From Acidilobaceae archaeon (GTDB lineage: Archaea > Thermoproteota > Thermoprotei_A > Sulfolobales > Acidilobaceae): a stretch of 64,000 bases of DNA. The notes beneath the pieces were generated by a model that was not told the DNA's origin, made no database searches, and saw only the letters and a program-made list of their open reading frames with translations. A program made the translations under genes and the position numbers. The DNA is taken from assembly GCA_038824665.1 (NCBI GenBank), contig JAWBBK010000001.1:288001-352000 (forward strand). The letters are read 5' to 3'. Positions 1 through 64,000 of this stretch are shown piece by piece (positions within the stretch are counted from its first letter, which is position 1; each line of letters begins with the position of its first letter).

Positions 1-170
1 TAGTTTACAAGACCTTCTTTGCTTAATTTCTTAAGCGCTTGAACTACAGTGGGAGGCTTCACGCCTAAAGCGGTCGCTATGTCTTTTACTCTAGCGTAAC
101 CTTTGACTTGAGAAACCTCGTAGATACATCTTAAATAGTCTTCGCTCTTACCGTACCTTCTCCGATTCAA
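1..170 (-). CDS. DtxR/MntR-family metal-dependent transcriptional regulator (partial, runs off window start)
   Basis: Not in the ORF track. Manual translation from TTG at 170 gives MNRRRYGKSEDYLRCIYEVSQVKGYARVKDIATALGVKPPTVVQALKKLSKEGLVN, the EDYL..IY / ARVKDIA..LGVKPPTV winged-helix signature. Confidence 0.85.
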   Translation of the reverse strand, partial: MNRRRYGKSEDYLRCIYEVSQVKGYARVKDIATALGVKPPTVVQALKKLSKEGLVN

Positions 171-807
171 GTTCTTGCATCCTCACCAAGATCATTGGAG
201 TCAGAGAAGCTAAACTATTCGCTTGACTTTCAGCTTCAGAACTCTTCAAGAGAACGTAGACAAGAACAAAGGCAAGAACCAAAGAAAAGATAGCCCAGAG
301 GAACAGAAGGAATCCAGCTTTCTCATATACAACAAACACTAAGCTCTTTTCTTCGATAGGCTTCTCTAGCTTTAAAATTCCAGCTAAAGTTGTGAAGGAG
401 CCTAGCGTTGGCAGTGCTGGAAGCACGTCGTTAGCTACAACTCTGAGAAGCGAGTAGAGGAGAGTGAGAGCTAGAGCTGAGATCAAAGCAGAAGAGGCTA
501 AGAACTCTACGGCCTCGAGCTCTCTCCTTCTGGCTAGACGATAAAGTCCAGCTGTGACTGAGGCTAAGTTTAGAAAAGCTATTACGCCTACCACCAAAGA
601 TACTTTTCTTACGCTGTCTAGAGGAGGAACTCTGACCTCTGTTCCTAGAATTTCTAGCTCATAACCTAACAGGCTTATGTGACCAGAGATAGCTTGACCT
701 TTATAGGAGACTAGCTCGGTGACGAGAGCGTAGAGAACTAGTAGGGACGCCAGAGCTGAAGAAACAGCTGTAATTTTTACCAAAGCTCTGATCTCGTTAA
801 CCTGCAA
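148..807 (-). CDS. Hypothetical integral membrane protein (about 4 TM segments)
   Basis: 219 aa ORF with several hydrophobic stretches; overlaps both neighbours in an operon-like arrangement. Confidence 0.7.
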   Translation of the reverse strand: MQVNEIRALVKITAVSSALASLLVLYALVTELVSYKGQAISGHISLLGYELEILGTEVRVPPLDSVRKVSLVVGVIAFLNLASVTAGLYRLARRRELEAVEFLASSALISALALTLLYSLLRVVANDVLPALPTLGSFTTLAGILKLEKPIEEKSLVFVVYEKAGFLLFLWAIFSLVLAFVLVYVLLKSSEAESQANSLASLTPMILVRMQELESEKVR

Positions 808-1819
808 AGACCTCTACCCCTCTAGCTCTTTCAACTCCCAAAAAGACGTAGTTTATCCTGACATCGTAGACTCCAGGTCCAGGAACCTCAACTAACAGAA
901 CTCCCAAAGGTTCTATGGTCTTCAAGCTTCTCTCTACTATCGTCAACCTGTTCTTATCTATTATCGTAACCATCACCTCTAGAGGCACACGGTTGCGGTT
1001 AATCACGAAAACTTTAGATCCTGAGACCTCTATGTCGGGCTCTCTCCACATGAAAGAAGCTACATATCTTCCTTCAAGTCTACCTATATCGAGGTCTATA
1101 GAACAAGATGTTCTGACGAACTCATAGATTGATGCAGGCGGAGTTGGAGGCACGTAGGGTCTTTCGGCAGACCTCACGCTATAGAGCCACTCAAAGTACT
1201 CTTCAGGCAAGCGTACTTTCACAGTGTTCTGAACAACTCTCGTTTCGAGTTGGCCGAACCCATCTACGCTACAGGAGGCGGACCTAATCTCTAGGTTCTC
1301 GAGACCGAGCTCTACGATGAAGAGTCCCTCTTCTAGGTTAATCCTAACACTGTTCAGCTTGATTTCGGGTATTGGATAGGTTAAAGGGCTCTGATCTATG
1401 TAGAGAGATCCAACGGCAACAGCGTTAATAACCAAGGCTATAGAGGTCACAGTGGTCAAAATCTTGAAGCCTCTTGGTGCTAGAGTGAGAGTAGCGTGCG
1501 TTAGTAAAGCTGTCGCTAAGATCACAGATAGAGCCCAAAGGATAGTCGGTATCTCTAAAATCACGCTATAAGTAGGGTTTTCTGAAGTAGTGTTCTCACT
1601 TAACTGACAGGTGGTTCTCAGAGGGTCCCAGCAGTAAAACGTTTTGTTTCCAGTAAGGAGAACGTAAGAGGCGACTCCTACGAACGCTGGAAAAGAGTTG
1701 GAAGGGCCTATAAGAGCTACGGGGAACCAAAGGAGTTTGCCTAGAAGCAGAGCAGAGATTATCAAACCTAGGATTAAAGAAGCTAAAGCTGAAGTGCGAG
1801 AAAAAAGAAAAGAAGGCAA
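797..1819 (-). CDS. Membrane protein with a degenerate signal peptidase I (SipW/Sec11)-like N-terminus and beta-rich C-terminal domain
   Basis: TM segment, then VALIGPSNSFP (cf. V.SGSMEP), then YSVILEIP followed by TM helices (cf. KV...IP). The HRV and KGDNN motifs are absent. Confidence 0.45.
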   Translation of the reverse strand: MPSFLFSRTSALASLILGLIISALLLGKLLWFPVALIGPSNSFPAFVGVASYVLLTGNKTFYCWDPLRTTCQLSENTTSENPTYSVILEIPTILWALSVILATALLTHATLTLAPRGFKILTTVTSIALVINAVAVGSLYIDQSPLTYPIPEIKLNSVRINLEEGLFIVELGLENLEIRSASCSVDGFGQLETRVVQNTVKVRLPEEYFEWLYSVRSAERPYVPPTPPASIYEFVRTSCSIDLDIGRLEGRYVASFMWREPDIEVSGSKVFVINRNRVPLEVMVTIIDKNRLTIVERSLKTIEPLGVLLVEVPGPGVYDVRINYVFLGVERARGVEVFAG

Positions 1820-1845
1820 AGGGAAGCCCTCTAGGTCTCTACTAA

Positions 1846-2475
1846 TTACCTAGGAGGCTCAGTCGAATGGCTCACGTAGAAGCCAACTCTGAACGTAGCT
1901 GTGCCAGCGCTTTGAGCATCAATGAATAAGTCTAACTGAACGCCTTCATCAGGATCTAGGGTAAAGCTCGCCATATAACCTATTATCGTTAGGTCTAACT
2001 TTGTTACTAGTAGACTACCCTTGTAGACTCTGAGTTCGGCTACTGTCACAGGTATTTCGGTTATTGCGTCCTCAACTACTAAAGTGACGTAAGTCGGAGT
2101 CGTTACTCCTCTACTGTAGTAGCCAAAGCCGTAGAAGTCCTTTATGTACCAGCTACCTACAGCGAGAGGTAGCGTGACGCTTATAGACTCATAAAGCATG
2201 TAGTCGTTGAATCTACAGACAACATCGCCAGGAGTTATAGTTATGTAGTTGTTACCGTATGTGACAGCGTTATAGTTGGTACCGGCTAGAGGCAGTGGAA
2301 TGCCTGGTTGGGCTGCGCTGCTGTAAAAACCTGTACAGGTAGCTCCTGCGGCCTGTTCGGGTCCGACGACAGTGATCGTGCCGGAAAGCCATCTATATGC
2401 AAAAGCAGCTGCGTTGGCTACGGCTAGTAGAGCTACTATCGCTAGAGTTCCTAGGACTAAGAGTTTTCTTTCCAT
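1846..2475 (-). CDS. Secreted beta-rich protein, candidate archaeal thread/bundling-pilus-like filament subunit
   Basis: Class I-like signal peptide ending ANA/AAA; mature N-terminus AFAYRWLSGTITV resembles a donor strand; alternating beta pattern, Pro-rich C-terminus, two Cys; upstream SD GAGGTG. Confidence 0.55.
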   Translation of the reverse strand: MERKLLVLGTLAIVALLAVANAAAFAYRWLSGTITVVGPEQAAGATCTGFYSSAAQPGIPLPLAGTNYNAVTYGNNYITITPGDVVCRFNDYMLYESISVTLPLAVGSWYIKDFYGFGYYSRGVTTPTYVTLVVEDAITEIPVTVAELRVYKGSLLVTKLDLTIIGYMASFTLDPDEGVQLDLFIDAQSAGTATFRVGFYVSHSTEPPR

Positions 2476-2545
2476 GCAGCAGTTACACCTCTGTTTCGTG
2501 TCTTTCTTAGAAGTGTTTACAGCTAAAAAACTTTATAGTCTAAAG

Positions 2546-2605
2546 GGGGTCGGTCGTTCCGGCTCTCGTCATCTCCTCTGGCGACCCTCTTACACCTCAT
2601 CCCTA
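2546..2605 (-). ncRNA. Candidate box C/D guide sRNA
   Basis: Minus strand: GGGAUGA (C) - GGUGUAAGAGGGUCGC - CAGA (D') - GGAG - AUGACGA (C') - GAGCCGGAACGA - CCGA (D) - CCCC. About 60 nt, intergenic, with typical archaeal spacing; boxes are non-canonical. Confidence 0.55.
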
Positions 2606-2748
2606 GAGAACGTTTTCCCTTCTGGGCTATTAGGCTCTTTTTGTAGAGACTTTCCGAATCGGCTCAGAGACCTTGGCGAACAGAGTTCCATGAGTCCGAA
2701 CTCCAAACATATAAAGGCGGGAGGTTCAGCAGACTTCGGTGAGGAGGA

Positions 2749-2826
2749 GCCGCGGTAGTATAGCCTGGACCAGTATGCGGGCCTGTCAAGCCCGTGACCC
2801 GGGTTCAAATCCCGGCCGCGGCGCCA
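2749..2826 (+). tRNA. tRNA-Asp (GTC), intronless, CCA encoded
   Basis: GCCGCGG acceptor stem, anticodon arm CGGGC-CTGTCAA-GCCCG, T-loop GTTCAAATC, 3' GCCA; TATA-like ATATAAA upstream. Confidence 0.97.
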
Positions 2827-2922
2827 TAGCTCAACTCTTCTACAGCAAGGACAAACTCAAGGCTTCTACGTTCATATGAAGACCTCTGGGTATAAGAGAC
2901 CTCTCTTGAAGACCTAAGAAGG

Positions 2923-3411
2923 GTGTTGAACAGATTGACTCTGAAGACTACTAGAGCAAAGCTTGAGATTCCTCCCAACATCGTTGAGGAACTTCTAGCT
3001 CTTCATGCAGCATTTGATGCTGAGAGCGGACATCTAGTCTGTCACACCTCTCCACTAAAAGTCATCGTAGTGGAGTCTCGTTCACGTATAGTTCCGCTCG
3101 TCCAGATCGGAAACTGTACTTACGCTACTGTTGGCGAGGAGAATGTAAAGGCTTTAGTCGAAGGGTCGGAGGGTAGCGCAACTCTGGTCGTGAGATCGAC
3201 AGACATCTTCGAAATCGGTTCCTTCAAGATAGTGAACAGAGAGGTTCTCGAGATCCTCGGGAGCTTCTCAGTCTATTCGATGGACGTTTATGTAGCGGTT
3301 CTTGACGGAAGTCCAGCAGGTCTAATCACTCTAAAAGGCGAAGGAGCGACTTTAGCCATTCTGGCAACAAGTTGTGAAGAGGAGAGAAGGAAGGAACCGC
3401 TCCACGTATAA
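2923..3411 (+). CDS. Hypothetical protein
   Basis: 162 aa ORF with host-like codon usage; no motif recognised. Confidence 0.6.
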   Translation: MLNRLTLKTTRAKLEIPPNIVEELLALHAAFDAESGHLVCHTSPLKVIVVESRSRIVPLVQIGNCTYATVGEENVKALVEGSEGSATLVVRSTDIFEIGSFKIVNREVLEILGSFSVYSMDVYVAVLDGSPAGLITLKGEGATLAILATSCEEERRKEPLHV

Positions 3412-3454
3412 TAGCTCTGGGACTTCTAGCACTATCTTCATCTGGGTTTAAGAT

Positions 3455-4066
3455 TTGGCGCTCAGAGTCGGACTTTTAGCTCTTCAAGGAGGATTCGAAG
3501 AACATATTCACATGGTCTCTAGAGCGTGCAAAGAGCTAGGGCTTGAGTGCGAGGTTCTGTTCGTGAAAAAGCCTGAAGATCTGAGCAAGGTTTCAGCTTT
3601 GATATTACCTGGAGGCGAGTCTACAACGATCAAGAAGCTGATGGAGAAAACAGGGCTCACAAAGGAACTCTCTAAGACTTTAGAAGCAGGGCTTCCAGCT
3701 ATGGGGGTCTGTGCTGGAGCTATACTGCTAGCGGGACGAGTAGTAGATGGGACTACGGGAAAGAGCTATGGGACAGGTCTAGGATGCTTAAGGGCTAATG
3801 TGATCAGGAATTACTTCGGGAGACAGAGAGAGTCCTTTGAAGTTGACCTGAAGCTCAACATACCTTTAGAGCCTGAGAGACCTTTCAGAGCGGTGTTCAT
3901 TAGAGCTCCTGTGTTCACAGACGTTGGCGAAGGAGTTAAAGTGCTTGGCGAACTTGAAGGATATCCTGTAGCTTTAGAACAGGACTCTATAATAGCTCTA
4001 GCCTTTCATCCTGAGCTGACAGGAGACGTTAGACTTCACAAACTCTTCTTAATGAAAGCGTTCTAG
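3455..4066 (+). CDS. pdxT: Pyridoxal 5'-phosphate synthase glutaminase subunit
   Basis: [43 protein letters not shown] motifs. Confidence 0.95.
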
Positions 4067-5145
4067 ACTCCGCGAGTCTGTAAGAGTTCTTCAGGTCTCA
4101 AAGTCCTTATGTCTATCCCCATCATAGACTTGGTCTCGCTGACCATGGACTGAGCGTCCAACACTTTCTCGGGGTCGTCCCAAAAGGCTGTAGCGAGCAC
4201 TATTGCTTCAGCTCTGGTCTGAGGGTCTTCGCTCTTGAAGATACCGGAACCCACGAAGACACCATCAGCTCCTAGCCACATCATCAAAGCAGCATCGGCT
4301 GGAGTGGCTATACCTCCAGCAGCGAAGTTTACTACAGGAAGTCTACCTATGCGAGCTGTCAAGTCCACGAGTTCTGGAGGCACTCCGTACTCTCTAGCCG
4401 TTCGTACTCTATCCTCAGAAGCTAGGACTCTGATTTTAGCTATCTCAGCGTTTATGGTTCTCATGTGTTTAACGGCTTCAGCCACGTTCCCTGTTCCAGC
4501 CTCGCCTTTTGTTCTGATCCAAGAAGACCCTTCGTATATCCTTCTTAGAGCCTCACCTAAATCTCTAGCTCCGTTTATGAAGGGCACTCTAAAGAGCCAC
4601 TTGTTTATGTGTCTCTGTTCATCAGCTGGAGTCAGGACCTCGCTCTCATCGATAGCGTCAACTCCCAACTCTTCCAGAATCACAGCCTCGTAGTAATGCC
4701 CAATTCTGACCTTAGCTGTCACGGGTATGCTTACAGTCTCCATTACCTCTCTTATCACCTTAGGGTCTGCCATTCTGGCCACGCCTCCGCTTTTTCTCAC
4801 ATCGTAGGGTAGCTTGTCCAAAACCATTACAGAAACTGCTCCAGCCTCTTCAGCTATTTCTGCTTGTTTGGGATTCGTTACATCCATACAGACTCCTCCT
4901 TTCTGAAAAACAGGAAACCCGTACTTGACCCTTAGAGTTCCTCTTTTTGGCACAGTTATGGCGTCAGGGAGTCTATCAGGACCGTAGTTGAAGTAAAGTC
5001 CTTCGCTCTTTAGAATGTCTGCCACCTCTACGAGTCTGTAGAAGAATTCGACTATAGCGTTGAAGCCTACCTCTACAAGCCTATAGTCGACCGGTCTCCT
5101 GAGTCTGGACAACCTTACAGGCCCTGAAGGCTTTCCAAAGCTCAA
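4063..5145 (-). CDS. pdxS: Pyridoxal 5'-phosphate synthase lyase subunit (N-terminally extended)
   Basis: [60 protein letters not shown]. Confidence 0.96.
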
Positions 5146-5192
5146 AACCTATAAGCGTTGAGGGGGTTCTCGAAACAGCTCTGGGGCATTCG

Positions 5193-5870
5193 ATGTCTCA
5201 AAACAAAAGAGGGTTCTTGAGAGCTTCTGAGGCAGTAGCAGCATCCTATCTCGAAAGCATGGGCTTTAAGATAATCGAGGTACATAAGAAGGTCTCTCTA
5301 GGAGGAGTAGATGTAAGCGATGTAGACATAGTAGCAGAGAAGGACAACGTAATGTACGCTATTGAAGTTAAGAGCGGAGCTGTGGATGTAGATGCAATCA
5401 GACAAGCTTATGCTAACGCTAAGGTCTTAGGAATGAAGCCTGCTGTCGTTGGACGCGGACTTGCTGATGAGAGAGCCTCAGCTTTAGCTAAAGAGCTCGG
5501 GGTCGAGGTTTACCTTCTCTCAGATCTCTTAGTTGTTCAAGCGTCAGAACTCAGAGACATAGTGTATGAGGCTGTCTATAGTGCTCTAAACGACCTTTTG
5601 AGCTTTCTAGCTTCATGCGTAGAACTTAGGCCAGAGGACGAAAGAGTCGTAGAGGCTTTAGCTACGTCTTCCACCATTTTGAGCGTTGCGGAGAAGCTTG
5701 GAGTCTCAGAGCAGGAGGCAGCTAAACTCATTGCGTCTCTAAGCGAAAGAGGAGTCCTCCCTCGAGGCTCTATTAGGGTCCTCTCTTTGGCATCAAAAGC
5801 GATACTCCTATGTAGAAACAGGCTTTCCTCAACGAACTCTTCAAACCATTCAACAAATACTAAAGTTTAA
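5193..5870 (+). CDS. PD-(D/E)XK restriction-endonuclease-like protein with C-terminal HTH
   Basis: E..A..YLES.GF, DVDIVAEK, YAIEVKSG, IRQAY motifs; C-terminal SVAEKLGVSEQEA helix-turn-helix. Confidence 0.75.
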   Translation: MSQNKRGFLRASEAVAASYLESMGFKIIEVHKKVSLGGVDVSDVDIVAEKDNVMYAIEVKSGAVDVDAIRQAYANAKVLGMKPAVVGRGLADERASALAKELGVEVYLLSDLLVVQASELRDIVYEAVYSALNDLLSFLASCVELRPEDERVVEALATSSTILSVAEKLGVSEQEAAKLIASLSERGVLPRGSIRVLSLASKAILLCRNRLSSTNSSNHSTNTKV

Positions 5871-5910
5871 AATAGGTTAATAAGTCATAAAAAGAGGGGG
5901 TGAGGGGGTT

Positions 5911-8631
5911 TTGATGAAAGCCAAAAGTTTTGCTGCTTTGAGTCTGATAGCTTGGATTATAGCGGTCGCGTTGATGACTTCTCAGGTCGGGATGTTAGAG
6001 GAGAGATTATCGTACGACGAGACTATCTTCTTACGCAAAGAGCTAGAGAGCTATGTGGGTCTCTCTAAGCTAAACGAAGCAGGGTTACAGATGAAAACTG
6101 GTGAAACTATAGTCGTTATATATAAGCCTGTAGACTTGAGCAGAGCTAGACTCGTCGAGAGCGTTCTGCAGGAATCTTTGAGAGAGTTTGGAGGAACTAT
6201 CATAGGCCCCTACTCGCTATACTCTCAAGTGGTTAATACAGCGCTCTATCAGCTCTCAACTAAGATAGCTGAGTCCCTTTCAAGCTATGAGCTTTTAGTT
6301 AAAACTGGACGTTCTGCTAACGAAACAGCTACATATCTCCAGATTGGGCTAGAGAGAACCTATGGGTTAGCTGAGACCTTTATGACCTTTTATCTCTTCG
6401 CAGTTCAGCAAGGACATCCGGACCCAGGTCTCTATGCTTATGAACAGCTCAGTAGAGCTGTATCTTCTGAGATGAAGCCTCTTCTCGACTTCTTCTATAC
6501 AGCCTTCTCTAGCTACGAGCGAGAACTCGCTCTAGAAGAAGCGGCTAAGAAAGCCGCTATTGATTTAGGACGTTCTCTAGACCCGACTTTAGCTCAAGCT
6601 ATGGAGTTCTTCGATCTAAACAACTACAGAGACAAGGACAGAGTCCTTCTATACGTCTACAATGCGTTCGGTCTTGAGAGCCTCCTCAGATTCGAAGTCT
6701 TTAAAGCTCTAGTGAAAAGCCCTCAGCCTGTAGCGCTAGCTTTAATCAAAGAAGAGCTTTCTAGAGCAGACCTATGTCTTACTGAGGCTTTTGAAAGATC
6801 GTTAAAAGGAGAGGGTCCTGAGTTGGCTATCGGTGTGTGCAAGACCTTCGTTGAGACGAAGCTTGTTCCTTTTCCTCAAGGTATTCCTGAAGACCTTAGA
6901 CTTACATTCTTCTCTTTAGACGGAAAGTACTCTTTAGCTATAGGTTACACTTCTGTAGCGCTTAAAACCGAACAGGCTCTAAATGTTGAGAAGTACATCA
7001 GAGAGAGATTAGAGGGAGCTTTAGAGGAGCTTCATCTTTACGGCACGATTAACGTGAAGACTGAGAGACTCAAGGTTCTCGAGGAGGACAGCGGAAGAGT
7101 AGACAAGATAGTAGCGGCCTCTCTTCTAGTTATCACTACAACTCTCTTGGGAACCTTTTCTGCCTCTATACTGATATTCGTTGTTACAATAATTGCCCTC
7201 ATTACAGCCTTAGGGATAATAAGCATCGCGGCTCTCTACACTGACATTTACTATCTGGGCAGACTCTTCATAGTCCCTCTAGTTTTCAGCATATCTGCCG
7301 ATTACTCAATATACTATCTTTTCAGGGTTCTCGAGGAGAAGGAGAAAGGGAAGAGCTGGAACGATGCGGTTGTAGAGGCCTGGCGCAAGGTGTCTATAGC
7401 GCTTGCAATAGGCGGCTTGACTGGCATCGCAGGCTTCGCTGCGTTTCTCTTGAGCGACCACGGGTTGCTTAGAAGTGTCGGTATAGCTCTTTTGATCAGC
7501 GTCGCTATAGCCTTCTTGGCTAGTCTCACTCTCACTCCCGCTATACTTTTCTTCGCTGGAGAGAGACTTGTGGCTTGGCCTAGAAGAGAGCTGAAGATAC
7601 CGGCTAGAGGGCTCGGGCCGAAACTGAGAAGAGCGTCCGAGCTAGTTTTGAGGTTCAGAACTCATATAATCTTAGCTTCTCTCATAGTTTTGGCTATCGG
7701 TCTCTACTTTGTCGCTACAACTCCTGTCACTCAGAATGTTTATCTAAGTTTTCCTCGAGACTCGAACTTCGTCAAGATGAGTGAGATCCTCTTTACACAC
7801 TTCGATGTATCAAGGTTCTCAACTCTGCTTGTCGTAGCTGAGGGACAGAAGGAAGAACTCGAGACAGTAATCCGAGACCTCGAGTCTAGAGGGGTTATCG
7901 TGAGACACAGAACGTTAGCTGAAGAGCCTTATGTTGTTGTTGAGCTAGGCATAGCTGAAGACCCGCTGGGAGACGGCGCTAGAAAAGTAGTTTATGAGGT
8001 AAGGAGGGCTCTATCGGAACACAACATAAAAGCGTACGTTACAGGACTGTCTCCATTGCTTTCTGATACAATAGACGATCTAATGAAGGCGTTTTACATG
8101 AGGACTCTTCCAATAGCTCTATTGTTCGTAGCTTTAGTAATAGGGGTTCTTACAGGAAGTCTCTTCCAATCGGTTAGGATATTAGTTACAGCAGTCTTAG
8201 CTCTTCTTGTTAGCATCGTTGCGACAACCTCCTTTTTCAACTTCTATCTAGAACTACCTCATTTCACAAAGTCTGACAGCCTCTTCTATTGGGTCGTACC
8301 CATAATCCTTTGGGGCTTCACTATATCGACAGGAGTAGACTTTGAGGCCTTCCTGACCGCTAGGATCAAAGAAGAGTACGAGAGACTGAGAGACGTGAAC
8401 TCATCTGTTCTAGAAGCTGTAGAGAAAACAGGCGTAGTGATAAGCGTGTTAGCAGTGATATATATAGCCGCCTTTGGTTCTTTAACCACATCATCTATAC
8501 CTCTGCTTAAGATGATAGGCTTCGCCATAGCCGTATTCTTCTTCGTAGATGCTTTCATCACGAAAGTCGCAGTAGTTCCCGCTTACGTAAGCGCGCTGGA
8601 TAAGCTGAACTGGTGGCCTCGAGAAAGATAG
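5911..8631 (+). CDS. MMPL/RND-family transporter
   Basis: 906 aa with two repeats of large extracytoplasmic domain plus TM bundle; SADYSIYYLFRVLEE and GVDFEAFLTARIKEE motifs; C-terminal NWWP. Confidence 0.88.
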   Translation: MMKAKSFAALSLIAWIIAVALMTSQVGMLEERLSYDETIFLRKELESYVGLSKLNEAGLQMKTGETIVVIYKPVDLSRARLVESVLQESLREFGGTIIGPYSLYSQVVNTALYQLSTKIAESLSSYELLVKTGRSANETATYLQIGLERTYGLAETFMTFYLFAVQQGHPDPGLYAYEQLSRAVSSEMKPLLDFFYTAFSSYERELALEEAAKKAAIDLGRSLDPTLAQAMEFFDLNNYRDKDRVLLYVYNAFGLESLLRFEVFKALVKSPQPVALALIKEELSRADLCLTEAFERSLKGEGPELAIGVCKTFVETKLVPFPQGIPEDLRLTFFSLDGKYSLAIGYTSVALKTEQALNVEKYIRERLEGALEELHLYGTINVKTERLKVLEEDSGRVDKIVAASLLVITTTLLGTFSASILIFVVTIIALITALGIISIAALYTDIYYLGRLFIVPLVFSISADYSIYYLFRVLEEKEKGKSWNDAVVEAWRKVSIALAIGGLTGIAGFAAFLLSDHGLLRSVGIALLISVAIAFLASLTLTPAILFFAGERLVAWPRRELKIPARGLGPKLRRASELVLRFRTHIILASLIVLAIGLYFVATTPVTQNVYLSFPRDSNFVKMSEILFTHFDVSRFSTLLVVAEGQKEELETVIRDLESRGVIVRHRTLAEEPYVVVELGIAEDPLGDGARKVVYEVRRALSEHNIKAYVTGLSPLLSDTIDDLMKAFYMRTLPIALLFVALVIGVLTGSLFQSVRILVTAVLALLVSIVATTSFFNFYLELPHFTKSDSLFYWVVPIILWGFTISTGVDFEAFLTARIKEEYERLRDVNSSVLEAVEKTGVVISVLAVIYIAAFGSLTTSSIPLLKMIGFAIAVFFFVDAFITKVAVVPAYVSALDKLNWWPRER

Positions 8632-9005
8632 AGGAATATATAATAGCCTCTGATGATTTAGATACGAATCAGGCGGTCGAGTTGGTGTCGTGGAGAAGAG
8701 CTTTCGAGGCCTCAGTAATTTTAGTGTTGATGTATCTAGTCGTTATGGTTTTAGGTGGAACCATGCTACTCACTGGAATGGCAGCTATGACCCTCAGCAG
8801 AGCTCTAATTCCTATTGGGGTTCTCCTGATGTTCTTTGGATACCTGATCATATTGCTTGGAGCCACTACCGTGATCTTCAAGATGTTCACAGACCTGGTT
8901 GGAGAGGAGGTAGAGGATAGACTGATCACAAAGATCGACCTCATTAGACGAGAAATACAAAGCTTATCGAAGTTGGCTGAGCGACGTGAAGGAGGAGAGA
9001 GTTAG
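8613..9005 (+). CDS. Small membrane protein (2 TM plus coiled coil)
   Basis: 130 aa, overlaps the MMPL stop, two hydrophobic helices. Confidence 0.65.
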   Translation: MASRKIEEYIIASDDLDTNQAVELVSWRRAFEASVILVLMYLVVMVLGGTMLLTGMAAMTLSRALIPIGVLLMFFGYLIILLGATTVIFKMFTDLVGEEVEDRLITKIDLIRREIQSLSKLAERREGGES

Positions 9006-9160
9006 AAGAAGAAGGCGTCTGGAGACTTCTTCATCATCTCTTCTCTTTTCTTCTCCAAGAGTTCTATCAAGAGTTCGAGTAGCTCCTCCTCTTCGTCGTG
9101 TACTCTTTTACGCACATTCTTACTAATAGCTCTTGAAGCTCTCTTTTTGATCATCAACAC
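9002..9160 (-). CDS. Unannotated 52 aa charged small protein
   Basis: MLMIKKRASRAISKNVRKRVHDEEEELLELLIELLEKKREEMMKKSPDAFFF*; GGGAG SD-like site upstream; TATATATA at ~9241-9248; purine-rich coding-like composition. Confidence 0.6.
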   Translation of the reverse strand: MLMIKKRASRAISKNVRKRVHDEEEELLELLIELLEKKREEMMKKSPDAFFF

Positions 9161-9224
9161 GCTCTCCCGCTTTCAGAAGTTCGAGTATCGTCACTATAGT
9201 ATTTGATAGAATGGACCCCGCGAG

Positions 9225-9300
9225 AGGTCTTGATAGACCTTATATATACAATTGTTTCGAAACAATAATTTTTTTAATAAAATTTTAAAAAAACAGATTT
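9225..9300. promoter_or_regulatory. TATA box flanked by palindromes and an AT-rich tract
   Basis: AGGTCT-N4-AGACCT at 9225-9240, TATATATA at 9241-9248, perfect 16 bp palindrome ATTGTTTCGAAACAAT at 9251-9266, then an almost pure A/T run. Confidence 0.5.
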
Positions 9301-9392
9301 TTAGCAAGATTTGAGATCGAAGTAGTTCTTTTCCATCTATATGAACTTCTATAGAGGTTTTGGATCGAAAAGCTTCAGCGAAGGTGGAAGCA

Positions 9393-9469
9393 TGGTGGGC
9401 CCGCGGGGACTCGAACCCCGGACCTCCGCCGTGTAAGGGCGGCGTCCTACCAGGCTAGACGACGGGCCC
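9393..9469 (-). tRNA. tRNA-Val (TAC), intronless, CCA encoded
   Basis: GGGCCCG acceptor stem, anticodon arm CCGCC-CTTACAC-GGCGG, GTTCGAGTC T-loop, 3' ACCA. Confidence 0.97.
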
Positions 9470-9534
9470 CCACCACAGCCTGTCTGCTCCAGGCTAATAA
9501 GCGCCTACCTTTTATACAGCTTAGGGGATAGCTT

Positions 9535-10026
9535 CTGAAACTTCGACGGAAGGCGGTAGTGTTCGACATAGACGGGGTTCTTATCGACTCTAGTTCCAGA
9601 TTAGAAGCTTGTTTGAACGAAGCAGGAGCCAGAAAATTAGAGGAGCTCAGAGGAGGCTCTAGAGAAAGGTTCTGGAGTTGCTTTCTGAGCGAAAGATATC
9701 TCTATCTCGATAGGCCTAGGTCTGAGTACGTCAGATTAGCTCTTGACTATGCCTCTAGAGGCTATGCAATAGTGATCGTCACAGGCAGACCTGAGTTCAT
9801 GAAGGAGCTGACTTTCAAACAGCTTGAAGAAATCGGACTGTTCTCCATTATGTCTGAAGCCCTATTCAGGAAGAACGGTGATCGCAGGAGCGACTCTCTG
9901 GTCAAAATAGAGGCGCTAAAGAAGGTAGTCTCTAAATACGATGTTGTTGCTGTCTATGAAGACTCGCAGGACGTAGCTGAAGAGATAAAGAGGACTCTAC
10001 CTCAGCTTAGAGTAGTTCTTGTTTAG
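9535..10026 (+). CDS. HAD-family phosphatase resembling the polynucleotide kinase 3'-phosphatase domain (probable CTG start)
   Basis: KAVVFDIDG, IVTGR, R..GD.RSD..VK, VYED motifs. The beta-strand before DxD lies upstream of the track GTG; in-frame CTG at 9535 follows a GGGGAT SD and an in-frame TAG. Confidence 0.8.
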   Translation: MKLRRKAVVFDIDGVLIDSSSRLEACLNEAGARKLEELRGGSRERFWSCFLSERYLYLDRPRSEYVRLALDYASRGYAIVIVTGRPEFMKELTFKQLEEIGLFSIMSEALFRKNGDRRSDSLVKIEALKKVVSKYDVVAVYEDSQDVAEEIKRTLPQLRVVLV

Positions 10027-10175
10027 AAGGTTTCATAAGCTAGCGACCTCTTTGACTCTTGAGAGCTTGTATTAGGATAGCGTATGACATTAAGACTGAG
10101 GCCTTTAGTCTACACGGTCAGGAAGACAACAAGAGCAATAGACACAACTGAAGAGAGAAAAAGCTAGACGTAGAG

Positions 10176-10478
10176 ATGGTTGAGGTAGACACTCTCTTAG
10201 ACCTCTACGGCTTGACGTTCGATTACTCTCGACTTCTCGTAGCGAATCTGTCTTCTAGCTTGTCTCTAAAGAAGCAGTATAGAACTCTCTTCAGCAAGGC
10301 TCTCAGCCTTTTGGAAGAAGCTGAAGTGACAGGAACCCTCGTTTCAGACATCGAGCAGTTCGTCGTGCTAGCGAAGTCTATATCACGAAAGACTATCCCT
10401 ATGCTTAACTTCCTGAAAGCGGACGATGTAATTGACCGGCTGTCTTCTTTAGTTGAAAAAGAACACACTCACCAATAG
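10176..10478 (+). CDS. Hypothetical helical protein (possibly extends to ATG 10084 across a 1-nt shift)
   Basis: 100 aa ORF, co-oriented between the HAD and Clp1 genes. Confidence 0.5.
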   Translation: MVEVDTLLDLYGLTFDYSRLLVANLSSSLSLKKQYRTLFSKALSLLEEAEVTGTLVSDIEQFVVLAKSISRKTIPMLNFLKADDVIDRLSSLVEKEHTHQ

Positions 10479-10531
10479 TCTTAATTAGACCTCTTAAAAG
10501 ATAGAGGGCGTGAGAGCTGGGGCTTGAAGCT

Positions 10532-11587
10532 TTGAAGCTCTCGGCTAGGGAGGTCAAGCTGGAGGGGTTTGTGGCCGTTAGAGGTCCAGCAGTCGTTTCT
10601 GTTGTTCAGGGAGTTGTAGAGGTAATGGGATTTCTTCTCAAAGAGGGAACAGGTTTCGTAATACCTAGAGCTCGGGTAGCGATTCTGAGAGGAGAGGGAG
10701 CGACCATAGAGATAACGGGCGTTTCCAACGGTTCTGTGGTCGAGTTGCCTCAAGCAGAGTACGAAGAGATCTACAAGCTAGCGGAAGAGGCCTCACGCAA
10801 GAGAACTATGATCGTAGGTCCTGTAGATGTAGGTAAGAGCACTCTAGCTTCTATCATAGCTGGACGAGCGTTGAACTCTGGGCTGAGAGCAGAACTCATG
10901 ACTATAGACGTAGGTCAAAACGAGATTTACTGTCCTGGATTCTCTGCTCTAGCTTCTGTGAACCCTCCGGCAATACCGGGCAATTCCGATTCCTTCACTG
11001 TTGTCTCCTCTTGTTTTGTTGGCTCCTTTTCGCCTAGCTTCATGTTGGAGAGATATATGAAATGTGCACAAGAACTTTCTCGCTTAGCTTCTAACACGCT
11101 AGTAGTAGACACAGACGGTTGGGTTGAGAACAAGGGACTCGAGGTCAAGGCTAAGGTCGCTCTAGATATTGGGATTAAGCTCGTTATAGCCTTGGGACTC
11201 GATAATGAGAAGGTCAAGACGTTCTTAGACGCAGGTCTTGACACAATTGTCTTCAAGCCTTTGGCTCGCTCAATCAAAACAAGCGAAGAGAGGAGACTAC
11301 ACAGAGAGAGGCTAATAGCTCAAAAGCTAGCAGGCGCTAGACAGCTATCGGTTCCATTAGACTTAGTCAGGTTTCTAGGAGACAAACCTAAGCTGAGACC
11401 AGGCTTTGGAGTTATAGCCTCTGCTTACGCTAGAGGGCAAGCACATCCAGGAGTGATCGTTAGAGTTGACGAGAAGAAAAGTAGAGCTATAGTGTTGACT
11501 AAAGCAACCGACATCTTAGAGCTAGTTGAGGTCGGGGTCTCAGAGATAGACTTGTCATGGCTTCAGGAGATCTCCAACATTAGCTAA
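10532..11587 (+). CDS. Clp1/Grc3-family polynucleotide 5'-OH kinase
   Basis: N-terminal beta domain (VRGPA), P-loop GPVDVGKST, DVGQ, FVGSFSP, VDTDGW, ERR..R motifs. Confidence 0.88.
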   Translation: MKLSAREVKLEGFVAVRGPAVVSVVQGVVEVMGFLLKEGTGFVIPRARVAILRGEGATIEITGVSNGSVVELPQAEYEEIYKLAEEASRKRTMIVGPVDVGKSTLASIIAGRALNSGLRAELMTIDVGQNEIYCPGFSALASVNPPAIPGNSDSFTVVSSCFVGSFSPSFMLERYMKCAQELSRLASNTLVVDTDGWVENKGLEVKAKVALDIGIKLVIALGLDNEKVKTFLDAGLDTIVFKPLARSIKTSEERRLHRERLIAQKLAGARQLSVPLDLVRFLGDKPKLRPGFGVIASAYARGQAHPGVIVRVDEKKSRAIVLTKATDILELVEVGVSEIDLSWLQEISNIS

Positions 11588-11692
11588 GACCACTACTTTA
11601 CAGAAATTTAGCTCTAGTCGTTCGAGAACTTCTGTGTTCAGGACTTAAAGGGGCTTAAAGAGATTTTGTTCTGAAGGGAGAGGTGATAGGAG

Positions 11693-12679
11693 ACGAAGAG
11701 AGCAAAGCTAGGAAAGAGCAACGTTAGCGTTAGCTCGATAGGTCTTGGCTTATGGCAAGCTGGCTCTAGGCTTTGGTCTTCTCAGCTCTCTTCTAAAGAC
11801 CTAGCGGAGGCTTTAGAGATAGCTCGAAGCTTTGGGATAGACCTTTTGGACACAGCTGAACTCTATGGATGGGGTAGATCTGAGGCTCTGTTAGGACAAG
11901 CGCTCAGCATAGTAGGCAGAGAAGGCTTCTTCGTAGCGAGCAAGGTGGCAGGCTTCAGAACGAGCTCTGATGAGGTGGTCAAGGCTGTAGCGGCTATCGA
12001 TAGAAGGCTGGGGTTTTCAGTGGATTTGATACAGCTTCACTGGCCTCCTCCTTTCTGGATAGACCTTTGTAGACCTATAAGAGGGCTTGAGAAAGCGGTA
12101 TCGGAAGGTCTAGCTCACTATTACGGACTTTCTAACTTTGATGTAGACCTAATTGAAAAAGCTTTAGAGTGTAGCAAAAGGTTAGAGCCAGTAAGCGATC
12201 AGGTTCAGTACAGTCTGGCCTTCAGGACTCCTGAGCTTAAGTTAAAACCTTTTCTCGATTCGAGAGGTCTCACTCTGATAGCTTGGAGCCCTTTGGCTAA
12301 AGGAGCTTTGGCTGGAGCTAGACCCACTAGTCTGGCTCAAAGGTTTGACAGAGTCTTCTTCGAGGCCTCTAAGGATTGGGAGTTACAGAAAGCTTTAGAA
12401 ACAGTTTCGGCTAAGCTGAAAGCAAGCAAGGCTCAGATAGCTCTCGCATGGCTCGTGACTAAAAAAGCAATTCCTATACCTGGTTTTAGGAATCCGAAAA
12501 GAGTCGAAGAAATAGCGAGAGCTGGAACTCTAGAACTTCCCGAATGGGCTATAAGAGAGTTAGATGAAGCTTCTCAAAAGTACTTGAATAAATGGGGGTC
12601 TGCTGTCTGGTCTTCTCGCATGAGGCTCGTTCCAGCCTTATTACAAAAGGTTGCGCTTCGAGTCTTGGGAGGAGTTTAA
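11693..12679 (+). CDS. Aldo/keto reductase (apparent ACG start)
   Basis: DTAELYG.G.SE, VASK, QLHWP, GLSNF, QVQYSL, AWSPLAKG. The conserved N-terminus KRAKLGKSNVSVSSIGLGLWQ lies upstream of the track start and is bounded by an in-frame TAG. Confidence 0.9.
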   Translation, partial: TKRAKLGKSNVSVSSIGLGLWQAGSRLWSSQLSSKDLAEALEIARSFGIDLLDTAELYGWGRSEALLGQALSIVGREGFFVASKVAGFRTSSDEVVKAVAAIDRRLGFSVDLIQLHWPPPFWIDLCRPIRGLEKAVSEGLAHYYGLSNFDVDLIEKALECSKRLEPVSDQVQYSLAFRTPELKLKPFLDSRGLTLIAWSPLAKGALAGARPTSLAQRFDRVFFEASKDWELQKALETVSAKLKASKAQIALAWLVTKKAIPIPGFRNPKRVEEIARAGTLELPEWAIRELDEASQKYLNKWGSAVWSSRMRLVPALLQKVALRVLGGV

Positions 12680-12686
12680 GGATATC

Positions 12687-13688
12687 TTACTCGTCCAAGT
12701 TGGCTTTGATCACTCTCAAGGCGTTCTCATAAGCTACCTTAGCCAGTTCGTTGTCACTAAATCCTCTTTCTGCGAGCTTAAACAACAGGGCTTCTATCTT
12801 GTCTATAGACTCAAACCCTTTAGGCGGTCTTCTACCTAAGAAGCCAAAGAAGTCTGTGCCTATGGCTAGGACGTCAGCTCCATAGACCTCTTTGACATAA
12901 ACGAAGTGCTGAACTAAGTCGTCGAGAAACGGCTTGTCTTTCTTTGAGACTAGATGAGGAAGAGCCGTTATCCCGATCACCCCCTTTCTAGACGCTAGAG
13001 CCTCCAGAACCTCATCGTCTACGTTACGAGGAGTGTCGACTAGCTTTCTCGGATTGGCATGACTTATTATAGGAGGCTTAGAGGAGAGATTGAGCACGTC
13101 TAGAGCTGTAGCTTTGCTAGCATGAGCTAAGTCTATGATGATACCGAGCTTGTTTGCTGTTCTCACTAACTCTTCACCCTCATCGCTCAAACCTCTGTCT
13201 CTTCTAGCGAAACAGCCTGTTCCGTACTTGTTGCTGTAGTTCCAGGTTATCCCCAAGCTCCTAAGTCCTAGTCTTTTGAACAACACTAGATCGTAAGGGT
13301 CATCGATAGCGTCGGCTCCTTCGAGATGTAGTAAAAGACAAACTCTCCACTCGCCGTTTAGACACTTCTCTGCTTCCTCAGCTCTCTCGATTATCGAGAT
13401 CTCAGGATGTACTTCAGCTAGCCGAAAGTATATGGAGAAGTGCTCGAAGACTAGTCCTTGAGGCAGTCTAAAGGACACAGCAGGGAGCTCTCTGTGTGCT
13501 CTATAAGTCTCTACTCCAGGAAACATGGCTGCAAAGACAATCCTCACGTTCCCTCTTCTGTATTTAGGTAAGTCAGCTTCTCTTTCCTCAACGTCCTCGC
13601 TTAGGTGAGCTAAAGCTAAGCCTCCTCCATGTGTCATGAAGTAGATTGAGATGTCTTCATGAAGATCTACTATGGGGACTTTGAGCAA
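12687..13688 (-). CDS. Membrane dipeptidase family (peptidase M19)
   Basis: DLHED, LEG, GITWNY.N, DLAH, SHAN, RNVDD, IGTDF motifs. Confidence 0.92.
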   Translation of the reverse strand: MLKVPIVDLHEDISIYFMTHGGGLALAHLSEDVEEREADLPKYRRGNVRIVFAAMFPGVETYRAHRELPAVSFRLPQGLVFEHFSIYFRLAEVHPEISIIERAEEAEKCLNGEWRVCLLLHLEGADAIDDPYDLVLFKRLGLRSLGITWNYSNKYGTGCFARRDRGLSDEGEELVRTANKLGIIIDLAHASKATALDVLNLSSKPPIISHANPRKLVDTPRNVDDEVLEALASRKGVIGITALPHLVSKKDKPFLDDLVQHFVYVKEVYGADVLAIGTDFFGFLGRRPPKGFESIDKIEALLFKLAERGFSDNELAKVAYENALRVIKANLDE

Positions 13689-13761
13689 GTTGAAGACACC
13701 GATAGAGTTTTTGGTATGCTTAGCTTTAAGTTCTCAGAGAAAAGGAGAAGAGGGATACTCT

Positions 13762-14484
13762 TTGACTCTTCATCTCAGAGTACGTCCTGGAACTCTGGCA
13801 AGAGATGTCATCGCCTGCGGAGATCCCGCTAGAGTAGACCTGCTCTCAAGTCTCCTAGACGAGGTAAGACTTCTTAGTTCATACAGAGGCTTTAAGGTAG
13901 TCGAAGGTTTTTACAAGAAGCGACGAATAGCTCTAGCTACTCACGGGATTGGAGGCCCAAGTGCAGCCATCGTCTTTGAGGAACTTCGCATGGCTGGAGC
14001 AGAGAGAATCGTAAGGCTAGGGTCAGCAGGAGGGCTAAGGCGAGACGCTAAGGTCGGCGGAGTGGTAGTGGCTACTGGGGCAGGTTATCTTCAAGGAGGT
14101 TGTGCTCTAGGCTCTTACGCGCCCGGCTTCTGTCTCTCGACTTCACCTGACATCGAACTTACGTACAATATCATGAAGTCCTTCAAGGAACATAACATAG
14201 AGTTTGTAGCGGGACCTGTCTTCTCTAACGATGCCTTCTATATGGAAAGCAAAGAGTTTGGCGAGAAGCTGGCGAGGCTCGGCTTCGTGGCAATAGAGAT
14301 GGAGACAGCGACGCTCTTCGCTCTTGGATTCTTACGAGGATTCAAGACAGCTTCGGTTCTCGTAGCAAGCAACGTCCTTTACGAAGAGAACTTTATAGGA
14401 AAGCTTCTCAGCACCGAGGAGCTAGCTGAGACATACATTAAGGTCGGAAGAGCTCTGCTAGAGGCTTTAGTTAGAACACAATAG
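13762..14484 (+). CDS. Nucleoside phosphorylase (DeoD/Udp PNP family)
   Basis: GDPARV, HGIGGPS, RLGSAG, D.FY, IEME; likely start is TTG at 13762. Confidence 0.9.
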   Translation: MTLHLRVRPGTLARDVIACGDPARVDLLSSLLDEVRLLSSYRGFKVVEGFYKKRRIALATHGIGGPSAAIVFEELRMAGAERIVRLGSAGGLRRDAKVGGVVVATGAGYLQGGCALGSYAPGFCLSTSPDIELTYNIMKSFKEHNIEFVAGPVFSNDAFYMESKEFGEKLARLGFVAIEMETATLFALGFLRGFKTASVLVASNVLYEENFIGKLLSTEELAETYIKVGRALLEALVRTQ

Positions 14485-14601
14485 CGAACTTGTTTCAACA
14501 TTGTCTTTTGTAGTACGTCAGATAGTATAACGAAAATTATTAAGGTCTCAAATATAGTTGAAAGAGGTCTCAGACACAACAGAAACTGAGGTGTTTCTAT
14601 A

Positions 14602-15939
14602 GTGGGACTGATCAAAGAAGCCAGATCATCACAGTTCGTAGATGAACTCTTCGAGATCTCCAAAACAGAAGGAGTAGACTACGAAGACCTAAGGAGAAGT
14701 GTAAGCGCTGGTAGGGTTATAGTGCTCAGGAACTTAGCTAGGCCTAAGCGACCAAGGCTTGTAGCAGTGGGCGAGGGCATGTTCACTAAGGTTAATGTGA
14801 ATGTGGGAACGAGCGGAGTACACGTTGACGTGAACCTAGAGCTAGAGAAAGTTAAAGTAGCTTTAGAGTACGGAACCGATACCATAATGGACTTAAGTAC
14901 CGGAGGAGATCTCGACGAAATCAGAAAGACTCTTCTTGAGGCGGCAAGCGGAACTCCTTTCGGTACAGTGCCAACATATCAGGCCTGGATTTACGGCATA
15001 AAGAAGTATGGAAGTATCGCTAGCATTCCAGCGGACTGGTTCATAGAGATTGTAGAAAGACATCTCCGAGACGGAGTTGACTTCATGACAATCCATGCAG
15101 GTATAACGCGAGAGCTAGTTGAAAGAGCTCTCACAGGAAGCAGAGTTATGCCGATCGTTAGTCGTGGAGGCGCAATGGTCGCTGTGTGGATAAAGGAGAC
15201 AGGCAGAGAGAATCCCTATTATTCAAATTGGTCTCAGCTTCTTGAACTCTTCGAAGAATACGACGCTACCATCAGCTTAGGCGACGCTCTGAGACCAGGA
15301 TGTCTTGTGGACTCTAATGACGAGTTACAGATATCGGAGATGATTGTCAATGCCAGATTAGCCAGAAGCGCAGTTGAGAGAGGAGTTCAGGTAATGATAG
15401 AAGGTCCTGGTCATATGAAGATGGATGAAATAGCGGCTAACGTAAAGCTTGAGAAATCTCTGACTGGCTTCCTACCGTACTACGTTCTAGGCCCTCTAGT
15501 AACGGACGTAGCGGTCGGCTACGATCACATAGCTGCAGCTATAGGTGCTGCCATAGCTTCCGCTAGCGGAGCTGATCTCATTTGCTATCTAACTCCAGCT
15601 GAACACCTCGGGCTACCTAACGTGGAGCAGGTGAAGGAGGGGCTGATAGCCTCCAAGATAGCTGCTCACGCAGGAGACCTAGTCAAAATAGGGAGGAGAG
15701 CAGCAAAGAAAGATATCGAGATCAGTCTGGCTAGAGCAAAACTGGATTGGGGAACACAGATAAAGCTCTCTCCCGACCCTCGAAGAGCGCTTGAGATTAG
15801 AAGTCAATTTCAAGGTTCAGCGCTCAAGTCCTGTACTATGTGTGGTCAGTATTGTGTCTTCCTATTGCTTGAGAAGCATGCAAGTAACAACAGCGTAGAA
15901 CCTCAAGACCTGCTCGAAAGGTTTCCAAAATACTCTTAG
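14602..15939 (+). CDS. thiC: Phosphomethylpyrimidine synthase
   Basis: [46 protein letters not shown]. Confidence 0.97.
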
Positions 15940-16038
15940 GCTTTCGATATGAAGGGAGTTCTGCTGAGCGTAACGCTTATCGTATACTCCATCAACGCTT
16001 AAATTCGTAGGTTAGCGATCCTAAGTTGATGACGATCT

Positions 16039-16286
16039 ATGGGGCGAGTCCTCGAGGTTGACATGAGACCAGGAGGATCGTGTGGAGATAGTCCTTCATG
16101 GCTTTAAACAGATTAGCGAGTCGTGTAGAAACAGAGAAGCCAGATGCAATGAAGGTGAGAGTAGACCCCTCTCTGATTTCTCCAAGCGCGCTTCGGGTCG
16201 TTTTATCTCAAAAAGGATATGAGCTAGCTGAGACAACAAGAGTTAGCGAGTCAGACGTAACGTTCACCTTCATTAAGAAAAAGTAA
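16039..16286 (+). pseudogene. TusA/SirA-like small protein split by a 1-nt frameshift
   Basis: ATG 16039 gives MGRVLEVDMRPGGSCGDSP, then stops at 16105-16107; the -1 frame continues FMALNRLAS...VTFTFIKKK. The joined product has TusA-like length and pattern. Confidence 0.55.
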
Positions 16287-16396
16287 GTACAGGTCGTTCT
16301 GACTGGTTTACTTAAACAAATCAATTTATTTAGATCAAGGAGAATGAGCTACTCTTTATTAGCTTTACGCTCTCAAGAGTTTGCGGCTGGACAAAG

Positions 16397-16870
16397 ATGC
16401 CTAAAGTCGCAGTCCTCATGGGGAGCAAAAGCGATTGGGAACAAATGAAGCCTGCGGTCGATACGCTTCGAGAGTTTGGAGTAGAGGTCGAGGTTAGAGT
16501 TCTTTCAGCTCATAGAACTCCCGAAGAGCTAAGAGAATATGTAAAAACGGCAGCCGAAAGAGGAATAGAAGTGATCATAGCTGGAGCTGGCGGTGCAGCA
16601 CATCTGCCAGGCGTAGTAGCCTCTCTTACTCATCTTCCCGTTATCGGAGTCCCTGTACCGACTCAACATCTTCACGGACTCGATTCGCTCTTGTCTATAG
16701 TTCAAATGCCTTCAGGAGTCCCAGTAGCCACTGTTGGGATAGGAGCATCTAAGAACGCAGCTCTCTTAGCTATCAGGATACTGAGCTTGAAGTACTCACA
16801 TTTGGTAGATAAATTAGAGAAATATAAAGAAAAAATGAAAGCAGAGACTCTTTCAGCCAAGTTAGAGTAG
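16397..16870 (+). CDS. purE: N5-CAIR mutase / AIR carboxylase catalytic subunit
   Basis: [37 protein letters not shown]. Confidence 0.96.
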
Positions 16871-16877
16871 CTTTCAT

Positions 16878-17966
16878 TTAGGTAATAACTTTTTCAAGAG
16901 CTTTCTTTTGGATCGCTATTCTGATTTCTCTAGCTATTCTTCTTCCCATAGACATAGGCTCGTCCCAATACAAGAACGAATAGGGGCTTCCATAGACGTA
17001 AAGGTTGGTTCCGGCTACTATACGTCCTGAAAACTCGAAGACCTTTATCTTCATGTCTCTATCTATAACGGATTCTAGACAGAAAGGTCCCACAATACCG
17101 TAAGGACTCAACCTTTTGGTAGCTTCTACGAATTTGAGACCGTACTCCAGGTATTTGACCAAGAGGCTCTCTCTCAAAACTAGAGGCAAGTTACCGACGA
17201 CAGTAAACGTGGGATCAGAAAAGATTCTTTCAGCTAGTCTAAAAGGTATCCTCGAAAGCCCATCTACATCACTCTCATATCTTATATCGGCTCCTAGGAT
17301 CTCGAGTCTTTCCAGAATAGGGCTGTAGAAATAATGAACATATGCTGTAACTCCGACTACATACTCTTGAATTATAACGTCTTCAGGTTTTGAAATAGAC
17401 CCCGAAGCCACTAGATTCATAATTTTCTTTCTCACAGCTTCGGGATCGCTTTCTACGAAGTAACCTCTTCCTCCCTTGGCTCCAGGAAGCTTGACTATGA
17501 CGAGACCCTCAAAGCGCTCGTTTAATCTGTAGCTCTTAGGCGTAGGGATGCCAGCATCGCTAAGAAGCCTCATCTTCTTGTGTTGATCTGCCTCAATTCT
17601 GAAGATCTGCCTTAATCCGAATATCGGAACTCTCACTTGTTCAGCACAGTCAAGCCCAACGTACTCTACGAAGCTACCGTGAGGCACTAGCACGCTGTTC
17701 TCTTCTCTTAGAGTCTTAACGACATCAAGAAGGCAGAGGTCTTTCCACTTCCGAACCTTCACGAACTTGTCTACAAGGTGACGGAACTGTTCATAAAACC
17801 AAGCTCTCTCGTCTTCGACTATCAAAACGGTCCTAAAGCCTTCTTTCTTAGCTCCGTGGACTATCTGGAGAGCTGAATGACTCGCTAAAGTAGCTATGGA
17901 GATCCTATCATAGTCGTAGTTCTCTAGAAGCTCATCAATAGAGGGGCTTGACGTTAAGCGCTCCAT
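16878..17966 (-). CDS. purP: AICAR-formate ligase (PurP family) paralog 1
   Basis: [39 protein letters not shown]. Confidence 0.92.
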
Positions 17967-18158
17967 AACTTAGCCCAGGCTCTCGGTATCTGACGAACCG
18001 TATTAACGGTCCTTAATAGCGATCTTGTAAACGATGACGATAATTGTTTGAATCAACGATATGGTTGAAGGTGACGATCTGGTGACGGAGTTGTATAGTT
18101 CTAGGACGTAATCAATAAATACTGAAGACTGTAATCTTAAATTATCGGTTGTAGATAA
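17967..18158. promoter_or_regulatory. Divergent purP / purC promoter region with inverted repeats
   Basis: ACCGT-ATTA-ACGGT at 17997-18010, TCAAC-N6-GTTGA at 18053-18068, four TGACG copies. Confidence 0.45.
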
Positions 18159-18902
18159 ATGACTTTGAGGCTTATATATGAAGGAAAGAGTAAGCTCGTT
18201 TATGAACTCGATCCGGAGAGACTGGTTATTGAATTTAAAGATGAAGTGACCGCAGGAGATGGAGCAATAAGGTCTCACGTCTCAGGTAAAGGCGTTCTGT
18301 GCGCTAGAGTCTCAGCTCATCTTTTCTCTGTCTTATCTAGCGCTGGCATAACTACTCACATGCTCGATTTCGATGGATACAAGAAGATGACAGTAAAGAA
18401 GCTCAACATGATACCCGTAGAAGTCATAGTGAGAAACGCAGCTTATGGGTCTCTCTTAAAACGTATGCCTAAGTTCAGTAGTCTTCAGCCGTTCGATCCA
18501 CCTCTAGTAGAGTTCCACTACAAGGACGACTCTCTTCATGATCCTCTGATCTTGCCGGAGGACATAATCTATGCAAAGATCTTAAGTAAAGAGGAGCTAA
18601 ACAAAGTTATAGAGATAGCTCTTAAAGCGAATAAAGTGTTAGTTGAGCGCTTCTCTAAAGCGGGCTTAAAGCTTATCGATATCAAGTTCGAGTTCGGCTT
18701 CGATAATAAGAACAACTTAGTGCTAGCCGATGAGATATCGGGCGATACCTTCAGAGTTCTCGATGAGAACGGTAGACATCTAGACAAAGAAGTATTCAGG
18801 AAGACAAAGAACGTCAAAACTCTCATAGAGGCATACGTAGAGCTAGCAAAGCGTTTAGGAGTTCCCTACAGTGATGTTGTAAGTCAGGAGATGACACAGT
18901 GA
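18159..18902 (+). CDS. purC: SAICAR synthetase
   Basis: YEGKSK, FKD..TA, IPVEVIVRN, DIKFEFG, LADEISGD, DKEVFR. Confidence 0.96.
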   Translation: MTLRLIYEGKSKLVYELDPERLVIEFKDEVTAGDGAIRSHVSGKGVLCARVSAHLFSVLSSAGITTHMLDFDGYKKMTVKKLNMIPVEVIVRNAAYGSLLKRMPKFSSLQPFDPPLVEFHYKDDSLHDPLILPEDIIYAKILSKEELNKVIEIALKANKVLVERFSKAGLKLIDIKFEFGFDNKNNLVLADEISGDTFRVLDENGRHLDKEVFRKTKNVKTLIEAYVELAKRLGVPYSDVVSQEMTQ

Positions 18903-19153
18903 AGTTCTATGTAGAAGCTATAGTCACCTATAAGAAAGAGCTTAGAGACCCCGAAGGAGAGACCATACTAGAGCATCTTGTAAAAAAGAGGGGTTATTCT
19001 TCGGTTTCTCAAATACGTACAGGCAAGTACTATCTTATGGTTGTCGAGGCTTCGAGTCCTCAGGAGGCAATAGTGCTCGTCAAAGAGATGTGTGACAAGC
19101 TTAGGATCTACAACCCTATAGTAAACGACCTCGAGGTAAGGGTCCGTGAGTAA
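18899..19153 (+). CDS. purS: FGAM synthase subunit PurS
   Basis: DPEG, R.GK, NP motifs; between purC and purQ. Confidence 0.93.
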   Translation: MKFYVEAIVTYKKELRDPEGETILEHLVKKRGYSSVSQIRTGKYYLMVVEASSPQEAIVLVKEMCDKLRIYNPIVNDLEVRVRE

Positions 19154-19832
19154 GGTAGCGGTAATCAAGTTTCCTGGAACTAATTGCGATGAAGACGTAG
19201 TTCAAGCTCTCAGACACTTTGGAGTCAACGCGGAGATCGTGTGGTACAAAGACTTTAGAGTAGGTGAGTGGGAAGCTGTAGTGATACCGGGAGGCTTTAG
19301 TTATGGAGATTGGCTAAGAGCAGGAGCTATAGCGGCTAGGACTAAACCGCTCGAAGAAATCAAAGAGGCTTCAGATCGAGGCTTACCGGTGCTCGGAATA
19401 TGTAATGGCTTTCAGATACTTGTTGAGACCGGTCTCCTTCCTGGAGCACTTCTTCCAAACGAGAGCGGTAAGTTCGTGTGCAGATGGGTTAGAGTCAAAG
19501 CAGAGAACCCGAAAGGACCATGGCTTAAGTTAGTAGAAGACGGCGAGTCTTTAGACATGCCCGTAGCTCATGGAGAGGGCAGATACTATACTGATCAGTC
19601 TAGCTACGATATTCTCAGAGAGACAGAGTCTCTGTTGCGCTATACCAAGGGGTTTAATCCAAACGGGAGCTTATACGACATAGCTGGTGTAACCTCTAAG
19701 AGAGGACAGATTTTAGGCCTTATGCCTCATCCTGAGAGAGCGTACATAAAGAGGCTTACGCCAAGAGGCTTTAGTCCTGGAGGCGCTAAGATCTTCCAGA
19801 GCCTCAAAGAGTCTCTCCTTAACGGGTGGTAA
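19146..19832 (+). CDS. purQ: FGAM synthase glutaminase subunit
   Basis: FPGTNC, PGGFSYGD, GICNGFQ, AHGEG, MPHPER. Confidence 0.96.
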   Translation: MSKVAVIKFPGTNCDEDVVQALRHFGVNAEIVWYKDFRVGEWEAVVIPGGFSYGDWLRAGAIAARTKPLEEIKEASDRGLPVLGICNGFQILVETGLLPGALLPNESGKFVCRWVRVKAENPKGPWLKLVEDGESLDMPVAHGEGRYYTDQSSYDILRETESLLRYTKGFNPNGSLYDIAGVTSKRGQILGLMPHPERAYIKRLTPRGFSPGGAKIFQSLKESLLNGW

Positions 19833-19837
19833 AACAA

Positions 19838-22024
19838 ATGCCTCTAAGCAATAGCGAAATAGAGGAAATTAAGAAGCTCTTAGGCAGAGAGCCCACTATA
19901 GAAGAGTTAGCTATGTTCGAAGCTCAGTGGAGTGAGCACTGTTCGTACAAAAGTAGCAGGCTTTTGCTTAAGCTCCTACCTACAGAGGACAAGCATGTAG
20001 TCGTAGGTCCTGGGAGAGATGCTCCAGCTGTAGAAGTGTTTCCAGGAGTTCTGGTGGTGTTCAAAATAGAGAGTCACAACCACCCGTCGGCCGTAGATCC
20101 TTACAACGGCGCGGCTACAGGGATTGGAGGTGTAGTAAGAGACGTCTTAACGCTTGGAGCTAAGCCTATAGCTCTTCTCGACCTGCTTTACTTAGGTGAA
20201 CCTCAGGACTCTCACTCTTTATGGCTTATCAGAGGCATAGTCAAAGGGATAAGCGATTACGGAAACCGCATAGGAGTTCCTACAGTGGCTGGAGACACGT
20301 TTTTCGATCGGAGCTTCAACAGACAACCCTTGGTCAACGTAGGTTGTGTAGGAGTTCTTCCGAAGTCGAGACTTCTGAACGATTCTCCAAAGCCAGGCGA
20401 CTTTATAGTGATAGCGGGTAACGCTACAGGCAGGGACGGACTGTTAGGAAGTAGCTTCGCCTCTAAGCCTCTTGAGGAAGACGTAGACAAAGACATTGGA
20501 GCAGTTCAGGTAGGAGATCCTTTAACGGAAAAGCTCTTGATCGATGCTATCCTTCATCTAACTGAGCGAGGTCTGATCAGGTACGTGAAAGACCTAGGAG
20601 GCGGAGGGCTTACAACAGCTGTTTCTGAAGTAGCAGCGGAACACGGATTAGGAGCTTCTATATATTTAGATAGGCTTCACACTAGACAAAAACTAACGCC
20701 TTTAGAGCTTTTAGTCTCTGAGAGTCAGGAACGTATGCTATTGGTTGTAGAACCATCTAAGTTATCTGAAGTCTTGAAAGTTCTCGAGATCTACGATCTA
20801 CGTTACAGCGTGCTCGGATACTTTGACGATACTGGAAAGATAAAAGCATATTTCGGAGAGAGACTAGTTGCAGATGTCCCAGCTAAAGAGCTCGCTAAGC
20901 CTAGAGCTATCAGAAGGGAGTCTCTACCTCCTCAAGAAGCGCTGAAAGGGTTGACTCCCATAACGAAGTTACCAGAACTCGATGACTTAGCTAAAGCCGC
21001 TCTTAAGGTCTTGTCTTCTCCCAACATAGCTTCAAAGAGGTGGATATTTGAACAATATGATCATGAAGTAGGAGCTAGAACAGTGGTCAAGCCAGGCTAT
21101 GCTGATGCAGCGGTTTTAGCTCTTGACGAAAGAGGAAGAGGTATAGCCATTAAAGGCGACGCTAACCCACGTTATACTTACCTAGATCCTTTCAATGGAG
21201 CTGCTAACTCTGTAGCTGAGTGTTTTAGAAATCTCTCGGCAGTAGGCTCAAAGCCTCTAGCCATAGTCGACGAGTTGAATGCCGGAAATCCTGAAATCCC
21301 AGAGCAATACTGGTACTTTGAGATGATGGCTAAAGGAGTAGCTTGGATGAGCAAAGAGCTTGGATTACCTGTAGTAGGAGGTAAAGTTAGTTTTTACAAT
21401 ACAGATCATACAGGAAAACAGGTCAAACCAACAACTACGATAATCGGGATCGGCAGAGTTGAAAACGTAGACCACGTTGTTACAATGGACTTTAAAGAAG
21501 AAGGAAGCTACATAGTTGTGGTAGGCACTACCTATCCCGAGCTAGGAGGTTCGGAATACCTTCACGTCGTGTATGGACTTGAAATCGGAGAGATACCAAA
21601 GCCTAGACCTGTATCTGAAACGAAGAATTCGCTTTTAGTTAGAAGCGCTATCAAGAAAGGCTTAGTCTTAGCGGCTCATGACGTAAGTTCGGGAGGACTT
21701 GCTGCAGCTCTTTTAGAAATGGCTGTTCTGGGAGGCATTGCTTTCAAGATAGATTTAGCGAAAGCTCCCTCTAAGGGAATAATGAGACTTGACGAACTTC
21801 TCTTTTCTGAAACACAGGCCAGATATGTTCTCGAAGTCAGACAGGATAAAATAGGAAGGCTTAAGAAGTTAGCTGAAAGATTAGGAGTTGATGTAGAGGT
21901 CATAGGTAGAACGGTAGGCAACGGAAAGATTATGTTTGAGCATGAAGGCAAAGAGGTCTTTAGTTTGGATTTAGGTGACGCAAGAGTCGCTTATGAGAGC
22001 TTAGAGAAAGTGTTGGAGGTGTAA
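19838..22024 (+). CDS. purL: FGAM synthase subunit PurL
   Basis: WSEHCSYKSS, ESHNHPS, DLGGGG, SESQERM, GGKVSFYN. Confidence 0.97.
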   Translation: MPLSNSEIEEIKKLLGREPTIEELAMFEAQWSEHCSYKSSRLLLKLLPTEDKHVVVGPGRDAPAVEVFPGVLVVFKIESHNHPSAVDPYNGAATGIGGVVRDVLTLGAKPIALLDLLYLGEPQDSHSLWLIRGIVKGISDYGNRIGVPTVAGDTFFDRSFNRQPLVNVGCVGVLPKSRLLNDSPKPGDFIVIAGNATGRDGLLGSSFASKPLEEDVDKDIGAVQVGDPLTEKLLIDAILHLTERGLIRYVKDLGGGGLTTAVSEVAAEHGLGASIYLDRLHTRQKLTPLELLVSESQERMLLVVEPSKLSEVLKVLEIYDLRYSVLGYFDDTGKIKAYFGERLVADVPAKELAKPRAIRRESLPPQEALKGLTPITKLPELDDLAKAALKVLSSPNIASKRWIFEQYDHEVGARTVVKPGYADAAVLALDERGRGIAIKGDANPRYTYLDPFNGAANSVAECFRNLSAVGSKPLAIVDELNAGNPEIPEQYWYFEMMAKGVAWMSKELGLPVVGGKVSFYNTDHTGKQVKPTTTIIGIGRVENVDHVVTMDFKEEGSYIVVVGTTYPELGGSEYLHVVYGLEIGEIPKPRPVSETKNSLLVRSAIKKGLVLAAHDVSSGGLAAALLEMAVLGGIAFKIDLAKAPSKGIMRLDELLFSETQARYVLEVRQDKIGRLKKLAERLGVDVEVIGRTVGNGKIMFEHEGKEVFSLDLGDARVAYESLEKVLEV

Positions 22025-22028
22025 TAAG

Positions 22029-23396
22029 ATGGGAGGGCTCACAGGATTTCTAGGAGGCAAAGACCCTCTTCGTATGCTTTCTTTGTTGACTCTAGAAACC
22101 ATGCATAGAGGTTGGGATCTAATCGGACTAACCTTTGCTGTCTCTAAACAAGACAGAGTTACGCTAATACCGAAATATTACAGCATCGGCTCGTGGTATC
22201 GCTTCTTGACAGAGCGCTTAAAGAAGGTTAGCGCTTCTTCTAGTGTCGACTCTTCGATCGTAGGAGGTATTGGGTACGTCGGTGAGACCTCTCAAATTCT
22301 GATACCGGCTGTAGAGAAAACTGGAAATCTAAAGCTCGCTGTAGCCATAGATGGCGACGTGCTTAACTTAGAAGAGATCGCAAATAGGCTTAACGTAAGC
22401 AGTACAGGAAGCAAAATTGAGGTCTTAGCGCGCGTTTTAGTTGCGTTATCTCGAGAAAGCGGAGGAGACTTGCTAGAAGCTGTGAAGTCTTTTGTAGACA
22501 TTGCAATAGGCGGCTTTAGCCTTGTAGCTATAAGCTCTGAGCCTAGAATCGTGATAGCTAAAGACGCTAGAGGCTTCAAACCGTTATCTTATGCCGTTAC
22601 AGACTCAGGTCTTGCTGTAGCTTCTGAAACCTCTGCTCTTCAAACCCTCCGTTTAGACTGGAGAGAACTGGATCCTGGAGCTATAGCTTCCTTTGATGGA
22701 AAGGACTTCGAGCTAGTCAAAGCTAAAGCGAAAGACCCTGCTCCTTGTGCTTTCGAGTTCGTTTATATATCTAGACCGGATTCAGTGTTCCACGGAGTTC
22801 AGGTCTATACAGCTAAGTTTAATCTAGGAAGAGAGTTAGCGAAGATAGCTGAGGTCAAAGCCGATATCGTCACTCCGCTGCCTGACAGTGGAAGAATTGC
22901 AGCTCTCGGGTATAGCCGAGAAAGCGGTATACCGCTTGAAGAAGCAGTTTACGCCGTTAAGTATGTAGGCAGAAGCTTTCTCGCTCCACCAGAAATCAGA
23001 GGAACCATAGCGGACGCTAAATATGGAATCGTGAGTAGCGTCATCATGAACAAGTCCGTAGTGGTAGTTGATGACTCAATAGTGAGAGGAACCACTATGC
23101 GGAGAATTTCGAGAAGGCTTAGAGCAACAGGAGCACGAGAGATACATTTAAGGATATCTTGTCCTAGGTTCGCTTATCCCTGTCCTATAAATAGCGAGGT
23201 CTCAGCTCATGAGCTAGCGGCTAGAGCTACTCATTCCTTTGAAAAAGAAATAGGGGTCGAAAGCTTAGCTCATAACTCTGTCGAGGGATTAAAGAGAGCT
23301 ATAGGCCTAGAGAAGCTATGTACTGCTTGTTTTTCAGGAGAGTGTCCTCTCAGAGGCCTTTCTGAGACTCCTCTGAACGAGATTAAAGAACGGTGA
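22029..23396 (+). CDS. purF: Amidophosphoribosyltransferase homolog 1 (no N-terminal Cys)
   Basis: HRG, D..G.KPL, CAFEFVYISRPDS, VDDSIVRGTT, CTACFSG; begins MGGL instead of MCGI. Confidence 0.85.
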   Translation: MGGLTGFLGGKDPLRMLSLLTLETMHRGWDLIGLTFAVSKQDRVTLIPKYYSIGSWYRFLTERLKKVSASSSVDSSIVGGIGYVGETSQILIPAVEKTGNLKLAVAIDGDVLNLEEIANRLNVSSTGSKIEVLARVLVALSRESGGDLLEAVKSFVDIAIGGFSLVAISSEPRIVIAKDARGFKPLSYAVTDSGLAVASETSALQTLRLDWRELDPGAIASFDGKDFELVKAKAKDPAPCAFEFVYISRPDSVFHGVQVYTAKFNLGRELAKIAEVKADIVTPLPDSGRIAALGYSRESGIPLEEAVYAVKYVGRSFLAPPEIRGTIADAKYGIVSSVIMNKSVVVVDDSIVRGTTMRRISRRLRATGAREIHLRISCPRFAYPCPINSEVSAHELAARATHSFEKEIGVESLAHNSVEGLKRAIGLEKLCTACFSGECPLRGLSETPLNEIKER

Positions 23397-23404
23397 GATA
23401 AAGA

Positions 23405-24670
23405 GTGGTTGCCTTACTAAGCGTTTTAGCTTTTGACGACCTTTGGGACGTTTCTCCAATGATAAGATACGGTCTCTTATCGTTAAGACATAGAGGTAAC
23501 GAGCGCTATCTAACGTGCGTTACCGATGGAAGCAAGCTTTCGTGTAGGTGGTCAAAGTCTATAGAAGGTGTTGTTGAGCGAGGTCGTTCTGTAGCGATAG
23601 TTGCAGCGTTTCCGTCAGATTCTGTAGACTCAGCTCACGCTGTAGGAGCGTATGGAGAAGTAGAGGTAGCGGTCATAGCTTCTCGAGAATACCGAGAGCT
23701 CCCTGTGCTAGCTTATAGCATAGCGTCTGCTCTATCAGCAGAAGCGACAAACACGTTATCGAAACTAGAGAGGGCTCTGAACGAGTTCAAAGACCTTCCT
23801 TCGTTTTTAGCTATATCAAATAGAGGAGAGATAATAGCTCATCGAGACGCTTTAGGACTCACTCCTTTAGTTCTCGGAGGCTACGGATTTGACTTAGCTA
23901 TTGTGGCTTCTGAGTCTTCAGCTATTGAAATACTCGATGGAGAGGTGAGACGTCATCTAGAGCCTGGAGAGTTCGTTTTCCTCTCTAGAAGATTCGTGAA
24001 GACTAAGAGAAGAGATGTAAGTCCTTGTGGACTATGTCTCTTCGAGCTCCTCTATATGGCTAGACACGATTCTGTAGTTGACGGAGTAAGCGTCTACGAG
24101 TTTAGAAGAACTCTAGGCGCGAGGTTGACAAAAGGGATGAAGAACTCTAGCGAAGTAGACGTGGTTGTAGGAGTTCCTGAAAGCGCTATACCTTACGCTA
24201 TCGGTTTAGCTGAAGCTCTTAGAAAACCTTACGATCTAGCCTTCGTGCCGACCGTAAGGATGAGGTCGATGCTGAAAAGCAATCCACTTTACAAACTGAT
24301 AGCGATCCACTTAAAGATGAATCCTATTAGGAGCGCTCTAGAGGGCAAGAGAGTAGCTATAGTCGATGACAGCATGGTAACGGGCGCTACAGCTAAAACA
24401 GTCTCTCAGCTTTTGAGGCTGAGAATCGGAGCCAAAGAGGTTCACTTCTTTGTAGCTAGTCCACCAATAGTCAACGAATGTCCATACTCTCTTTTGAAGT
24501 TCAATAGAGAAAGCCTAGTTGCCGCAAATCTCTCTAGCTCAGACATAGAGAGTTATCTAGAAGTAGACTCGCTCACATGGCTCTCTCTCGACGACGTGAA
24601 GAAAGAAGCTGAGTCTAGAGATTTGCGTATCTGTTCAGCGTGCTTTACGAGCGAGGCTGGAAGAAGATGA
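23405..24670 (+). CDS. purF: Amidophosphoribosyltransferase homolog 2 (no N-terminal Cys)
   Basis: LRHRG, CLFELLYMARHDS, VDDSMVTGAT, CSACF. Confidence 0.85.
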   Translation: MVALLSVLAFDDLWDVSPMIRYGLLSLRHRGNERYLTCVTDGSKLSCRWSKSIEGVVERGRSVAIVAAFPSDSVDSAHAVGAYGEVEVAVIASREYRELPVLAYSIASALSAEATNTLSKLERALNEFKDLPSFLAISNRGEIIAHRDALGLTPLVLGGYGFDLAIVASESSAIEILDGEVRRHLEPGEFVFLSRRFVKTKRRDVSPCGLCLFELLYMARHDSVVDGVSVYEFRRTLGARLTKGMKNSSEVDVVVGVPESAIPYAIGLAEALRKPYDLAFVPTVRMRSMLKSNPLYKLIAIHLKMNPIRSALEGKRVAIVDDSMVTGATAKTVSQLLRLRIGAKEVHFFVASPPIVNECPYSLLKFNRESLVAANLSSSDIESYLEVDSLTWLSLDDVKKEAESRDLRICSACFTSEAGRR

Positions 24671-26175
24671 AGGTACTAGTAGTAGGTTCAGGAGCTAGAG
24701 AACACGCCATAACGAAGCTTTTAAGAGCAAGTGAAAGAGAGCCTCGAATTTATATCGCTATGGACTATGTGAACCCTGGGCTTAAGAGAGAAGCGGAGAG
24801 TTCTGGAGGCTCGTGGTTCAAAGTCAGCACTACGAACCCTGACGCAGTAGTTAAGGTAGCTGAGTCCGTTAATCCTGACCTTATAGTAATAGGGCCAGAG
24901 GAGCCTCAGTTCGCTGGAGTAGCGGATAAAGCGAGGGAGAGAGGATTTACAGTCTTCGGAGCTAGCTCAGCTTGTGCAGAGATAGAGAAGAGCAAAGTGT
25001 ATGCAAGAAGCTTAATGTGGAAATACGGTATACCCGGCAGGTTGTTCTTTAGAGCTTTCCGAGATCCTAAGGAGGTAGCTAAGTTCATTAAGTACGCAGG
25101 CGATGTAGTGGTCAAACCAGCAAGACAAGCTGGAGGCAAAGGCGTTAAAGTGTTGAGAGACACTAAAGCCTATTTGAGTTCTAAGAAAAGCGAGGTCAAG
25201 AGGACCTACATAGATAAGCTTTACGCTACTATGTCTTCCTATACCGACATAGAGTACAAGATCTTGGTAGAACAGAGAGTAGAGGGTGTAGAGTACACAG
25301 CTCAAGTGATCACAGACGGAGAGACGATACTGCCTTTACCGCTAGCTCAAGACAATCCACATGCTTACGAATACGACTTAGGTCCTGAGACCGGCGGCAT
25401 GGGTAGCATAATGGGACCAGGCTACTTGATACCTATGATCTTGGAGGACGAGTTTAAGATTACTCTTGACATAATAGAGAAATCGTTAAGAGCTTTACAA
25501 TTAGAGACTAAAGAAGCCTATATCGGAGCTCTGGCTGGGCAGATGATGCTCACAGGGCTTTGGGGACCTACTGTAATAGAGTTTTACAGCAGGTTTGGTG
25601 ACCCAGAGATAACGAATTTGATACCTCTTCTAGACTCGGACTTCTTAGAAGTGCTTGAGAGAGCGGCTACTAGAAGGCTTGCTGGAGCCAAGCTTAAGAT
25701 AAAAGAGAACGTGGTCAGCATATCGAAAGCCATAGCGCCAGCAGGCTATCCTGACGATAGAGTAGCAGCTAGCGGACATCCTGTCTTCGTAGACGAAAAG
25801 GCTATATCGGAGCTCGGTTGTCATACGCTTTACTCTAGCGTTGAAGAAGTAGCTGGAACTCTCTACACTAAAGGCTCTAGAGTTGTCGAGATAGTGTGTA
25901 GCGACGATAGCTATGAGAAAGCCTATCGCAAATCTGAGAAAGCGGTCTTAAACGTGTTCAGCTTAGATGGTTGGCCTCTCTTTCACAGAAGCGACATCGG
26001 GTCGCCTTATCTCATAGAAGAGAGAACAAAGCTTGCAGAAAGGGTCAGAAGAGTCTATATTGCAAGAGCTGCTCACGGTCTGCTCGGAAAGCAACTTGTA
26101 TGGCTTCCTGGAGAAGGAGTTGTTGAAGATCCTCTTCTTTCACCTGTGAACGTTTTGAAGAGGGGAGAGAAGTGA
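24667..26175 (+). CDS. purD: Phosphoribosylamine-glycine ligase
   Basis: MKVLVVGSGAREHA, GPE, GGKGV, GPETGGMG, RFGDPE; ATGA overlap with the purF2 stop. Confidence 0.95.
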   Translation: MKVLVVGSGAREHAITKLLRASEREPRIYIAMDYVNPGLKREAESSGGSWFKVSTTNPDAVVKVAESVNPDLIVIGPEEPQFAGVADKARERGFTVFGASSACAEIEKSKVYARSLMWKYGIPGRLFFRAFRDPKEVAKFIKYAGDVVVKPARQAGGKGVKVLRDTKAYLSSKKSEVKRTYIDKLYATMSSYTDIEYKILVEQRVEGVEYTAQVITDGETILPLPLAQDNPHAYEYDLGPETGGMGSIMGPGYLIPMILEDEFKITLDIIEKSLRALQLETKEAYIGALAGQMMLTGLWGPTVIEFYSRFGDPEITNLIPLLDSDFLEVLERAATRRLAGAKLKIKENVVSISKAIAPAGYPDDRVAASGHPVFVDEKAISELGCHTLYSSVEEVAGTLYTKGSRVVEIVCSDDSYEKAYRKSEKAVLNVFSLDGWPLFHRSDIGSPYLIEERTKLAERVRRVYIARAAHGLLGKQLVWLPGEGVVEDPLLSPVNVLKRGEK

Positions 26176-27401
26176 AGGTCTTGTCTCGAAGAGACTATCT
26201 CTCGACTCCTCTTTTTGGAGGATCTATAAAGGTCCTTTTGCTCGGTGGAGGCGAGCTCGGTAAGGAGATAGCGATAGAGGCTCAGAGACTAGGGCTCGAG
26301 GTCGTAGTAGTCGATAGATACGATTGGGCTCCAGCTATGCACGTAGCTCACAGACGATACGTTGTAGATATGATGAACCCTGAAGCTATCAAAGCTGTGA
26401 TCGAACACGAAAAGCCTGATCTGATAGTTCCTGAGATAGAAGCGATAGCTACAAGCGCGCTCGAAGAACTTGAGGAGCGAGGTTATAACGTAGTTCCTAA
26501 CGCTAGAGCCGTTAAGATCGCAATGAACAGAATAGAACTCAGAGAGTTTGCCGTCAAGACTTTAGGACTTCCGACAGCTAGATACGCTATAGCCGAGAAC
26601 GAAGAGGAAGCACATGAAGCTTGTGAGAAAGTTGGATATCCGTGTTTGCTGAAGCCTGAGATGAGCAGTAGCGGTCTAGGACATGTCAGAGTCAGCGAGC
26701 CTAAGAGAGAACTCGTAGCTCAAGCATATCGTTACGCAATAGCGCACGCTAGAGGTAAGAGCAAGAAGGTTATCGTAGAAGAGTTCTTGAAGCTTAGCGC
26801 TGAGTTCACGATTCTTGCCTACAGATACGTCTCAGAGAACGGAAGAGTAGTCACTGAAGCTTGTGAACCCGTAGAACACTGGAGATATGGACAATATCAC
26901 TACATAGAGTCTTGGCAACCTTCTGAGAGAAGTCCTAAAGTGTTAGAAGTAGCTAAGTCTATGGGATTAAAGGTAGCTGAAGGTCTAGGAGGGCTTGGGA
27001 TCTACGGAGTTGAGATCTTTCTAACGGAAGACGGTAGGATTCTGTTCAGCGAGGTTGCTCCTAGACCTCACGATACTGGAATGGTGACTATGGCTAGCCA
27101 AGACCTTAGCGAGTTCGCAATCCACATAAGAGCGTCGTTAGGTCTTCCTGTTCCAAAGCCTAAGCTACTAACCCCTGCTGCTAGCTTAGCTGTATATGCA
27201 GATAAAGACAACCTATGGGCTTACAAGCTCGCTGGAGTCTATGAAGCTCTCAACATCCCTGGAGTTGACATAAGGTTCTTCGGCAAACCTTATACATACT
27301 CAGGAAGAAGAGTAGCTGTGATCTTAGCGAGAGGTTCGAACGTACAGGAGGCTTTGGAAAAAGCTAGAAGAGCTGCCTCTGCTCTTAGGGTGGTCTCTTG
27401 A
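26172..27401 (+). CDS. purT: Formate-dependent GAR transformylase
   Basis: LLGGGELGKE, APAMHVA, PEIEAI, MSSSG.G, PRPHDTG, SEFAIH. Confidence 0.95.
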   Translation: MKVLSRRDYLSTPLFGGSIKVLLLGGGELGKEIAIEAQRLGLEVVVVDRYDWAPAMHVAHRRYVVDMMNPEAIKAVIEHEKPDLIVPEIEAIATSALEELEERGYNVVPNARAVKIAMNRIELREFAVKTLGLPTARYAIAENEEEAHEACEKVGYPCLLKPEMSSSGLGHVRVSEPKRELVAQAYRYAIAHARGKSKKVIVEEFLKLSAEFTILAYRYVSENGRVVTEACEPVEHWRYGQYHYIESWQPSERSPKVLEVAKSMGLKVAEGLGGLGIYGVEIFLTEDGRILFSEVAPRPHDTGMVTMASQDLSEFAIHIRASLGLPVPKPKLLTPAASLAVYADKDNLWAYKLAGVYEALNIPGVDIRFFGKPYTYSGRRVAVILARGSNVQEALEKARRAASALRVVS

Positions 27402-28417
27402 GCGAAGAGAGTTGGTCCTACGCTAAGGCAGGAGTAGACATAGCTAAACAGAGACGTCTACATGAACGCGCTCTTTCTGCTGCCAAAACTCTTAGCAAAC
27501 GTCTTAACGTAGAGGTCGAGGGATTAGGAGGCTATTCAGCATCCGTTAAGTTAGACGCTTACAAGCTCATGTTGCATATAGACGGAGTCGGGACTAAGAC
27601 TATAGTGCTAAGAGAGCTCAAGTCTCTTTGGGTAGCGGGTTGGGATTGCGTTGCCGTTAACGTTAATGATGTAGCGTGTGAACGAGGAAGACCAATAGCT
27701 ATTGTTGACTATGTCTCAATGCCTGACACTAACGAAGAAGAGTTCTCTCAAATAATAGAGGGACTGACTAGAGCGGCAGAGAGGTCTCGAACGATTATCG
27801 TAGGCGGTGAGACAGCGATACTTCCTGACTTGGTTTCCGGTATTGACGTAGTCTGTGCAGTCTTGGCTATCAAGGAGGGAGACCTGAAGGATCCGAGCGA
27901 GGGAGACGTTCTTGTAGGAATCGAGAGCAACGGTCTTCATGCAAACGGTTATACCTTGGTGAGAAGGGTTCTTAAGAACAAAGGCTTAAGCTATAACTCT
28001 TCGATAAGCGGAGTCTACTTCAGCTCTGAACTTACAAAGCCTACAGCTATATACTCAAACATGCTCTTAGAGGCTTTTGAGAAAGGCTTGATCAAAAGAG
28101 CTGCTCATATAACTGGCGGAGGTTTTTCTAAGCTTAAAAGAGTTTTGAACTCTTCGTTTGATGCACGTATAGATGCTCCAAGACCTCCAAGCATTTTTGA
28201 AGTCATTCAGGAACTCGGCAGAATCTCTACTGAAGAGATGTATAAAGTTTTCAACATGGGGATCGGTATGATCGTCATTACCGAAAGGGAAGCTTTAGAC
28301 GACCTTATTGGGCTAGCGGAAAGACATGGACTCAAGGCGAGCTCTATAGGAGTTCTTGAAAAGGGCATAGGCAGAGTTCTCATCAAAACGTGGAGAGGGG
28401 AAAAAATTGAGATCTGA
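27398..28417 (+). CDS. purM: AIR synthetase
   Basis: [38 protein letters not shown]. Confidence 0.96.
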
Positions 28418-29516
28418 TCTCAGCTCTAAAGACCTCCTTAGAGGTTATGATCTGCAGTCGCTCTCAATAGCCGCTATAGCTAGTCATTCAGCTCTTGACG
28501 TGTTTGACGGAGCTAAAGACGAAGGCTTCAGAACAGTAGCTATTTGTCAAAAAGGAAGAGAGAAGCCATACCTTAGATTCAAAAGAATAGTTGATGAAGC
28601 TTTAATTCTCGACAAGTTCGCAGACGTAGTGAAGTTTGAAGTAATAAACAAACTCAGGTCTCTAAACGCTTTGATAGTACCTAACAGAAGCTTCGCTGTC
28701 TATGTAGGCTATGATGCAATAGAAAACAACTTCCCTCTTCCGATATTTGGCAACAGGAGGCTCTTGAGATACGAAGAGAGGACAGGCGCAAAGAACTACT
28801 ATACGCTACTCGATAGAGCTGGGATCAGAAGGCCTAAGACTTTCTCAAGTATAGAAGAGGTCGATAGACCTGTCATAGTCAAAATGCCTCATGCAGTGAA
28901 GAGAGTCGAGAGAGGCTTCTTTATAGCTGTAGATAGAGACGATCTGAAGAAGAAGCTAAACAGACTGATCGAAAAGAACGTGGTGAGAGAAAGCGATTTG
29001 TGTAACGCTTCTATAGAAGAACTCGTGCTTGGAGCTCACTTTAACGTAAACTACTTTGTCAGCGTCGCTAGAAAAGACGTAGAGATATTGAGCATAGATA
29101 GAAGAATCCAAACAGATATAGACGGGTTTCTAAAGCTTCCAGCTCAGGTTCAGCTAGAGCTTTCTGAATACGTTGACGTAGAGATGGTCGAAATAGGACA
29201 TGAGCCTGTGACGATCAGAGAGAGCATGCTTGAAAAGCTTTTTGAAATAGGCGATAGATTCGTTATAGAATCTAAGAAAGTCGAGCCTCCAGGCGTCATA
29301 GGTCCTTTTACGCTTCAGCTCATGGTCACTAAAGACTTAGACGTTGTCGTTTTCGACGTAGCTCTTAGAATAGGAGGCGGAACCAACGCATATATGGGTA
29401 TAGGAAGTCAATATAGTAAGCTGTACTTCGGTAGACCTATCAGTATAGGTAGAAGGATCGCTATAGAGGTTCGAGAATGTATAGAACAAGCATGTCTTGA
29501 AGAGGTGACGACTTGA
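28407..29516 (+). CDS. purP: PurP-family ATP-grasp protein paralog 2
   Basis: [39 protein letters not shown]. Confidence 0.88.
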
Positions 29517-29517
29517 G

Positions 29518-30888
29518 TTGGAGGATCTAAAATTCTCTTGTGTTTTCGAGTGGAGATATGGCTCTCAAGATATGAGAGAACTCTTTACGTCGGAATCCAT
29601 GATCAAACGGTTCTTACAAGTAGAAGTGGCTCTCTTAGCTGGGCTTGAAGAAGCTGGACTCGCTGATCGAGGTTGTTCAGAGAACATAGCTAAGTGTGTT
29701 GAATCCATCACGGCTAAAGAGGTCTACGAACTCGAAACCGTAACGGGACACGATATAGCGTCGCTAGCTCAAATAGCTGGAGAAAGATGTGGTCCTTGTG
29801 GGAGGTTCTTTCACTTAGGAGCTACAAGTTACGATATTGTAGATACAGCCTGGACCTTAATCTTTAGAGATGCTCTAAGTATAGTCAAAAAGAGGCTGAT
29901 AGAGATCATTGATGTTCTCTCAGATCTAGCTTTAAGAGAAGCAGACACAATTATGGTTGGGAGAACTCACGGTCAACATGCTCTTCCGATAACTCTTGGG
30001 TTCAAACTCGCTAATTACGTCTACGAGCTTTCGAGAAGTCTAGAAAGGATAGCGGATGTTGAAAAAAGAGTGATTAAGTGCAAGATCTCAGGAGCTGTAG
30101 GCACTATGGCAGCGTGGAGAGATAAGGGTTTAGTTGTCGAAAAGACGACTTGTTCGAAGCTAGGTCTAGAGCCTCACACTATATCAACTCAAGTCGCGCC
30201 TCGCGATGGTTTTGCTGAACTCGTCTCAGCTTTAGCTATTTTGGCTAGTCAGCTCGACAGATTCGCGCTCGAAATTAGAGAGCTGTCAAGAACAGAGATC
30301 GGAGAACTCGCAGAAGGAGGAGAAAGAGTCGGTAGTAGCACTATGCCTCAGAAGAGAAATCCTGTAACGGCTGAGAGAGTCTCAGGGTTAGCTAAGATAG
30401 CTAGGTCTCTCTCTATAGCTGCTTTTGAGAACATACCTCTTATGCACGAGAGAGATCTAACGAACAGCAGTAGCGAGAGAGTTCTCTTACCTCATCTGTT
30501 TCTTATCATAGACCAAATGCTGTTAGACACGAAGAAGTTGCTCAAAACATTGGTAATAGACAGAGAGGCTATGGCTAAAAACCTAGAACTCACCAAGGGA
30601 GCAATTATGGCAGAGTCTGTAATGATGAAGCTTGTCGAGAAAGGAGTTCCGAGACATAAAGCTCACGCTATGGTGATGGAGGTCGTAAGAAAAAAGAAAG
30701 CTGATGAAAGCTTTGCCGAAGCCTTGTCTAAAGACTCTAGAATCTCGTCTCTGCTAACACACGAAGAGATAAGAGAAGCTTTAGATTATAGGTCCTACTT
30801 AGGGTCTTACAAACAGCTCATATTTAGAGCTCTAGAATACGCAAAGAAGGTAAAGGAGTCTAGTGTCGCTAGACCTTCAGAGTCCTGA
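29518..30888 (+). CDS. purB: Adenylosuccinate lyase
   Basis: [30 protein letters not shown]. Confidence 0.96.
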
Positions 30889-31204
30889 AGAAACAAGATC
30901 TGTTTCCGGTATGACAAGCAGGACCGCTGGCTTCTACTAAGTAGAGAAGAGAGTCTCCATCACAGTCTACTCGTATTTCAACCACTTTCATTACGTTTCC
31001 TGAAGTTTCTCCTTTCATCCACAGTCTGTTTCTACTTCTGCTCCAAAAATGCGCTAGTCCTGTAGCCATAGTTTTCTCGAGACTTTCGCGATTGGCATAG
31101 GCTAGCATTAAGACCTCTTTTGTTTTTACGTCTTGTACTATTACCGGTACTAGACCTCCTGTTTTGTTGAAGTCTATGAGTTCTATTGCGTTCTCTAAGC
31201 TCAC
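30869..31204 (-). CDS. hisI: Phosphoribosyl-AMP cyclohydrolase
   Basis: [28 protein letters not shown]; no fused HisE domain. Confidence 0.95.
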
Positions 31205-31956
31205 TAAAGCCTCACCGGAATCCCGTGCTCTTTTAGATAGGCTTTTACTTCCTTTATCGTATAGACTCTGTAGTGGAAGATCGATGCTGCCAAAACGGCT
31301 GAAGCTCCAGCTCTCACAGCTTCAAGCATATCTAAAGGCGATCCTGCTCCTCCGCTAGCTACAACAGGAACGTCTACAGCTCTGCTCACGCTGGCTATGA
31401 GTTCTACATCATAGCCTGACCTAGTCCCATCGGTATCTATAGAGGTCAATAAGATCTCGCCAGCTCCTAAAGAGGCTCCTCTCACAGCCCACTCGACAGC
31501 GTCTAAAGTCGTTTCTGTTCTACCTCCTTCAATGAAGACTTTGTAACCTCTCTCAGTCCTTCTAGCGTCTATCGCAAGCACTACAGAGCTTGAGCCAAGT
31601 TCTCTCGCTAGTTCTTTTAAGAGTTCTGGGTTTCTAACAGCGGCAGTGTTTACTGCGATTTTCGAAGCGCCGGCTCTGAAAACCTCTAGAGCGTCTCTTA
31701 AGCTTTTGATCCCTCCGCCTGCAGTTATAGGAACTGATACCTCTGCTGAGATCTTAGAGACTAGCTCTTTCAGATAACTTCTCCCTTCTACGCTCGCTCC
31801 TATATCTAGCACAGCTATTTCGTCTGCTCCTTCTTTCTCGTAGATTTTCGCATATTCTACAGGGTTTCCTATGTTCGTGAGATCTACGAACTTAACTCCT
31901 TTAACCAAAACTCCTCTATAGGTGTCAAGACAAGGTATGACTCTTACGTACTTCAC
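31204..31956 (-). CDS. hisF: Imidazole glycerol phosphate synthase cyclase subunit
   Basis: [39 protein letters not shown]. Confidence 0.96.
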
Positions 31957-32672
31957 GACCCTCCCACCTCCAAGAGTTCCTCTAAGGTAACTGTCCCTTC
32001 ATAAAAAGCTCTTCCAACAACAACGCCACGAAAGCCTTCACGAGCTAATAACCTCACATCATTAATCGAGCTAATCCCTCCAGCATAGATTATTGAGCCT
32101 CTATACTCTTGAGGGATCAAAACCAGAGTCTTTGCGTTAGGTCCTGAGAGCTTACCGTCTCTCTCCACGTCAGTTAACAAGAACAACCGAAAGCCGAGGT
32201 TCGAGTAGAAGTTAAGACCTTCAGTGACACTAAGAGATAGAGACTCTTTCCAACCGCTTATTGCAAGCCTTCCAGATCTCACGTCGAGAGCCAAGACCGC
32301 TCTGTCCCCTCCTGCAGATATCACTTCTTCTACTTTCATCATTCTCTTATGTACTCCTGTTCCTACAACAACTCTATCCGCTACGTCTAGAGCTTTCTTG
32401 AAGTCTTCGAAAGACCTGATCCCTCCAGCTATTGTAACGAAAGCTCCACAGGACTTCAGCTCTTTAGCCAGCTTGAGCGCGTTCTCACTGATCTTTCCAG
32501 TTTCGATAGTCGCTTCTAGGTCTACCAGATGTATTCTCTTAAGCCCTGAGTCCAATAACTTCAAGCCCATAGAGAGCGGGTCGTTAGAATAGACAATAAC
32601 GTTCTCAGGTTTTCCTTCTATCATTCTCACCACCTTGTTTTTATATACGTCTAAAGCTACATGCACCTCCAT
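31953..32672 (-). CDS. hisA: ProFAR isomerase
   Basis: HLVDL, GGIR, TDVERDG, YAGGI, VGRAFYEG. Confidence 0.92.
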   Translation of the reverse strand: MEVHVALDVYKNKVVRMIEGKPENVIVYSNDPLSMGLKLLDSGLKRIHLVDLEATIETGKISENALKLAKELKSCGAFVTIAGGIRSFEDFKKALDVADRVVVGTGVHKRMMKVEEVISAGGDRAVLALDVRSGRLAISGWKESLSLSVTEGLNFYSNLGFRLFLLTDVERDGKLSGPNAKTLVLIPQEYRGSIIYAGGISSINDVRLLAREGFRGVVVGRAFYEGTVTLEELLEVGGS

Positions 32673-33253
32673 CAGACTTCACCTTTAGTGCTCGGCACGA
32701 CTTCGCTCACTATACGCGAAGCCGACTTAAGGCTTAGACCTAAAGCTTTGAATGAAGCCTCCGCTACGTGATGTACGTCTTTTCCTCTTAGTTTCGCAAC
32801 GTGTAACGTAAATCTGCCCCAAAGAGCTATGCTTTTAAGCAAGTGTTCTATGAGTCCTCCATCAATCCCGTCTATCGAAGAGCCTCTGAGACCTAAACTT
32901 ATCGAAACGTAAGGTCTTCTTACCAAATCTAAAGACGCTAAGACCAAAGCTTCATCCATAGGGACAATGGCATGAGCGAATCTAGCTATCCCTATTCTGT
33001 TTCCTAAAGCTTTATCTAGAGCTTCACCTAAGGCTATTCCCAGGTCTTCTATTACGTGATGTTGTATATCTCCTGACGCTTCTACTTTAAGACCTAAGCT
33101 TCCGTGATGAGCCATAGCTTCTAATAGATGAGTCAACATAGGGTAAGGAGAAACTATGTTGTATCCTGGCTCGTCTAGATTCAACTCGACCACGATGTTC
33201 ACCTCTCTGGTTTTTCTCAAGACTCTGGCTTTACGAGGCTCTGAGTACATCAT
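32672..33253 (-). CDS. hisB: Imidazoleglycerol-phosphate dehydratase
   Basis: HHVIED, PMDEAL, HHVAEA.FKA. Confidence 0.95.
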   Translation of the reverse strand: MMYSEPRKARVLRKTREVNIVVELNLDEPGYNIVSPYPMLTHLLEAMAHHGSLGLKVEASGDIQHHVIEDLGIALGEALDKALGNRIGIARFAHAIVPMDEALVLASLDLVRRPYVSISLGLRGSSIDGIDGGLIEHLLKSIALWGRFTLHVAKLRGKDVHHVAEASFKALGLSLKSASRIVSEVVPSTKGEV

Positions 33254-34316
33254 AAAACACCTCCTTCACGAAACTCAGCAGACGTCTTGGAGGTACTGAG
33301 ACCCTCACGTAAGAATCGCCTTCTCTAAACAGGTTTTCGTAGACACGAACGCAGACGCCTCTTTTCCTTAGCTCTCGAGAGAGGGTTGAAGCTCGTATTT
33401 TTGTCTTAGCGAAGACGAAGTTGGTCTGTGTGTCGTAGACCTCGAGGTCGTTGAGTTCTCTGAGTTCTGACGCTAGAACGTGTCTTAGCTCTCTAGCTTC
33501 AGCAATATATTTCTCGAATTCGTGTATGTTCGAAAGAGCTAGTAGTCCAGCTCTCAAAGCTATAGAGTTTACCTGATAAGGAGTCCTCAGAACTCTCAAG
33601 AACTCAGCTATTTCTGAACGAGCTACAATATATCCTAGTCTCAGACCAGCTAGACCAAAAGCCTTAGAGAAAGTTCCAATAACTACAGTGTTTTCGTAGC
33701 TTCCAGCTAAGCTTTTAGCTCCTTCAGTAAACAGAAGATAGGTCTCATCGACTACGAACAGACCTCGCGAGGATTCGGCGACAGACTTCAAGATCTCAAG
33801 GTCTAGCAAATTGCCTGTTGGATTGTTCGGGTTACAGAAGAATACGATATCGGCTTTCGAGGACTTCTCGAGAGCGAGCTCTTTATCCACTCTAAAGTCG
33901 TTTTCGTTCATTTTGATGATATCGACTTCACATCCTTTAGCTTTGCTGAGCAGACTATACATGGGATAGCTAGGCTTGAGAGTCGCTACTAGAGGACGTG
34001 ACTCTTTAGAAAACAGTCTTACAGCATCTAGAAGCAGAGCTATAGCGTCGTCTGCTCCGTTCGTTATAACGACCATCTCAGGATCTACGGAGTATCTCTC
34101 AGCTATTTTTTCCATCAGCTCATTCTCAAGTTCAGGTAGAGGGTAAAGTCTGGCATCAGTTTCCATAGCGGCTTTAAAGACTATCTGGTCAACGAGGTCT
34201 CTAGGCACCAGTAGGTTTTCGTTTTTATCTAAAACTACGAGACAACCTTCTGTTTGAGCTTTATCGTATCTTAGTTCCTCTAAGAGCTGAGGGCTCAGCT
34301 TCTCTAAGATCTTCAG
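33231..34316 (-). CDS. hisC: Histidinol-phosphate aminotransferase (probable CTG start overlapping the hisD stop)
   Basis: LDKNEN (upstream of the track start), NGADD, NPNNPTG, DETY, TFSKAFGLAGLRLG; CTGA overlap at 34313-34316. Confidence 0.92.
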   Translation of the reverse strand: MKILEKLSPQLLEELRYDKAQTEGCLVVLDKNENLLVPRDLVDQIVFKAAMETDARLYPLPELENELMEKIAERYSVDPEMVVITNGADDAIALLLDAVRLFSKESRPLVATLKPSYPMYSLLSKAKGCEVDIIKMNENDFRVDKELALEKSSKADIVFFCNPNNPTGNLLDLEILKSVAESSRGLFVVDETYLLFTEGAKSLAGSYENTVVIGTFSKAFGLAGLRLGYIVARSEIAEFLRVLRTPYQVNSIALRAGLLALSNIHEFEKYIAEARELRHVLASELRELNDLEVYDTQTNFVFAKTKIRASTLSRELRKRGVCVRVYENLFREGDSYVRVSVPPRRLLSFVKEVFYDVLRAS

Positions 34317-35602
34317 TTCAACTCACCTACTATAGAGGACAAATGTAACTCAAATCCCTCTTCTTTCGCTAAAGGCTCTACTGCTTGAGCTATTCTCTTC
34401 AAAGCCCCACCGTTATCTAGAACTTTCACGCGTCTTCTGAGAGCCAAGAAGTCAAGTGCTGAAAGTCCTCCTCTCCATCGAGCCCATCCTGAAGTAGGCA
34501 GTATGTGGTTAGCTCCAGAGTAATAATCATTGATAGCTGTTGAAACACAACCTTCCACAAGGACTCCGTAGTTTTCAAACGCGTCTGCGAGTTCTAAGGA
34601 GTCACTGCAGACCTCGAGATGTTCTGGAGCTATGAGGTTTATCAGCTCAAAGGCTAGCTCTTTGTTTTTAGCGATAGCTAATTTAGGAGTGCTCAGCTTC
34701 TTTCCACTTGATCTTCTTAAAAACTCTTTATATGCGTCAGCAACCTTCTGGGCTATCTCCGCATCTGTAGTTATAAGAGCTACAGCTGAAGACTCTCCAT
34801 GCTCAGCTTGTGCTAAGAGGTGAAGAGCGATCTCGCGTTCAACACCTTTTTTGTCAACATAGACTACCAGCTCTGTTGGTCCTGCCAGCAAGTCTATACC
34901 TACATCGCGAGAGACCAAGATCTTAGCGGCTGTGTAATAAGGTCCTCCAGGTCCAGCTATCTTGGATACCTTTTCTACGCTTTCAGTCCCATAAGCTAAA
35001 GCGGCTACTCCATAAGCTCCTCCTAAAGCGTAAAGTCCATCAAAACCCGCTACCGCTAGAGAAGCCAGCAGACTTTTCCTTATGGATGCAGGAGGAGCAA
35101 ACGCTACTAGCTTCTTGACTCCAGCAGCCCTAGCAGCTACACCACACATGATGGCAGTCGATATGTATGGAGCAACAGCTCCAGGCACATAGCAGGCAAC
35201 GCTGTCTATCGGCTTAAGCTCTTCTATCACTATTACAGAACTATCTACAGCTATAGTCCAACGAGATCTTGAAAGAGCGGAAAGCGGTTCTTCTACTGCT
35301 TTGGCGCGCTCAGCTAGACCTTCAAGAGCTTCTAGAAGTCGTTTGTTTTCAGATCTTAAGGACTCACGAGCTTTTTCAAGCTTCTCTTTGCTTATATAGA
35401 TGTTTTCTCTGTCTAGTTCTACTTTATCCAGCTTTTTAGCATAGTCTATCAGAGCTTTGTCTCCTCGTTTTTTCACGTCGTAGACTATAGGCTTGACTAT
35501 CTCTATATATTTATCTATGTTCAGCTCTGAGCGAAAGAGTTTGACAAAAGCTTCTACGTCCTCTTTAGACGAGACTCTAAGTAGCTCCACGGGAGCTTTC
35601 AC
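34313..35602 (-). CDS. hisD: Histidinol dehydrogenase
   Basis: YVPG, GPG, AGPTE, AQAEH, APEHL, GANHILPT. Confidence 0.95.
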   Translation of the reverse strand: MKAPVELLRVSSKEDVEAFVKLFRSELNIDKYIEIVKPIVYDVKKRGDKALIDYAKKLDKVELDRENIYISKEKLEKARESLRSENKRLLEALEGLAERAKAVEEPLSALSRSRWTIAVDSSVIVIEELKPIDSVACYVPGAVAPYISTAIMCGVAARAAGVKKLVAFAPPASIRKSLLASLAVAGFDGLYALGGAYGVAALAYGTESVEKVSKIAGPGGPYYTAAKILVSRDVGIDLLAGPTELVVYVDKKGVEREIALHLLAQAEHGESSAVALITTDAEIAQKVADAYKEFLRRSSGKKLSTPKLAIAKNKELAFELINLIAPEHLEVCSDSLELADAFENYGVLVEGCVSTAINDYYSGANHILPTSGWARWRGGLSALDFLALRRRVKVLDNGGALKRIAQAVEPLAKEEGFELHLSSIVGELN

Positions 35603-36572
35603 CTAGTTCTTCTAGAGGGATCACGAGTTTAGGCTCATAGACTACAAGGCCTTGCGCTAAAGCTCTCAACAAAGGCATGAGCTTGATGAGGTCTTCCTTT
35701 CCTATCACAGTGTTTATTGCAACCCATTCCGGATCGGCTAGAGGGCTTATAGTTGGACTCTTTAAAGCAGGCAATGCTTTAAGCAACTTCTCTAAGTTAT
35801 CTTTCTTCACGTTCAGGAATACGTGATACTTCCCTTTAGCGTCTACAGCTCCCTTCATTATCGCTAAGAGGTCTAATATTCTCTCTCTTTTCTCTTTGTT
35901 TTTGAGACTCTCCTTATTAGCTATGAGCACAGCTTGAGACTCCATTACGACATCTATTATCTTTAAACCGTTGCTCTCTAGAGTAGTTCCTGTCTCAGAG
36001 ACGTCAATTATTGCGTCAGCTTCATCAGGAGGCTTAGCTTCAGTAGCGCCGAAAGATAAAATCACGCGAACCATATTGTTATCTCCCCATTTGCCCCAAG
36101 GGGTTACAATAAGAGGTCTCAAGGACCCATAGTATTTCTTATAGCTTTCTCTACTGGCTAGAAAGGTTGAAGAGACCACGAGATACTCTGACGATACTCT
36201 TAGAACTCTATTAGAACTTGCAAACTCTTCTATCAGTTCTTCAGCGTTCTCTATCTTCCACTCTTTAGGTATAGCTACGACCAGCTTAACTCTGCCTATA
36301 CCGAGTTCGAGGAGCTTCTCCACTTCGTTTTGAAGTCCGTGTTCGACGACCCAATCGATTCCAGTAATGCCTAAATCGTAAGATCCTTCGTAAACGTAAA
36401 GAGGTATCTCTTGAGGTCTTAAGATCTTAATGCAGATATCAGGATTACCTGCTAGAACCGGCTTATAGCTTCTCTCTCGACCTAGCAGTTGTAGCCCAGC
36501 TCTATCGAAGAACTCAAAGACAGACTTTTCAAGAGAGCCTTTCGGGATAGCAAGCTTAATACGACATGCAAT
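35577..36572 (-). CDS. hisG: ATP phosphoribosyltransferase, long form (no in-frame ATG/GTG/TTG at the true N-terminus; ATT candidate)
   Basis: The frame stays open 83 codons upstream of the track start and encodes KLAIPKGSL, LRPQEIP, DLGITGID; later GATEAK, D..ETGTTL, PTISPL. Confidence 0.92.
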   Translation of the reverse strand: MACRIKLAIPKGSLEKSVFEFFDRAGLQLLGRERSYKPVLAGNPDICIKILRPQEIPLYVYEGSYDLGITGIDWVVEHGLQNEVEKLLELGIGRVKLVVAIPKEWKIENAEELIEEFASSNRVLRVSSEYLVVSSTFLASRESYKKYYGSLRPLIVTPWGKWGDNNMVRVILSFGATEAKPPDEADAIIDVSETGTTLESNGLKIIDVVMESQAVLIANKESLKNKEKRERILDLLAIMKGAVDAKGKYHVFLNVKKDNLEKLLKALPALKSPTISPLADPEWVAINTVIGKEDLIKLMPLLRALAQGLVVYEPKLVIPLEELGESSRGAT

Positions 36573-36735
36573 AACTGATCACCTCCACACTTAGAGAGGA
36601 GAACGGCCCTCTAACGACCGAAGTCCTCTCAGAACTCTCGCTAGATTTTATTCCGAGAACTGGGTTGAGATCTGTCTTAGTGAATACACATCATCTCAAC
36701 CGACCCACTCTAAACCCTCTCGAAGCTTATATATC
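36573..36735 (-). promoter_or_regulatory. his operon promoter and structured 5' leader with uORFs
   Basis: TATATAAG at ~36726-36733, three inverted repeats, uORFs MGRLR* and MMCIH*, SD GGAGGTGA at 36579-36586. Confidence 0.6.
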
Positions 36736-36745
36736 TTTCTCTTGA

Positions 36746-37393
36746 TTAGCTCTTAACGATACTCAAAACTTCTAATACCTTCAATAGCTCGTCGTACTTC
36801 ATCTGTCCTGGAGCGGTAGGCTCATCTACGTACGAGTATATTAGTTTAGAGCCTAGAAGACCGAAAGCTAGTCTTTCCCAGGGGCTAGACCCTATCGGCA
36901 TAACGGCTACGTTGTCATAACCTAAGTCTAAAACCTGAGAGAGCAGACTCTTATAACCTGGCGCAGTTACAACAGCTATCTTCACACAAAAAGCGGAGCT
37001 AGCATATCTCTCGACTGTGCTCAAAACCTCTCTTGCGGTTGGAACTCTGTCTAGATAATGAGCTGACACTATTTTCTCTTCATAAACTACGTTGTGAGAT
37101 TTGAGGAACGATACCTCTACATCGTACATGATCCCCAAGTCATGAAGTCTGTTGAGATATGCAGTCTTTACTTCTGGGCTTAGAGGGTTTACTCCTCCTT
37201 CAGCTACATCTCTTAAAGTCGCTATGATCGGTCTCTTTACAAGCGCTAGAACTTCTGGAGGAATGCTTTCTAGATCCTTCATATAGTCAAGTCTCAGCTC
37301 TACGTAGTCAGGTCCTTTAACGCTTTCTACCTTCACTACGTCTGCGTAAGATCTGACAGGCTTAGAAGCTACGACCAAAGGTCTTCTACTCAA
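36746..37393 (-). CDS. aroD: 3-dehydroquinate dehydratase type I
   Basis: VELRLD, TLR...EGG, SAH, VKIA, TAPGQ. Confidence 0.9.
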   Translation of the reverse strand: MSRRPLVVASKPVRSYADVVKVESVKGPDYVELRLDYMKDLESIPPEVLALVKRPIIATLRDVAEGGVNPLSPEVKTAYLNRLHDLGIMYDVEVSFLKSHNVVYEEKIVSAHYLDRVPTAREVLSTVERYASSAFCVKIAVVTAPGYKSLLSQVLDLGYDNVAVMPIGSSPWERLAFGLLGSKLIYSYVDEPTAPGQMKYDELLKVLEVLSIVKS

Positions 37394-38639
37394 TTCTTAT
37401 CCTGCCTCCGACTTTAGTGAGGTCTTCCCAGAACGCAGGGTTGCTCTTGTTAACGCACTCAGCTTCTTCTATAACGCCTCCTACTTTTAGAGCTAAAACA
37501 GTAGCCATCATAGCTACTCTATGGTCTCCTAAACTATTGACTGAGACTTGAGATCTTAGCCTGTTTTTCGAACCACATATAGTGAGAGAGTTGTTTGAGT
37601 AAACTACGTCTATACCGAAAGAGCCGAGCGTATCTACAATAGCCTCTATTCTGTCGCTTTCTTTTATCCTCAATCTGGAGACGCCGCTAAGTTTGCTACA
37701 ACCTTCAGCTAGAGCCGTTAAGGGGGCTACAGCAAGAGGGAGGTCTGGGAAGTCTTCAAAATCAACCTCTATAGGCGAGTATGGTTCTCTCGCTTCTACG
37801 CGCCAGACGCCATCTATATATTCGCTAACTGCTCCTATTCTTCGATAGATTTCTACGATCGAGTGGTCTCCAGGATAGTCTCTCGGCTGAGGTAGGTCCG
37901 ATATGGTCAAGCTTCCTCCTGTAGCTAAAGCAGAGGCTGCATAGAACGAAGCTAAAGCATGATCTCCCCATACTCTTTCAACAACGGTTTTGGGTGCTGA
38001 TTCTCGGACCACTCGGATCTCGGTCTCATTTATTGACGTTGAACAACCGTAAAGCTTCAGGACCTCAGCTGTCATGTATATGTAACTCTTAGAGACTAAA
38101 GGTGGAACTATAGAGATCTTCCCTTCTCCTTGAAGACAAAAAGCCAACATGAAGCCAGATACGTACTGACTGCTTTCAGAGCCTCTTATTTCGATATAAG
38201 CATCAGGAAGCTTTCCTGAGATCTTCAGAGGGAGTCTAGAACTCGTCATTTGAACTCCTCTAACCTTAAGAGCTTCATATATGGCGTTTAGCGGTCTTCT
38301 TCTTAAAGTCTCATCTCCATCAAGTTCGAACTCTATTCCGAGAGTCGCAGCTAACGCTATTGCAAATCTCAAAACCGTAGCTGAACCTCCAGCGTTCAGA
38401 GAAGTTCTTTCAGGTCTTCTTTCTCGAGGTATAAGTCTGACTCTGTCTCCAGCTATCTCAACAACTGTTCCTAAGGCTTTAGCAGCTCTCAAGGCAGCCT
38501 GTACATCATCGGATAACGGAAGATCGTAGATCTCCGTAGGCGCTATAAGCGATGACATGATGAGCCTTATGGCATGACTTTTAGATCTAGGAGCTCTTAT
38601 CGAACCCTTTATTGTTGAAGGTTCTATAACCACTCTCAT
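37386..38639 (-). CDS. aroA: EPSP synthase
   Basis: PRSKSH..R, SSQYVSG, LRIKESDRI, DHRVAM. Confidence 0.95.
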   Translation of the reverse strand: MRVVIEPSTIKGSIRAPRSKSHAIRLIMSSLIAPTEIYDLPLSDDVQAALRAAKALGTVVEIAGDRVRLIPRERRPERTSLNAGGSATVLRFAIALAATLGIEFELDGDETLRRRPLNAIYEALKVRGVQMTSSRLPLKISGKLPDAYIEIRGSESSQYVSGFMLAFCLQGEGKISIVPPLVSKSYIYMTAEVLKLYGCSTSINETEIRVVRESAPKTVVERVWGDHALASFYAASALATGGSLTISDLPQPRDYPGDHSIVEIYRRIGAVSEYIDGVWRVEAREPYSPIEVDFEDFPDLPLAVAPLTALAEGCSKLSGVSRLRIKESDRIEAIVDTLGSFGIDVVYSNNSLTICGSKNRLRSQVSVNSLGDHRVAMMATVLALKVGGVIEEAECVNKSNPAFWEDLTKVGGRIRIE

Positions 38640-38643
38640 ATCT

Positions 38644-39432
38644 CTAAAGCCTCTGTACTTTAGCTGGACGAGAGACTATGATTTTACCTGTGTCTAGAGA
38701 GACGAAGTAATCGATCAGCGGACCTTCTTCTCCTTCTTTAGCTACTGCAAACATCGAAGGTCCGTTGCCTGAGATCCCAGCAGCTATTGCTCCTAGAGTC
38801 AGAACTCTTCTAATAGGCTCAACGTCGTAGCCTAGGAGTTTGGCTATAGTCATACCGTTAAGCAACATAGCTTTAAACACATCTCCTCTCAAGGCTATTG
38901 AGAACGCTTCTTCGAATAACCATGGATTGCTTCTGAGCGCGTTTACATCGATCGGCTTTCTGTTTCCTGAAGCCAACACGACCACAACTATGTCTTCAGG
39001 AGGCTCTCTTATAGTCAATACTTTCTTCTCTAAGTTGTTAGTAAACGAAATACCTCCGTGATATGCTGCAACAGCATCATCAAACGCTCCAGTTATGGAG
39101 ACTCCTGAGGCTCGTGAGAGTTCTGCTGAGAGAAGAGGCGAATACACGTTTTCTATCTTAAATCTCTTCTTAATGGCTTCTATCAACGCAACTGAGACAG
39201 CACTACTGCTTTTAAGCCCACCGCCAGAGGGTATAGGAGAGTTGACCAAGACTCCAACTTCTGGGATCCCATACGCTTTCATAAAATGTTCCACTATATA
39301 TCGTGTTAACGTAGAGTGTGAGCTTACGTCCTTAGGAACGAGGTCTACAGTTATTTTAACGTCTATAGCCATAGTCGATCCTAATCCAGAAGGGATAGCG
39401 TTGACTACAGAGACTCCCGCGAAGGCCCACAA
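38644..39432 (-). CDS. aroK: Archaeal (GHMP) shikimate kinase
   Basis: [28 protein letters not shown]. Confidence 0.93.
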
Positions 39433-40580
39433 GCTTCTCTATACCTCTTCCAGTTCTCTTCTAATGTTTCGACCTCTTTCGCTGTAAGTCTCGTTGAGCT
39501 TATGACTCCAGCTCTAAGAGCATGATCTACTAGAACTAAAGCTACCATTGCTTCTGCTACCGCGACTCCTCTGATAGCTATTACAGGATCATGTCTTCCT
39601 CCTATTATTAGTTCTGTCTTCTCCATGGTCCTCAGGTCTACGGTCTTCAAAGGTCTTCCTATAGAGCTGGTGGGTTTGAAAGCACATCTGACTACTATAT
39701 CTTCTCCTGTCGTTAATCCTCCAAGTATGCCTCCGCTAAAGTTATACTTCCATCCAAGCTTTTTGTTATCTTTAAGCACTATCTCATCAACTACTTGACT
39801 TCCTCTCATCTTAGAGGCTTTGAAGCCGAGACCGTACTCAAAGCCTACGACTCCAGGTATTGACATCAACGCTTTAGCTAAGTCAGCTTTGATCTTGTCA
39901 AACACAGGCTCACCTAAGCCTGGCGGAGGGTTTTTGACGTATACTTCTACAACGCCTCCCAGACTGTCGCCATCTCTCATTACTTCTTCTATAGCTTTTA
40001 TGAAGAGCTCCTCTACATCACCTCTACAGGCTCTAACAGGACTTCTTCTCGAACAGAGAACTTCTTCAAAAGAAGGCTCAAAACTGACCTCGTAAGGACC
40101 TAGAGCTCTGAGATGTCCAGCTACGAAGGTCGAGATAGCGGCTAATAGCTTCTTAGCTATAGCTCCAGCAGCTACTCGAGCTACGGTCTCTCTACCGCTG
40201 GCTCTCCCGCCACCTCTGTAATCCCAGTTCTCCCAACCGTACTTCATAATGTAAGAAAGATCAGCGTGACCTGGTCTTGGCTTGAACTTAATTTCTTCAT
40301 ATGCTTTAGAATCGACATCAATGTTTGCGATTACTATAGCTATAGGAGCTCCTGTAGTTCTCCCATTGAACACTCCTGAGATTATCTGCGGTTTGTCTTC
40401 CTCTCGCCTAGGCGATGTATACAGGCTTCCAGGTCTTCTTAACGAAAGTTCGAACTCTATATCTTCTTCACTTATAGGAAGACCTGCTGGAACGCCATCT
40501 ATAACTACTCCTACCGCTCTTCCGTGACTTTCTCCAAAGGTCGTTATTTTAAACACTCTCCCGAAAGTATTTCCTGGCAT
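39405..40580 (-). CDS. aroC: Chorismate synthase
   Basis: [43 protein letters not shown]; start at ATG 40580. Confidence 0.96.
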
Positions 40581-41362
40581 AAGTATCTGTTCACCTCGCT
40601 CTCCAGATACGTGATGTCTTTGTTTTGCCATATGCTTTGAGCTAGAAGAGCTTGTCTAATGAGGACCTCTAGTCCTGTGATCACTTTAATTCCTTCTTTG
40701 AGAGCGTTCTCTATCAGCTTCGTTATCACAGGTCTATAGACTAGGTCTACTACCAGCGAACTGGCCTTACAACCATGTCTTAAAGCAAACTCCGGTTGTG
40801 GAGTTGCGTTGAGAATAACGTCATAGACACTTTTACATTCGTCTTCAGCTTCTACATCAACGGAACGACTTCTCATCTCGAAAGCTAACTCTTTCGCTCT
40901 GCTCTTCGTTCTGTTAAACACTTTTACAGAACAACCGAGTTCTGCTAAAGCCAAAATCGACGCTCTAGCGGCTCCTCCAGCTCCTACGACGAGACACTTC
41001 ATTCCATAGAGGTCGTTGAGAGAGGCTTTCACTAACTGTTTTAAAGCTTCGTAGTCAGTGTTGTATCCCACTCCTTCATATACAGTATTGACAGCTCCTG
41101 TTTTCTCAACAGCTGGACTCAGCTCTCTTAGATATGGGACCACTAGCTCCTTGTAAGGAGTGGTCACATTAAAGCCTTTAGCTAAAACGAGCAACCCTTT
41201 CACTACATCATCAAACTTATCTCTGGACACGTCAAAGACTAAGTACACAGCGTTGAACTCAGTTAGACGAAACACGAAGTTGTGTATATATGGAGATAGA
41301 GTGTAGCCTATACCGCTTCCCAAGATCCCGAAGAGCTTAGTCTCGGAGTTTACTCTAAACAA
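40544..41362 (-). CDS. aroE: Shikimate dehydrogenase
   Basis: LSP.IH, NVTTPYK, GAVNT, NTD, GAGGAAR, NRT. Confidence 0.94.
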
Positions 41363-42408
41363 CTTCTGAGTTGCACCTCCAAAGCCTCTAGAGGGAGTTC
41401 TACTCGCTTCCAGCTCCCTAAACTTGTGGGAAGCGGTATGTCTATGAAGCCTCCTCGAGCCTTCTTGTCTTTCTTTAGCGCTGAGACTGCTTTCTCTATA
41501 TCTATAGAGACGTCTAGCTCGTCTATAGAGATAGGGAGTTTGTAGAGCTTGAGGAAGTCTATTAATCGATCTAGCACTTCAGCTCTGGACACTCCTAGCT
41601 TTTCAGATAGCTTAGCTTCACAAACCATACCGATAGCGACGGCTTGACCATGAGGTATTTTGAAATCGCTTCCAGCTTCTATAGCATGACCTATCGTATG
41701 ACCGAAGTTGAGCACTATTCTGATCCTCTTCTCTTCTCTTTCATCTTGAGAGACGATCTTCATCTTATTGAGCGCGGATCTATAGATCATCTCTTCCAAA
41801 ACATTAGGTTCTTTAGCGAACACAGAGCTATGATGATTCGACAAAAAGTCACAGAGTTCTCTGTCGAGAACAATACAATACTTAATAACTTCAGCCATTC
41901 CATGCGATATCTCTCGGTCTGTCAGAGTCTCTAAAAACATAACGTCGGATATCACAAGTCTAGGATGATAGAACGTGCCTATGATGTTCTTTGCTCCTGC
42001 GAAGTTAACGCCGTTTTTGCCTCCTAATGAGGCATCCACCATGGCTAAAAGAGTAGTAGGCACGTTCGCTAACTTGACTCCTCTTCTGTATATAGAGGCT
42101 ATGAAGCCTACTACATCTAGTAGAGTTCCTCCTCCAATAGCTACGATCCACTGAAAGCTTGGAGGAGCTCTAGACGCTATCTCTTCGAGAAAAGAAAGAA
42201 CGTTCGATAACTCCTTGATTTCTTCACCATCTTTAACTTTAAGAGTAAGAACTGGAGCTTCTAGCTTTTCTATAACGACCTTGGGGTTTATGGACTCGCT
42301 ATGAATAACTACAGCTTCTCCTTTTACGTTCTTAAGCTCTTCTAGAGCCTTTAGCCCTACAGCTATGCGCGTACTGTAATGACATAGATTGAACTCTAGA
42401 ACTTTCAA
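41350..42408 (-). CDS. aroB: 3-dehydroquinate synthase (bacterial type)
   Basis: GGG..D, PTTLLAMVDAS.GGKNG, KN.IG.F, LNFGHTIGHAIE, HGQAV. Confidence 0.95.
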   Translation of the reverse strand: MKVLEFNLCHYSTRIAVGLKALEELKNVKGEAVVIHSESINPKVVIEKLEAPVLTLKVKDGEEIKELSNVLSFLEEIASRAPPSFQWIVAIGGGTLLDVVGFIASIYRRGVKLANVPTTLLAMVDASLGGKNGVNFAGAKNIIGTFYHPRLVISDVMFLETLTDREISHGMAEVIKYCIVLDRELCDFLSNHHSSVFAKEPNVLEEMIYRSALNKMKIVSQDEREEKRIRIVLNFGHTIGHAIEAGSDFKIPHGQAVAIGMVCEAKLSEKLGVSRAEVLDRLIDFLKLYKLPISIDELDVSIDIEKAVSALKKDKKARGGFIDIPLPTSLGSWKRVELPLEALEVQLRSCLE

Positions 42409-43409
42409 AGCCCTCTTCCCACAGCTTCAGCAACTCTTCTCAGCTTCTCTATGAGATCTTTGAACTCTTGGATCGTAAGTTGTTGTTCAGAATCGCTAAG
42501 AGCTTTCTCAGGAGCTAGATGAACCTCTATGAGAAGCATATCAGCTCCTGCGGCTATAGCAGCTAGAGCTAGAGGCGTAACGAGATTACGCTTTCCTGCA
42601 GGATGGCTTGGGTCTACGCACACAGGAAGATGTGAGAGCGACTTTACTACAGGAACGCTACTTATGTCTAGCGTGAAGCGAGTTTCTTTCTCAAACGTCC
42701 TTATACCTCTTTCGCATAGCACAACAGACCCGTTGCCTTGAAGCAAGATGTACTCAGCTCCAAGTAGCCATTCTTCGATCGTGTTACCAAATCCTCTTTT
42801 GAGCAATACAGGCTTCTTCGTTTTACCGACTTCTACCAAAAGCGGGAAGTTCTGTGCGTTTCTAGCTCCGATCTGAATCATGTCGACATATTTACTGACC
42901 AACTCTACATGGCGAACGTCAAGGACTTCGCTCACTACATACATATTCGTAGCGTCCGCTACTTTTCTCAGTATCTTAAGCCCTTCATTGCCGAGACCTT
43001 GGAAAGAGTAGGGACTTGTTCTAGGCTTGAAGGCTCCTGCTCTCAACATAGACACTCCTAGCTTGCGGAGTTCTTCAGCTACTTCGAACATCTGGTCTTC
43101 GTTTTCCACAGAGCAAGGGCCAGCAGCGATCACGATCTTCTTCCCACCTATCTTCACGTTTCCGACTTCTACTATAGTGTCCTCTTTCTTCCATGCTCTG
43201 CTGGCTAGAGGATAGGGTTTACTGACCTTTATCATTGTCTTAACTCGAACGTCTTTCAGGTCTTTCAAAACCTCATCGGGCCACGCGATAGCCAGAGTTT
43301 CTCCATAGAGTTCTGTAGTAATGAAGTGAGCTCCGCGTTCCTTGAGGATCTCGACTACCTGAGAAAGAGAATTCTTATCGTTAGTCACGATCACAATCAC
43401 TGTTCCCAC
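42405..43409 (-). CDS. aroF: DAHP synthase type I-beta with N-terminal regulatory domain
   Basis: AGPCSVE, KPRTSPYSFQG, QIGARN, LKRG, CERGIRTFE, DPSH. Confidence 0.93.
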   Translation of the reverse strand: MGTVIVIVTNDKNSLSQVVEILKERGAHFITTELYGETLAIAWPDEVLKDLKDVRVKTMIKVSKPYPLASRAWKKEDTIVEVGNVKIGGKKIVIAAGPCSVENEDQMFEVAEELRKLGVSMLRAGAFKPRTSPYSFQGLGNEGLKILRKVADATNMYVVSEVLDVRHVELVSKYVDMIQIGARNAQNFPLLVEVGKTKKPVLLKRGFGNTIEEWLLGAEYILLQGNGSVVLCERGIRTFEKETRFTLDISSVPVVKSLSHLPVCVDPSHPAGKRNLVTPLALAAIAAGADMLLIEVHLAPEKALSDSEQQLTIQEFKDLIEKLRRVAEAVGRGL

Positions 43410-44442
43410 CTTCTACGCTTCTCACTACATCAATGAGAGCTCTGAGCGCGATCTCTCGCGCCAATCGAGCGTACTCATTATGTTTTTGTATTTCTAGCAC
43501 TGTATCCATGTTCTTTGCCACTGTTTCAAGACTCTCTCTAAGCCTTCTCATGTTTCGAGTCTCGAATCTCTCTGGAGCTCTCACGTCTAGAATCTCCCAG
43601 AGTTCAGAGAGAACTCTGTTCATAGCCATCAAGAAGATATGAGGAACTACTTGCTGTATTGCCATGGCTTTCTCATGTTCTATTGCTGAACTCACGATTA
43701 CTTCTAGTCCGAGAGATTCCCAAAACACTATGACCTCGGGAAGAACACTATAGCCACTCTCTGAAGGGATCAACACTATCTTTTCTCCATATGGAAGCTC
43801 GACAGAATAAAAGAGAGGATGAGTGGATATATAGCTAAAGCCGTGTTGTAGAGATAGTGCAGTCAGCTTTTCAAAAACTCCGCTTTTAGATGAAGCTATG
43901 TCCATAACTACTCTGCTTTTTAAATGTCCTGAAAAGGTGTCGACATATCCGCTCTCTAAAGCGCTTCTAGAAATAGCTAAAATCACATATTCTGAGTTCT
44001 TTATAGCCTCTACAACTTCTGCGCTCTCACATCCTAAAGTCTTCGCTAAGCTTTCGGCTTTTTCCATTCTACGTCCGCTTATGATTACTCTGTGACCCGC
44101 TTTAGCTAAGAGTCCACCGATGGACTTAGCCATTCTTCCGTAACCGATTAAAGCGACGTTCCTAGGAGGACCGTAGGCGAACCTCTGGACGAACTTAGAG
44201 TATTTGATCAGAAACTCCGCTATGTTTTTAGCTAGGTCTTCAGGAACGCTTTCCCTTCTAGCTCTCTCAGTCCATGAAGCCAAGACCGCACGTTCGCGCT
44301 CTGGGTCTGTCACGTCTAATCCGAGTTTCTTCTTAGCTAGCGCTATCCTTCTAGCCACTTCTAATCTCTTCTTGATCAGCATAATGATCTCCTCATCAAT
44401 TTTGTCGATCTCTGCTCTAAAGTCTTCAAGCTCTTCCAGCAC
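43381..44442 (-). CDS. tyrA: Chorismate mutase (AroQ)-prephenate dehydrogenase fusion
   Basis: R.EID.ID...L...R N-terminal domain; GYGRM, DIASSK, THPLF, EHEKAMA..Q..PH. Confidence 0.85.
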   Translation of the reverse strand: MLEELEDFRAEIDKIDEEIIMLIKKRLEVARRIALAKKKLGLDVTDPERERAVLASWTERARRESVPEDLAKNIAEFLIKYSKFVQRFAYGPPRNVALIGYGRMAKSIGGLLAKAGHRVIISGRRMEKAESLAKTLGCESAEVVEAIKNSEYVILAISRSALESGYVDTFSGHLKSRVVMDIASSKSGVFEKLTALSLQHGFSYISTHPLFYSVELPYGEKIVLIPSESGYSVLPEVIVFWESLGLEVIVSSAIEHEKAMAIQQVVPHIFLMAMNRVLSELWEILDVRAPERFETRNMRRLRESLETVAKNMDTVLEIQKHNEYARLAREIALRALIDVVRSVEGGNSDCDRD

Positions 44443-45379
44443 GTTCTCTCACCCTTAGAACTGCGTCGATTATGTTCTTCTTTCCTAAGCCGTAGAACTC
44501 TATGAGGTCTTCAGGAGACTTCGCTGACCTTCCGAACTGTCTGGTGCCTAACATCTCCATCGGTACTGGATACTTTCTGACTAACACTTCAGCTACAGCC
44601 GATCCTAGTCCTCCGTATAGACTATGTTCTTCTACTGTCACTACTGCTCCCACCTTCTGAGCTACTTTCAACAACAAGTCCTCATCGAGAGGCTTCACAG
44701 TATGCATGTTGATAACCGCTACGCTAAGACCCATTTCTCGTTTCAGCTCTTCTGAAGCCTTAAGAGCGCTCCACAATATCGTTCCAGCACCTATCACTGC
44801 AACATCATATCCTTCAGTCAACACTTCAGCTCTACCGACAGTGAAGTCTTCATCACGATCACAAGTTATGGGAGGAGAGTAGTCTCGACCGACTCTATAG
44901 TACCCTGGTCCCTTAAGGCTTACCACCTTGTGAAGACTTTTTGAGACCTGACAAGCGTCTGCTGGAACCACTACTGTCATGTTAGGCAGAACTCTCATTA
45001 AAGCTAGGTCTTCAAGAGCTTGATGACTCGAACCGTCTGCGCTGTTACTAAACCCCGCGTGAGTGCCGACGAGCTTGACGTTGAGATTCATGCGCACCAC
45101 GGTGTTTCTTATCTGTTCCCATGCTCTCATCAAGAACACAGCAAAGGCAACTACGATAGGCTTCATGCCTAGAGCGGCTAGACCGGCAGCGAACGTTACA
45201 GCATGTTGTTCAGCTATGCCTACGTTGAAGTACCTTTCAGGATATCTTTCGAAAAACCTGATCGCTCTCGTGGCTTCTCCAACGTCGGCAGTCACTACTA
45301 CAACGTCTTCGTCTGTTTCTCCTAGGTCCGCTAACGCTCTTCCTAAGGCTTCACGCATAGAGTAGAGCCTCTCTGACAA
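44426..45379 (-). CDS. Transketolase C-terminal subunit
   Basis: NVGIAEQ, RAWEQIR, DGSSHQ, EEH...GGLGS. Confidence 0.94.
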   Translation of the reverse strand: MSERLYSMREALGRALADLGETDEDVVVVTADVGEATRAIRFFERYPERYFNVGIAEQHAVTFAAGLAALGMKPIVVAFAVFLMRAWEQIRNTVVRMNLNVKLVGTHAGFSNSADGSSHQALEDLALMRVLPNMTVVVPADACQVSKSLHKVVSLKGPGYYRVGRDYSPPITCDRDEDFTVGRAEVLTEGYDVAVIGAGTILWSALKASEELKREMGLSVAVINMHTVKPLDEDLLLKVAQKVGAVVTVEEHSLYGGLGSAVAEVLVRKYPVPMEMLGTRQFGRSAKSPEDLIEFYGLGKKNIIDAVLRVRERAGRA

Positions 45380-46160
45380 CGTCTACACCCGGTCTCTGAA
45401 CGCTTTTACCCTCAAGAGCTGGAACTCCCTTCATGCGAGTAGTCAGAGCGAAGATCACTGTAGGAGAGTCTGAGTGAAGAGCTCTACTAAGAGCTCTATC
45501 TATGCTCTTTATATCATGTCCATCGCAAACCAATACGTTCCACCCTATGGACTGCCAGACCAAAGGCATATAGTGTTTGGGTTTGACCTTGTCGATAGGA
45601 CCGTCAAGCTGATTGTTGTTGTAATCTACTATGACAACTAGATTGTTTAGCTTTCTGTACGCAGCGTGCGTAATGGCTTCCCAGACTTCTCCCTCGTCTT
45701 GCTCTCCGTCACCCATGATGACATAGACTCTACCTTTACCTTTTCTCATCTTTATAGCTGTAGCTAAGCCGACAGCGAAGCTTAGTCCTTGAGCAAGACT
45801 TCCCGTTGAGGCATCTACGCCAGGTATGCTGATTTCTGGATGTCCTTGAAGTATGCCATTTATTTTGTGCATCTTGTAGAGCTCTTCTTCAGGGATCACT
45901 CCAAGCTCAGCTAACGCTATATAGAGAGTCGGAGCAGCATGACCTTTGCTGAGAACGAACCTATCGCGGTCAATAGCGCTTCCGTCTCTTTTCACATACT
46001 TGAACATAACGACCGTCAATATCTCAACAACGCTTAGAGACGAGCCTAAATGTATAGCCTGATCTATTAAGTAGAGTTCTAAAAGCTTCCTTCTTATCCT
46101 TCTTGCTATTAGCTCAAGAAAACCAACATCTAGAGACGGACTACTCGATATTGGCGGAAT
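45351..46160 (-). CDS. Transketolase N-terminal subunit (no in-frame canonical start at the true N-terminus)
   Basis: IHLGSSLSVVEI upstream of the track start; DRFVLSKGH, LQGHP, TGSLAQG, GDGE..EG..WE. Confidence 0.92.
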   Translation of the reverse strand: MPPISSSPSLDVGFLELIARRIRRKLLELYLIDQAIHLGSSLSVVEILTVVMFKYVKRDGSAIDRDRFVLSKGHAAPTLYIALAELGVIPEEELYKMHKINGILQGHPEISIPGVDASTGSLAQGLSFAVGLATAIKMRKGKGRVYVIMGDGEQDEGEVWEAITHAAYRKLNNLVVIVDYNNNQLDGPIDKVKPKHYMPLVWQSIGWNVLVCDGHDIKSIDRALSRALHSDSPTVIFALTTRMKGVPALEGKSVQRPGVDVVREALLYA

Positions 46161-46203
46161 TCCATCCCTTCGAACCCTCTATAGTGGGTAGCTTCGTCTG
46201 AGC

Positions 46204-46323
46204 TTTAAATATTTTTCTCTGTTTTTAGGAGGACAGAGAATCCGGAAAGCGGACTCACAAAAAGCTAGAGGCAGACTGGTGGGTTTCTGAGACCTCTGAG
46301 CCTTCCTAAAGACGGGAGGTCTC
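46204..46323 (-). promoter_or_regulatory. 3' hairpin/T-tract of the purA operon and promoter of the tkt-aro operon
   Basis: GAGACCTC/GAGGTCTC stem at 46289-46323, minus-strand T5 run, TTCTCTGT-N10-ACAGAGAA at 46215-46240, TTTAAA at 46204-46209. Confidence 0.45.
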
Positions 46324-47738
46324 TACTCCTGGAATTCTATTCCTTCTCTCTTCAGTATACTCCTTGCAGCTATGATTCCTGTAGCTGCAGCTACGTTCAT
46401 TCCTCTAGACAGCCCAGTTCCATCTCCAGCAGCGAACAAGTTCTCCAAGCTGGTCTCAAGCTCTCGCGTAGTTCTCGCTTTAACGCTGTAAAACTTTATC
46501 TCAGGCGCATAGAGAAGCGTTTGTGGCGACGCGAGACCTGGCATTATCTCATCGAGTCTCTCTATAGCTTCTATTATGTTAGCGACGACTCTGTAGGGAT
46601 AGCCCATAGCTATATCTCCTGGAGTAACCGATTTTAGCGTAGGCTCTACAACGCTTCTTTCTATTCTCGACCAGGTGCTCCTCCTACCGGCTACTAGGTC
46701 TCCAAACCTCTGGACTATAGGCTTTCCTCCTCCTAGCTTCGTCATGAGTCTAGATATGCTTTTGCCGTAGGCTACAGTGTCCTCTAAGGGGTCTGTGAGC
46801 TTTACTGTGACCAATAGTGCAAAGTTCGTGTTTCTAGACTTCAAGCTCAAAAACCCTTCTCCATTAACGCCTACAGTATTGTCAGGATATCGCTCTTCAA
46901 CCACGAAGCCATTGGGATTAGTACAGAAGGTTCTGACCTTATCGTCATAAGATGTAGTGTAGAGCACTATCTTAGGGTCTCTGAAGATCTTGGTTATAGG
47001 CTCCATCACGTAAGCTGGAACCTCTACTCTTACCCCTATGTCCAGCGGTCCTGGCTCTATGGCTATTCCTCGTTTTTTCGCGAGCTCTGAAAACCACTCT
47101 GCGCCTACGCGACCTGGAGCTAAGATCAAGTACTTGACGCTTATCTCACCTTTATTTGTCTTGATCACATATGAGCCATTGTGCTTTTCTACGTCGATAG
47201 CTTGTGTATAGTCGAACAATTGAACTCCTCGACCTTTTATGAAGTCCAACATATTGGCAATCACTTTGGGCATTAGGTCTGACCCTATATGTCTCTGGGG
47301 CGTTGGAATAAACTTGGCTCCAGCTTTGGCAGCAAGCCTTTCGAGTTCTACAGACGCTTCTAACGAGGGAGCCACTATATTGTTTGGAGCTCCAAAAGAT
47401 ACAAGAACTTCATCAACATACCTTATCAGCTTCTCTGCTTCCTCCCAACTTCCCAAGAGCTTATCTAAGTCTCCACCGACATCTGGTCTTAGGTTCAAGG
47501 CTCCGCTACTCAGAGTCGCAGCTCCTCCTATTCCTGACATTATGTTACACGGTCTACAGTTAGCACAATCTCTATCTCTAGACAGCTTTTTGAGGTTGAA
47601 CATAGGACATACTCTTAAAGGATTACCGCTGCCCATTTCGATTATAACAGTCTTCAGCTTCTTTTCGGACCACCTCGCTATCTCATAGGCTGCAAAAAGA
47701 CCAGCTATTCCTCCTCCGATTATAGCTACGTCGTACAT
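46323..47738 (-). CDS. NAD(P)/FAD-dependent oxidoreductase with N-terminal Cys cluster
   Basis: GGGIAG dinucleotide motif, CP...CANCRPC, RHIG, IGVRVE, RTFCTNP, YAPEIKFYS, GDGTG. Confidence 0.85.
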   Translation of the reverse strand: MYDVAIIGGGIAGLFAAYEIARWSEKKLKTVIIEMGSGNPLRVCPMFNLKKLSRDRDCANCRPCNIMSGIGGAATLSSGALNLRPDVGGDLDKLLGSWEEAEKLIRYVDEVLVSFGAPNNIVAPSLEASVELERLAAKAGAKFIPTPQRHIGSDLMPKVIANMLDFIKGRGVQLFDYTQAIDVEKHNGSYVIKTNKGEISVKYLILAPGRVGAEWFSELAKKRGIAIEPGPLDIGVRVEVPAYVMEPITKIFRDPKIVLYTTSYDDKVRTFCTNPNGFVVEERYPDNTVGVNGEGFLSLKSRNTNFALLVTVKLTDPLEDTVAYGKSISRLMTKLGGGKPIVQRFGDLVAGRRSTWSRIERSVVEPTLKSVTPGDIAMGYPYRVVANIIEAIERLDEIMPGLASPQTLLYAPEIKFYSVKARTTRELETSLENLFAAGDGTGLSRGMNVAAATGIIAARSILKREGIEFQE

Positions 47739-47743
47739 TTATC

Positions 47744-48763
47744 TCACCCAGTAAATCCAAACTCTCTCCTTCTATCTACAATGCACTCAGCGTCCTCGCT
47801 CGTCCCTATGAGGGTTATAGGGACTTTAAGGAAGTCCTCTAAGCTCTCTATCCAAACTCTAACTTCAGGAGGTAGTCGCTCCCAGCTCTTAACGCATTTA
47901 GCGTTAGGGAAGAGCACATCTACTTTCGTCAAAGCGATCTGCGTAGGTGAGTTCAACATAACAGCTCTCCACGCTAGCTTCATATTGAAGAAAGCAGCTC
48001 TTCTTCTCCGTCCAGTCACAGAGCCGTATTCGACGAGACCTAATCTCTCGGCCTCTTCTGGAGATAGCTCTCCCTCAAGAGGTCCTCCTCCTACTCTGGT
48101 AACGTAGGACTTGAAGACCAATATTATATCAGTCACTCTTTTAGGACCTACACCTATTTCTGATAAAACTGCAGCTGCTGTAGTGTCTCTGCTCGTCACA
48201 TAGGGATAGGTCCCATGGTATAGACTGAGAAAAGTTCCTTGAGCCCCCTCTACTAGCACCAGGTCTCCGCGGTCCAAAGCCTCGTTTACAAGTAACGGTA
48301 CGTCACTGAGATATGGAGAGAGTTCGGAAAAGTCTTTAGCGAGCTTTAATCTTCTTAACACTCTGTCTGACATGGCATAACCTACTCCCTGTAGAGTAGA
48401 TCCTATAGTTCCTGAAAGCTCAGCATCTCGTTTCTCAAGTTCTACATGTCTTTCCTCTATGATTCCCGTGTTCATATCGATAGTTATCCTGTCCGCTACT
48501 CCTGTCTCGTTGACTTCTTTATAAAACACATCAAGTCTGATGAGAGCACCTGGGGCTACAGCAAGCTTTGTTTGCTTGTTTATAAAGCTTGAAGGCACTA
48601 CTCTGAGCTTCCACGATCTCTCTTTGTAGACTACAGTATGACCAGCATTAACAGCTCCAGTTCTCACTGCTATAGCTGGGTTGTCCTTTAGCCCTAGGTA
48701 TGCAGCTATCTTACCTTTGCCTTCGTCTCCGAAAAACCCACCTACCACTACAGTTAGAGGCAT
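47744..48763 (-). CDS. purA: Adenylosuccinate synthetase (short archaeal type)
   Basis: [38 protein letters not shown]. Confidence 0.96.
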
Positions 48764-49135
48764 ATGACAACACCTCTAGGACGAAGGTCAGAACTTTCCG
48801 ACGTTCTGGTACACACAATGCCAAGAGGATTCCTTGAGTTTGAATAGAGGTGTTCTAGAGCTAATATTTGCTTAGCGCATATCATTTTGGAAAGTACATG
48901 GTCTACGACTTTTCAGCTTAATACCCCTCGTATTATTTTTAACCTATTATTTAGAACGTTTATAGCGTTCTTATAGAACCCAATGGGCTTCCCTCCATAG
49001 TGTATAGTAGTCGACCCATGAGTCGATAGCTTTGCGAGATATGTGAGATGATACAAATTTTATCAAATTTTCGACAAAAGTCTAGACATTTTTAGACTAG
49101 ATTTTTTAGGAGAGTGAACCACGTTTTCGTTTTGT

Positions 49136-49540
49136 TTGGAGACGCCTGTGGAAGGCTGGCTAGAAGGGCTGGCGCTACGCGATCTTTCTGCTCTCATATT
49201 GGCCCCTCTTACACTTACTTCGCTCTTAGGTATAGCTTTGTTTACGCTTTACTTGTTGCTTGGAGGAAGCAGAGCGCCAGCAAGTCTCAGAGAAAGATAT
49301 GAGTCTGGAAACCTGCCTACAGGATCGGCTAGAGAGCCCATAAAGATGCAATACATAGCCTACTTAGTTCTCTTCGCAACCCTAGAACCGATTTTGATAC
49401 TCTTTGGCTTTGTAGCTCTTGCTGGACTCGTTAAAGAGTTCGCTTTCTTGATGTTCTTTCTGCTGGCACTCTCGGTAATGGTATCGGTTTATGGAGCTAT
49501 AGAGGCCAAAAGAACTTCTAGAGGTGAGATTATCAAGTGA
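49136..49540 (+). CDS. nuoA: Complex I-like subunit A
   Basis: YESGN.P loop, three TM helices, first gene of the operon. Confidence 0.82.
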   Translation: METPVEGWLEGLALRDLSALILAPLTLTSLLGIALFTLYLLLGGSRAPASLRERYESGNLPTGSAREPIKMQYIAYLVLFATLEPILILFGFVALAGLVKEFAFLMFFLLALSVMVSVYGAIEAKRTSRGEIIK

Positions 49541-50091
49541 TATATGTAGGAACTCTCGATAAGACCTATCGCAATGCTCTGCGACTTCTTTTAGGACGTC
49601 TGAAATTAGGAAGACTCGTTGACTGGGCTACAGCGTTCAGCCTCTGGCCAGTTCACTTAGTTACAGGCTGTTGTGGCGCGGAGTTTGCCGCAGCCTATAG
49701 TCCTCTTCTAGACTGTGAGCAGTATGGGTCTCTACCTTGGGTTTCTCCTAGACAGACTAACCTGATAGTCATAGAGGGTACAGTAACTAGGAAGATGGCA
49801 TGCGCGCTCAAGATCACCTATGATCAGATGCCTCCACCGAAGTTCGTGATAGCTTTGGGAGCATGTGCTCTCGACGAAGGAGTCTTTAGAGGAAGCTATA
49901 ATATGGTAAAGCCTTGGGAAGTAGTTCCAGTAGATCTCTTCGTTCCAGGATGTCCTCCTACTCCTGAGGCTCTTGCCAGAGCTATCGTAGAGCTTCAGCG
50001 AAAGGTTGTGAAGCAGGAGGTGGCTCAGCAACGAGTAGCAAACACAACAACCAGCTTAGAAGCGGACTATTGTAGATGGTGGACTCCATGA
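49537..50091 (+). CDS. nuoB: Complex I-like subunit B
   Basis: GCCGAE, SPRQ, GACA, PGCPP.PE. Confidence 0.93.
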   Translation: MIYVGTLDKTYRNALRLLLGRLKLGRLVDWATAFSLWPVHLVTGCCGAEFAAAYSPLLDCEQYGSLPWVSPRQTNLIVIEGTVTRKMACALKITYDQMPPPKFVIALGACALDEGVFRGSYNMVKPWEVVPVDLFVPGCPPTPEALARAIVELQRKVVKQEVAQQRVANTTTSLEADYCRWWTP

Positions 50092-50531
50092 ATGAGTTCT
50101 TGGAGTTATTGAAAAGAGAGCTGAGCTTAGAAGGCATAGAGTTGACTCAACATAAGGGATTCGTTGAGATCAAAATTAACCGCGAGCGCTTGTCGGACAT
50201 AGCCAGAAGGCTCAAGGAGCTAGGTCTTGATCATGTTAAGGCGGTCGTAGCTGTAGACGAGATGGAACAAGAGAAGATAAGAGTCTCCTATATCGTCTCA
50301 AGCTTTGAGAAAAGCCATGCCTTGGTGGCGTTAACGACTGAAGTCTCTAGAGATAGCCCGCGTCTCGAAAGCCTTTCTCTTATCTGGCCTAGCGCAGAGC
50401 TACAAGAAAGAGAGGTCTATGAACTCTTTGGCATAGTCTTTGAAGGTCATAGAGACCTCAGACCGCTTCTGCTCGACCCTGAGCTGGCCAACAGGAAAGT
50501 GATGAGGAGGGATTTCAAGATTGAGATTTAG
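50088..50531 (+). CDS. nuoC: Complex I-like subunit C
   Basis: EREVYELFGIVFEGH.DLR.LL; ATGA overlap with nuoB. Confidence 0.9.
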   Translation: MNEFLELLKRELSLEGIELTQHKGFVEIKINRERLSDIARRLKELGLDHVKAVVAVDEMEQEKIRVSYIVSSFEKSHALVALTTEVSRDSPRLESLSLIWPSAELQEREVYELFGIVFEGHRDLRPLLLDPELANRKVMRRDFKIEI

Positions 50532-51738
50532 CTCTTTCGGTCTGAACCTGCTAGAGGCTAGGAGGGTTGAGAAAGACACGTACTACATATACATAGGTCC
50601 TCAGCATCCCGGTTCTGGTCATATGAGACTCAAGGTCAGACTTGACGGGGATGTGATTGTTAGCGTAGATCCAGATGTAGGATATGTTCACAGAGGTGTT
50701 GAAAAGCTAGCTGAAACAAGAGAGTGGATAAAAAACATACCGCTGTTCGAGAGAGTCAATATAATAGATGCTTGTAACGTAACGCTCCCTTACGTCAGAG
50801 CCATAGAGGCTTTGGCAGGTCTAGCTCCTACGTACAAGGCTAGCGTCCTCAGAACTGCTCTTTGTGAGATAAATAGAATATCGTCTCATCTTTACGGCAT
50901 AGGCATTTTGGGAGTGTTCATCGGACATTCTACTACGTATATGTGGTGCTTCGCTGACAGAGAGGTTTTCGTAAAGCTGGCAGAGGAGTTGACAGGGTCT
51001 AGACTCACTCACACTTACAACATCCCTGGAGGGGTCAGAAGAGATGCCCCTGCAGACTTTCCAGAACTTCTCAGAAAGGTCTCGAAATACATGAGAAGGA
51101 GACTTGACGACTACAAGAAGTTCATCTTGAACAATCCTGTCGTGAGAAATAGAATGGAGGGAGTAGGAGTCATATCTAAAAGCAAGGCAGTAGAGCTAGG
51201 CATTACAGGTCCCAATCTAAGAGGAAGTGGCGTAGCATACGATGTGAGGCTAGCTGAGCCTTACGAGGTCTATGCAGAACTCTCTTTTGAGATACCGGTA
51301 GCTATCGAGGGCGATGCTCTAGCCAGAACTTATGTGAGGCTAGCTGAGATAGAGCAGAGTCTGTACATACTGGAACAGCTTGCATCAATCCTAGAGAAGC
51401 TTAGAAACGAGTCTGTGCTTTCCAAAGATGTTCTTGCAAGGCTTCCCAAAAGCTATAGAGAGGCCTATGAGCAAAGAGGGATAGTAAAGCTCCTTCCGAC
51501 CACTATATCAATGAAAGTGCCTTCGGGTAGAGCTGTTTCTAGAGGTGAATCAGGTAGAGGGGAGATCTTCTATTACGTTGAAAGCAAAGGAGGAGAAAAG
51601 CCTTATAGGGTAAGATTGGTCACTCCTTCTTTCAGAAACCTAATTGCATTCAAATATGTGGTTCCTGGACACAGATTGATGGATTTGCCAACGATCTACG
51701 GCAGCCTCGATTACTTCCCTCCAGAGGCCGACAGATGA
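50521..51738 (+). CDS. nuoD: Complex I-like subunit D
   Basis: GPQHP, GYVHRG.EK, E.NRI.SH, PGGV, GP.LRGSG, C-terminal E.DR; no NiFe CxxC. Confidence 0.93.
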   Translation: MRFSSFGLNLLEARRVEKDTYYIYIGPQHPGSGHMRLKVRLDGDVIVSVDPDVGYVHRGVEKLAETREWIKNIPLFERVNIIDACNVTLPYVRAIEALAGLAPTYKASVLRTALCEINRISSHLYGIGILGVFIGHSTTYMWCFADREVFVKLAEELTGSRLTHTYNIPGGVRRDAPADFPELLRKVSKYMRRRLDDYKKFILNNPVVRNRMEGVGVISKSKAVELGITGPNLRGSGVAYDVRLAEPYEVYAELSFEIPVAIEGDALARTYVRLAEIEQSLYILEQLASILEKLRNESVLSKDVLARLPKSYREAYEQRGIVKLLPTTISMKVPSGRAVSRGESGRGEIFYYVESKGGEKPYRVRLVTPSFRNLIAFKYVVPGHRLMDLPTIYGSLDYFPPEADR

Positions 51739-52745
51739 TGTACGAGTTAGTAGGCGTTTTCTGGAACGTCATTGTTGTCGGACTGACAGGATCTGCTGTG
51801 CTTTCAGCTCTAACCATATGGTTTGAGAGGAAGGCTACAGCTAGAGTTCAAAGAAGAGTAGGTCCTCTATGGATCAGCAGACCTATCGGAGGACTCCTTC
51901 AGCCACTTGCAGACCTGGTCAGGATAGCTTTTCAAACTCCGGTGATCCCTCGCGAAGCTCACGTTGCAGTCTTCGTCTTACTTCCTATTCTGAGCTTCGT
52001 AACCTCTATCTTCCCGCTCTTCGTCTTACCTATGACTAGCGTTGAGGTCTATGCTCCTCTGAGTTCTACCGATTTCACTCTTCTTCTAGCCGTAGCTATA
52101 ATGGTACTGTCGTCTCTAACAATAATCGCAATGGGGTGGGCTAGCGGAAACAAATTTGCCATGATCGGCAGTCTAAGAGAATCTTATATTTTGATCACTT
52201 ATGAGGTTTTGATATTAGCATCAGTGATCACAGCGATCGCTCTGGTCGGCTCTTTCGACGCTATAGAAGTGGTTGAGTTCCAAAAACGTTATCTCTGGCT
52301 AGTGCTCCTCAACCCTCTAGGGTTTTTAATTCTCCTCTTGGCCATTATGCTGGCCTCCTCAACTTTCCCCTTTGAGATTGCAGAGTCTGAGTCCGAAGTG
52401 GTGGCAGGTCCTTACACAGAGTTCAGCGGATTACTCTACGTGTTCTCTATGGCTAGCGTATACGTTAAGCGCTATACATACTCGATCATAACATCGATAG
52501 TTTATCTTGGAGGGTGGACACCTCTTGAGCCTCAAGAAGGGCTTTTATCGGGCTTGGTAATGCCAACACTTGTAGTAATTGCTAAAGCTGTCCCCATAAT
52601 GTTTTTGATGAGCTTCATGAGATCAGTTTATGGAAGGTTAAGACTAGATCAAGCTTTAGACTTGGCTTGGCGTGTTCTTGTCCCTCTAGCTCTGGTAGCG
52701 ATAGCTTGGTCGATCTTTCTGCGCTTTATTCTAAGAGGTGTATAG
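51735..52745 (+). CDS. nuoH: Complex I-like subunit H
   Basis: ERK..A..Q.R.GP, G.LQPLAD, PFEIAESESE, TEFSG, RLRLDQ. Confidence 0.93.
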   Translation: MMYELVGVFWNVIVVGLTGSAVLSALTIWFERKATARVQRRVGPLWISRPIGGLLQPLADLVRIAFQTPVIPREAHVAVFVLLPILSFVTSIFPLFVLPMTSVEVYAPLSSTDFTLLLAVAIMVLSSLTIIAMGWASGNKFAMIGSLRESYILITYEVLILASVITAIALVGSFDAIEVVEFQKRYLWLVLLNPLGFLILLLAIMLASSTFPFEIAESESEVVAGPYTEFSGLLYVFSMASVYVKRYTYSIITSIVYLGGWTPLEPQEGLLSGLVMPTLVVIAKAVPIMFLMSFMRSVYGRLRLDQALDLAWRVLVPLALVAIAWSIFLRFILRGV

Positions 52746-52747
52746 CT

Positions 52748-53260
52748 ATGATTAAGGTTAGACGCCTAAATAGAGACAGACAGAGCTTCTTAAAGAGTAT
52801 AGCCTCTAGCATTAGCGTCTTAATTCTAGGGCTTAAGTACCTGTTCTTCTCTTCTAGGTTCACTATCTTATATCCTGAGGAAAGGCCGGTTCATAGCTTC
52901 GGTTTCAGAGGTTATGTGCTTCTCGAGCTGACTAAATGCATTGGATGTAAAAGTTGCGAGAGAATCTGTCCAGCTAGCGCTATCGAGATGATGTCTGTAG
53001 CTGTAGACGAGAGAAGAGTAAGGTTAGCACCTCGGATCAATTACCAAAGGTGTATATTTTGTGGACTGTGTGTCGATGTATGTCCTGTAGAAGCTCTAAG
53101 TCATGCAAACAGGTTAGACCAGGTTTATGAAGGACTTGAAGAGATGGTTGTGAACCCAGGGGATAGTCCACTACGTCTATCTGAAGAAGGAGAGCCTAGC
53201 GTTCTCGTAGTTGATGAAAAAACAGGACTGGTTAAGGTGAGAGCTAAGTGGAGGCAGTGA
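52748..53260 (+). CDS. nuoI: Complex I-like subunit I
   Basis: YPEE, CIGCKSCERICP, CIFCGLCVDVCP. Confidence 0.93.
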   Translation: MIKVRRLNRDRQSFLKSIASSISVLILGLKYLFFSSRFTILYPEERPVHSFGFRGYVLLELTKCIGCKSCERICPASAIEMMSVAVDERRVRLAPRINYQRCIFCGLCVDVCPVEALSHANRLDQVYEGLEEMVVNPGDSPLRLSEEGEPSVLVVDEKTGLVKVRAKWRQ

Positions 53261-53733
53261 TACTCATAGCGGTTCTCTTAGCGCTTGTCTTGGGGCTCAT
53301 AACAGTGTCTTTAAGAGATCTGGTCTACTCCAGCTTGTCGCTCGCTCTCCTCGGGATAGCAACGGCTTCAGTGTTCGCTCTCCTCGGTTACAAACTTCCC
53401 GCTATATTGGTCATTCTAGTCTATGTTGGCTCAGCAGTGATGCTTCTAGTTGTCTCGGTCTCAATGATAGGCGGCGTTGAGAAAGAACCTAAGAACTTCA
53501 AGCTGGGCGCTACTACAGGTTTGGCAACGTTCGTTCTCTCGTTCATAATCTATTTGGAGTCTCGTGAAGTAGTGTCGAGAGGTCTTTTTGAGATTCGGTA
53601 TGTAGATGTAAGAGTTGTGGCTGAGCGTTTCGTGTCAGAACATCCCTATATAGTAGTCCTTCTAGCTCTGTCTTTGCTAGTTACAGCTATCGAAGGACTT
53701 CTGCTTCTACGATGGTGGGGTGTTAGGAGATGA
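53248..53733 (+). CDS. nuoJ: Complex I-like subunit J
   Basis: LVYVGSAVML motif, hydrophobic, operon position. Confidence 0.85.
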   Translation: MEAVILIAVLLALVLGLITVSLRDLVYSSLSLALLGIATASVFALLGYKLPAILVILVYVGSAVMLLVVSVSMIGGVEKEPKNFKLGATTGLATFVLSFIIYLESREVVSRGLFEIRYVDVRVVAERFVSEHPYIVVLLALSLLVTAIEGLLLLRWWGVRR

Positions 53734-54023
53734 TAGACCATGTTGTAGCTTTTGTTGGATGTGTGTTGCTGGGTCTCGGAGCCTTTGGGCTAACTAGTTC
53801 AAACAATTTAGTGAAACAGCTCATCTCAATCGAGGTTGCTTTTAACGGAGCGCTGTTTTTAGTAGCGGCCTTTCTCAGTGGCAAGCCTGACTTCGCTACT
53901 CTCCTCCTCGTTTTGCTGGCTATAGTATCGACCAACGAGACCATAGTGCTTCTACTTCTCATCCTAGTTTATTACAGTCATGAAGGAACGCTTTCGGTAG
54001 GTGGTGAGAGCACATGGAAATAA
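53730..54023 (+). CDS. nuoK: Complex I-like subunit K
   Basis: N....LISIE..FN, three TM, second Glu retained. Confidence 0.85.
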   Translation: MIDHVVAFVGCVLLGLGAFGLTSSNNLVKQLISIEVAFNGALFLVAAFLSGKPDFATLLLVLLAIVSTNETIVLLLLILVYYSHEGTLSVGGESTWK

Positions 54024-55582
54024 TCTCTTTACCTCTTCCTCTCTTCTGGCTTTCTCTCCTAGTGCCCCCTGTTATAGCCATGTTGATGGAGTTCCTGAGA
54101 TGGAGAGATGAAGTCCAGATCAGAGCTTTGGCATACATCTCCGCTCTGTTTCTAGCCATACCAAGCTTCATCTCGTTCTGGTACCTCTACATCAAAGGCT
54201 ACAGAGTCGTATATGACCCTCTCTTTATAGACCTGAAGGCTCAAGGATTTGGTTCAATGGGTCTCTTGGTAGACCGTTTGTCAGCTCCTATAGTATTTGG
54301 AGTCTCTTTAGTCACGGCTCTGGTCTCAATTTATAGCATCAAGTACATGAGACACAGAATTGAAGAGCTGGAAAGAGAAGGGGTTCAGGCTCATTCTATC
54401 ACAGTTTACTATACGTTCTATCTGGCTTTCGCATCATCAATGCTCGGAGTCGTGATGTCAACTAACATGATCGAACTTTACGTATTTCTCGAGCTCTCTC
54501 TCATTTCGTCCTTCCTACTGATAGCTATCTACGGTTATGGCGATAGAGTTGTGGTGTCTCTTATATATTTCGTTTGGACTCACATCAGTAGCTCTCTAAT
54601 ACTTTTAGGAGTGCTTTACTTTGGGCTGAACGTAGGTTCTTTCGATATCATCGATATCTCTACGTTATCCTACGTTACAGCATACTCTGAAGTCGAGCTG
54701 AAAGGTTTGGCAATGCTGGTTCCAATACTTTTCGTTCTGGGGTTGCTGATCAAGTTAGCGGCATTTGGGGTTCATGTCTGGCTTCCCTATGCTCATGCGG
54801 AAGCTCCCACTCCGGTCTCCGCTCTCTTATCGCCTAACATGGTCGGGCTAGCTGGTTATCTCCTGGTCAGGCCCGGTCTCCTGCTCTTGGGTGGAGCGTT
54901 AGAGACTTTGAGCACAATTCTCATAGCTGTTGCTTTCATCAGCATAGTGTTTGGCGGGCTATTAGCGCTTGGAGAGAACGACACGAAGAGGCTTTTAGCT
55001 TATTCGAGCGTAAGCCAGATGGGCTACATCCTTTTAGGCATAACGACTCTAACAGACTACGGAATCGCTGGAGCAATGCTACATTACTTAACTCACGCTA
55101 TAGGAAAGGCGATTCTGTTCATGATAGCCGGGATCTTAATAATGGAACTCCACGGACTTAGAAACATAGACAGAGCTGGAGGCCTGGCGAAGATCTATCC
55201 AATCACGTCAAGTCTAGCGGTCTACGGGTTTATACACCTAATTGGTATGCCTCCCGCTATGGGTCTTTGGAGCAAGCTCCTGATATTCTTTGGCTTGGTT
55301 AAAGCGTATTGGGAGTCTCCTGCCAAATTAGCAGCTATAGCGGTTATAGCCTGTCTGAGTTTTTTAGTTACGGTCTTCTACGCTACATCAGCTCTCTCTA
55401 GACTCTTCTTTGGAGAGCTGAAAGAACACTGGGATCATGAGGAGGAACTAGACGAACCGAAGGCATCTATATTAGTTTTAGCGTTAAGTGGGTTACTCTT
55501 CTTCCTCTTCGCCATCTTGGCCTCCGGACCTCTAGTTGAAGCATCTCATGAGCTTCTAAAAGCAGGAGGTGTAATGAGATAG
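54014..55582 (+). CDS. nuoM: Complex I-like antiporter subunit M
   Basis: YVFLE, IK....HVWLP.AHAEAPT..SALL, KRLLAYSSVSQMG. Confidence 0.88.
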   Translation: MEIISLPLPLFWLSLLVPPVIAMLMEFLRWRDEVQIRALAYISALFLAIPSFISFWYLYIKGYRVVYDPLFIDLKAQGFGSMGLLVDRLSAPIVFGVSLVTALVSIYSIKYMRHRIEELEREGVQAHSITVYYTFYLAFASSMLGVVMSTNMIELYVFLELSLISSFLLIAIYGYGDRVVVSLIYFVWTHISSSLILLGVLYFGLNVGSFDIIDISTLSYVTAYSEVELKGLAMLVPILFVLGLLIKLAAFGVHVWLPYAHAEAPTPVSALLSPNMVGLAGYLLVRPGLLLLGGALETLSTILIAVAFISIVFGGLLALGENDTKRLLAYSSVSQMGYILLGITTLTDYGIAGAMLHYLTHAIGKAILFMIAGILIMELHGLRNIDRAGGLAKIYPITSSLAVYGFIHLIGMPPAMGLWSKLLIFFGLVKAYWESPAKLAAIAVIACLSFLVTVFYATSALSRLFFGELKEHWDHEEELDEPKASILVLALSGLLFFLFAILASGPLVEASHELLKAGGVMR

Positions 55583-57825
55583 TGAAAGAGATTGTGCTAG
55601 CTCATCTAGCCTGGTTAGCTCCTATCATAGGCTCGACAATAGCTCTTGCAGGTTTACTTATCAAGATCAGGACCGAACGATTCTATTCACTCATAACATC
55701 GTTAAGTATTCTGATATCGGCTCTAGTTTCTACCTATTTGGCGACTCTTGTTCTAACTGGTGGAAAGCCGATCTTGGTTCCTGGTGTGACACTTCTTGAA
55801 GACTACGAGATCTCTCTCACTATGAGAGTTGACGGCGTCTCTGTCGTTATAGCCCTTATAGCTTCGTGGCTGAGCTTCATTATTTCTATTTACAGTATAG
55901 AGTACATGAAAGAGGAAAGAGGCTATGGGAGGTTCTTTGCTCTCCTATCACTATTTGTTGGAGGCATGATGTTGCTCGTCTTAGCCGACAGCTTGGTGAC
56001 TATGTTCGTAGGGTGGAAGATAACCGGGCTTTGTAGCTATGCGTTGATAAGCTTCTGGTATGAAAACCCTCCAGATAAGTGGGTGGGTAGACCAGGAAGA
56101 TATAGACTCGGTTTTCCTATGTTCTTCTCGCCCACAGAGAGCGGGGTTCGGGCGCTAGCTTTCACCATGGCTGGAGACGCATGGCTCATGACGGGGATAG
56201 CGGCTCTAGCGTACCTAACGGGAACCACGAGTTTGACCGAACTCTCCATAGGCTCTTGGATGTCAGGACTAGCAGAAGCGGGACTGCTAGTCCCTATACT
56301 ACTTTTCATTGTCATAGGGGCTCTAGCCAAAAGCGCTCAGTTTCCATTTCACGAATGGCTTCTGACAGCTATGACAGCTCCCACTCCGGTCTCGGCGCTG
56401 ATACATGCAGCTACTATGGTGAATGCAGGGGTCTACCTGTTTCTCAGAATAGTTCTCATTACAATAGAAGCTACAGCAAGAGAGGAGACGCTGAACGTTT
56501 TAGCTGGGGAGCTCTCTATCCTCTATTCACTTGTTCTTGTAATAAGCATACTTACTTCTATCTTCACGTCGCTGATAGCGTTAGCGGCTGACGAGCTTAA
56601 GGTAGTGCTGGCGGCGTCTACATCAAGTCAGTTAGGACTCATGTTTTCTTCGGCTAGCGTTGGCGGACTGTTGGCTATCAAAGGACGGCTGGACGAGGCT
56701 CAGCTCGCCTGTTTTGCTTCACTTCTTCATCTAGCCAGCCACGCTATATTTAAAGCGTCTCTCTTTTTGGCTTCAGGCTGGATCATACACTCGTCGCATA
56801 GCAGATTCCTAGACGGAATGAGAGGAGTTCTAAACAAGTCTAAGATCACAACGATAGCTTATGTTCTGGCTAGCGCTAGCTTGGCTGGAATACCTCCGAC
56901 TCTCGGATTCTTCAGCAAAGACGTGATCTTCCACGTTTTAAAGTTGGAAAGTTCGTCCCTTCTGTTCGTAGTCCTCTTCAGCTCAGCTATTACGTCTTTG
57001 TACGTAGGAAGAACTCTAGGATTGCTTCTGGGAAAAGCTAGCGACCAACATATAGATAAACATCACGAAGAAGGAAGACCTCTATTCATGATTACAGCTT
57101 ACTCATTCTTAGCCATCTTATCTTTAGCTCTCGGAACGCTCTGGCCTCTTTCCAGCAGGTTCATGATTACAGCTCTAGTCAGTTCTCAGACCAACGGATG
57201 TTGTATTAGACCTCATCTTAGTCTAGAACTCGCCACACTTTCGACAGCTCTCAGTGGAACACTTGTTTTGCTAGCAGCAGTACAAAGCTTTAGAGGTATC
57301 AAGGTCTTTCAGAAAGTCTTTTCAAGAGCTATTATTAGAAAGCTCTACGAGGTAGTTTATGACAGGTTTTTAGTTAGTCCACTTATTTACGCTCTTGTGG
57401 GAACTCTAGGCCGTAGCTTTTCTCTAGTAGCTGGGCTGCTACACAACTTTGTAGCCTATCCTACTCTTACTTTAATTATATGTCTTACAGAGTTTGGAAG
57501 AATTAAGATATCTGGAGCTTTAGTAGATAGATCAACAACCAAAATGAACAGATTTTTAAATTCCTTATATAAGCTTCATTCAAAGAGCACGCTGTTGTCA
57601 GGTCGAGAAGCCGTTTGTCTAATGTTTTCTTGTGTTGATATCCACAATGTCCACCTTAGGCTAGACAGGACATATCATAGTATGCTCGTATCTCTCGCTA
57701 GAACGTCAAGTGGCGTTCTCAGGTCGTTAGTTCAAAGAGGCGACTCTCCTTATTTGGTTGGAGCATATATTCTGTCGGTCCTGGCGATAGTCATAGTTCT
57801 TCTAGTGATAGTCATAGACCTTTAG
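55582..57825 (+). CDS. nuoL: Complex I-like antiporter subunit L (extended C-terminal helix)
   Basis: AKSAQFP...WL..AM.APTPVSALIHAATMV, STSSQLG, HAIFKA, GFFSKD. Confidence 0.9.
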   Translation: MKEIVLAHLAWLAPIIGSTIALAGLLIKIRTERFYSLITSLSILISALVSTYLATLVLTGGKPILVPGVTLLEDYEISLTMRVDGVSVVIALIASWLSFIISIYSIEYMKEERGYGRFFALLSLFVGGMMLLVLADSLVTMFVGWKITGLCSYALISFWYENPPDKWVGRPGRYRLGFPMFFSPTESGVRALAFTMAGDAWLMTGIAALAYLTGTTSLTELSIGSWMSGLAEAGLLVPILLFIVIGALAKSAQFPFHEWLLTAMTAPTPVSALIHAATMVNAGVYLFLRIVLITIEATAREETLNVLAGELSILYSLVLVISILTSIFTSLIALAADELKVVLAASTSSQLGLMFSSASVGGLLAIKGRLDEAQLACFASLLHLASHAIFKASLFLASGWIIHSSHSRFLDGMRGVLNKSKITTIAYVLASASLAGIPPTLGFFSKDVIFHVLKLESSSLLFVVLFSSAITSLYVGRTLGLLLGKASDQHIDKHHEEGRPLFMITAYSFLAILSLALGTLWPLSSRFMITALVSSQTNGCCIRPHLSLELATLSTALSGTLVLLAAVQSFRGIKVFQKVFSRAIIRKLYEVVYDRFLVSPLIYALVGTLGRSFSLVAGLLHNFVAYPTLTLIICLTEFGRIKISGALVDRSTTKMNRFLNSLYKLHSKSTLLSGREAVCLMFSCVDIHNVHLRLDRTYHSMLVSLARTSSGVLRSLVQRGDSPYLVGAYILSVLAIVIVLLVIVIDL

Positions 57826-57838
57826 GAGGTATGTCGTT

Positions 57839-59179
57839 ATGAAAGAGCTACTACTTGTAGTCATATACGCTAATATTGCGTTTTCTCTAGCAGTGCCTCT
57901 TCTAAGTCATTTCAGCTCGAGATCAACAGTCTTGTGGACGGCTTCCATTCTACCTCAAGCGGCCACTCTTGCCTTTCTCTTCACAATTATAGCATTGGGA
58001 ATCGACACAAAGGTTGGAGCACTGAACTTTGAAAGAAGCTATGTTCTCCTGGCCGCGTCAACTGCTCTCGGTTGCGTCATCTCAACTCTAGCTATAGGAC
58101 TTTCAGCGTACGTTTGGCTAAGTCATCCTGGCATTTATAGCTTGTTGCCGTTAACACTCTTCGGATTGGTATATCTAGCTATGAGGTCCAACCAGTTAAC
58201 GCTCTTAGCCGCATGGCTTCTGATCGCGATATCCAGCTATGTCATAATTGCCCTTCCTGGAGACAGGGCTAGCGTAAGAGCTGCAACAATGTACGGAATT
58301 GTCGGAATGTTGTCAACGCTTCTGCTGATCTTAGGGATCTCGCTGAGCGTTCTCTTAGCTGAATCAGGAGGAGAACTTCTCTCCTTAGCTGCTTCTGGAA
58401 CGTTCATTGCAGCTTTTGGTCTCAAGCTAGGACTCTTCCCTTTCCATTGGTGGATACCTCAGGTCTATGGAAAAGCTGACGGAAGACCTATTGCAGTCCT
58501 AGCTAGTGCCTATAAACCAGCAGTAGCGGCTGCTTTGCTCTATGTCTTCTCAGAAGTGATCCCCCAAACCGTGGCATCCCACATGTCCTATGTCCTTCTC
58601 TTGTTAGGCCTAGCTAGCATTACTTACGGCAATGTAGCGGCTTTCGTTGCTTCAGGGCTTCCTGATCTTCTGGCTTTCAGCAGCATCGCTCATGCTGGGT
58701 ACATGGTTGTAGCTATAGCTACAATCATTGCTGTAGACGAACTAAACATAACTAAGCTAGCTACGGTAGGACTCGTCCTTTTGGCGTTCACAATAGCATC
58801 TACCAAGCCTCCGCTCTTTGTTTTAACGTCGTCGGTGGGAAGGAGCATAAGTGACCTCAGCAAGATTTCATGGAATAACGCGATAGGTGCTTCAATAGTT
58901 CTGCTGACTCTGAGTCTGTTAGGCATACCTCCTCTGTTGGGGTTCTGGGGCAAGCTACTGATAGTAATGGCTGTGGTTAGCTTATCACCTTTAGCTGCAG
59001 CTGTGATTCTAATTAACATAGCAACAAGCTCTGTATACTATCTGAGACTCGCTTTCTCGGCTTTGAGAAGTAGCGAGGATCGCTTAGAGCTAGAGGCTCC
59101 CTTAAAGTCAGCTCTTGTACTCTCGGCTTTAATAAACGTTCTTGGGCTCATAGCGGCCTTAGCAGTCTATAGTCTTTAA
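57839..59179 (+). CDS. nuoN: Complex I-like antiporter subunit N
   Basis: KLGLFPFH.W.P.VY, LAFSSIAHAGY, SL.GIPP..GFWGK, YYLR. Confidence 0.88.
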   Translation: MKELLLVVIYANIAFSLAVPLLSHFSSRSTVLWTASILPQAATLAFLFTIIALGIDTKVGALNFERSYVLLAASTALGCVISTLAIGLSAYVWLSHPGIYSLLPLTLFGLVYLAMRSNQLTLLAAWLLIAISSYVIIALPGDRASVRAATMYGIVGMLSTLLLILGISLSVLLAESGGELLSLAASGTFIAAFGLKLGLFPFHWWIPQVYGKADGRPIAVLASAYKPAVAAALLYVFSEVIPQTVASHMSYVLLLLGLASITYGNVAAFVASGLPDLLAFSSIAHAGYMVVAIATIIAVDELNITKLATVGLVLLAFTIASTKPPLFVLTSSVGRSISDLSKISWNNAIGASIVLLTLSLLGIPPLLGFWGKLLIVMAVVSLSPLAAAVILINIATSSVYYLRLAFSALRSSEDRLELEAPLKSALVLSALINVLGLIAALAVYSL

Positions 59180-59518
59180 AAGAGCTGTCAGGAAAGTCTT
59201 AGGGTCTTCTAAAAATATCTTGATTAGCCTATCTGAATCGAGTTCAGTTATGTCTATACCTTCCAGCTGAGACAAAGCGCTCTTAATAATATCTCCCAAT
59301 ATATGCTCTATGCATGCTTTATTACCATCACAAAATCGGAAAAGCGAATCTCTGAAACACTCTGGTTTCGTTATGAGAGCTCGAGCTAAATTACATCCAC
59401 ATTTCATATTTGAGATCATCTCAAGCCTTAAGTAGAGTCCAGAATACTTAGTACACATACAGCTCAAAAGGAGAACAGAAACTTTAAGTTTCTTCTCATC
59501 ATCGTTCAAAGTGAGCAT
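59159..59518 (-). CDS. Hypothetical Cys-rich protein (start uncertain)
   Basis: 119 aa ORF with 8 Cys, convergent with nuoN. Confidence 0.45.
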   Translation of the reverse strand: MLTLNDDEKKLKVSVLLLSCMCTKYSGLYLRLEMISNMKCGCNLARALITKPECFRDSLFRFCDGNKACIEHILGDIIKSALSQLEGIDITELDSDRLIKIFLEDPKTFLTALLKTIDC

Positions 59519-59592
59519 CCCTCTGAGCTAAGCTTCTCCTAAACAGGAGTCACGAATGACTATAGTTATGAGCTAGACGAAGCTAAGGAACC

Positions 59593-60225
59593 TCATGATA
59601 AACGGTTTATTAGGCTACGGTCGCGTAGAGAGTTAAGAAAAGTTAAAGCCAGAGAGAGAGCCAGGAGCATTGAAGACAGCATTAGAGCTTCAAACAGCGT
59701 TAGTCGTTCATAATCTAAAGTCTTTCGACTTACTTCTACTTCAATAACTTGAGACGAGGGTCTCGCTATAACTATGAGAACAGTCCCGGCGTCGAGTTCT
59801 TCCGAAAGCAAAACTTCATTTCCATCGGCTCTGATCAGCGTGAGGTTTCCAAGTCTCTTTATAAAACTCACCGCGGTTTCTAGACTGCTTAGCGAGCCCC
59901 AGAAATAAAAGACCCCTCCGCCTACGTCGGTGCGCATTGAGAGGTCTCTGATAGCTTCTGACGTGAGCAAAAGCCTCATAAATTCTCTAGGATCTGTTCT
60001 TACCAAGCCTGTCAAAGCTCCGCTAGCTCCTCTAAGCTCTAGTTTCACCTGTGATTTCGTTGAGATAGAGGAAAAGGCTACTATGACGGCCTCTCCCTGT
60101 TCAGATGTAACCGTTAGCTTGTATGTGCTTTCGAGATCGACTCCGAAGAAGAACGCTATTATACTAGACAGCAGAATAGCTAGAGCTATCACTATGAGCA
60201 GTCTAGAGAGCAGGAAGTGTCTCAT
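59593..60225 (-). CDS. Membrane protein (N- and C-terminal TM, beta-rich middle) linked to the ABC system
   Basis: ATGA overlap with the permease stop; two terminal hydrophobic helices. Confidence 0.7.
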   Translation of the reverse strand: MRHFLLSRLLIVIALAILLSSIIAFFFGVDLESTYKLTVTSEQGEAVIVAFSSISTKSQVKLELRGASGALTGLVRTDPREFMRLLLTSEAIRDLSMRTDVGGGVFYFWGSLSSLETAVSFIKRLGNLTLIRADGNEVLLSEELDAGTVLIVIARPSSQVIEVEVSRKTLDYERLTLFEALMLSSMLLALSLALTFLNSLRDRSLINRLS

Positions 60226-60977
60226 TTGGGCTCAAACCTCCTACTGAAATAAAGAACAGCTACGATCGCGAGAAATACAGCTCCAAACGGTATTAGAGCG
60301 TATTGCCAAAGTTGGGGCTCAGCTCCTCTTGTGTTTTGATACACTATATCGGGGAGGCTAAGAGCTGAGCCGAAGTCTACGAGAAACTCGATGTCTCTAG
60401 CGGTTCCGATGAGTGGTAATACTGCGTTGAGAGCTACAACTATAAAGTATGCTGTGACTCCAGCTATAGCGCTTACAGCTTGACTCTTAACCAATAGAGC
60501 GATAAACAAGAAGAGAGATCCATAGAATAACGCTTGAATCAGAAAAGCCAGGTAGAACAGAGCTATTCTCTTCAACTCGTCTAACATAGTCGTCTTTAGA
60601 GTGATCAAAGCCGTTAAGAGAGGGACAAACAGCATTAGAGCTGAAGGCAATAAGACTCTGCTAATTAACAAGACTAAAAACACTCCAGGTCTGGATAAAG
60701 GATAGGACATATATAGACTCATGATGCCGGACTCGGTGAGAGAAGCGACACCTGTGGTGCTTCTAGCTGCGAGGAAGATGACCAGAGCTAGAAGAGTGGG
60801 ATCTAAGACCCCTCTGGAAAACGATGCTGGGTCAGTTACCGGTTGTACAGAGACTATTACTGCTCCAATAGCAGCCACGATCGTTAAAAGTATATCTATT
60901 CCAGGCGGTCTCAAGACCTCGTTAGCGTCTATAAAGAACAGTTCTACAAGACCCCGTAGAAGAGAGCCTTTAGCCAG
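60222..60977 (-). CDS. ABC-2 type permease (probable CTG start at 60977)
   Basis: ESG....MSYPLSR motif and about 6 TM; the frame extends to a CTG overlapping the ATPase end, giving MAKGSLLRGLVELFFIDANEVLR. Confidence 0.82.
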   Translation of the reverse strand: MAKGSLLRGLVELFFIDANEVLRPPGIDILLTIVAAIGAVIVSVQPVTDPASFSRGVLDPTLLALVIFLAARSTTGVASLTESGIMSLYMSYPLSRPGVFLVLLISRVLLPSALMLFVPLLTALITLKTTMLDELKRIALFYLAFLIQALFYGSLFLFIALLVKSQAVSAIAGVTAYFIVVALNAVLPLIGTARDIEFLVDFGSALSLPDIVYQNTRGAEPQLWQYALIPFGAVFLAIVAVLYFSRRFEPK

Positions 60978-61863
60978 CTTTGATCATCTCCTCTATAGAG
61001 ACTCCAGCCAAATCAACGCTAAGGATTGTCAATCCGGACCTAGCGATCGAGGCCAAAGCTTCCAGCAGTTGAGGGTATTCGCTGTAGTCGTTTAACCTAA
61101 CTATCACTGAAAACCCTTCCTGTTCTACTAAAAAGCCCTGATCGGCTAGAGCTGAGGCTAGAGCTTCAGGGTCTGGAGCTCTGACTCTTGCCAATGAGGC
61201 TTTCTTCAAGATCTCGCTAGGAGAACCTGACGCTACAGTCTTGCCTTTGGCTAAAGCCACTATTCTATTGGCTACGTTCACCACCTCGGCTATGATGTGA
61301 CTTGATATGAGAAAAGATATCCCTTTGTCTTTGTTGAGTTCCGCTATTAGTTCTAAAATCCTTCTTCTCTCGAGGGGGTCTAAGTTGCTAGTAGGTTCAT
61401 CGGCTATGATGAAGTTCGGTTCGGCTACGAGAGCGTGAGCTATAGCTGCTCTCTGTTTGAGTCCTGCACTAAGTTCTTCAAAAGTCTTTAGCTCATGCCC
61501 TTCTAGCCCAGCTAGCTTTATCGCTTCTCTAACGGAAGCTCTCGATGAACCATATATTCTAGCTGCTCTCTCTAACAAGTCCGCTATTCTGATGGAGTTT
61601 GGTAACATAGGTCTTTCGAAAACCACGCTAACGCCCTCTCTAGCCCTATAGTCCAAGAAGGGATCACGTCCGTTGAGAAGAACTGTTCCAGAGTCTCTTC
61701 TCAGAAGCCCTAGAGATATCTTTATGAGCGTAGTCTTTCCGGTCCCGTTGGGACCTACGAGCCCTACTATTTCTCTTGTAGACACCTCGAGGCTCGCTCC
61801 TCTTAAAGCCTTTATGTTACCGTAGCTCTTCTCAACGTCTTGAGCTATCAATATCTTAGCCAA
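60970..61863 (-). CDS. ABC transporter ATP-binding protein
   Basis: GPNGTGKTT, LSAG, IIADEPT..LD, SSH. Confidence 0.95.
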   Translation of the reverse strand: MAKILIAQDVEKSYGNIKALRGASLEVSTREIVGLVGPNGTGKTTLIKISLGLLRRDSGTVLLNGRDPFLDYRAREGVSVVFERPMLPNSIRIADLLERAARIYGSSRASVREAIKLAGLEGHELKTFEELSAGLKQRAAIAHALVAEPNFIIADEPTSNLDPLERRRILELIAELNKDKGISFLISSHIIAEVVNVANRIVALAKGKTVASGSPSEILKKASLARVRAPDPEALASALADQGFLVEQEGFSVIVRLNDYSEYPQLLEALASIARSGLTILSVDLAGVSIEEMIKAG

Positions 61864-61985
61864 GCCTGAATCCCATCTCTCTTACGAATTCTGTTAAATA
61901 GCTTTCAGCTAGGTACAGCTTTTAAGGGTTCTCGAAGGCCTAGAGTCCGACAGCTAGAGTTTGTTGGTAGTTGGGGCGAGCCAAT

Positions 61986-62832
61986 ATGAGGAGACTCTAC
62001 GTATCTCTAGATGCAGAGGGTCTACCTGGAGTTTTTCCATCCTTCTCAGCTGAGTCCTGAAGGTAGACTCTTTAGGGAACTTCAAACGCTTATGAGAAAG
62101 TTTGTAGAAGCAATAGCCGAAGAGTCTAGGAACCTTGGATATGATGAGATTTGGGTAGCTGATAGTCACGGATTTATGGGTAACGTAGAGTACGTCGAGT
62201 TACCCGATAACGTCGTTCTCATAAGAGGATTTCCGAGACCTATATCGATGGTTTATGAGGTGGACAAAGGATTTGATGCCGCAGTCTTCATAGGCTATCA
62301 CCCCAAAGCTGGCACGGTTTACAGAGTTCTGGACCATACGTATAGCGGTAGAGTCTTTTCAGACATCAAGATCAATGGGGTCTCTGTCAGCGAGTTCTAT
62401 ATAAACGCTATCGTGGCCGGCTACTACGGCGTTCCTTTAATCTTAGTGGCAGGAGATGACAAGCTGAAGACGGATGTGGAGAGCGTTGCTCCTTGGGTGG
62501 TCTACGTGGTACTTAAAGAAAGCGCGTCTAGATACTCTTCTGTCTCGAAAAGTCTCAACAAAGTGTTAGATGAAATAAGAAAAGGGCTAAGAGAAGCTGA
62601 CAAGAGGTTAAGAGCAGGTGAAGCTAGTCCGCTTAAGATAGAGGGACCTTTTCTTCTAGAACTAACCTTCAGAAGACCGGACTATGCAGAGATCGCTGAA
62701 CTCTTGCCAGGAGCCAAGAGAGTTACCGGCTATACGGTTGCTGTTGAGGTACGAAATCCTATCGAGATGTACAATGTTTTAGACTTATTAGTGCTTGACG
62801 CATTCGGTCTGGACTCTTTGCTTCGAAGCTAG
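61986..62832 (+). CDS. DppA-like D-aminopeptidase (peptidase M55), interrupted by a 1-nt frameshift near codon 17
   Basis: MRRLYVSLDAEGLPGV in one frame; DSHG, IGYH, LDHTY, GDD, KE motifs in the next frame; T5 run at 62032-62036. Confidence 0.88.
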
Positions 62833-62842
62833 AGTTCATTTC

Positions 62843-63565
62843 TCAACACAGCGGCGAGGGCGCTGGCTTTATAGATATGAGTCCATAGGATAGCAGAGTT
62901 GCTGATAGTAGCTTCAGAGCGGAGGTCCATAGAGAGTAGGTAGCACTAAAGTCTTCAGTCAGAACAGCTATAGCTAAGACTACGAGCCCACAAGCAGTTA
63001 TCAGATAGGGAACTCTTTCAGAGCTTGTACCTCGTTTGTAGGCAGAATATAGATAAAGAGCAGTGGCTAGAAGAGTTCCTCCTAATAAGATCGTTAGAGC
63101 TATTGAGGAGGGAAGAGGCTCAGAGAACGCTGCGTTGAATCCGTCAGCGACAATGTTTTCTAATAATACTGTTGTCTTTACGATAGTTATTGCAAAACCT
63201 ATAGTAACGAGTATGAGAATTGCAATAACGACCAGCGATATAGCGAACAAGTCTAAGTGCATGATAATGCTCACGGTTAACGTCGCGGGCACTATATGTT
63301 GAAAGAAATAGGCAGTTTTGAAAATTGCCGAGATCGAGTTCGAGTCCTCACTCGAGCTCCAGCCTCTCAGATAGCCGTAGGCGAAAAGAGCTAAGGCAAT
63401 CGAGTAAAAGCTCATAGCCGCTCCTGCTACAGCTTTACATGCTAATCTTCTAGCACGAGTCTTCAAATACGTTCTGATGAGTTTATCTGATGCAACAAGA
63501 GAAACGATAAGAGCTACAGTGAGTAAGACGACCTCCACATCCAGCACCGAGAGACCAGTATTCAA
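62843..63565 (-). CDS. Hypothetical polytopic membrane protein (about 7 TM)
   Basis: 240 aa, highly hydrophobic ORF. Confidence 0.65.
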   Translation of the reverse strand: MNTGLSVLDVEVVLLTVALIVSLVASDKLIRTYLKTRARRLACKAVAGAAMSFYSIALALFAYGYLRGWSSSEDSNSISAIFKTAYFFQHIVPATLTVSIIMHLDLFAISLVVIAILILVTIGFAITIVKTTVLLENIVADGFNAAFSEPLPSSIALTILLGGTLLATALYLYSAYKRGTSSERVPYLITACGLVVLAIAVLTEDFSATYSLWTSALKLLSATLLSYGLISIKPAPSPLC

Positions 63566-63659
63566 CGTTAAAAGTAAAATAAATATTTCGAGAGATTCTC
63601 GTAGAGCTTAGTTGACGAGAAAGTTAGAACAATTTAAGATAAGAAGAAATAGAGGATGA

Positions 63660-64000
63660 CTAGGAGAGTTCAACTAGCGTTATGTACATCGTGATTAGAG
63701 CTAGCACAGATGAGAGTCCGGTCAGAAGCACTGAGACCGCTAATATCTCGGGCTCTGAAAGAGGCGTTCTAGATAATATCAGAGTGTAGATGCTAACAGC
63801 TCTAGAAGCTCGTTTCACCTTAATTAACCATCCTTCGATCTCAACAGGTCTCTCAAAGCTTCTCCTCTCTCTAAACCCAACGTTAGTTATTTTGAGAAAT
63901 CCGTTGAGTCCGATGGGAAGAGCTAATAGAACAGCTGCTGCCTCAAGTCTTCCCATTATGGCTATAGAAGCGTATGCGGCTCCTAAAGCAAAACTTCCTG
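63660..64000 (-). CDS. MraY/GPT (AglH-like) glycosyl-1-phosphate transferase, C-terminal part
   Basis: Frame open to the window edge: GSFALGAAYASIAIMG...LILSRTPLSEPEIL, resembling the FPGD.GS..LGA and SE...V C-terminal motifs. Confidence 0.65.
   Translation of the reverse strand, partial: GSFALGAAYASIAIMGRLEAAAVLLALPIGLNGFLKITNVGFRERRSFERPVEIEGWLIKVKRASRAVSIYTLILSRTPLSEPEILAVSVLLTGLSSVLALITMYITLVELS

Follow-up and report, generated by a model that had tools for sequence, protein, structure and literature searches.

The hisG gene of this Acidilobaceae archaeon is probably translated from an AUU codon, a weak start behind an extended Shine-Dalgarno (SD) sequence, and appears to be one case of a genome-wide habit; from sequence comparison, this reading is given a probability of about 0.8. 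The absence of a normal hisG start codon is real and not an assembly error. The window, which is the whole analyzed stretch of 64,000 nucleotides, holds the histidine operon in the order hisG-D-C-B-A-F-I, with hisG first and all genes on the same strand (Table 1).

Table 1. Coordinates of the histidine operon, the hisG start region, and the hisG leader in the window.
Feature	Position	Strand	Remarks
TATA-like box ATATATAAGC	36725..36734	-	Followed by the leader mini-ORF after 32 nt (first ATG) or 35 nt (second ATG)
Leader mini-ORF ATG ATG TGT ATT CAC TAA (M-M-C-I-H-stop)	36677..36694	-	Core GATGTGTATTCAC at 36692-36680
Extended SD GGAGGTGATC	36577..36586	-	10 nt, upstream of the hisG ATT
Proposed AUU initiation codon of hisG	36570..36572	-	GGTG+7, the modal spacing; ATT in 11/11 clade sequences
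+1-frame ORF, UUG start, CAU (His) as codon 2	36482..36571	-	29 aa; 28-39 aa in relatives
+2-frame mini-ORF ATG TCG TAT TAA (M-S-Y-stop)	36556..36567	-	Overlaps hisG codons 2-6; in 11/11 sequences
hisG, long-form ATP phosphoribosyltransferase	35577..36572	-	331 codons from ATT; stop 35579-35577
hisD	34313..35602	-	GTG start overlapping the hisG end; Pfam Histidinol_dh 1.4e-102
hisC, proposed CUG start 34316-34314	33231..34316	-	Overlaps the hisD stop (CTGA); CTG at GGTG+7
hisB, hisA, hisF, hisI	30869..33253	-	Pfam IGPD, His_biosynth (twice), PRA-CH

HisG contained the catalytic Pfam domain HisG (PF01634, E = 3.4e-41, residues 52-237) and the C-terminal regulatory domain HisG_C of the long form (PF08029, E = 5.1e-18, residues 245-313), and was 78% identical to its orthologue in the same genus. 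On the minus strand, GGAGGTGATC (36586-36577) is followed by AGTT, the ATT (36572-36570), and the codons GCA, TGT, CGT, ATT, AAG, CTT, GCT, ATC, and CCG. The frame is closed upstream by a TGA at 36581-36579, two codons before the ATT, after which it translates as S V I A C R I K L A I P K G S L. No in-frame ATG, GTG, or TTG occurs before the GTG at 36323, which is codon 84 and lies within the Pfam HisG domain. The anatomy given in the original prediction, an SD followed by an AUU that opens HisG without a canonical in-frame start, was borne out, as was its UUG at 36571 opening an out-of-frame ORF with CAU second. This UUG lies at GGTG+8, a spacing shared by 13 TTG starts of the genome, with 20 at 7 nt. 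The M-S-Y-stop mini-ORF that begins at 36567 had not been part of that prediction. The initiator anticodon CAU pairs two of three bases with either AUU or UUG, and a slippery repeat is absent.

Contigs from runs X1, X2, and X3 (studies P1 and P2) spanned positions 36300-36800 with zero indels, the coverage by run X2 consisting of two overlapping contigs. Differences from the window occurred only at 36384, 36447, and 36606 in these three runs, one of which is possibly the assembly's own source. The earlier suspicion that one G had been lost from TTG GCA was refuted by the independent contigs and by 11 of 11 relatives, none of which carries TTGGCA. That the missing start reflects an assembly error, or that hisG is a decaying pseudogene, is a reading of negligible probability. 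Nothing except the absent canonical start speaks for it, whereas the independent contigs are free of indels, the start sequence is identical in all 11 sequences, HisG is 68-78% identical between lineages despite saturated synonymous sites, and both HisG domains and the operon are intact.

A canonical in-frame start was missing from the upstream stop to codon 75-124 in the window and in L023, L024, L025, and L028. In genome G001, an in-frame TTG occurs at codon 4, and in L027 and L085-L088 an in-frame ATG lies nine codons upstream of the ATT; these codons may be the actual starts in their lineages. The original prediction had named in-frame canonical starts in relatives among the findings that would count against it, and these two cases do so in part. 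In every clade sequence whose core is GGTG, the ATT comes 7 nt after the end of this core, and G001 carries GGCG in register. In SD-led relatives of 50-55% identity, GGTG and 7 nt are followed by ATG or TTG at the equivalent point. Among the other HisG loci, 77 of 82 have a canonical start no more than ten codons ahead of the AIPKG anchor, and ATG accounts for 60 of the 77. The HisG frame is coding from codon 3, a Cys written TGT or TGC, a variation that is silent in this frame alone, and codon 5 is V or I, matching relatives.

Start spacing was counted over the 5'-most starts in ORFs of at least 150 codons of this genome. Canonical starts followed GGTG by 7 nt in 85 cases, and by 6, 8, and 12 nt in 18, 35, and 1 cases, respectively. 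Near-cognate codons accounted for 18 of the 46 non-canonical codons at SD+7 (Fisher P = 3e-6 vs same-phase controls), while their share in the controls was 10/129 at d=1, 12/125 at d=4, 5/31 at d=10, and 5/31 at d=13. Throughout the 1.1-Mb genome, 13 genes have CTG, ACG, ATT, ATA, or ATC at SD+7 and at least 12 codons without a canonical start. Most of them have no connection with histidine. In eight of the 13 (aldo/keto reductase, hisC, ABC ATPase, DUF354, leuS, flavin reductase, aldolase II, and hisG), the Pfam domain begins ahead of the first canonical start, so that initiation at that start would truncate the domain; for the ATA-start candidates and one ACG candidate, Pfam matches were uninformative about the N-terminus.

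The hisC frame opens with TGA GTT GAA CTG, and its first canonical start is the GTG at 34208. The conserved DKNENLLVP segment lies 5' of that GTG, and G001 has a GTG at the place equivalent to the CTG. The two species of the genus share a putative ATT start codon in leuS. Genomes G041-G045, which are hisG-donor-like, have differing leuS N-termini and no ATT. A G001 gene carries a Tat-type SRRDF signal straight after an ATT at SD+7. Between the window and G001, the other near-cognate starts differ in 4 of the 7 genes compared. The contiguous SD run was longer in near-cognate genes, with a mean of 6.38 vs 5.47 (one-sided Mann-Whitney P = 0.04). Of the 98 SD+7 starts that were scored, hisG had the longest in-register SD, with its 10-nt run, and the longest contiguous run among the 85 genes with canonical starts was 8. 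The anti-SD sequence was assumed from general knowledge because the 16S rRNA 3' end was not found in the MAG, where the sole motif match lay outside an rRNA context. Two causes of relaxed start selection were considered and rejected. Loss of aIF1 is at odds with the presence of SUI1 in G000, in G001, and in 24 of the 25 genomes searched, and an unusual initiator tRNA with the finding of one ordinary A1:U72 initiator, anticodon CAU. One tRNA-His, with anticodon GUG, was found.

Under direct AUU initiation, the 10-nt SD would set the small ribosomal subunit so that the AUU occupies the P site, where the ordinary initiator tRNA would read it as Met, as expected from known near-cognate initiation. 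The start would be a deliberately weak one, in keeping with a putative habit of this hot-spring crenarchaeon, in which CUG, ACG, AUU, AUA, or AUC stands at a distance of exactly 7 nt from the end of GGTG. The out-of-frame UUG (GGTG+8) and AUG (GGTG+12) probably divert some ribosomes to short dead-end products, which we propose would further lower HisG output. Experiments in Staphylococcus aureus showed that an AUU or AUA start preceded by an extended SD gives about 10% of AUG expression (PMC13009471). Several points count against direct AUU initiation. In vitro, the aIF1 of S. solfataricus discriminates against AUU (PMC4705826, available portion), and aIF1 is encoded both in this genome and in G001. 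The UUG is a stronger codon at near-optimal spacing, so that much initiation may enter the wrong frame. Plain AUU initiation also leaves unexplained the invariant third bases of codons 2 and 5 and the fact that ATT has given way to ATG in none of the five lineages.

The start site is under constraint at the nucleotide level. At 4-fold sites, the five lineages had pairwise identities of just 0.30-0.46, which means that synonymous sites are saturated. In all 11 clade sequences from these lineages, ATTGCATG was invariant, and by this measure the conservation of the start site is in excess of chance. The constraint favors in part the histidine toggle of the original prediction, in which UUG 36571 initiates with CAU in the A site and, when His-tRNA is scarce, the initiator slips -1 to AUU, Ala-tRNA commits the slipped ribosome to the HisG frame, and HisG rises. 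Its UUG-CAU, which places a His codon in the decoy-frame A site, was kept in 11 of 11 sequences and in all five lineages. Of 88 comparable 4-fold sites, only three have an invariant third base, and the A of GCA (codon 2) that makes this CAU is one of them; within the hisG coding sequence, ATTGCATG exceeds every other invariant stretch (8 nt vs 6 for the next longest). The UUG is at a usable start position, and in none of the five lineages was the ATT replaced by ATG, which would abolish the UUG. Slippage in the P site at hungry codons is moreover a known mechanism (PMC8211752).

The toggle is nevertheless judged very unlikely. Because the codon-2 A also builds the out-of-frame AUG, itself conserved, the constraint does not single out the His codon, and the invariant T of codon 5 ((G/A)TT) is explained by the mini-ORF stop instead. 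Twelve other genes have near-cognate SD+7 starts without such an arrangement, and we know of no report of initiator tRNA slippage after subunit joining. A seeming parallel in leuS, where ATT GTT reads UUG-UUG (Met-Leu) in the +1 frame, is weakened by the oxidoreductase-like Tat-signal gene of G001, where ATT GCT GTA likewise reads UUG-CUG-UAA; it was therefore put down to chance. A histidine-dependent slip is not needed, since the AUU stands at the modal SD spacing and at the position of the relatives' ATG or TTG, and 13 genes have near-cognate starts.

The same two third bases would be required if translation started at AUG 36567, read two codons to UAA or UAG, and shifted +1 at the stop to give M-x-x-K-L-A-I-P-K-G. 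An AUG followed by two codons and TAA or TAG was conserved in 11 of 11 clade sequences, both required synonymous sites (the third bases of codons 2 and 5) are invariant, and the predicted product would have the usual N-terminal length, like the relatives' M-x-x-V-K-F-A-I-P-K-G. This route is held to be highly improbable, as the AUG lies at GGTG+12, a spacing at which no ATG was counted among the 5'-most starts, vs 40 at 7 nt. Frame 0 is already coding-constrained upstream of the shift site, by the TGT/TGC Cys and the V or I of codon 5. Furthermore, the P-site codons CGU, UAU, GGU, and UGU are unable to re-pair in the +1 frame, a stimulator is absent close to the shift site, and a single programmed frameshift is documented for archaea in the available text of PMC8211752.

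Direct AUU initiation could also be supplemented, rather than replaced, by a reading in which AUU, UUG, and AUG form a regulated start cluster without specificity for histidine. The decoy share would follow initiation stringency, through aIF1 level or temperature, and tune HisG. The nucleotide-level constraint on TTATTGCATG and the mini-ORF stop fits this proposal. So do reports, in the accessible parts of the respective papers, that archaeal pre-initiation complexes scan locally near the position set by the SD with codon discrimination controlled by aIF1 (PMC6237735), and that the efficiency of an S. aureus AUA start changes with growth medium (PMC13009471). The proposal is purely inferential and the arrangement was not seen in the other near-cognate genes examined, and we regard it as unlikely.

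Further upstream, the leader mini-ORF was located 101-132 nt before the ATT in 10 of 11 clade sequences, and L087 carries a 1-nt variant (MRIH-stop). Its core GATGTGTATTCAC has a single match in the genome at up to one mismatch, and the mini-ORF was not found upstream of HisG loci outside the clade; a role as regulon operator was rejected on both counts. The putative promoter ATATATAAGC aligned as TATAAGC in 10 of 11 clade sequences and reads TTTAAAC in G001. Rfam covariance models gave 0 matches to T-box or other known RNA families in 36400-36800 at E up to 10. RNAalifold on eight leader sequences returned no helix beyond one of 3 bp and one of 5 bp (-3.75 kcal/mol, 8 pairs, one compensatory pair), with no conserved alternative hairpins or terminator, and the fold of the window leader was no better than that of shuffles (z = -0.96). 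A hand-built pairing of the two conserved elements, AUGUG with UGCAU (5 bp, two of them G-U), was rejected because it is too weak for a thermophile. The leader ORF M(M)CIH(T)-stop holds a single His codon and not a run of them as in attenuation.

Leader and start site might together form a two-part translational sensor, composed of the invariant three-frame start (AUU, UUG-CAU, and AUG-x-x-stop) and the M-C-I-H-stop mini-ORF about 120 nt upstream. Frame partition at the start may be set by His-tRNA supply or by initiation stringency, the mini-ORF may report histidine supply through ribosome pausing, and the device may have travelled with the operon across distant archaeal lineages. As a whole, this combination is doubtful; if true, no translational device that senses amino acids would have been described in Archaea before it.

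The available text of archaeal initiation reviews (PMC7531240) names only AUG, GUG, and UUG as start codons. A literature search, with subscription journals outside its coverage and some sources accessible in part, yielded no description of a natural archaeal gene starting with AUU or of an AUU-start hisG. The apparent retention of AUU on a core biosynthetic gene in five lineages stands against these reviews and against the in vitro rejection of AUU by aIF1. Together with about a dozen near-cognate SD+7 starts, it suggests that, in some Crenarchaeota, codon discrimination can be overridden in vivo when the SD pairs strongly. With gene callers limited to ATG, GTG, and TTG, HisG would come out at 248 aa, HisC would lose its substrate-binding N-terminus, and LeuRS, the ABC ATPase, and other proteins would be shortened. 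In metabolic reconstructions from these MAGs, histidine biosynthesis could seem incomplete as a result of such truncations.

Several known systems resemble parts of this locus. As in bacterial his-operon leader attenuation, the leader carries a short ORF that includes a His codon and closely follows a promoter-like box; unlike there, the host is archaeal, the His codon is single, and neither a conserved terminator or antiterminator nor an Rfam match was found. The conserved short ORF, whose stop codon is where a +1 shift would lead into the main frame, recalls prfB (RF2) and antizyme. It differs from them in the poor spacing of its AUG from the SD, the lack of P-site re-pairing and of a nearby stimulator, and a frame 0 that is already coding-constrained upstream of the stop. 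According to the accessible text of PMC8211752, S. solfataricus fucA1 undergoes a programmed -1 frameshift, and the known hungry-codon -1 shifts involve elongator peptidyl-tRNAs on slippery heptamers. In contrast, the hisG toggle would need the initiator on a near-cognate codon with no heptamer, and its shifting is hypothetical.

The closest counterparts, as far as the available portions of PMC13009471 and PMC4705826 describe them, are the bacterial genes with conserved AUU or AUA starts and extended SDs, i.e., infC and pcnB of E. coli and cvfC1, ccpN, citZ, and infC of S. aureus. Shared with them are a near-cognate AUU at proper SD spacing, an unusually long SD, a weak codon conserved across species and often placed at the first gene of an operon, and a protein that gene callers truncate. 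The differences from these cases lie in the crenarchaeal host with its eukaryote-type aIF1, aIF1A, and aIF2, and in the product, as hisG encodes a biosynthetic enzyme and the bacterial genes encode regulators or an initiation factor. Here, the apparent habit also extends to CUG and ACG and to about a dozen genes, and the proposed hisG start is overlapped by a conserved UUG and AUG in the other two frames.

The hisG start of this archaeon reads, from its sequence, as a weak near-cognate start codon behind an extended Shine-Dalgarno (SD) sequence, with a strongly conserved three-frame site. The HisG frame is closed upstream by a TGA at 36581-36579 on the minus strand and continues past it as S-V-I-A-C-R-I-K-L-A-I-P-K-G-S-L. 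Its earliest ATG, GTG, or TTG is codon 84, a GTG at 36323 within the Pfam HisG domain (residues 52-237; HisG_C covers residues 245-313). The arrangement given in the original prediction, with UUG-CAU opening a 29-aa frame and AUU opening a HisG frame that has no canonical in-frame start, was confirmed from the window sequence.

Coordinates of the hisG start region and of genes with near-cognate starts. Positions are those of the window unless a contig (C1, C2, C3, or C6) of the same genome is named; the six genes on these contigs have the locus handles L166-L170 and L174.
Feature	Start codon	Position	Strand	Remarks
SD sequence GGAGGTGATC		36586-36577	minus	followed by AGTT
hisG, proposed start	ATT	36572-36570	minus	downstream codons GCA TGT CGT ATT AAG CTT GCT ATC CCG; domain precedes first canonical start
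29-aa out-of-frame ORF	TTG (36571)	36482-36571	minus	second codon CAT
Third-frame mini-ORF M-S-Y-stop	ATG	36567	minus	absent from the original prediction
hisG-D-C-B-A-F-I operon		30869-36572	minus	hisG is the first gene
Leader mini-ORF M(M)-C-I-H-stop		36677-36694	minus	also at L002 ~2586-2603 and L023 1400-1417
Aldo/keto reductase	ACG	11693-12676	plus	7 nt after GAGGTGA; Pfam domain from residue 16, first canonical start at codon 52
hisC	CTG	34316-34314	minus	7 nt after GGTG; domain precedes first canonical start
leuS	ATT	C1:47041	minus	domain precedes first canonical start
ABC ATPase	CTG	C1:193495	minus	domain precedes first canonical start
DUF354 protein	CTG	C1:179806	minus	domain precedes first canonical start
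Flavin reductase	ACG	C2:46327	plus	domain precedes first canonical start
Class II aldolase	CTG	C3:34205	minus	domain precedes first canonical start
RNase P p30	ACG or ATA	C6:13259	minus	no canonical start before Pfam domain; not 7 nt after GGTG

A G missing from TTGGCA in the assembly, proposed beforehand as the trivial explanation, was refuted. Logan contigs from three runs of two studies span 36300-36800 (X2 by two overlapping contigs) with zero inserted or missing letters and differ only at positions 36384, 36447, and 36606; the assembly itself may derive from one of these runs. Conservation in relatives is stronger evidence against a sequence error than these contigs. HisG is 78% identical in a genome of the same genus (G001) and 68-70% identical in five species-level genomes found by a search of genome contigs (L023, L024, L025, L027, and L028), and four metagenome contigs (L085-L088) belong to the same clade. 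The 11 sequences of this clade, the window included, form five lineages with a saturated between-lineage identity of 0.30-0.46 at fourfold sites. All clade relatives have TT-ATT-GCA-TG(C/T) preceded by a G-rich, SD-like run, and no relative has TTGGCA.

The lack of a canonical in-frame start is less uniform: it extends from the upstream stop to codon 75-124 in five of the first seven sequences checked. G001 carries an in-frame TTG at codon 4, L087 an additional TTG abutting the SD, and the L027 group (L027 and L085-L088) an in-frame ATG nine codons upstream of the ATT, ahead of the SD. The conservation of ATT-GCA expected of relatives was found, and the absence of other in-frame canonical codons was not general. 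The L027-group lineage may have a second, canonical route to start HisG. Its upstream ATG (~27 nt 5' of the ATT) also follows an ATATAA box at a distance of 24 nt, a layout that fits a leaderless transcript.

Distances from the end of GGTG were scored over the 1.1-Mb genome for the 1002 codons that are the 5'-most possible start of an ORF of 150 codons or more. The canonical ones show a sharp maximum at 7 nt (85, against 18 at 6, 35 at 8, and 1 at 12 nt), and a looser count agrees with this peak. In the window, the ATT has the 7-nt spacing, and the two out-of-frame codons lie farther off, TTG at 8 nt and ATG at 12 nt. As read by eye, all clade sequences that have a GGTG core keep the ATT at 7 nt, and G001 has GGCG in register. 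SD-led relatives of 50-55% identity place ATG or TTG at this position, likewise 7 nt after GGTG. At 77 of 82 non-query loci, a canonical start (ATG in 60) lies no more than 10 codons before the A-I-P-K-G anchor, mostly 6 codons before it, and the clade ATT is found 7 codons upstream. Codon 3 alternates between TGT and TGC across the clade, which is synonymous (Cys) in frame 0 only, and codon 5 encodes Val or Ile, matching the relatives; frame 0 looks translated from codon 3 onward. The spacing, the starts of the relatives, and this coding signal therefore identify the ATT as positionally homologous to the start codon of the relatives. Two remoter HisG loci (~53-55% identity) also have no canonical start: L092 (~1501-1510) has CTG at 7 nt after GGTG, where its nearest relatives carry TTG, with an ATT one codon upstream, and the sole candidate in L136 (~1490-1500) is an ATT shortly after the upstream stop.

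Of the 46 non-canonical codons located 7 nt after GGTG, 18 were near-cognate (ATA 5, CTG 5, ACG 3, ATT 2, AAG 2, ATC 1), compared with 10/129, 12/125, 5/31, and 5/31 in same-phase controls at 1, 4, 10, and 13 nt (Fisher P = 3e-6). In thirteen of these genes, the next 12 codons or more contain no canonical start; a Pfam domain begins ahead of the first canonical start in eight of them, and the remaining Pfam checks gave no information. The hisC frame opens as TGA GTT GAA CTG, its CTG shares bases with the hisD stop (CTGA), and the first GTG comes only after the conserved segment D-K-N-E-N-L-L-V-P. At the corresponding positions, G001 carries GTG in hisC, CTG in the aldo/keto reductase, TTG in the ABC ATPase, and GTG in the flavin reductase, and shares the CTG of DUF354 and the ATT of leuS. 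A 501-codon gene of G001 (L223, C1:374926-374941 and downstream) has ATT 7 nt after GGGTGA, a stop two codons upstream, and a Tat-type S-R-R-D-F signal immediately 3' of the ATT. The contiguous SD run averages 6.38 in near-cognate and 5.47 in canonical genes (one-sided P = 0.04), and that of hisG is the longest among all 98 scored. With a single standard initiator tRNA (anticodon CAU) and aIF1 present in the genome, the translation machinery looks ordinary.

Direct AUU initiation is the best explanation of the hisG start and is held to be likely. Its basis is the absence of a canonical start, the SD spacing, positional homology, conservation across lineages, and the genome-wide enrichment at 7 nt. 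A long SD-anti-SD helix would fix the P site over the AUU, the initiator tRNA would read this codon in vivo, and HisG output would be low.

Plain AUU initiation does not account for all features of the site. Across the 11 sequences, ATTGCATG is the longest invariant run in the hisG coding sequence (8 nt, next-longest 6) and extends to TTATTGCATG. The third base is invariant in just 3 of the 88 codon columns with a shared fourfold family, and one of these is codon 2, GCA, whose final A gives rise to two out-of-frame codons, CAU in the +1 frame and AUG in the +2 frame. No variation occurs at the third base of codon 5, (G/A)TT, either; this T becomes the first letter of the stop codon (UAA or UAG) closing an AUG-x-x-stop mini-ORF present in 11/11 sequences. 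While the near-cognate start differs between the two species of the genus in four of seven genes compared, the hisG ATT is never replaced by ATG in the clade. The invariant third bases and the unchanged ATT thus place the start site under nucleotide-level selection. The originally proposed slip of the initiation complex by -1 from UUG-CAU to AUU under scarcity of His-tRNA accounts for codon 2 but leaves codon 5 unexplained, and is held to be highly improbable. Both sites would be explained by a +1 shift at the stop of the AUG mini-ORF into the HisG frame, yet this route is more doubtful still, because its AUG lies 12 nt from GGTG, where the genome count has 0 ATG starts, coding constraint on frame 0 already exists before the mini-ORF stop, and the P-site codons are unable to re-pair in the new frame. 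A non-specific decoy role of the overlapping starts, in which the AUG mini-ORF again covers both sites, is unlikely but could be added to AUU initiation.

Further upstream, (G)GATG(T/C)GTATTCAC occurs 101-132 nt before the ATT in all clade sequences, with L087 as a variant reading. It encodes M(M)-C-I-H-stop, M-C-I-H-T-stop through an in-frame 3-nt insertion, or M-R-I-H-stop (L087), and its core ATG(T/C)GTATTCAC is invariant. The element occurs once in the window's genome and is restricted to loci with ATT-type hisG. A conserved TATAAGC box precedes it by 31-36 nt (counted by hand). In L023, L024, L025, L027, and L028, a perfect 14-nt palindrome, ATGCTTATAAGCAT, encloses the TATA-like box ~40 nt upstream of the mini-ORF and may be a promoter-overlapping regulator site; at this position, only TATAAGC is present in the window. 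Neither a conserved RNA structure joining the element to the SD nor an Rfam match in the hisG leader was found. The element may serve as an operator located where transcription begins, or as a mini-ORF in a short leader that senses His-tRNA.

Horizontal transfer of the his operon, leader and AUU start included, is probable, since LeuRS is only 41-42% identical between the window's organism and genomes G041-G045 despite HisG identities of 68-70%, and this HisG type is scarce in its own family. Family members with LeuRS at 61-71% are mostly without it, and a HisG search of family genomes gave any match in 5 of 24.

Near-cognate starts have been experimentally shown in the bacterial cases described for S. 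aureus cvfC1 (AUU), ccpN and citZ (AUA), and E. coli infC and pcnB, where output from the weak codon is roughly a tenth of that from AUG (PMC13009471; PMC4705826). As far as these cases are described there, hisG, as predicted from its sequence, would resemble them in pairing a weak codon with a long SD.

Follow-up and report, generated by a model that had tools for sequence, protein, structure and literature searches.

The his operon of this archaeon begins with a very short open reading frame (uORF) that carries a single histidine codon. On balance, we consider this five-codon leader ORF to be probably a ribosome-based gauge of charged tRNA-His for the operon, with an output other than the switchable anti-Shine-Dalgarno (anti-SD) structure that an earlier note on this DNA had proposed. 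This reading comes from comparing related leaders: because a mini-gene with a His codon at the start of the transcript recurs in many archaea, it looks like a ribosome-based histidine gauge. Here, "the window" refers to the whole stretch of DNA that was analysed, 64,000 nucleotides long. The features relevant to the argument are the following.

36726..36740, minus strand: predicted archaeal promoter read from the sequence, a BRE-like purine-rich AGAAAGA followed by the TATA box TATATAAG.
36708..36720, minus strand: block AGAGGGTTTAGAG between the TATA box and the uORF, around the predicted transcription start site (TSS), kept in the same-genus genome G001.
36691..36708, minus strand: uORF1 of the earlier note, GTG GGT CGG TTG AGA TGA (MGRLR*), without a start in G001.
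36677..36694, minus strand: leader ORF ATG ATG TGT ATT CAC TAA (MMCIH*), identical in G001.
36663..36701, minus strand: perfect 9-bp hairpin enclosing the leader ORF (36701-36693 with 36671-36663), seen in the window.
36593..36634, minus strand: purine and pyrimidine runs GAGAGGA, AGAGGG and UCUCCUCUCU, proposed to form an anti-SD hairpin and an alternative helix, with no alignment in relatives.
36579..36586, minus strand: hisG Shine-Dalgarno (SD) sequence GGAGGTGA, a position that holds a G-rich SD (GG.GG.G) in 8/8 close leaders.
36565..36574, minus strand: TTATTGCATG at the hisG start, with 10/10 positions invariant in 8/8 close leaders.
36556..36567, minus strand: conserved three-codon mini-ORF ATG TCG TAT TAA, overlapping the first hisG codons out of frame.
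35577..36572, minus strand: hisG (ATP phosphoribosyltransferase), first gene of hisG-D-C-B-A-F-I, its frame open from 36578.

The his operon has its own promoter inside the 185-nt gap after aroD. The TATA box lies at 36733-36726 on the minus strand, as the earlier note had read it, and a TATA-like box stands 30-35 nt upstream of the uORF ATG in 8/8 close leaders. The TSS is a prediction from the usual archaeal spacing, and the uORF would begin ~10-14 nt downstream of it. The sequence AGAGGGTT also precedes the leader uORF of an aromatic (aro) operon within the window.

To describe conservation among close relatives, we use a group of eight distinct leaders whose HisG proteins are 68-78% identical to that of the window. 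The uORF is present at 13/13 close-group loci when near-identical copies are counted, and its start, AUU-CAC and stop are kept in all eight distinct leaders, while the leader outside the uORF block is unalignable. In the motif GATG[T/C]GTATTCAC, 12/13 positions are invariant across the eight, with the stop 0 or 1 codon later. The encoded peptides are MMCIH*, MCIH*, MRIH* and MCIHT*, the last of which gains its extra codon by a 3-nt insertion, so that the frame is kept. In the window, the sole His codon is CAC at 36682-36680, with the stop directly after it; His is the last sense codon in five of the eight leaders and the penultimate one in the other three (L109, L110, and L115). The uORF motif occurs once in the 1.1-Mb genome, and an exact 19-mer scan of genome contigs returned six stretches, one archaeal (a metagenome-assembled genome [MAG] labelled Acidilobaceae) and five bacterial that we took as chance matches.

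The earlier note had described two coupled frames, uORF1 opening with GTG at 36708 and uORF2, our leader ORF, at 36694-36677, joined by an ATGA overlap. Both frames and the overlap can be read in the window, and uORF2 is conserved in relatives, but uORF1 is not: in G001, GCG replaces its GTG and there is no alternative start in its frame, and it is missing from the remaining close leaders. Judged from these comparisons, uORF1 is probably no gene. Every sequence feature listed in the earlier note is where it was said to be, and comparison with relatives leaves only the His-codon uORF2 standing.

Short His-codon ORFs also precede hisG well beyond the close group, which bears out the central idea of the earlier note, a short His-codon leader ORF directly after the his promoter that recurs across several archaeal lineages. 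Among six same-order genomes whose hisG has its own leader, four have a cognate-codon leader ORF. In G010 this is ATG TGC GTT CAC GAC TAG (MCVHD*) and in G025 ATG AGC CGG GTT CAC CGC TAG (MSRVHR*), both with His as the penultimate sense codon; in G013 and G023 it is a 38-codon ORF, MAHHRHHS..., in which four of the first seven codons encode His, and the two differ by a synonymous CAC/CAT change. G037 is without a leader ORF, and G032 is ambiguous. A more distant group comprises 23 loci from MAGs and metagenomes whose upstream sequence could be used (the named ones mostly labelled Bathyarchaeia, some Thorarchaeota and Nitrososphaeria), and 20 of these have a related uORF before hisG (NUG AGG GAU UGC GUU CAY); it is absent from L190, L113, and L114. 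Each of the 20 has an SD, then a start that varies among ATG, GTG, and TTG, then AGG GAT TGC GTT CAY.

The distant uORFs bear marks of a maintained reading frame. At L176 and L175, where CTG or CTA stands at the homologous start codon, the codon immediately upstream in frame is GTG or TTG. At L180, an early stop interrupts the first unit of a tandem repeat, and a new ATG brings the CAT of the second unit into frame. Start codons thus change identity and position, and the His codon remains in frame throughout; across designs the distance from start to His is 6-24 nt and always a multiple of three. This comparison shows the ORF, its start, the in-frame His codon, and the promoter-adjacent place to be conserved or re-invented in many archaeal his leaders, and the arrangement matches that of leader-peptide sensors in general, a conserved short cognate-codon ORF that follows the promoter and precedes the first biosynthetic gene. 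Indirect support for translation comes from the switching of start codons and the retention of the frame, and we infer that the uORF is translated, that ribosomes stall on it, and that stalling raises expression.

In this model, the his transcript would open, ~10-14 nt from its 5' end, with AUG AUG UGU AUU CAC UAA. When charged tRNA-His is scarce, a ribosome would wait with CAC in its A site, parked at the extreme 5' end of the mRNA, and when it is plentiful, the ribosome would be done and gone within five codons; the parked ribosome would in turn raise expression of the his operon. Counting against the gauge, one His codon makes for a weak sensor in bacterial terms.

Some of the conservation goes further than decoding would lead one to expect. 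The codon before His is NTT (GTT, ATT, or CTT) in all groups, which is a tighter constraint than coding calls for, and the close group has no synonymous change in TGT, ATT, or CAC though HisG has diverged by ~30%. The distant group has a second copy of the 14-nt motif 19 nt downstream, out of frame, and this copy is retained even where the uORF stops ahead of it (L173, L177, and L178). Decoding thus fails to account for part of the conservation. These observations favor an alternative in which the nucleotide motif ..UG[C/U]GU(A)UUCAY is itself read, as RNA or DNA, by a trans-acting factor, and the short ORF is incidental or secondary. Candidates for the factor would be a histidine-responsive RNA-binding protein, a repressor that sits shortly downstream of the TSS, or tRNA-His itself in direct pairing with UUCAY, which by our reasoning is complementary to anticodon-loop positions 34-38 of a tRNA with a GUG anticodon. 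The tandem direct repeat, with its 19-nt period and an out-of-frame second copy that persists even where it is untranslated and varies only C/U at its last position, would also suit such a factor.

A motif read purely as nucleotides, however, leaves the behavior of the frame without a reason. The start is only ever ATG, GTG, or TTG, a lost start is replaced in frame at L175 and L176, a new in-frame ATG appears in L180, and the spacing from start to CAY differs by design yet stays a multiple of three. G013 and G023 use a different sequence altogether, with four His codons. The single genomic occurrence makes no regulon visible, the genes adjoining these operons differ with no conserved regulator gene seen among them, and the motif matches no Rfam family, T-box included. 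We therefore regard a trans-factor motif as unlikely, though it deserves to be taken seriously.

A second alternative grants that the uORF is translated but makes it a generic 5' element, serving ribosome loading, basal expression, or transcript protection, with the His codon a historical accident. Having only one His codon, conservation at the nucleotide level, and no structure that couples the uORF to hisG would all suit this, as would the odd start regions found at ~8% of conserved genes both in the window's own genome and in G001. Such an element would have no need of histidine, however, and His is the one residue common to MMCIH, MCVHD, MSRVHR, MRDCVH, and MAHHRHH. The motif is found only before hisG, and the leader ORF of the aromatic operon in the window, which starts MEFRQY, has Phe and Tyr codons instead. 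We consider a histidine-independent role quite improbable.

The first 18 nt of the aro-leader ORF are identical in G001. A search for its pattern with at most two mismatches hit 8/151 genomes versus 14 for a reversed control, and none of the four matches inspected lies before aro genes. Conserved small ORFs upstream of orthologous genes in G000 versus G001 were mostly tRNA genes, and one candidate small ORF, 'MSYMR' before a LysX-like gene, was discarded as an out-of-frame reading of lysW.

The earlier note had coupled the uORF to hisG through RNA structure, in the manner of an ermC/cat-type translational attenuator: stalling would re-pair 36651-36659 with 36626-36634 and thereby free or hide a CU-rich anti-SD (36595-36602). 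Each helix can be drawn in the window. The perfect 9-bp stem of GGTTGAGAT (36701-36693) with ATCTCAACC (36671-36663) is present, GAGAGGA (36630-36624) can pair with TCCTCTC (36600-36594), the alternative helix of TTCTCGGAA (36659-36651) with TTCTGAGAG (36634-36626) forms if G-U pairs are included, and the anti-SD TCTCCTCT (36602-36595) pairs with the SD (36586-36579) with one mismatch. A perfect stem of at least 9 bp (loop 3-40) arose in only 24/1000 dinucleotide shuffles of the 174-nt leader (2.4%), so the stem is somewhat unusual, and a CU-rich run is found in G001 too, as is an imperfect hairpin, of other sequence, around its uORF.

None of these pairings is conserved, however. The helix regions are unalignable or missing in relatives, even within the genus; other close lineages lack both a hairpin around the uORF and the CU-rich box, and a natural variant falls at 36606, inside the region of purine and pyrimidine runs. 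The consensus fold of the eight close leaders reaches -4.1 kcal/mol with trivial pairs only, and the folding energy of the window leader is ordinary (minimum free energy [MFE] -52.7 versus a shuffle mean of -50.8 kcal/mol, z = -0.49; 60/200 shuffles fold at least as well). The earlier note had also called for folding with the uORF masked. We forced the uORF single-stranded to mimic a stalled ribosome and folded by partition function at 37 and 70°C; under this treatment, which describes equilibrium only, accessibility of the window SD was 0.54 before and 0.57 after masking at 37°C, and 0.68 before and 0.71 after at 70°C, differences that fall inside the spread given by control masks. Predicted accessibility of the SD and start was unchanged in 8/8 close leaders, the window's among them, and 20 distant leaders gave no consistent gain. 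Thus, the SD/start hairpin opened by a stalled ribosome that defines the ermC/cat type is not seen by equilibrium folding, and we consider the anti-SD switch very unlikely. Of the conservation that the note had expected among relatives, the His codon is found and the helices are not.

Other ways of connecting the uORF to hisG fared no better. Direct pairing between the uORF and the hisG initiation region (UCACU:GGUGA plus AUGUGUA:UGCAUGU; -13.3 kcal/mol in the window, equalled by 8% of shuffles) is unsupported: in G001 shuffles do better, and across the eight leaders the share of shuffles that do as well ranges from 0.04 to 0.74. An oligo-U terminator was sought in the close leaders, where a T4 run occurs in 1/8 and a T5 run in 0/8, none of it consistent. 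Searches against Rfam were negative for window positions 36300-37000 with E values up to 10 allowed, and likewise for 15 related loci at the gathering score. In the distant group, a complementary partner sought for the tandem repeat scored a mean z of -0.36 against shuffled targets, and the consensus hairpin reaches -3.0 kcal/mol with a double change in 2/9 pairs only. By eye, a recurring CCCUCA box in this group is complementary to the uORF start region. Reading GAUGAUGUG as a C/D-box sRNA was also considered and dropped, since inspection by eye found no suitably spaced D, C', or D' boxes. Altogether, nothing that came out of these folding and pairing tests, be it a structure, a terminator, or a complementarity, connects the uORF with hisG expression.

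The hisG start itself is unusual. The earlier note had assumed a start beside the SD, but the TTG (36571) and ATG (36567) there are both out of frame. There is no in-frame ATG, GTG, or TTG for hisG between the TGA at 36581-36579 and the GTG at 36323, the first canonical in-frame start. The invariant stretch at the hisG start holds one start-like codon per frame, namely ATT (36572-36570, in frame), TTG (36571-36569), and ATG (36567-36565). From the pattern of conservation, hisG probably starts at the conserved AUU at 36572-36570: this ATT lies 6 nt downstream of the SD, the N-terminus read from it matches in length that of relatives with ATG starts, and the frame near the start shows synonymous TGT/TGC change, followed by residues that vary conservatively (L/F/R, V/I, and K/R). 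This stretch is free of indels in contigs of three DNA runs, which come from two studies; being independent, these contigs indicate that the missing canonical start is not an assembly error.

The mini-ORF overlapping the first hisG codons has the form ATG-N3-NNT-TA[AG] at the same place in 8/8 close leaders, with its two middle codons variable. As the same layout occurs at a homocitrate-synthase-like gene, we considered that ribosomes might pass from the ATG mini-ORF into hisG by a programmed +1 frameshift; we rejected this as the main reading, as the substitutions fit coding from AUU, and in a genome-wide count +1 overlapping mini-ORFs were not in excess over -1. Given the ~8% of odd start regions noted above, unusual initiation may be common in the lineage. 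This creates an annotation problem, as the true N-terminus of hisG, and of some other genes in the lineage, has no canonical start, and ORF callers will truncate these genes.

To return to the histidine gauge, initiation of hisG at a weak conserved AUU, in competition with the overlapping AUG mini-ORF, may set a low basal expression. The parked ribosome may shield the 5' end from 5'-to-3' exonucleolytic decay and give a longer-lived whole his mRNA; such shielding would need no conserved downstream structure, and by analogy with ermC mRNA in Bacillus we offer it as a guess, one that we think has a real but minority chance of being right. Two open frames of the genome, of 667 and 426 aa, encode beta-CASP proteins, and the 426-aa one has the size of aCPSF2 and is consistent with it. 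In Sulfolobus, aCPSF2 is reported to be a 5'-to-3' exoribonuclease (PMC3792030).

More broadly and more tentatively, the leaders may form a minimal leader-ORF family (4-9 codons, core [C/R]-[V/I/L]-His, stop within 0-1 codon in the shortest forms) that spans several Thermoproteota classes. Its members would act as a single-codon His-tRNA gauge at the 5' end of the his mRNA, with neither terminator nor SD hairpin, and would constitute an archaeal attenuation distinct from all bacterial types. It could exert control through the parked ribosome acting against 5'-to-3' decay, or through the invariant NUU-CAY context together with the AUU start and mini-ORF at hisG. We find this extension possible, though more doubtful than the gauge itself.

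Ribosome-mediated attenuation is a textbook bacterial mechanism. To our knowledge, little has been established on how archaea regulate operons for amino-acid biosynthesis, and the cases described so far depend on transcription factors; a literature search that left supplementary files (e.g., archaeal Ribo-seq tables) outside its scope found no report of an archaeal his leader peptide. If the gauge is real, archaea too use the translating ribosome as an amino-acid sensor, in a stripped-down design unable to work through bacterial terminator logic. The leader is then a small, concrete element for studying how archaeal translation, transcription, and mRNA decay are coupled.

Among known systems, the enterobacterial hisL attenuator (RF00514, His_leader) offers a parallel, as a short ORF with end-product codons between promoter and hisG, where the presumed sensor is likewise a ribosome waiting for His-tRNA; the four His codons among the first seven in G013 and G023 add to the likeness. 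Unlike hisL, which has 16 codons with seven consecutive ones for His, the window ORF has 5 with only one for His; a single CAC is the rule in the window and close group, with several His codons only in G013 and G023 (HHRHH). It also lacks the alternative 1:2, 2:3, and 3:4 hairpins, the hairpin-plus-U terminator, the oligo-U tract, and an Rfam match, and its host is an archaeon, with archaeal RNA polymerase and termination. It has neither the covariance-model match, nor the consecutive His run, nor the mutually exclusive hairpins and terminator of His_leader.

T-box riboswitches, which are bacterial, resemble the his leaders in a conserved His codon (CAY) in the leader, and the weak consensus hairpin of the distant group puts CAY in its loop. 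There is no Stem I specifier loop, T-box sequence, terminator/anti-terminator, or Rfam match here, however; covariation is almost nil, and no supported structure surrounds CAY.

The ermC, cat, and cmlA leaders share with the his leader a short leader peptide and a stalled ribosome thought to alter the next gene without transcription termination. The ermC mRNA also becomes more stable in Bacillus when a ribosome stalls close to its 5' end (induced stabilisation). Those leaders differ in sensing drugs via the nascent peptide and in having an SD hairpin that the stalled ribosome opens, whereas the his leader has no conserved or predicted SD hairpin.

As in TnaC, the fungal arginine attenuator peptide, and SpeFL, the regulatory codon adjoins the stop, so a ribosome would be held at or just before termination. 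Those are longer peptides through which free amino acid is sensed via a conserved nascent chain in the exit tunnel, and a peptide of 4-6 residues is too short to reach the tunnel constriction.

Finally, a report on mycobacteria describes cysteine-responsive leaderless short ORFs that open polycistronic transcripts at their extreme 5' end and act as attenuators (bioRxiv 10.1101/834739). As described there, these differ from the his leaders in being bacterial and leaderless and in carrying runs of Cys codons, and they share with them a very short ORF at the 5' end that contains codons for the product amino acid of the operon that follows.

On the minus strand of the window, an aromatic amino acid operon that runs from a split transketolase through aroD is separated by a 185-nt gap from hisG-hisD-hisC-hisB-hisA-hisF-hisI. 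The source assembly (1.1 Mb, 10 contigs) is 83% complete. The earlier note proposed a histidine-responsive RNA switch in the gap, and all of its elements (a TATA box, two overlapping small ORFs, a perfect 9-bp stem around the second of them, a GAGAGGA/UCCUCUC hairpin, an alternative helix, and a CU-rich stretch facing the hisG Shine-Dalgarno [SD] sequence) are present where it had placed them. Single-base variants in other hot-spring metagenome runs (36447 A>G, 36606 G>A, and 36815 G>T, plus strand) leave the uORF and the hisG start untouched; 36606 is inside the hairpin said to hold the anti-SD.

36748-36746, minus strand: stop codon TAA of aroD
36694-36677, minus strand: leader ORF MMCIH*, here called the uORF

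We compared this leader with close hisG loci from a genome of the same genus (G001, HisG 78% identical), from metagenome contigs (L023-L027, 68-69%), and from species genomes (L109-L112 and L115, 68-70%). After near-identical copies were dropped, eight distinct leaders were aligned; the relatives with the same leader are MAGs labelled Acidilobaceae, Sulfolobales, and Desulfurococcales. Apart from the TATA box and a G-rich SD, the alignment contains two sharp islands amid otherwise unalignable leader. Island 1, GATG[T/C]GTATTCAC, is invariant at 12 of 13 positions and corresponds to the uORF, while island 2, TTATTGCATG, is invariant at all 10 positions and lies at the hisG start. The uORF occurs in the following forms:

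ATG ATG TGT ATT CAC TAA: window and G001
ATG TGT ATT CAC TAG: L023 and L112
ATG CGT ATT CAC TAG: L027
ATG TGT ATT CAC ACC TAG: L109, L110, and L115

Its ATG follows the TATA box by 30-35 nt in all close leaders, which places it about 8-14 nt from the expected transcription start. Within the close group, there is no synonymous change at TGT, ATT, or CAC. The overlapping uORF1 of the earlier note is not kept, as G001 has GCG at the window's GTG.

An alignment search from L028 and L029 (HisG 50-52% identical to the window's) yielded 20 further loci, mostly from MAGs labelled Bathyarchaeia, with some labelled Thorarchaeota or Nitrososphaeria. The distant set comprises 23 loci with enough upstream sequence; the cut-off loci L187 and L030 were left out, and L031 duplicates L114. 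In 20 of the 23, NTG AGG GAT TGC GTT CAY (M-R-D-C-V-H) opens an SD-preceded short ORF about 45 nt downstream of a TATA box; L190, L113, and L114 lack one. The start codon begins with A, G, or T, and in L176 and L175, where the homologous start is CTG or CTA, a GTG or TTG lies exactly one codon upstream. Three of these ORFs stop right after His (MREYVH* twice and MRDSIH*), and the others extend up to about 20 codons. A second copy, AGGCGATTGCGTTCAY, of the 14-nt uORF motif AGGGATTGCGTTCAY lies exactly 19 nt downstream in L171-L189, L028, and L029, about 120-220 nt upstream of hisG. This copy is out of frame, such that a +1 shift would bring it into frame, and it is retained even past the end of the uORF. 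The first unit of L180 stops early, and there the CAT of the second unit is read in frame from a new ATG.

Ten further genomes from the same taxonomic order, with other HisG types, were also inspected. In four, hisG directly follows hisC and there is no leader. The other six have a leader; it is ambiguous in G032 and holds no such ORF in G037, and the remaining four carry the following:

G010, 182 nt upstream of hisG: leader ORF ATG TGC GTT CAC GAC TAG
G025, 68 nt upstream of hisG: leader ORF ATG AGC CGG GTT CAC CGC TAG
G013, L016 1394-1510: 38-codon leader ORF, MAHHRHHSG...
G023, L019 1394-1510: 38-codon leader ORF, MAHHRHHSG...

The G013 and G023 ORFs have four His codons in the first seven, and they overlap the hisG start with their final 22 nt. 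They differ from each other by a synonymous CAC/CAT change, with both ends conserved and the middle diverged.

The start-to-His-codon distance, 6-24 nt depending on the design, is a multiple of three every time, and His is the only residue that every design shares. We take this as the chief reason to think that ribosomes read the ORF and that its His codon matters. Other evidence points the opposite way: the frozen codons, the NTT that always precedes His, and the out-of-frame second copy mean that the nucleotides themselves are under some constraint. The single occurrence of the motif in the window's own genome speaks against a regulon-wide operator. As judged from these alignments, the comparison shows that a short ORF close to the promoter, with a His codon in frame, is conserved, and the earlier suggestion that MMCIH* is a leader ORF is well supported.

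The proposed RNA switch fared differently. The perfect 9-bp stem around the uORF is present, but its region, like the other helix regions of the earlier note, does not align even with G001, and 24 of 1000 dinucleotide-shuffled leaders gave a perfect stem of at least 9 bp. Whole-leader folding was no better than in shuffles (z = -0.49; 60 of 200 equal or better), and the consensus fold of the eight close leaders (-4.1 kcal/mol) had trivial pairs only. To mimic a stalled ribosome, a stretch of about 29 nt spanning the His codon was forced to be single-stranded. With this mask, accessibility of the window's hisG SD was 0.57 at 37 C, against 0.54 unmasked, and 0.71 at 70 C, against 0.68; both shifts lie inside the range given by control masks at other positions. 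The outcome was the same in the other seven close leaders and at the start-codon region, and 20 distant leaders had no consistent gain. The leaders contain no consistent oligo-T tract, and neither the window region nor 15 related loci matched an Rfam family. Altogether, these results support neither a bacterial-type terminator nor a switch that sequesters the hisG SD. A direct pairing between the uORF and the hisG initiation region is possible on paper, but across lineages it does no better than shuffles.

The canonical hisG start expected beside the SD is also missing. Between a TGA within the SD (36581-36579, minus strand) and a downstream GTG, there is no in-frame ATG, GTG, or TTG, and that GTG lies 85 codons into the open frame, about 80 when counted along the conserved protein. 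The missing start is not an assembly error, since contigs from three DNA runs in two studies match the window here with zero indels. In all eight close leaders, the frame reads ATT GCA TG[T/C] 6-7 nt past the SD; the TGT/TGC difference is synonymous and the next residues vary conservatively (L/F/R, V/I, K/R). The AUU-derived N-terminus, M-A-C-x-[VI]-[KR]-L-A-I-P, has the same length as in ATG-using relatives. AUU is probably the hisG start codon, and near-cognate initiation sites have been described in Haloferax from ribosome profiling (PMC7261190). All eight leaders also contain, in another frame, a three-codon mini-ORF, ATG-N3-NNT-TA[AG], which ends within hisG codons 5-6 and whose middle codons are not conserved; it may be read as a conserved competitor of the hisG start. 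A +1 frameshift from the mini-ORF into hisG was rejected as the main reading; a genome-wide count gave no +1 excess over -1 arrangements.

Unusual starts recur elsewhere. Among 711 conserved gene pairs between the window's own genome (G000) and G001, about 8% in each genome show conservation of at least 10 residues ahead of the first in-frame ATG, GTG, or TTG. Besides hisG, examples include an HMGL-like gene (G000 C5, ~52635) and the transketolase N gene. In both genomes, GTG GTG GT[CT] TAG directly precedes, in frame, the conserved N-terminus of a homocitrate-synthase-like gene. These cases suggest that the lineage often initiates at non-canonical codons or has some other oddity of decoding, and ORF callers will truncate such genes. 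The aro operon also has a short ORF just past its promoter:

~46200-46212, minus strand: TATA box of the aro leader
46130-46165, minus strand: leader ORF MEFRQYRVVRL*
45351-46150: transketolase N gene
36708-36720 and 46172-46180: AGAGGG(T/G)(T/G) sites

The window's aro ORF (ATG GAA TTC CGC CAA TAT CGA GTA GTC CGT CTC TAG) and that of G001 (MEFRQYLAL*) are identical over the first 18 nt. Just as hisG is preceded by a His codon, the aro operon is preceded by Phe and Tyr codons. The open transketolase frame extends across this leader and the gene likewise has no canonical start, so the conservation could be partly coding. AGAGGG(T/G)(T/G) recurs shortly upstream of the his, aro, and homocitrate-synthase-like short ORFs (also in G000 C5, upstream of the HMGL-like gene) and could be an SD for short ORFs or a promoter-proximal element.

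We predict from sequence comparison that the leader ORF is a ribosome-based gauge of charged tRNA-His. The ORF would be translated, a shortage of His-tRNA would make ribosomes pause at CAC, and the pause would raise his operon expression. For the output step, our favored guess is that the parked ribosome might shield the transcript from 5'-to-3' decay, given the lack of any conserved structure downstream and the closeness of the ORF to the 5' end. Protection of a 5' end by a parked ribosome has a precedent in ermC. In G013 and G023, an alternative is that ribosomes translating the long ORF, which spans the hisG start, occlude hisG initiation. As for shielding by a parked ribosome, the genome contains beta-CASP open frames of 426 aa (the size of aCPSF2) and 667 aa; aCPSF2 is described as a 5'-to-3' exoribonuclease in Sulfolobus (PMC3792030), and 5' ends as protected by aIF2-gamma in Sulfolobus solfataricus (PMC3936769). 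We found no report of an archaeal histidine leader peptide or attenuator in the full-text literature, supplementary tables being outside the search. The passages drawn on from a histidine biosynthesis review bring in archaea solely in connection with the pathway (PMC3896937), and a paper on uORF annotation makes the general statement that uORFs function in archaea (PMC10219788). The present case contributes a minimal single-His leader design and its spread in Thermoproteota.
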